Of a stretch of DNA of 14,115 nt, positions 1 to 14,115 are shown one piece after another. A model generated the notes under the pieces. The model made no database searches and was not told the DNA's origin. It worked only from the letters and a program-made list of their open reading frames with translations. How positions within the stretch are numbered: position 1 is the stretch's first letter; every line of letters begins with the position of its first letter. Where the stretch lies: positions 1 to 14,115 of the forward strand of contig JAZDDX010000003.1 in NCBI GenBank assembly GCA_043809315.1. The letters run 5' to 3'. A program made the translations under genes and the position numbers. Origin of the DNA: Pseudomonadota bacterium. GTDB taxonomy: Bacteria > Bdellovibrionota_G > JALEGL01 > DATDPG01.

Positions 1-229
1 GCCGCGGACTATTTTTTCCTCTCGGAGCCCTCGGTCCCTTACGGTCCCGAAGTCACTCCTCTTTGCGGCTCCTGGCCTCTCTCCTAGCGGGAGGTGGCAC
101 AACCTCAAGATCTCCCACCTAGGCGATCTCTCGCCTGTCGAAGTGGTTCATACGCGTGGGGCAGGATGGCGGTCAACGTTCTCGTCAACGAAAAAAGGGG
201 AAAAAATGAGGTTCAATCGTTTCAGCTCG

Positions 230-250
230 TTATCCACAGGTTGTGAAACG
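230..250. promoter_or_regulatory. DnaA box pair (perfect TTATCCACA plus inverted degenerate box)
   Basis: TTATCCACA at 230-238. After a 3-nt spacer, TGTGAAACG at 242-250 (reverse complement CGTTTCACA, 2 mismatches to TTWTNCACA). Lies in a non-coding region. Confidence 0.55.
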
Positions 251-479
251 AAACAAGCCTAGAGGAGAATGCCTGTTTTTGAACGATCTCAACCGTAGGC
301 TTTATCGGAGCCTGTTTAGGGTTGATTGCGAGTATGGAGTAGGGATGGATTGGCCGTCGGCTTAGATGGCAAACAAGCCCTTATGCAAAGGGCCAATACG
401 CGGGTCTGTAAATATGTGCAAGGCTGGACGGGGGTACGGGGTCAGTGTCTGATCTGAGCCTCGACTTGTCGGTGACTTG

Positions 480-1496
480 TTAGCGGACTTCCCAGGTTTC
501 GCCGCCGCTGAGAAGGTCGTTGATCTTTCCTTCTCCCTTTCGTTTCTGGACCTCTTCGATCTGGGTGACGAGGAGTCCTTCATACGTCGGACGTTGAATC
601 CGGCGGAATACGCCGATGGCGACCGGAAACTCGGGCGGCTCCATGCGGGTCAACATGTAGGCGATCATCGGGTTCTCGAGTTCCTCGTTATGAACGAGGA
701 GATCTCTTTCAGTGATTCCGTTTTCGCCGATCGTAACGACTCTCGGTTGGTTGTCGACGAGTTGAATTCCTTTGTTCTTCTTCGCTCCGAACAGCATTGG
801 CTTGCCATGCTCAAGAACGAGAATCTGATCGTCGCGGACGCTTCGTTCCGTGATTCCGTCGAATGCGCCGTCGTTGAAGATCACGCAGTTCTGGTAGATC
901 TCGACGAACGAAACCCCCTTATGTCCGGCGGCTTTCTTGACCACCTCGCCAAAGTGAGGCGGGAGCACATCGATCGATCGGGCGATGAACGTCGCTTCCG
1001 CGGCCAGGGCCAGAGAGCACGCGTTGACCGGCTGTTCGATCGAACCGAACGGTGTCGACTTGGTTTTCTTCCCGAACTCCGAGGTCGGGGAATACTGCCC
1101 CTTCGTCAAACCGTAGATCCGATTGTTGAAAAGGAGGATGTTAATGTCGACGTTCCGTCTCATCGTGTGGATGAAGTGGTTTCCGCCGATCGCGATCCCG
1201 TCTCCGTCCCCGGTCGCCACCCAGACCGAAAGGTCGGGGCGGGCGCACTTTAAACCCGTCGCGACCGCCATCGCCCGGCCGTGGATCGAGTGAAAGCCGT
1301 ACGTGTCCATGTAGTAAGGGAAACGACTCGAGCAGCCGATTCCGGAGATGAACGCGAATTTTTCGCGCGGGATCCCCAGGGTCGGGACGATCTTCTGCAC
1401 GGTCGCGAGGATCGCGAAATCCCCGCAGCCGGGACACCACCGGACCTCCTGGTTCGACACAAAATCGTCACGAGTGAGCTTTCCGTCGTCCGTCAT
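480..1496 (-). CDS. korB: 2-oxoacid:ferredoxin oxidoreductase beta subunit (TPP-binding)
   Basis: Motifs WCPGCGDF, SGIGCSSR, HSIHGRA, GDGD...IGGNH, NNRIYGLTKGQYSPT. ATG at 1496 overlaps the alpha-subunit stop (ATGA), so the longer ORF-track start at 1976 is not used. Substrate specificity cannot be determined from sequence. Confidence 0.93.
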   Translation of the reverse strand: MTDDGKLTRDDFVSNQEVRWCPGCGDFAILATVQKIVPTLGIPREKFAFISGIGCSSRFPYYMDTYGFHSIHGRAMAVATGLKCARPDLSVWVATGDGDGIAIGGNHFIHTMRRNVDINILLFNNRIYGLTKGQYSPTSEFGKKTKSTPFGSIEQPVNACSLALAAEATFIARSIDVLPPHFGEVVKKAAGHKGVSFVEIYQNCVIFNDGAFDGITERSVRDDQILVLEHGKPMLFGAKKNKGIQLVDNQPRVVTIGENGITERDLLVHNEELENPMIAYMLTRMEPPEFPVAIGVFRRIQRPTYEGLLVTQIEEVQKRKGEGKINDLLSGGETWEVR

Positions 1497-3349
1497 AGGA
1501 GTTCCTCGATCGCTCCCTTCACATCCTGGATCTTCATCGGCAGCCCGTTCACGATGTTTAGGCCCACCGGATCCACGAGATAATTCGCCCGCAGCATGTA
1601 CCGCAGCTGTCCCAGGTTTCCCTCCGGAACCAGGATCTTCTTGAACTTCGAGAGGACCGGTCCGAGGTCGGGGGGGAGGGGGTTCAGATGGCGGAGGTGG
1701 ATGCTGGAAACCGGCTTCCCTTCTTTTTGAAGTTCCTCGACCGCGGTTGTGATGGCCCCGTGGGAACTTCCCCAACCGACCACCAAGAGATTCCCCTGTT
1801 TCGGACCGAAGATCTCCGTCGGCGGGATCTCCTGCGCGATTCGTTCGATCTTGGCGGCCCGCAACTTCACCATCTTGTCGTGGTTCATCGGGTCGTAGCT
1901 GATGTGGCCGGTGATGTCGGCTTTCTCCAGCCCCCCGATCCGATGCTCCAATCCCGGCGTTCCCGGAACAACCCACGGGCGGGACAGTGTTTTTTCATTC
2001 CGCGCGTACGGCTGGAATTTTGCCGGATCGACGTCGCTCCAGATCTCGAACTTTTTGAAGGAAGAAAGGGCGGGGAGGCGAAGAGGTTCCGCACCGAACG
2101 CAAGGTACCCGTCCGAGAGAAGGAGGACCGGGCACATGTACTTGGTCGCGATCCGAAGCGCTTCCACCGAAAGGAAGAAACATTCGGCCGGGGAAGCGGC
2201 CGCCAGGACGGCGATCGGACAGTCGCCGTTTCGACCGAAAACGGACTGCAACAGATCCCCTTGCTCCGGCTTTGTCGGCATTCCCGTCGAGGGTCCCCCT
2301 CGCTGGACGTCCACGATCACGAGGGGGAGCTCCGCCATCACGGCGAGGCCGATCGCTTCCGTTTTGAGCGCAAGTCCGGGTCCGCTGGTTCCGGTGACGC
2401 CGAGCGCCCCTCCGAATGAAGCACCGATCGCCGAGCAGATCGCCGCGATTTCGTCCTCCGCCTGGAAGGTCTTGACTCCATACTGTTTAAACCCCGACAG
2501 GTCTTGCAGGATTTCGCTGGCGGGAGTGATCGGATAGCTGCCGTAGAACAATTCGCGTCCGGCAAGATGCGCGCCGACGACAAGACCCAGCGCAACGGCG
2601 CTGTTCCCGGTGATCTGGCGGTACGTGCCGATCGGGAGCTTCGCCTGCGGAACCTGATACCGCGTGGGGAAGATCTCTGTGGTCTCGCCGTAGAAGTATC
2701 CCGCCTTGACCGAACGCCGGCACGCTTCCGCGATGTCCGGGGTCTTAGAGAACTTCGCCTCGATCCACTGGAACGTCGGCTCCATCGGACGGTCGTAGAG
2801 CCAGAACATCAGGCCCAGCGCGAAGAAATTCTTGGATCGGTCGACCTCTTTCTTCGACACGGGGAGATCTTTGAGTGCCTCGGCGTTCAACTTCCCGATC
2901 GGCACGTCGACGAGGCGGAACGAACTCAGCGATCCGTCCTCGAGGGGGTTCGCGGCGTATTCCGCTTTCCGGAGGTTCGTCTCGTTGAACGCGTCGGAGT
3001 TCACGATGACCATTCCGCCCTTTTCCATGTCCTTCAGATGGACCTTGAGTGCGGCTGGGTTCATCGCGACCAGGACGTTCGGCTTGTCGCCGGGGGTTCG
3101 GACATTTTGGCTCGAGAACCGAATCTGGAAGGCGCTCACGCCGCGAAGAGATCCCGCGGGTGCCCGGATCTCGGCGGGGAAATCGGGGAAGGTCGCGACA
3201 TCGTTTCCCAGGAATGCAGAGGCGTGTGTGAATTGGGTTCCGGTCAGCTGCATCCCGTCGCCGGAGTCCCCCGCAAAGCGGATCGTAACGGTGTCAAGTG
3301 TCTGCGGCGTGACAGTTCTTTTCTCGTTCTGCTTGCTTTTGTCCGGCAT
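1493..3349 (-). CDS. korA: 2-oxoacid:acceptor oxidoreductase alpha subunit (fused gamma-alpha type)
   Basis: Motifs RFAGDSGDGMQLTG, PAEIRAPAG, YPITPAS, QAEDEIAA, TSGPG, QRGGPSTGMPTK. ATG at 3349 has GAGGGGG upstream. Confidence 0.93.
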   Translation of the reverse strand: MPDKSKQNEKRTVTPQTLDTVTIRFAGDSGDGMQLTGTQFTHASAFLGNDVATFPDFPAEIRAPAGSLRGVSAFQIRFSSQNVRTPGDKPNVLVAMNPAALKVHLKDMEKGGMVIVNSDAFNETNLRKAEYAANPLEDGSLSSFRLVDVPIGKLNAEALKDLPVSKKEVDRSKNFFALGLMFWLYDRPMEPTFQWIEAKFSKTPDIAEACRRSVKAGYFYGETTEIFPTRYQVPQAKLPIGTYRQITGNSAVALGLVVGAHLAGRELFYGSYPITPASEILQDLSGFKQYGVKTFQAEDEIAAICSAIGASFGGALGVTGTSGPGLALKTEAIGLAVMAELPLVIVDVQRGGPSTGMPTKPEQGDLLQSVFGRNGDCPIAVLAAASPAECFFLSVEALRIATKYMCPVLLLSDGYLAFGAEPLRLPALSSFKKFEIWSDVDPAKFQPYARNEKTLSRPWVVPGTPGLEHRIGGLEKADITGHISYDPMNHDKMVKLRAAKIERIAQEIPPTEIFGPKQGNLLVVGWGSSHGAITTAVEELQKEGKPVSSIHLRHLNPLPPDLGPVLSKFKKILVPEGNLGQLRYMLRANYLVDPVGLNIVNGLPMKIQDVKGAIEELL

Positions 3350-3382
3350 GAGTCGATCCAGCCCCCTCAAAAATGCGGGCGG

Positions 3383-3410
3383 ATCATACTCCGATTCTTT
3401 TTTCAGGCAA
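3383..3410 (-). promoter_or_regulatory. Putative sigma70 promoter for korAB inside the queG 3' end
   Basis: Minus strand TTGCCT-N16-TATGAT, ending 33 nt upstream of the korA ATG. Confidence 0.45.
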
Positions 3411-4328
3411 CTCTCGCCCACCTGTGTTCCGCTTGAGGTTTGGAAGGGAGATCCGTTTCAGGCTCGTGTTCTCGAAGAGTTCTTTGTGGCGTTTGGCGTC
3501 CAGCGTTTGGATTTTATCGCGGCTCAGATTGACGTGGAGGAGTGGGGCGAATTCGCCGAGATGTGTCGACGGTGCGGAATAATTCCAGGGGCATACTTCC
3601 TGGCAGATGTCGCACCCCGCGACCCATCCGTCGAGATGACGGGCGATCTCTTCCGGGATCATGTCGGCCCGGCTCTCGATCGTCCAGTACGAGATGCACT
3701 TGCGGGAGTCGAGTTCGTAGGGAGAAAGCAGCGCTCCGGTCGGGCAAGCGGCGAGGCACTTCGTGCAGCCGCCGCAACGGTCGATCGCCGGTTCATCCGG
3801 AGGAAGCTCGATCGTCGTGATCAGCTCTCCGAGGAGGATGTACGATCCGAGCTCGCGGTCGATGAGACAGCAGTTCTTCCCGATCCACCCAACTCCGGCC
3901 CTCTTCGCAAGACTCCGCTCCAGCACTGGCGCTGTATCCACGCAAACCTTCGACTCGAAGGAACAATGTAGATTCTCCACGAGCCACCGTTCGAGCCGCC
4001 GCAGGCGGCCCCGGAAAACCTTATGATAATCCTCCCCCCACGCATACCGTGCGAACTTCGCATCGGAGAGATGGCGGTCGACGACCGGTTTGTACGAAAT
4101 CGCCCCGACGATCACCGAACGGGCTCCAGGGATCAGGAGCGAAAGATCCCCCCGCTTCCGAATCCGCCCCGGTTCGGTCAGGTACCACATTTCTCCTGCG
4201 TGTCCGTTGGCAATCCATGCCCGATACCGTTCGTAATCGTCGGGAGGGGAAGCCGAAGTAATGCCGATCCGGTCGAAGCCGATCGAAGCGGCGTACTCTT
4301 TCAGTCGTTCCTTGAGCGGAAGGGTCAA
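3384..4328 (-). CDS. queG: tRNA epoxyqueuosine(34) reductase
   Basis: Motifs ARYAWGEDYH, VDTAPVLER, GWIGKN, CGGCTKCLAACPTGA, CISYWTIE, GCDICQEVCPWN (two 4Fe-4S cysteine sets). TTG start overlaps the cupin stop (TTGA). Confidence 0.93.
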   Translation of the reverse strand: MTLPLKERLKEYAASIGFDRIGITSASPPDDYERYRAWIANGHAGEMWYLTEPGRIRKRGDLSLLIPGARSVIVGAISYKPVVDRHLSDAKFARYAWGEDYHKVFRGRLRRLERWLVENLHCSFESKVCVDTAPVLERSLAKRAGVGWIGKNCCLIDRELGSYILLGELITTIELPPDEPAIDRCGGCTKCLAACPTGALLSPYELDSRKCISYWTIESRADMIPEEIARHLDGWVAGCDICQEVCPWNYSAPSTHLGEFAPLLHVNLSRDKIQTLDAKRHKELFENTSLKRISLPNLKRNTGGRELPEKRIGV

Positions 4329-4654
4329 GCCTTGGTGTCGGGGGGGGGGGCGAGGACAACCAGCATGACCAGACGCTCCTCGGCCATGTTGATCACGCCG
4401 TGCTCTTCATTCATCGGAACCAGAACCGCGGTGCCGGCCCGGAATTCACGCGTGGTCCGGCCGACGGTGAAACGCCCGGTCCCCTCCAGGATAAAGTAGA
4501 TTTTGTCTGCGTCGGTGTGTTTGTGGGGACGCTGGGCCTGCCCCGGCTCGAAACAACAGATCTCCGTCACCACGCGGTCGGTGGTAAAGACGTCATGCTT
4601 CTGCATCTTGTCGGCAGAAAAACGGATGAGCGATCGAAATTCGATCGTTTTCAC
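4325..4654 (-). CDS. Cupin-domain protein (Cupin_2-like)
   Basis: Motifs FEPGQAQRPHKH...DKIYFILEGTG and G.AVLVP..EEHGV.N; 109 aa; GTG start. Confidence 0.85.
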   Translation of the reverse strand: MKTIEFRSLIRFSADKMQKHDVFTTDRVVTEICCFEPGQAQRPHKHTDADKIYFILEGTGRFTVGRTTREFRAGTAVLVPMNEEHGVINMAEERLVMLVVLAPPPDTKA

Positions 4655-4701
4655 GGAGCGACCATACCAAAAATTTTTCCTGTTCGCCCGAAATAAGGTT
4701 T

Positions 4702-6588
4702 TCAGGCCACGGTCTGATGTTTTTTCAGGATCGCCTGGAACTCTTCGTCATTCAGCGCTTCTTTTTCCAGCAATTCCGCGGCCAACTCGCGGAGAAGAAT
4801 CCCTTCTTTTTTAAGAAGTGAGGTCACCGTTTCCAGCCGTTCCGTGAGGATCTCTTTCACCTCGTCGTCGATCTTTCGGGCGGTCTCCTCGCTGAAGTTT
4901 TTCCCGGCCGAGATCGTCCCGGAACCGCTGACCAGCAACGGAGTCCGGTCGTGATCGACCGTCACGGGGCCGAGCGTTTTTCCCATCCCGTACTGTGTAA
5001 TCATGCTGCGGGCGATCTCCGTCGCCCGGTTCAGATCGTCCGAGGCACCGGTCGAGACGTCGTTGAACGTGACCGTCTCGGCGGCCCGGCCGCCCAGGAG
5101 GACGTCGACTTTTTCGATCAGCTCTTTCCGGGTCATGAGGTAGCGGTCTTCGGTCGGGAGTTGCAGCGTGTAGCCGAGAGCGCCGATTCCACGCGGGATG
5201 ATCGAGATCTTGTGAACCTTGTCGCTGGAGTTGCGGAACGCCGCCACGACAGCGTGCCCCGCCTCGTGGTGGGCGACGATCTCCTTTTCCCGCTTGTTGA
5301 TCACGCGGTTCTTCTTCTCGAGCCCCGTCAGGATCCGGTCAACCGCCTCCTCGAAGTCGGTCATTTGGACCTCTTTCTTGTTTCGGCGGGCGGCTAAGAG
5401 CGCTGCTTCGTTCACGACGTTCGCGAGATCGGCCCCGACGAATCCCGGGGTCCGTTTCGCGGTCGTCTCGAGATTGACGTCGGCGCCGACCTTCACGTGC
5501 TTCGCGTGCAGATCGAGGATCGCGCGCCGCTCTTTGACGTCCGGCCGTCCCACCAGGACCTGGCGGTCGAACCGGCCGGCACGCAGGAGAGCCGGGTCGA
5601 GAATCTCGGGGCGGTTCGTCGCCGCCATGATGATCACCCCGGTTTGAGCGTCGAAGCCGTCCATCTCGACCAGAAGTTGATTGAGCGTCTGTTCCCTTTC
5701 GTCATGTCCCCCCATCATCCCGACCCCGCGGGCTTTTCCGACGGCGTCGAGCTCGTCGATGAAGATGATGCAGGGGGCTTTTGCCTTCGCCTGCTGGAAC
5801 AGATCTCGCACTCGAGCCGCGCCGACCCCGACGAACATCTCGACGAAATCCGAACCCGAGATGTTGAAGAACGGGACCTTAGCTTCGCCGGCGATCGCTC
5901 GCGCCAGCAGTGTTTTCCCGGTACCCGGAGGCCCGACGAGCATGATCCCTTTCGGCAACTTCCCTCCGAGGATCGTGAACCGTCGCGGATCACGCAGAAA
6001 CTCGATGATCTCCTTCAACTCCTCTTTCGCTTCATCCACCCCCGCGACGTCCTCGAAGGTGGTCGGTTGCCCTGCTTCCGCTTGGAGGCGGCCGCGGCTC
6101 TTCCCGAACTTCATGATCTCCGCCCCCGGACCCCCCATTCGGCGCATGATGAAAAGCCATGCGACGACGAAGAGCGCGACCGGGAGAATGTAACTCAGCA
6201 ACTCCTGGAGCCCCTTGTTCTGGATCTTCTGTTCGTACGGCGTTCCGATTTCGTCCAGGAGTTTGTAAATCGAATCGTCGTTCGCCGGGCGGGCGGCGGA
6301 GAGACGCTCCGGGATCTCACTTAAAATCCGGGAGAACGAATTTTCCTGCTTTGCCGGTGCCGTTTTTTTCGGGAGCTCCCCGATCACGTACTGGTCGTCG
6401 AGATAGATCTTAATGAACGTCTTCGCGTGGATCTTCCCCTTCATTTCGCTGTACGGGATCATGCCCGGAGGTGCGGGGGGGCTCAGGATCCCATAGAGCA
6501 GCACGGCGCCGAGGACCAGCCCCACGTAGACGAACGGGGAGCGGACCTTTTTGGGCGGCACTTTCGGCGTTTTGCGGGGGGAGGGCAT
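4702..6588 (-). CDS. ftsH: ATP-dependent zinc metalloprotease FtsH
   Basis: Two TM segments, Walker A GPPGTGKT, Walker B IIFIDELD, second region of homology [21 protein letters not shown], and HEAGH zinc motif. ATG 6588 preferred over TTG 6648; start is uncertain. Confidence 0.95.
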
Positions 6589-6681
6589 TCGAGTGCCGGG
6601 AATATAGTCTCCCCCGGGCGTTTGTCCATCGTGGGTCAACGTAGGCAAGCGGCGTCAGTTTTGATAAGTTCCGCCACCCAT

Positions 6682-8232
6682 ATGATGAGACGAACTCGTA
6701 GTGGAACCGTTTTCGCGGCGTTGCTTCTCCTCTCGGCGTGCAAGGATTTTGATTGGCAGACGGTCCGGGAGAAGTTCCAGAAAGGGGATCAGAAACCCTG
6801 GACCGAGAATGTGGCGAGCCAGCAGGCGACGGTGCCGTTCAAAGGACAGGCGCTCGCGGCCGACACCTTCATCCGGATCTCCAAGAACGCAGATCTGGGG
6901 GTCGTCAACATCCGAACCACGAAGATCTACAAACAGAATCGCGGCTATCCGTTCTTTTTCTTCGGGCCGAACAACCAACAACAACGCTCCCCGTTCGACG
7001 ACTTTTTCGGAGGGGAAGACCCGTTCCGCCAGTTCTTCGGCGGGGGACCGAACAATGATCCGATGGAACAGAAAGCGACGAGCCTTGGATCCGGATTTGT
7101 TTTGAATGAAGACGGCTACATCGTGACCAACAATCACGTGGTTGCGAATCAGGACGAGATCATGGTCACGATCGGAAAAGACCAGGAGTACAAAGCGAAG
7201 GTGATCGGGACCGACCGGAAGACCGATGTCGCCCTGATCAAGATCCGCCCGAAAGAGAAACTGAAACCCCTCACGCTCGGGGACTCCGACCAGCTGCAGG
7301 TGGGTGAGATCGTGATCGCAATCGGAAACCCGTTCGGTCTTTCCCACACGGTCACGCAAGGGATCGTGAGTGCCAAGGAGCGGTCGATCGGCGCCGGAGC
7401 GTACGACAACTTCATCCAGACCGACGCATCGATCAACCCGGGGAACTCAGGGGGGCCGCTGCTCAATCTTAAAGCGGAAGTGGTAGGGATCAATTCGGCG
7501 ATCGTCGCTTCGGGGCAGGGGATCGGTTTCGCGATCCCGATCAACACCGCCAAGAACATCATCATACAGCTCAAGGACAAGGGGGCGGTCACGCGCGGCT
7601 GGCTCGGCGTCTTGATTCAAAAAGTCGATCCGGAGCTTGCGAAGTCGCTCGGCCTCAAAGACCGCCGCGGCGCTCTGGTTTCGAGCGTCACGAAAGGAAG
7701 CCCCGCCGCGAAGGTCGGGATCAAGTCGGGGGATCTGATTCTCAAGGTCGACGGAAAAGAGATCTCGGAGTTCAACGAGCTTCCGCGTCTGATCGCGGAA
7801 GTTGCGGTTGGACGAAAAGTGACAGTGGAAATCCTGCGGGATGGAAAGCCGATCAGCTTCGAGGTGACGATCGGGGAGTTGAAGCAAGAGAAGGAAGCGC
7901 AAGCGGACGAAACGGAGGAGGAAGAGCCGTCGAAACCGATGAAGCCGGACCGCTTGGGGTTGGTCGTGGCGCCGCTGACCGACCGGATCGCTCGTGAACT
8001 CGAACTCGAGGCGGGGACTGCCGGGGTCTACATTCAGTCCATTGATCCGACCGGGACCGCCGCCGAAAAGGGGGTCCAACGGGGAGACGTGATCGTCGAA
8101 TTGAACAAGAAGAAGATCAACAATGTCGGCGATTACCGTAAGATCATGAAATCACTTGGAAAAGGCGACACCGTGCTCCTCCTGGTCCGGCGTGGAGCAG
8201 GGGTCACACTTTATGTGGCTTTTACGTTATAA
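6682..8232 (+). CDS. degP: HtrA/DegP/DegQ (Do family) serine endoprotease with two PDZ domains, predicted lipoprotein
   Basis: Motifs GSGF, TNNHVV (His), TDVALIKI (Asp), IQTDASINPGNSGGPL (Ser), RGWLGV PDZ1 and a second PDZ. N-terminus MMRRTR...ALLLLSAC has a lipobox. ATG at 6682 or 6685; the ORF-track start at 6427 overlaps ftsH. degP versus degQ is not resolvable. Confidence 0.92.
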   Translation: MMRRTRSGTVFAALLLLSACKDFDWQTVREKFQKGDQKPWTENVASQQATVPFKGQALAADTFIRISKNADLGVVNIRTTKIYKQNRGYPFFFFGPNNQQQRSPFDDFFGGEDPFRQFFGGGPNNDPMEQKATSLGSGFVLNEDGYIVTNNHVVANQDEIMVTIGKDQEYKAKVIGTDRKTDVALIKIRPKEKLKPLTLGDSDQLQVGEIVIAIGNPFGLSHTVTQGIVSAKERSIGAGAYDNFIQTDASINPGNSGGPLLNLKAEVVGINSAIVASGQGIGFAIPINTAKNIIIQLKDKGAVTRGWLGVLIQKVDPELAKSLGLKDRRGALVSSVTKGSPAAKVGIKSGDLILKVDGKEISEFNELPRLIAEVAVGRKVTVEILRDGKPISFEVTIGELKQEKEAQADETEEEEPSKPMKPDRLGLVVAPLTDRIARELELEAGTAGVYIQSIDPTGTAAEKGVQRGDVIVELNKKKINNVGDYRKIMKSLGKGDTVLLLVRRGAGVTLYVAFTL

Positions 8233-8252
8233 TAACAAATAGTTATCTGCCA

Positions 8253-8281
8253 TTGACAGAACGGAGAAGGAATTTTAATTA
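8253..8281 (+). promoter_or_regulatory. Putative sigma70 promoter of the sigma factor gene
   Basis: Perfect -35 TTGACA at 8253-8258 and an AT-rich -10 region TTTTAATTA at 8273-8281; exact register is ambiguous. Confidence 0.55.
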
Positions 8282-8305
8282 GCACTCGATGTCTGTGACT
8301 GCTAA
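8279..8305. promoter_or_regulatory. CIRCE element (HrcA operator)
   Basis: TTAGCACTC-gatgtctgt(N9)-GACTGCTAA versus consensus TTAGCACTC-N9-GAGTGCTAA: one mismatch, exact spacer. Confidence 0.9.
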
Positions 8306-9152
8306 CAGATTGACGGCCCTCACCGTCCGCGACGGACTAGATCTCTATTTTCGAGAGCTCCACAAGGTTTCCGTTTTGTCGCGAGCCGAAGAACGACGTC
8401 TCGCCGATCGTTGGTATGAAACCAGGGACCGCGAGGCAGGTCGGGTGCTTGTTCTCTCGAACCTTCGCTTTGTCGCGAAGATCGCACAGGAATATGCGCG
8501 GTACGGACTCCGTTTGGCCGACCTGATCCAGGAAGGAAATCTGGGATTGTTGCATGCGGTCGACCGGTTCGATCCGCGCAAAGGGTATCGTCTGATCACG
8601 TACGCGGTCTGGTGGATTCGCGCTTACATCCAAGCGTTTATCTTACGATCATGGAGCATCGTCCGGACCGGGACGACGAGGATCCAACGGCGGATCTTCA
8701 GCGGGCTTCAGAGGGCCCGGCAGAAGATCGCGGCGATGACCGGTGCGTCGGAGGCGCCGACGAACCGTCAGCTGGCCGATGTGTTGAGTGTTTCAGAGGA
8801 CGATCTCAAGGACACGGTGTCAAGGATGCAGCAGCGGGACGTCTCGATCGATCAGCCGGTCACGTTGGACGGAGACCGGGTTTTCGGCGACACGTTGGCG
8901 GACGAAACACCGAACGCCGAAGCACGTCTCATCGCCAGCGACCTTCAGATGAAGGTTCGGGAGAAGATGGACGAGGTGTACGAGGATCTCTCGCCGCGCG
9001 AACGATATCTGGTCGAGCATCGGTTGCTGGCCGAGACGCCGATTACGCTTGAGACGGTCGGCCGCCAGTTCGGTGTGACGCGAGAACGGGTTCGTCAGCT
9101 TGAAAGCCGCCTCAAAGGGAAGCTCCGTCTGGCTTTCGCTCCAGTCGCCTAA
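8289..9152 (+). CDS. rpoH: RNA polymerase sigma factor, RpoH/sigma-32 family
   Basis: Region 2 DLIQEGNLGL..AVDRFDP.KGYRL.TYAVWWIRAYI, followed by RpoH-typical ILRSWSIV..GTT..QRRIF (degenerate RpoH box). Region 4 TLETVGRQFGVTRERVRQLE. No region 1.1. Confidence 0.85.
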   Translation: MSVTANRLTALTVRDGLDLYFRELHKVSVLSRAEERRLADRWYETRDREAGRVLVLSNLRFVAKIAQEYARYGLRLADLIQEGNLGLLHAVDRFDPRKGYRLITYAVWWIRAYIQAFILRSWSIVRTGTTRIQRRIFSGLQRARQKIAAMTGASEAPTNRQLADVLSVSEDDLKDTVSRMQQRDVSIDQPVTLDGDRVFGDTLADETPNAEARLIASDLQMKVREKMDEVYEDLSPRERYLVEHRLLAETPITLETVGRQFGVTRERVRQLESRLKGKLRLAFAPVA

Positions 9153-10699
9153 CAGTTTTTCTCTGAAACCACCTTGGCTTGGGTGAACAAAAGCAGATAG
9201 TCGCGCCCCCCTGCCTTCGAGTCGGTGCCGGACATGTTGAACCCTCCGAACGGATGCGCCCCGACCAACGCCCCGGTGCATTTCCGGTTCAGATAGAGAT
9301 TTCCGACGAAGAACTCCCGCCGCGCCTTCTCTAAGTTGGCGCGCGATCCGCTGTAGACCGCCCCGGTCAACCCGTACTCGGTGTTGTTTGCAACCCGGAT
9401 CGCCTCGTCGAAATCCTTCACCTTCGTGACGGCGAGAACCGGTCCGAAGATCTCCTCCAGCGAGAGACGGGCTTCCGGCTTGATGTCGGTAAAGACGGTC
9501 GGAGCGATGAAGTAGCCGTCGCCGTGAACGGTCCGGCCGCCGGTCAAGAGTTTCCCTTCTTCCTTTCCGATCTCGATGTACTCGAGAATCTTCTTGTACG
9601 CCGATTCGCTGACGACCGGCCCCATGTTCACGTCGGGATCGGTCGGGTCTCCGACTTTAATCTTCTCGGTCCGCTCGCGGATTTTCTCGACCAACCGATC
9701 GTAGATCTCTTCGTGGATGATGGCGCGGGAGCATGCGGAACATTTCTGCCCCTGGTACCCGAACGCCGCGGCGACGATTCCGGTCGCTGCGTCATCGAGC
9801 GGGGCGTCGCGGTCGACGACGATCGCGTCTTTCCCCCCCATCTCGGCGACGACCCGCTTGATCCATTTCTGGCCCGGTTCCGCCTTGGCGGCGAAGTGGT
9901 TGATCCGGAGGCCGACTTCTTTCGAGCCGGTGAAGGAGATGAACCGGATCTTCGGGTGCGCGATCAGGTGATCCCCGATCTGCGCCCCTTTTCCGGTCAC
10001 GAAGTTCAGGACGCCGTCCGGGAGACCGAGCTCCTTCATCAGCGCCGCTAACTGATATGCGATCCCCGGTGAATCACTCGATGGTTTCAAGATCACGCAG
10101 TTCCCGGAGACGATGGCTGCCGTCGTCATCCCGACGCAGATCGCGAGGGGAAAGTTCCACGGGGGGATGACGGCGCCGACGCCGAGAGGGATGTAATAAA
10201 GATGGTTGGTTTCGCCTGCCACCGGCGTAAGCGGCTGCGGCCCCCCCAGGCGGAGCATCTCGCGGGCGTAAAACTCCATGAAGTCGATCGCCTCGGCGGT
10301 GTCGGCGTCTGCCTCGACCCAGTTCTTGCCGGTCTCGAAGATCATCCAGGCGGAGAACTCGTGCTTTCGCTCCCGCATTTTGGCGGCGGCACGGAAGAGA
10401 AAATCTGCCCGCTTTTCGGGGGCGGTACGCGACCAGGTCTCGAACGCGTTCCATGCGGTTTCGATCGCCTGGTCGAGGTGAGCCGTCGTCCCTTTCTGGA
10501 AACGGCCGATTACCTGAGAAGTCTTGGCGGGGTTGATCGAAGGGAAGGTTTCAAGGTCGGAAATCTCCTTGCCGCCGACGACGAGCGGGTAGGTCTTCCC
10601 GAGGAGGGCGCGGACCTTCTCGATCGCGCGCTGCATCCCTTTCCGGTTCTCGGGTTTGGTGAAATCGGTCAACGGTTCGTTTCGGAATTCGGTTGGCAT
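9149..10699 (-). CDS. pruA: L-glutamate gamma-semialdehyde (1-pyrroline-5-carboxylate) dehydrogenase
   Basis: Motifs FRNEP..DF, EADADTAEAIDF, IPPWNFP, FTGS, AEMGGKD, GQKCSACSR, EEIFGP, GNLYLNRKCTGALVG.HPFGGFNMSGTDSKAGG (RocA/PruA type). ATG at 10699. Confidence 0.93.
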   Translation of the reverse strand: MPTEFRNEPLTDFTKPENRKGMQRAIEKVRALLGKTYPLVVGGKEISDLETFPSINPAKTSQVIGRFQKGTTAHLDQAIETAWNAFETWSRTAPEKRADFLFRAAAKMRERKHEFSAWMIFETGKNWVEADADTAEAIDFMEFYAREMLRLGGPQPLTPVAGETNHLYYIPLGVGAVIPPWNFPLAICVGMTTAAIVSGNCVILKPSSDSPGIAYQLAALMKELGLPDGVLNFVTGKGAQIGDHLIAHPKIRFISFTGSKEVGLRINHFAAKAEPGQKWIKRVVAEMGGKDAIVVDRDAPLDDAATGIVAAAFGYQGQKCSACSRAIIHEEIYDRLVEKIRERTEKIKVGDPTDPDVNMGPVVSESAYKKILEYIEIGKEEGKLLTGGRTVHGDGYFIAPTVFTDIKPEARLSLEEIFGPVLAVTKVKDFDEAIRVANNTEYGLTGAVYSGSRANLEKARREFFVGNLYLNRKCTGALVGAHPFGGFNMSGTDSKAGGRDYLLLFTQAKVVSEKNC

Positions 10700-10707
10700 G
10701 GCGCGGG

Positions 10708-10735
10708 AGTATAACAACGGGGAAGGACGCCGCAA
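10708..10735 (-). promoter_or_regulatory. Putative extended -10 sigma70 promoter of pruA
   Basis: Minus strand TTGCGG-N16-TATACT with TGn extension, 8 nt before the ATG. Confidence 0.55.
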
Positions 10736-10745
10736 CTCGCGCGGT

Positions 10746-10780
10746 TTGATTTTACCCCCGGGTTCCTCTACCCTCCGGCC
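10746..10780 (+). promoter_or_regulatory. Putative tRNA promoter
   Basis: TTGATT(10746-10751)-N17-TACCCT(10769-10774), followed by GC-rich discriminator CCGGCC. Confidence 0.5.
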
Positions 10781-10793
10781 CTCGTCGAACTGC

Positions 10794-10869
10794 AGGGGCG
10801 TAGCTCAATTGGCAGAGCACCGGTCTCCAAAACCGGGGGTTGCAGGTTCGATTCCTGTCGCCCCTGCCA
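10794..10869 (+). tRNA. tRNA-Trp(CCA)
   Basis: 76 nt cloverleaf: acceptor stem AGGGGCG/CGCCCCT, D arm GCTC..GAGC, anticodon arm CCGGT-CTCCAAA-ACCGG (anticodon 10827-10829), T arm GCAGG-TTCGATT-CCTGT, encoded CCA end. Confidence 0.97.
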
Positions 10870-11998
10870 GCAAATTCAAATCATTTCCCGGTGTTGGAAG
10901 ATTTTCGAAAATCGGTGAAGTAGCTCCGGACCTTGTTTGTGCCCAATTTGTGCCTACCGCCAACATTCCCTGCGTCTTCTGATCGGGGCCGAAGGCACGG
11001 TCAAGAGCCTTCGCAGCGTTCAAAGTATGAGCCGGTGAGAGGTGCGCATATCGTAGGGTCATCTCGATGGTCTTATGCCCTAAAATCTCTTTTACCGTGG
11101 CCAGATCTACGCCTGCCATAACGAGATAAGACGCGGCGGTATGGCGAAGGTCGTGGAAACGGAAATTATCGACGCCAGCGGACTTACAGGCCCGCAGAAA
11201 CGCATGGTGGATGTCTTGCCAGCGACCCGCTGTAATTGGATTGAAAAAGACATATGGAACGTCGAGGCGGCGAATCTTGCTGACCTCGCGGAGGAGTGCG
11301 GTGGCCGTGTCGTTAATAGGAACAGCTCTCCGTTCGTTGTTCTTGGTGTCTTCAAGAATTACTGAACGATTTTGAAAGGAGACCTGCGACCATTTGAGGT
11401 CCAAGATTTCCGACTTTCTCATCCCGGTATGGGCTGCAAAGATCACAATTGGCTTTATGTACCAGGGGAGAGCAGCAAAAAGCCGCTCCCGTTCGTCTGC
11501 CGTAAGGTAGCGGACACGCCCTTTTGGCTCCCTGAGCATCTCAATTCGTTTGACTGGGTTTTCATGCGCCCAGCCCCACTTAATAGCGATAGAGAAGCAG
11601 TGTTTTAGAAGGGACAGCTCACGATTAATTGTGCCGTTGGCGCGTCCATCGTCCCGTCTCTTCCCAACATATTTTTGGATTAGCTCAGGCGTAATCGCCT
11701 TGAGAAGGCTGTCACCGAAGAATGGAATCAGGTGCTTCGCGCTAGTTACGTGACGTTCTTGCGAGCGGGGCTTGTGGTGCGTCTCGGAATACTCGTTGAT
11801 GTAGATGGAAAAATACTGAGTGAACGAAAGCCGGTTCGCTTTTCGGACCTCGAAATAACGCCCCTCCCGGACCTCAGCCAATCGCTTCCCGAGGTAAAGT
11901 TCCGCATCACGTCGGCCTGGGCCGATCAGCGCGCGAATACGCCGACCGTTGGCGTAGTAATCGACGAAATAATTCTTACCTCGTTTACGGACGCCCAT
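10805..11998 (-). CDS. int: Tyrosine recombinase / phage-type integrase
   Basis: Arm-binding-like N-terminus (MGVRKRGKNYFVDYYANGRRIR), SAM-like core-binding region, and catalytic residues TGMRKSE (R), TKN (K), HDLRH, LGH, RYAH (Y). ATG 11998 preferred; GTG 12037 possible. The stop lies inside the tRNA gene on the antisense strand. Confidence 0.93.
   Translation of the reverse strand: MGVRKRGKNYFVDYYANGRRIRALIGPGRRDAELYLGKRLAEVREGRYFEVRKANRLSFTQYFSIYINEYSETHHKPRSQERHVTSAKHLIPFFGDSLLKAITPELIQKYVGKRRDDGRANGTINRELSLLKHCFSIAIKWGWAHENPVKRIEMLREPKGRVRYLTADERERLFAALPWYIKPIVIFAAHTGMRKSEILDLKWSQVSFQNRSVILEDTKNNERRAVPINDTATALLREVSKIRRLDVPYVFFNPITAGRWQDIHHAFLRACKSAGVDNFRFHDLRHTAASYLVMAGVDLATVKEILGHKTIEMTLRYAHLSPAHTLNAAKALDRAFGPDQKTQGMLAVGTNWAQTRSGATSPIFENLPTPGNDLNLLAGATGIEPATPGFGDRCSAN
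10936..10954. repeat. Direct repeat, putative integrase arm-type binding sites
   Basis: TTTGTGCC at 10936-10943 and 10947-10954 (11-bp period), about 70 bp from the tRNA end. Confidence 0.6.
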
Positions 11999-12072
11999 TC
12001 GTTGCCCTAACCTTATCCGTTTTTGGAGCGAAGCCACACCCCTTCGAAACGGACGATAAAGACAGGCTCCTG

Positions 12073-13050
12073 CTACCCACAGTTCTTGTCCCGGTCAGAA
12101 TATTCAATCTCTGTCGAAAGCTCTGACAGCCAAAGAGTTCTTGGATCAAAGAGAAGGCGGATACCCCCGCCCAGCGAGCCTGAGAAGTGATGGGAGCGAA
12201 TCTTTAAGAAATACAGAAAGGTTTCGGGCTTTGTCCGGTCAGGTCGAAACAGCGAAAGTACGTTGGAAGCCTCCTGGGAGATCGCCGAGGACCCTTTCAA
12301 ATCATCCAACCCCAACGGGCGGCGCTTCTCATCCGGCGAACCTTTTCTTGGGTGAACAATCAGGAGGATCGTTGCCCCGGTCTGATTCGCGACCAGCGCC
12401 AAGTCTCGCATCGTGTTTTCAACTGCAACGGTCTGGTTTTCGGATCGTTCTTCGTGAACCAGATATGCCAGGTGGTCGATAACGATAAGGCGTGTTTTCT
12501 TTTCGCAGACCGCGTACCAAATGGCCTTCAGTAGCCGATCTATTTTGAGTCGGCCGTAATGGTCGAAGAACCAGAAATTCAGGTGATCGAAAACCTCTCG
12601 TGTGGCTTGCAGATCAATGAAATTAGTCCCTCTGTCGAACTCCCGAACGGGTTTTCTTTGGATGAGTTGTGCAAGCTTCTCGGCAGTCGCTTGCTTCGAC
12701 ATCTCCAACGAAACATAGAAAACCCCGTTGATGCCCGGTCGGGCGTAGTCCGCAGCCCAGTTCAAGGCAAAGTTTGTCTTTCCCGTCCCCGTCTCGGCCG
12801 TGATCACAGTTACTTCTCCGGGTCGAAGTCCTCCGAAGGCTCTTCCAAACACTGGCCAGCATTTGGTGGCGTAGCCGAAGATGGTCTCGGGATCGGCGGT
12901 CCTCGCATTTATGACGTGATCGAATAGCTCCCGGATATGAACCACAGAATTCGAAATGTCGCCGACGGCAATAGGGCTTGTTTCATAAGGAGGCTTCCAC
13001 CTGTCTACCTCTTCTTGGGTTATGCTTCTCGGGGTCAAAGTCGGGGCCAT
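12073..13050 (-). CDS. SF4 (DnaB / T7 gp4 / Twinkle-like) replicative helicase, RecA-type domain only
   Basis: H1 GLRPGEVTVITAETGTGKT, H1a VSLEMS, H2 LIVIDHL, H3 LIVHPRK, H4 LDDLKGSSAISQEASNVL, and KIR arginine finger. AGGA upstream of the ATG. Confidence 0.88.
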   Translation of the reverse strand: MAPTLTPRSITQEEVDRWKPPYETSPIAVGDISNSVVHIRELFDHVINARTADPETIFGYATKCWPVFGRAFGGLRPGEVTVITAETGTGKTNFALNWAADYARPGINGVFYVSLEMSKQATAEKLAQLIQRKPVREFDRGTNFIDLQATREVFDHLNFWFFDHYGRLKIDRLLKAIWYAVCEKKTRLIVIDHLAYLVHEERSENQTVAVENTMRDLALVANQTGATILLIVHPRKGSPDEKRRPLGLDDLKGSSAISQEASNVLSLFRPDRTKPETFLYFLKIRSHHFSGSLGGGIRLLFDPRTLWLSELSTEIEYSDRDKNCG

Positions 13051-13475
13051 TCGGAAATTCCTGAAACGTGCGCGTTGTTGTTCTTTCTTTCTAGTTTGTT
13101 CCCAGGTTGCGTCTCGGGTTTCGTCCCATCTTGCGTCTCAAGACACGTAGCATCTTTGATCGCCTCTTTGTCGTAAGTGGTTAATGCCACAATGGTTATT
13201 ATGGTTCCAAGGCGTCCCGGTTCTCGTCTCAATTTTCCTTCCTGCTCGTACCGTTTTACGTATCGCCATAGAGTGGAATGAGAAATGCCTAACCTCTTCT
13301 CAGCTCGGCGACTTCCGAAAAGGACTTGGCCGCGGCGTAGGACGTTGCCATAGATGGTCCGCGTTTCCTGGTTCACGTGTCGCAAAAGATCCAGCAGAAG
13401 TTTGCCGCCCTTTGGGTCAAGAATTGATCCATCGGTGATCCAAGAGAGAGGCAGTTTTATCCACGGCTCGGGCAT
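13035..13475 (-). CDS. Putative phage-type replication initiator (N-terminal winged-helix domain)
   Basis: Pattern WIKL...LLLDLL..VN...G..L.RGQ......LGIS..TL.R.....EQEG.L.....GTIITIV resembles phage replication initiator N-domains. It is followed by a repeat-coded linker and lies directly upstream of the helicase. Confidence 0.7.
   Translation of the reverse strand: MPEPWIKLPLSWITDGSILDPKGGKLLLDLLRHVNQETRTIYGNVLRRGQVLFGSRRAEKRLGISHSTLWRYVKRYEQEGKLRREPGRLGTIITIVALTTYDKEAIKDATCLETQDGTKPETQPGNKLERKNNNAHVSGISEWPRL
13095..13142. repeat. Four degenerate 12-bp tandem units (iteron-like)
   Basis: TTTGTTCCCAGG / TTGCGTCTCGGG / TTTCGTCCCATC / TTGCGTCTCAAG. TTGCGTCTC occurs exactly at 13107 and 13131. 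Confidence 0.6.
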
Positions 13476-13487
13476 GAGTCGTGCGTC

Positions 13488-13676
13488 TTACGATTGCTGA
13501 ACAACGCGAACAGTCTTGGATTCGATGAACTTCAAGAGGTCATCGTCCCGAAACAACACCCTGCGCCCTAATCGGACAAAGGGAATCCGTGGCGGTGTTA
13601 TCCTGGTCCATCCGCGCAGAGTGCTTACAGAAAGCTTCAGTTTTTCTGAGGCTGTGAAAATGTCGATTAGATCCAT
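13488..13676 (-). CDS. Excisionase/AlpA-like helix-turn-helix protein
   Basis: 62 aa MDLIDIFTASEKLKLSVSTLRGW...IPFVRLGRRVLFRDDDLLKFIE, an HTH_17/Xis-type pattern. AGGGGGT ribosome-binding site before ATG 13676. Confidence 0.82.
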   Translation of the reverse strand: MDLIDIFTASEKLKLSVSTLRGWTRITPPRIPFVRLGRRVLFRDDDLLKFIESKTVRVVQQS

Positions 13677-13906
13677 TCTGGGACCCCCTGATCTGAGTTG
13701 GTTTGACGAGACAAGAGAATTGTTCGGATGAAGTTCAACGACCGGCGACCCCAAAGGAAGTCACCGGAGGCGTCCCTTGTGAGACCGGGGATGCCATGCT
13801 CACGATGAACTCCATAGAGCCACGATGGCGGGACGCAAAAGAGTTGGCTTACCTCGCGGGTTTTGAGTTTCTTTCTGACTTTCGATGGCAATTGAACTGT
13901 GTTCAT
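13667..13906 (-). CDS. Small MerR-like/Xis-like winged-HTH DNA-binding protein
   Basis: LKTREVSQLFCVPPSWL.......IP...RDASGDFLW....L..IR resembles a MerR-type wHTH. Overlaps the next gene by 10 bp. Start is ATG 13906 or TTG 13942. Confidence 0.6.
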   Translation of the reverse strand: MNTVQLPSKVRKKLKTREVSQLFCVPPSWLYGVHREHGIPGLTRDASGDFLWGRRSLNFIRTILLSRQTNSDQGVPEWI

Positions 13907-13953
13907 GCTCCTAGCATCACAAAAACACTCCCTTTCCTTCAAACCCGATGGAG

Positions 13954-14058
13954 GTTTTTCGGGAACAAAACGTCGGGGGCTCCTGTGGTAGCCATGGAAG
14001 AGGACTTGGTTAGGGTCCTGTCACGCGTGCTTTAGCAGGAAAGCGAGTTTTTCGGGAA
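13954..14058. repeat. 12-bp exact direct repeat GTTTTTCGGGAA
   Basis: Copies at 13954-13965 and 14047-14058. Confidence 0.6.
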
Positions 14059-14115
14059 ATGCTCCCGCAATATTTGCGATATGTTGTTGCTGAGTTTCTT
14101 TCGGTCCGTGGATTG
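14032..14115 (-). CDS. Possible 3' end of an upstream element gene (partial)
   Basis: Open frame from the window edge, QSTDRKKLSNNISQILREHFPKNSLSC*; too short to assign. Confidence 0.25.
   Translation of the reverse strand, partial: QSTDRKKLSNNISQILREHFPKNSLSC

Follow-up and report, generated by a model that had tools for sequence, protein, structure and literature searches.

An integrase gene was found on the minus strand of the DNA analysed (the window, 14,115 bp in total), and its reading frame was shown to enter a tRNA-Trp gene in the antisense direction. The tRNA and the parts of the integrase gene are located as follows:

10794–10869, plus strand: tRNA-Trp(CCA) gene, intact (ARAGORN; single tRNA call)
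10805–11998, minus strand: tyrosine integrase, integrated form, 397 aa with the ATG at 11998 as start codon (deduced from where homologues begin)
10805–10823, minus strand: host-coded end of the integrated integrase (last base of the D405 codon, RCSAN and TGA)
10824–10871, no strand: att core, attL copy, a 48-bp exact direct repeat of positions 3222–3269 on a second contig, C15
10872–11029, minus strand: C-terminal extension before the tRNA, residues 337–388 (AlphaFold2 and alignment)
11030–11509, minus strand: catalytic domain, residues 177–336 (Pfam PF00589 Phage_integrase, E 1.1e-34)

The integrase and its read-through into tRNA-Trp

The integrase ORF as listed extends over 10805–12037 on the minus strand and has 410 aa, counted from a GTG at 12037; residues are numbered after this form throughout. 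Because the N-termini of homologues align with M14, the ATG at 11996–11998 is the likely start, which gives 397 aa for the integrated form. The protein (Int) matched PHROG 1 integrase (E 2e-82). In an alignment of 125 homologues R207, H295, R298 and Y330 were invariant and K232 and H321 nearly invariant; judged from these R-K-H-R-H/W-Y residues, Int is a tyrosine recombinase. An AlphaFold2 model contained a three-stranded sheet and a helix at residues 15–58 (candidate arm-binding domain). In the extension the model had helices to about residue 358, followed by W365, with a W in this column in 81 of the 125 homologues, and then by a low-confidence linker. Block pLDDT dropped from 62 to 36 past residue 350, with no secondary structure past residue 358, and the tail past about residue 360 had pLDDT values of 36–51, likewise without secondary structure.

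A preliminary description, made from the letters of the DNA, had reported that the frame stays open for about 64 codons past the ALD motif and crosses the tRNA 3′ end, and that its last 21 residues and TGA stop are the reverse complement of the tRNA. The ORF list and the translation confirmed both: 74 residues follow the Pfam domain and 64 the ALD motif, the translation has RYAHLSPAHTLNAAKALD near its end and then terminal LLAGATGIEPATPGFGDRCSAN plus the stop, and the last 21 codons with the TGA correspond to 10805–10870, antisense to the tRNA. The stop faces tRNA positions 12–14 in the D-arm. The remaining two minus-strand frames contained two and three stops between residue 337 and the tRNA end, and the probability that the 53 codons of this interval are open by chance was P = 0.066 (shuffling). 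Read-through in the single sequence is beyond chance only weakly, and this figure, with the sequence taken alone, would be compatible with a stop codon lost in this genome only, or with an error of sequencing or assembly.

Two att copies and two reading frames

The other parts of the element, on the contig that carries the window (C3) and on C15, are:

10872–14115, no strand: left part of the integrated element, GC 0.518 compared with 0.592 in the host flank; runs off the contig end
10900–10913, no strand: 14-bp perfect palindrome, GATTTTCGAAAATC, within the tail coding region
10937–10956, plus strand: direct repeat TTGTGCCYA in two copies at a distance of 11 bp, overlapping the codons for GTNWAQ
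12073–13050, minus strand: DnaB-like helicase domain protein, 325 aa (Pfam DnaB_C E 4.4e-21; PHROG 239 primase/helicase E 3.1e-52)
13035–13475, minus strand: HTH protein, DnaD-like helicase-loader PHROG (Pfam, PHROG)
13488–13754, minus strand: HTH_17 protein, 88 aa (Pfam HTH_17 E 1.1e-6; PHROG 66 E 5.7e-5)
C15:1–3221: right part of the element, GC 0.509; stops at the second att copy
C15:2181–2408: Xre-type HTH, repressor-like ORF, about 800 bp from the core

Both att copies are seen directly in the assembly, and C15:3222–3269 and window positions 10824–10871 were identical at 48 of 48 positions (blastn, E 8e-21; base-by-base comparison). A duplicated tRNA-Trp 3′ segment had been expected at the other end of the element, and C15 supplies such a segment. 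The core extends from the 5′ edge of the anticodon loop to 2 nt beyond the tRNA 3′ end; the 5′ part of tRNA-Trp is host DNA, and the anticodon loop onward lies inside the att repeat. As a single tRNA-Trp gene was found in the assembly (among 45 tRNAs, ARAGORN), the C15 copy is a displaced tRNA fragment. It adjoins low-GC element DNA, and on the element side of both att copies the GC content fell from 0.59 to 0.51–0.52. The organization of a tRNA-targeting island was found, one end holding the intact tRNA and the other a displaced 3′ fragment, with the two ends on separate contigs.

We infer that the C15 copy represents the far end of the same element, contigs C3 and C15 being unjoined. The element would measure at least 6.5 kb and contains a helicase, a helicase loader, HTH regulators and genes without assigned function, and no virion genes were seen in its assembled parts. 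The HTH_17 protein is a candidate excisionase or regulator. Alternatively, the C15 repeat could be a scar that another element left at this tRNA, or belong to a tandem array, and the predicted circle tail would then be wrong. Sites in tRNA genes often hold tandem islands, the two contigs are unjoined, and an ORF running off the C15 start had no continuation at the C3 end. The exact 48-bp repeat and the equally low GC on both flanks speak against such a scar or array, as does the resemblance of the C15-coded tail to the tail of P0003, a homologue of the same integrase (see next section), and we consider it quite improbable. A synteny check in relatives gave no confirmation of an empty site: the right flank on C15 was unmatched downstream in the loci of eight relatives; the left flank gene (aldehyde dehydrogenase) had orthologues in 15/15 genomes of the order, G000 included.

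With C15 as the far end, a small integrative element would sit in the single tRNA-Trp gene detected, at the position of the anticodon loop, and the attP core, probably with both arms, would lie inside the 3′ end of int. That attP lies within int had been proposed before, and the 48-bp core was indeed located entirely within the ORF (about residues 389–404). In the integrated state the frame is predicted to cross the core into the host 5′ tRNA half and to end with ...GFGDRCSAN (397 aa, or 410 by the GTG). For the circular state, this frame is predicted to continue past the core into DNA of the element's far end, and the protein would be 33 residues longer. Both frames can be read directly: the in-silico circle ORF encodes 443 aa compared with 410 aa in the integrated form, the two being the same through residue 404, and the circle tail is also readable from contiguous C15 DNA (C15:3221 down to 3104). 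The C-terminus consists of six host-coded residues in the integrated form and would consist of 39 element-coded residues in the circular form, in line with the tail exchange put forward in the preliminary description. That description had also considered a core spanning the stop, with identical forms as the outcome; this is contradicted by the int stop, which lies 17 nt outside the core, and integrated and circular DNA consequently encode different C-termini. The piece exchanged on excision (10805–10823) lies opposite the D-arm and the 5′ strand of the anticodon stem, in antisense to the tRNA. The forms diverge after the whole catalytic domain plus 68 residues, the swapped part begins 75 residues past the catalytic Tyr, and the catalytic part would be intact in either form of Int. 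For the 39 circle-tail codons the probability of being open by chance was P = 0.18. The circle itself, and both Int proteins, would be expected to exist in the cell. The locus thus very probably encodes the integrase of a small integrative element with att inside int and a tail that differs by DNA state.

The DNA of the extension (10872–11029) presumably doubles as the P′ arm of attP. The palindrome encodes PIFENL, a peptide kept in the homologue with 77% identity (P0002), and may be a protein-binding site. Copies of TTGTGCCYA start at 10937 and 10948, and a related CGTGCCCAA was present at C15:3071–3079. The repeats are candidate arm-type sites by their sequence, with a count at chance level (three in the window compared with 2.57 expected). 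Of the arm-like repeats described earlier, the two copies and the palindrome stand as DNA features, but an excess of the motif over chance does not.

Close and distant homologues

The close homologues were taken as the five nearest among 5.8 billion clusters (51–77% identity). A stop before the tRNA or att was absent in all five, and int of an independent genome, G011 (52% identity), likewise reads into tRNA-Trp. Three of the five (P0002, P0005 and P0006) terminate with ...GFGDRCS(A/T)(N/S), and the end of P0004 was by eye the antisense of another tRNA. P0003 departs from the tRNA sequence at the same point and continues for 39 further, non-tRNA residues; from its sequence it appears to be a natural homologue with an episomal-type tail. 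Between W365 and the tRNA part no indel was found in 6/6 sequences. Read-through, seen directly in every close homologue, is made convincing by this comparison of sequences. The chance loss of a stop codon, offered earlier as the alternative explanation, is contradicted by the five database homologues, which are independent, and by G011; a private loss or an error in a single genome is hardly credible.

At 39 aa, the predicted circle tail is as long as that of P0003, and the two were identical at 11/39 residues when aligned ungapped from the core (shuffle P = 8e-5), but the circle tail alone matched P0003 only at E = 0.14 by BLASTP and in a different register; the two tails resemble each other weakly. 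A search with the P0003 tail region gave P0003 itself as the sole match among 12 candidates. In a profile search of 1.84 billion representatives the close clade formed one 50% cluster (P0004), and the next match, P0122 (356 aa), was without a long tail. For G011, the second att copy was found at the start of its contig, and the circle frame was open for 48 codons in DNA of 32% GC (P = 0.0145). Its tail was unrelated in sequence to the one described here (48 aa compared with 39), and no similarity was detected between the cargo of the two elements. The linker motifs PIFENL and GTNWAQ were conserved; the same DNA holds the palindrome and the direct repeats, and the conservation may reflect constraints on the att arms rather than protein function.

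A single-protein search of metagenome contigs gave relatives at ≤40% identity only, and one of genome and viral contigs gave no loci; an alignment-based search gave 80 genome loci (31–47%) and 16 viral loci (≤33%). None of these metagenome, genome or viral loci belonged to the close clade. Among 43 distant relatives with a nearby tRNA, 34 stop 0–60 nt before it and four overlap it, distances being taken from the first in-frame stop. A stop ahead of att is therefore clearly viable in the integrase family. Gaps of 13–14 nt between int and tRNA occurred in many relatives, so that one substitution is enough to extend the frame. About 20 of the 125 homologous proteins were seen by eye to run into a tRNA in the sense direction (three confirmed at DNA level), which indicates that running into the tRNA is common and sporadic.

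These observations on relatives favor a tolerated by-product, in which the stop was lost in one clade, translation ends at the next stop (the TGA opposite the D-arm if integrated, a stop in the P arm if circular) and the extra residues are neutral. The variable tail, modelled with low confidence, also fits. On the other side, the frame is open without indel in four diverged sub-lineages, with a chance of about 0.23 each for the 24 linker codons, and the open tail of G011 is unlikely to have arisen by chance. We give this explanation about an even chance, perhaps slightly better.

Comparison with known systems and possible meaning of the predicted tail exchange

An overlap of int and att with a state-dependent tail is already known from Burkholderia P2-like phages and from Mx8. 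For int of the Burkholderia P2-like subgroup A (phi52237, phiE202, phiK96243 and phiX216) it is described that the gene ends in tRNA-Phe in the integrated but not in the episomal state (Ronning et al.; PMC2920897, PMC3548686), the junction of phiX216 having been sequenced (PMC3548686). The Burkholderia phages compared here, vB_FUB5a and BEK, encode homologous tyrosine integrases (29.5–29.6% identity over 95–96% of our protein). As in the present element, attP lies in the int 3′ end, and int reads its core, formed by the 3′ part of a tRNA gene, in antisense. In the free genomes of both phages the annotated int CDS runs 60 nt past the end of the match to our protein; the vB_FUB5a translation continues through a tRNA-like 3′ fragment and a 23-residue tail, and no intact tRNA was found in the vB_FUB5a int locus. 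The systems differ in target and core (tRNA-Phe and 45 bp, compared with tRNA-Trp and 48 bp here), in tail length (23 aa in vB_FUB5a, 39 aa here) and in carrier, the Burkholderia carriers being tailed phages whereas the assembled parts of this small element show no virion genes. In the portions of PMC2920897 and PMC3548686 available to us, no functional study of both Int forms is described for the Burkholderia phages.

According to a review (PMC6070905), the int coding sequence of Mx8 contains attP, and the new int 3′ end produced on integration modifies Int specificity. The att core is within the int reading frame both in Mx8 and in this element, but Mx8 Int had very little similarity to ours (BLASTP E = 7e-4 over 85 residues, in the core-binding domain only). 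By eye, a TGLEPV-type segment resembling tRNA antisense was located in the Mx8 Int CDS about 115 residues before its end. Between Mx8 Int and IntX about 110 residues are reportedly exchanged, compared with 39 for six in this element. To our knowledge, a difference in activity or specificity between both Int forms has been shown only for Mx8.

Two other arrangements were considered and rejected. The SSV-type 'suicidal' archaeal integrases are described as having the att site inside the integrase gene (PMC8371274, PMC5861418). There, integration splits int into two inactive fragments, whereas here the catalytic protein stays whole and the distal tail alone changes; this type was ruled out by the catalytic domain plus 68 residues that precede the divergence point. 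In the mycobacteriophages BPs and Brujita, attP is reported to lie in the 3′ end of the repressor gene, the viral form carrying a degradation tag; the proteolytic tags of the repressors are removed by integration, and Int is also tagged (PMC3694055). As here, viral and prophage states encode different C-termini, but the gene overlapped by attP is the repressor gene there and int in this element. Integration-dependent immunity was ruled out, the HTH ORF at C15:2181–2408 not being overlapped by att, and no degradation tag was identified in our Int tails.

The precedents of Mx8 (new 3′ end modifying Int specificity; PMC6070905) and of the mycobacteriophages (proteolytic tags removed by integration; PMC3694055), as these sources present them, are consistent with an adaptive, integration-dependent switch. 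In this reading, which follows the preliminary description with its suggested control of directionality, stability or proteolysis, an episomal-only tail would alter the activity, specificity or stability of Int and different isoforms would integrate and excise. Read-through preserved in 6/6 members of the clade, at identities as low as 51% and with unchanged spacing, points the same way, as do episomal-form tails open for 39, 39, 48 and 23 codons in four cases (with the low P value for G011), the likeness of our tail to that of P0003 when aligned from the core, and ends that by eye were K-rich in all four tails. However, the swapped part lies far beyond the catalytic Tyr, where the model has low confidence and lacks secondary structure, tail sequences are not conserved across the clade, the tail-only BLASTP value is poor, and most relatives manage without an overlap. 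An adaptive switch is accordingly proposed tentatively, at somewhat less than even chance. The broader idea that episomal-only tails encoded by the P arm are a recurrent selected device of tRNA-targeting tyrosine integrases (this clade, Burkholderia P2-like phages and Mx8) seems unlikely; under it, the tail of the free element could be a degradation signal or an extra DNA contact that matches the form of Int to the direction of the reaction needed in each state. Should the tails be functional, compact int-att modules would control directionality or stability with no extra factor needed, which would be relevant to lysogeny control and to integrase tools.

The locus is a clear case, verified computationally, of a DNA rearrangement that changes the end of the very enzyme catalysing it, and an int/att layout known from a few cultured phages now includes a small integrative element of an uncultured lineage. 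Within this large family of integrases the end of int and the target tRNA routinely lie within a few bases, so that tRNA-antisense or tRNA-sense peptides will often be added to integrases by gene callers.

Integrase frame and the tRNA-Trp gene

The assembly comprises 2.42 Mb in 44 contigs, one of which, C3, is the entire window. ARAGORN found a sole tRNA in the window, a tRNA-Trp(CCA), and of the 45 tRNAs that the assembly yielded it is the only tRNA-Trp. A tyrosine integrase ORF (int) converges on it.

10794–10869, + strand: tRNA-Trp(CCA)
10805–12037, − strand: integrase ORF, 410 aa from a GTG
Integrase residues 177–336: Phage_integrase catalytic domain (Pfam, E 1.1e-34)
Integrase residues ~71–169: SAM-like core-binding domains (Pfam)

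Since the N-termini of homologues align with M14 of this ORF, translation probably begins at the ATG at 11998 and the protein would then have 397 aa; residue numbers used here are those of the 410-aa version. The int frame was found to be open for 74 codons beyond the catalytic domain, and its final 21 codons and TGA (10805–10870) are antisense to tRNA-Trp, with the stop facing tRNA positions 12–14. This confirms the preliminary description, in which the integrase was said to read through its att site into the antisense strand of the tRNA. In the stretch preceding the tRNA, the remaining two minus-strand frames are interrupted by 2 and 3 stops. Shuffling of this stretch of int gave P = 0.066 for 53 codons being open by chance, and in this one sequence alone the read-through is only weakly beyond chance.

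The second att copy and the two predicted C-termini of Int

The duplicated tRNA-Trp 3′ segment that was predicted for the far end of the element was found as an exact copy on another contig, C15. A BLASTn search of the assembly with the tRNA region gave this one strong additional match, in which window positions 10824–10871 were identical to C15:3222–3269 in the same orientation (48/48 bases, E 8e-21). The 48-bp repeat (the core) extends from the 5′ edge of the anticodon loop to 2 nt beyond the tRNA. The GC content was 0.518 for C3:10872–14115 and 0.509 for C15:1–3221, compared to values of 0.592 and 0.590 in the outer flanks. Based on the shared repeat and the low GC content inside both copies, the element would begin at C3:10872, run past the end of this contig, and resume at C15:1–3221. 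At least one piece of it appears to be missing, since no overlap was found between the contig ends and the ORF running off the C15 start had no continuation at the C3 end. The predicted cargo includes:

C3 12073–13050: DnaB-like helicase-domain protein
C3 13035–13475: DnaD-like/HTH protein
C3 13488–13754: HTH_17 excisionase-like protein
C15 2181–2408: Xre-type HTH protein
C15 2429–3019: weak DUF5681-like ORF

The other cargo on C15 consists of ORFs of unknown kind, and no virion genes were seen in the assembled parts of the element on C3 and C15. Two of the C15 ORFs are paralogous neighbours on the minus strand (locus L001, 947–1483 and 1480–2052; 178 and 190 aa). Their N-termini are hydrophobic and their C-terminal ends almost identical (...TSPFTVYVVDNL..KRYEF.VTPDSTTREIVK), and neither ORF gave a Pfam or PHROG match.

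The int stop (10805–10807) falls in host-derived tRNA sequence, 17 nt left of the core. Reconstruction of attP in silico, with C15:1–3221 placed before the core and int, gave an ORF of 443 aa for the circular form compared to 410 aa for the integrated form. Both forms are identical through residue 404, after which DRCSAN in the integrated form is replaced by a distinct tail of 39 residues. This tail is also readable in contiguous C15 DNA (...LAGATGIEPATPGFG then ERTRHEDVQTSSVAKKHCDTAQPEPGSGNGGGKSDKPKK), where its DNA, ending with the stop at C15:3104–3106, falls within the interval from the DUF5681-like ORF, which ends at 3019, to the core. As the tails differ and the stop is outside the core, the possibility that the core spans the stop and makes both forms identical does not apply. 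The structural half of the earlier proposal, an attP inside int and two C-termini, was supported by every test run.

The left host flank (window 1–10735) contains housekeeping genes for 2-oxoacid:ferredoxin oxidoreductase subunits, QueG, FtsH, an HtrA-like protease, a sigma-70 factor and an aldehyde dehydrogenase. The tRNA-Trp gene adjoins an aldehyde dehydrogenase gene in several relatives in varying orientation (loci L129, L131, L133, and L135), on the same strand in L129 (genome G005) and divergently, as here, in L131. The right host flank (L001, C15 3043–5733, + strand) carries the gene for a large, repetitive protein containing GLUG and fibronectin type III motifs, of which no counterpart was found beside tRNA-Trp in the relatives examined.

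The close clade and a possible function of the tail

Among 5.8 billion protein clusters searched, five close homologues were found, P0002 (77% identity), P0005 (65%), P0003 (62%), P0004 (60%), and P0006 (51%), and all other matches showed at most 48% identity. In a library of 1.84 billion representatives the clade formed one 50% cluster, and the next match, P0122 (356 aa), was without such a tail. The question whether close homologues also lack a stop before the tRNA/att was answered positively for all five. P0002, P0005, and P0006 end with ...AG(A/E)TG(I/V/L)EPAT(P/L)GFGDRCS(A/T)(N/S), corresponding to antisense tRNA-Trp as in our Int and to an identical stop, and the P0004 C-terminus (WWYKRDSNPRPSVSKTDALSS) appears by eye to be the antisense of a different tRNA, stopping at the equivalent D-arm TGA. 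P0003 departs from the tRNA sequence exactly at the end of our core (...GFGE), and 39 residues in all follow. From the invariant W365 to the tRNA-derived part all six sequences are free of indels, and upstream of W365 insertions of 7–8 residues occur among clade sequences.

Among 17 genomes of the phylum, the sole close relative (52% identity) was found in G011, where int also enters tRNA-Trp antisense with the stop at the same place. The first 33 bases of the G011 contig belong to the att repeat seen in our element, and the G011 element (L143, G011:C110:1–9945), which lies between this contig start within the repeat and tRNA-Trp, is ~8.3 kb with 31–43% GC and int at its far end. Its cargo, one DUF2971 protein and others without Pfam matches, showed no similarity to the cargo of our element, so the int-att module is shared by, and moves between, different elements. 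G011 also contains a further 53-nt tRNA-Trp 3′ fragment (L139, C321:1494–1546, 91% identity) and a second full-length tRNA-Trp-like sequence (L138, C257:313–391, 89%), suggesting the scar of a further att site as well as a contaminant or strain variant.

The int tail is very probably translated. The regulatory half of the preliminary description, that the tail exchange acts as an integration-dependent switch, is uncertain from anatomy and we put it somewhat below an even chance. The open frame and constant spacing across the clade argue for a functional tail, 24 linker codons being open by chance at roughly 0.23 per independent lineage. In G011 the circle-form frame adds 48 lysine-rich residues, unlike our tail, in an arm of 32% GC (P = 0.0145 for an open frame); however, our own 39 circle codons would be open by chance with P = 0.18. 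Our circle tail and the P0003 tail are of equal length and share 11 of 39 residues ungapped from the core (shuffle P = 8e-5, or 7.6e-4 without the first two residues), but BLASTP of the circle tail alone against P0003 gave E = 0.14 in another register, the E of 1e-10 for a longer peptide was owed to the tRNA-derived part, and a word search with the P0003 tail found nothing beyond P0003. Also against a functional tail, an AlphaFold2 model (125 sequences, mean pLDDT 85.3) showed helices to residue 358 and no secondary structure thereafter, with block pLDDT falling from 51 to 36. Furthermore, the best-conserved linker motifs coincide with DNA features: the PIFENL codons overlie a palindrome (10900–10913) and the GTNWAQ codons two direct TTGTGCCYA repeats, which could be att-arm sites, although the count of the repeat motif was not above chance.

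Known systems and the wider integrase family

The layout is already known, being shared with the phi52237-group integrases, which are distant relatives of our Int, and with Mx8. Our data add the case of a small, non-phage-like element from an uncultured lineage and give evidence of fixation of the layout throughout a clade. They also provide two or three episomal-form tails, natural or predicted, for comparison, and a family-wide view of int ending only a few bases from the tRNA that it targets. No paper on this integrase clade was found in literature searches that were aimed at other questions.

In a tBLASTn comparison with 50,697 phage records, several Burkholderia P2-like phages were among the best matches (29.5–29.6% identity over 95–96% of our protein, reaching residue 408). 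These phages are described as having attP at the 3′ ends of their integrase genes and a 45-bp sequence identical to the tRNA-Phe 3′ end, with int ending inside tRNA-Phe in the integrated but not in the episomal state (Ronning et al., 2010; PMC2920897), which as described is exactly the layout of our int/att, and the junction of phiX216 was reported to be confirmed by sequencing (Kvitko et al., 2012; PMC3548686). The annotated int CDS of vB_FUB5a, taken from its free genome, has the C-terminus ...LVAWGGIEPPTRGFS then KRTADTSAPSGKASRPPKKRKAA. It thus crosses a tRNA-like 3′ fragment and continues for 23 further residues; an intact tRNA was not found at this locus. The annotated BEK int CDS likewise reaches 60 nt past the point where the match to our protein stops. 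For Mx8, a review describes attP within int and a new 3′ end upon integration that modifies Int specificity (PMC6070905). The Mx8 Int CDS has a TGLEPV-type segment ~115 residues before its end (by eye), but shows hardly any similarity to our Int (E = 7e-4 over 85 residues). SSV-type integrase genes are described as split (PMC8371274; PMC5861418), whereas our int is not. Mycobacteriophage integration-dependent immunity, with attP in the repressor gene and removal of a degradation tag (PMC3694055), works similarly, but our element falls outside that group.

Distant relatives were represented by 121 loci with a tBLASTn match, whose ends were scored against nearby tRNAs. In 100 of these the match showed ≥30% identity and reached the catalytic Tyr; leaving out 18 without the RY.H motif (pattern) and one ORF off the contig, 81 were analysed, 77 of them with ≥150 nt after the stop. 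A tRNA was present −130 to +500 nt from the stop at 43 loci. The stop was 0–60 nt before the tRNA in 34 of these and overlapped it in four, namely the clade member L003 and three loci with the tRNA co-oriented with int. Thus, abutting the tRNA is the family rule, running into it sporadic, and antisense read-through fixed in one clade. A gap of 13–14 nt, found in many of the 34, recurs with varied tRNA targets and phyla (L039, L043, L044, L067, L069, L073, L080, L084, L093, and L110), which suggests a fixed geometry of gene end and core site in the family. In APSE-2, a more typical relative, the int stop is 14 nt before the annotated attP.

The tail after the catalytic Tyr has a median of 41 residues in 125 homologues compared to 80 here (protein alignment), and W365 is kept in 81 of the 125. 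Around 20 long tails resemble sense-strand tRNA translations by eye (P0023, P0041, P0048, P0054, P0057, P0071, P0077, P0086, P0103, P0118, P0120, P0121, and others; for example, AGVAELVDALDSKS and GFDSHLRH). Such read-in was borne out at DNA level for L056, L061, and L068 only, and gene callers seem to read from integrases into co-oriented tRNAs. In a Nitrospira MAG contig (L060, 7081–7185; integrase 35% identical), where ARAGORN found no intact tRNA, int crosses an antisense tRNA 3′ fragment, tRNA-Arg(UCU) by eye, and continues for 11 codons, which looks like another overlap of int and att core in a non-attL configuration.
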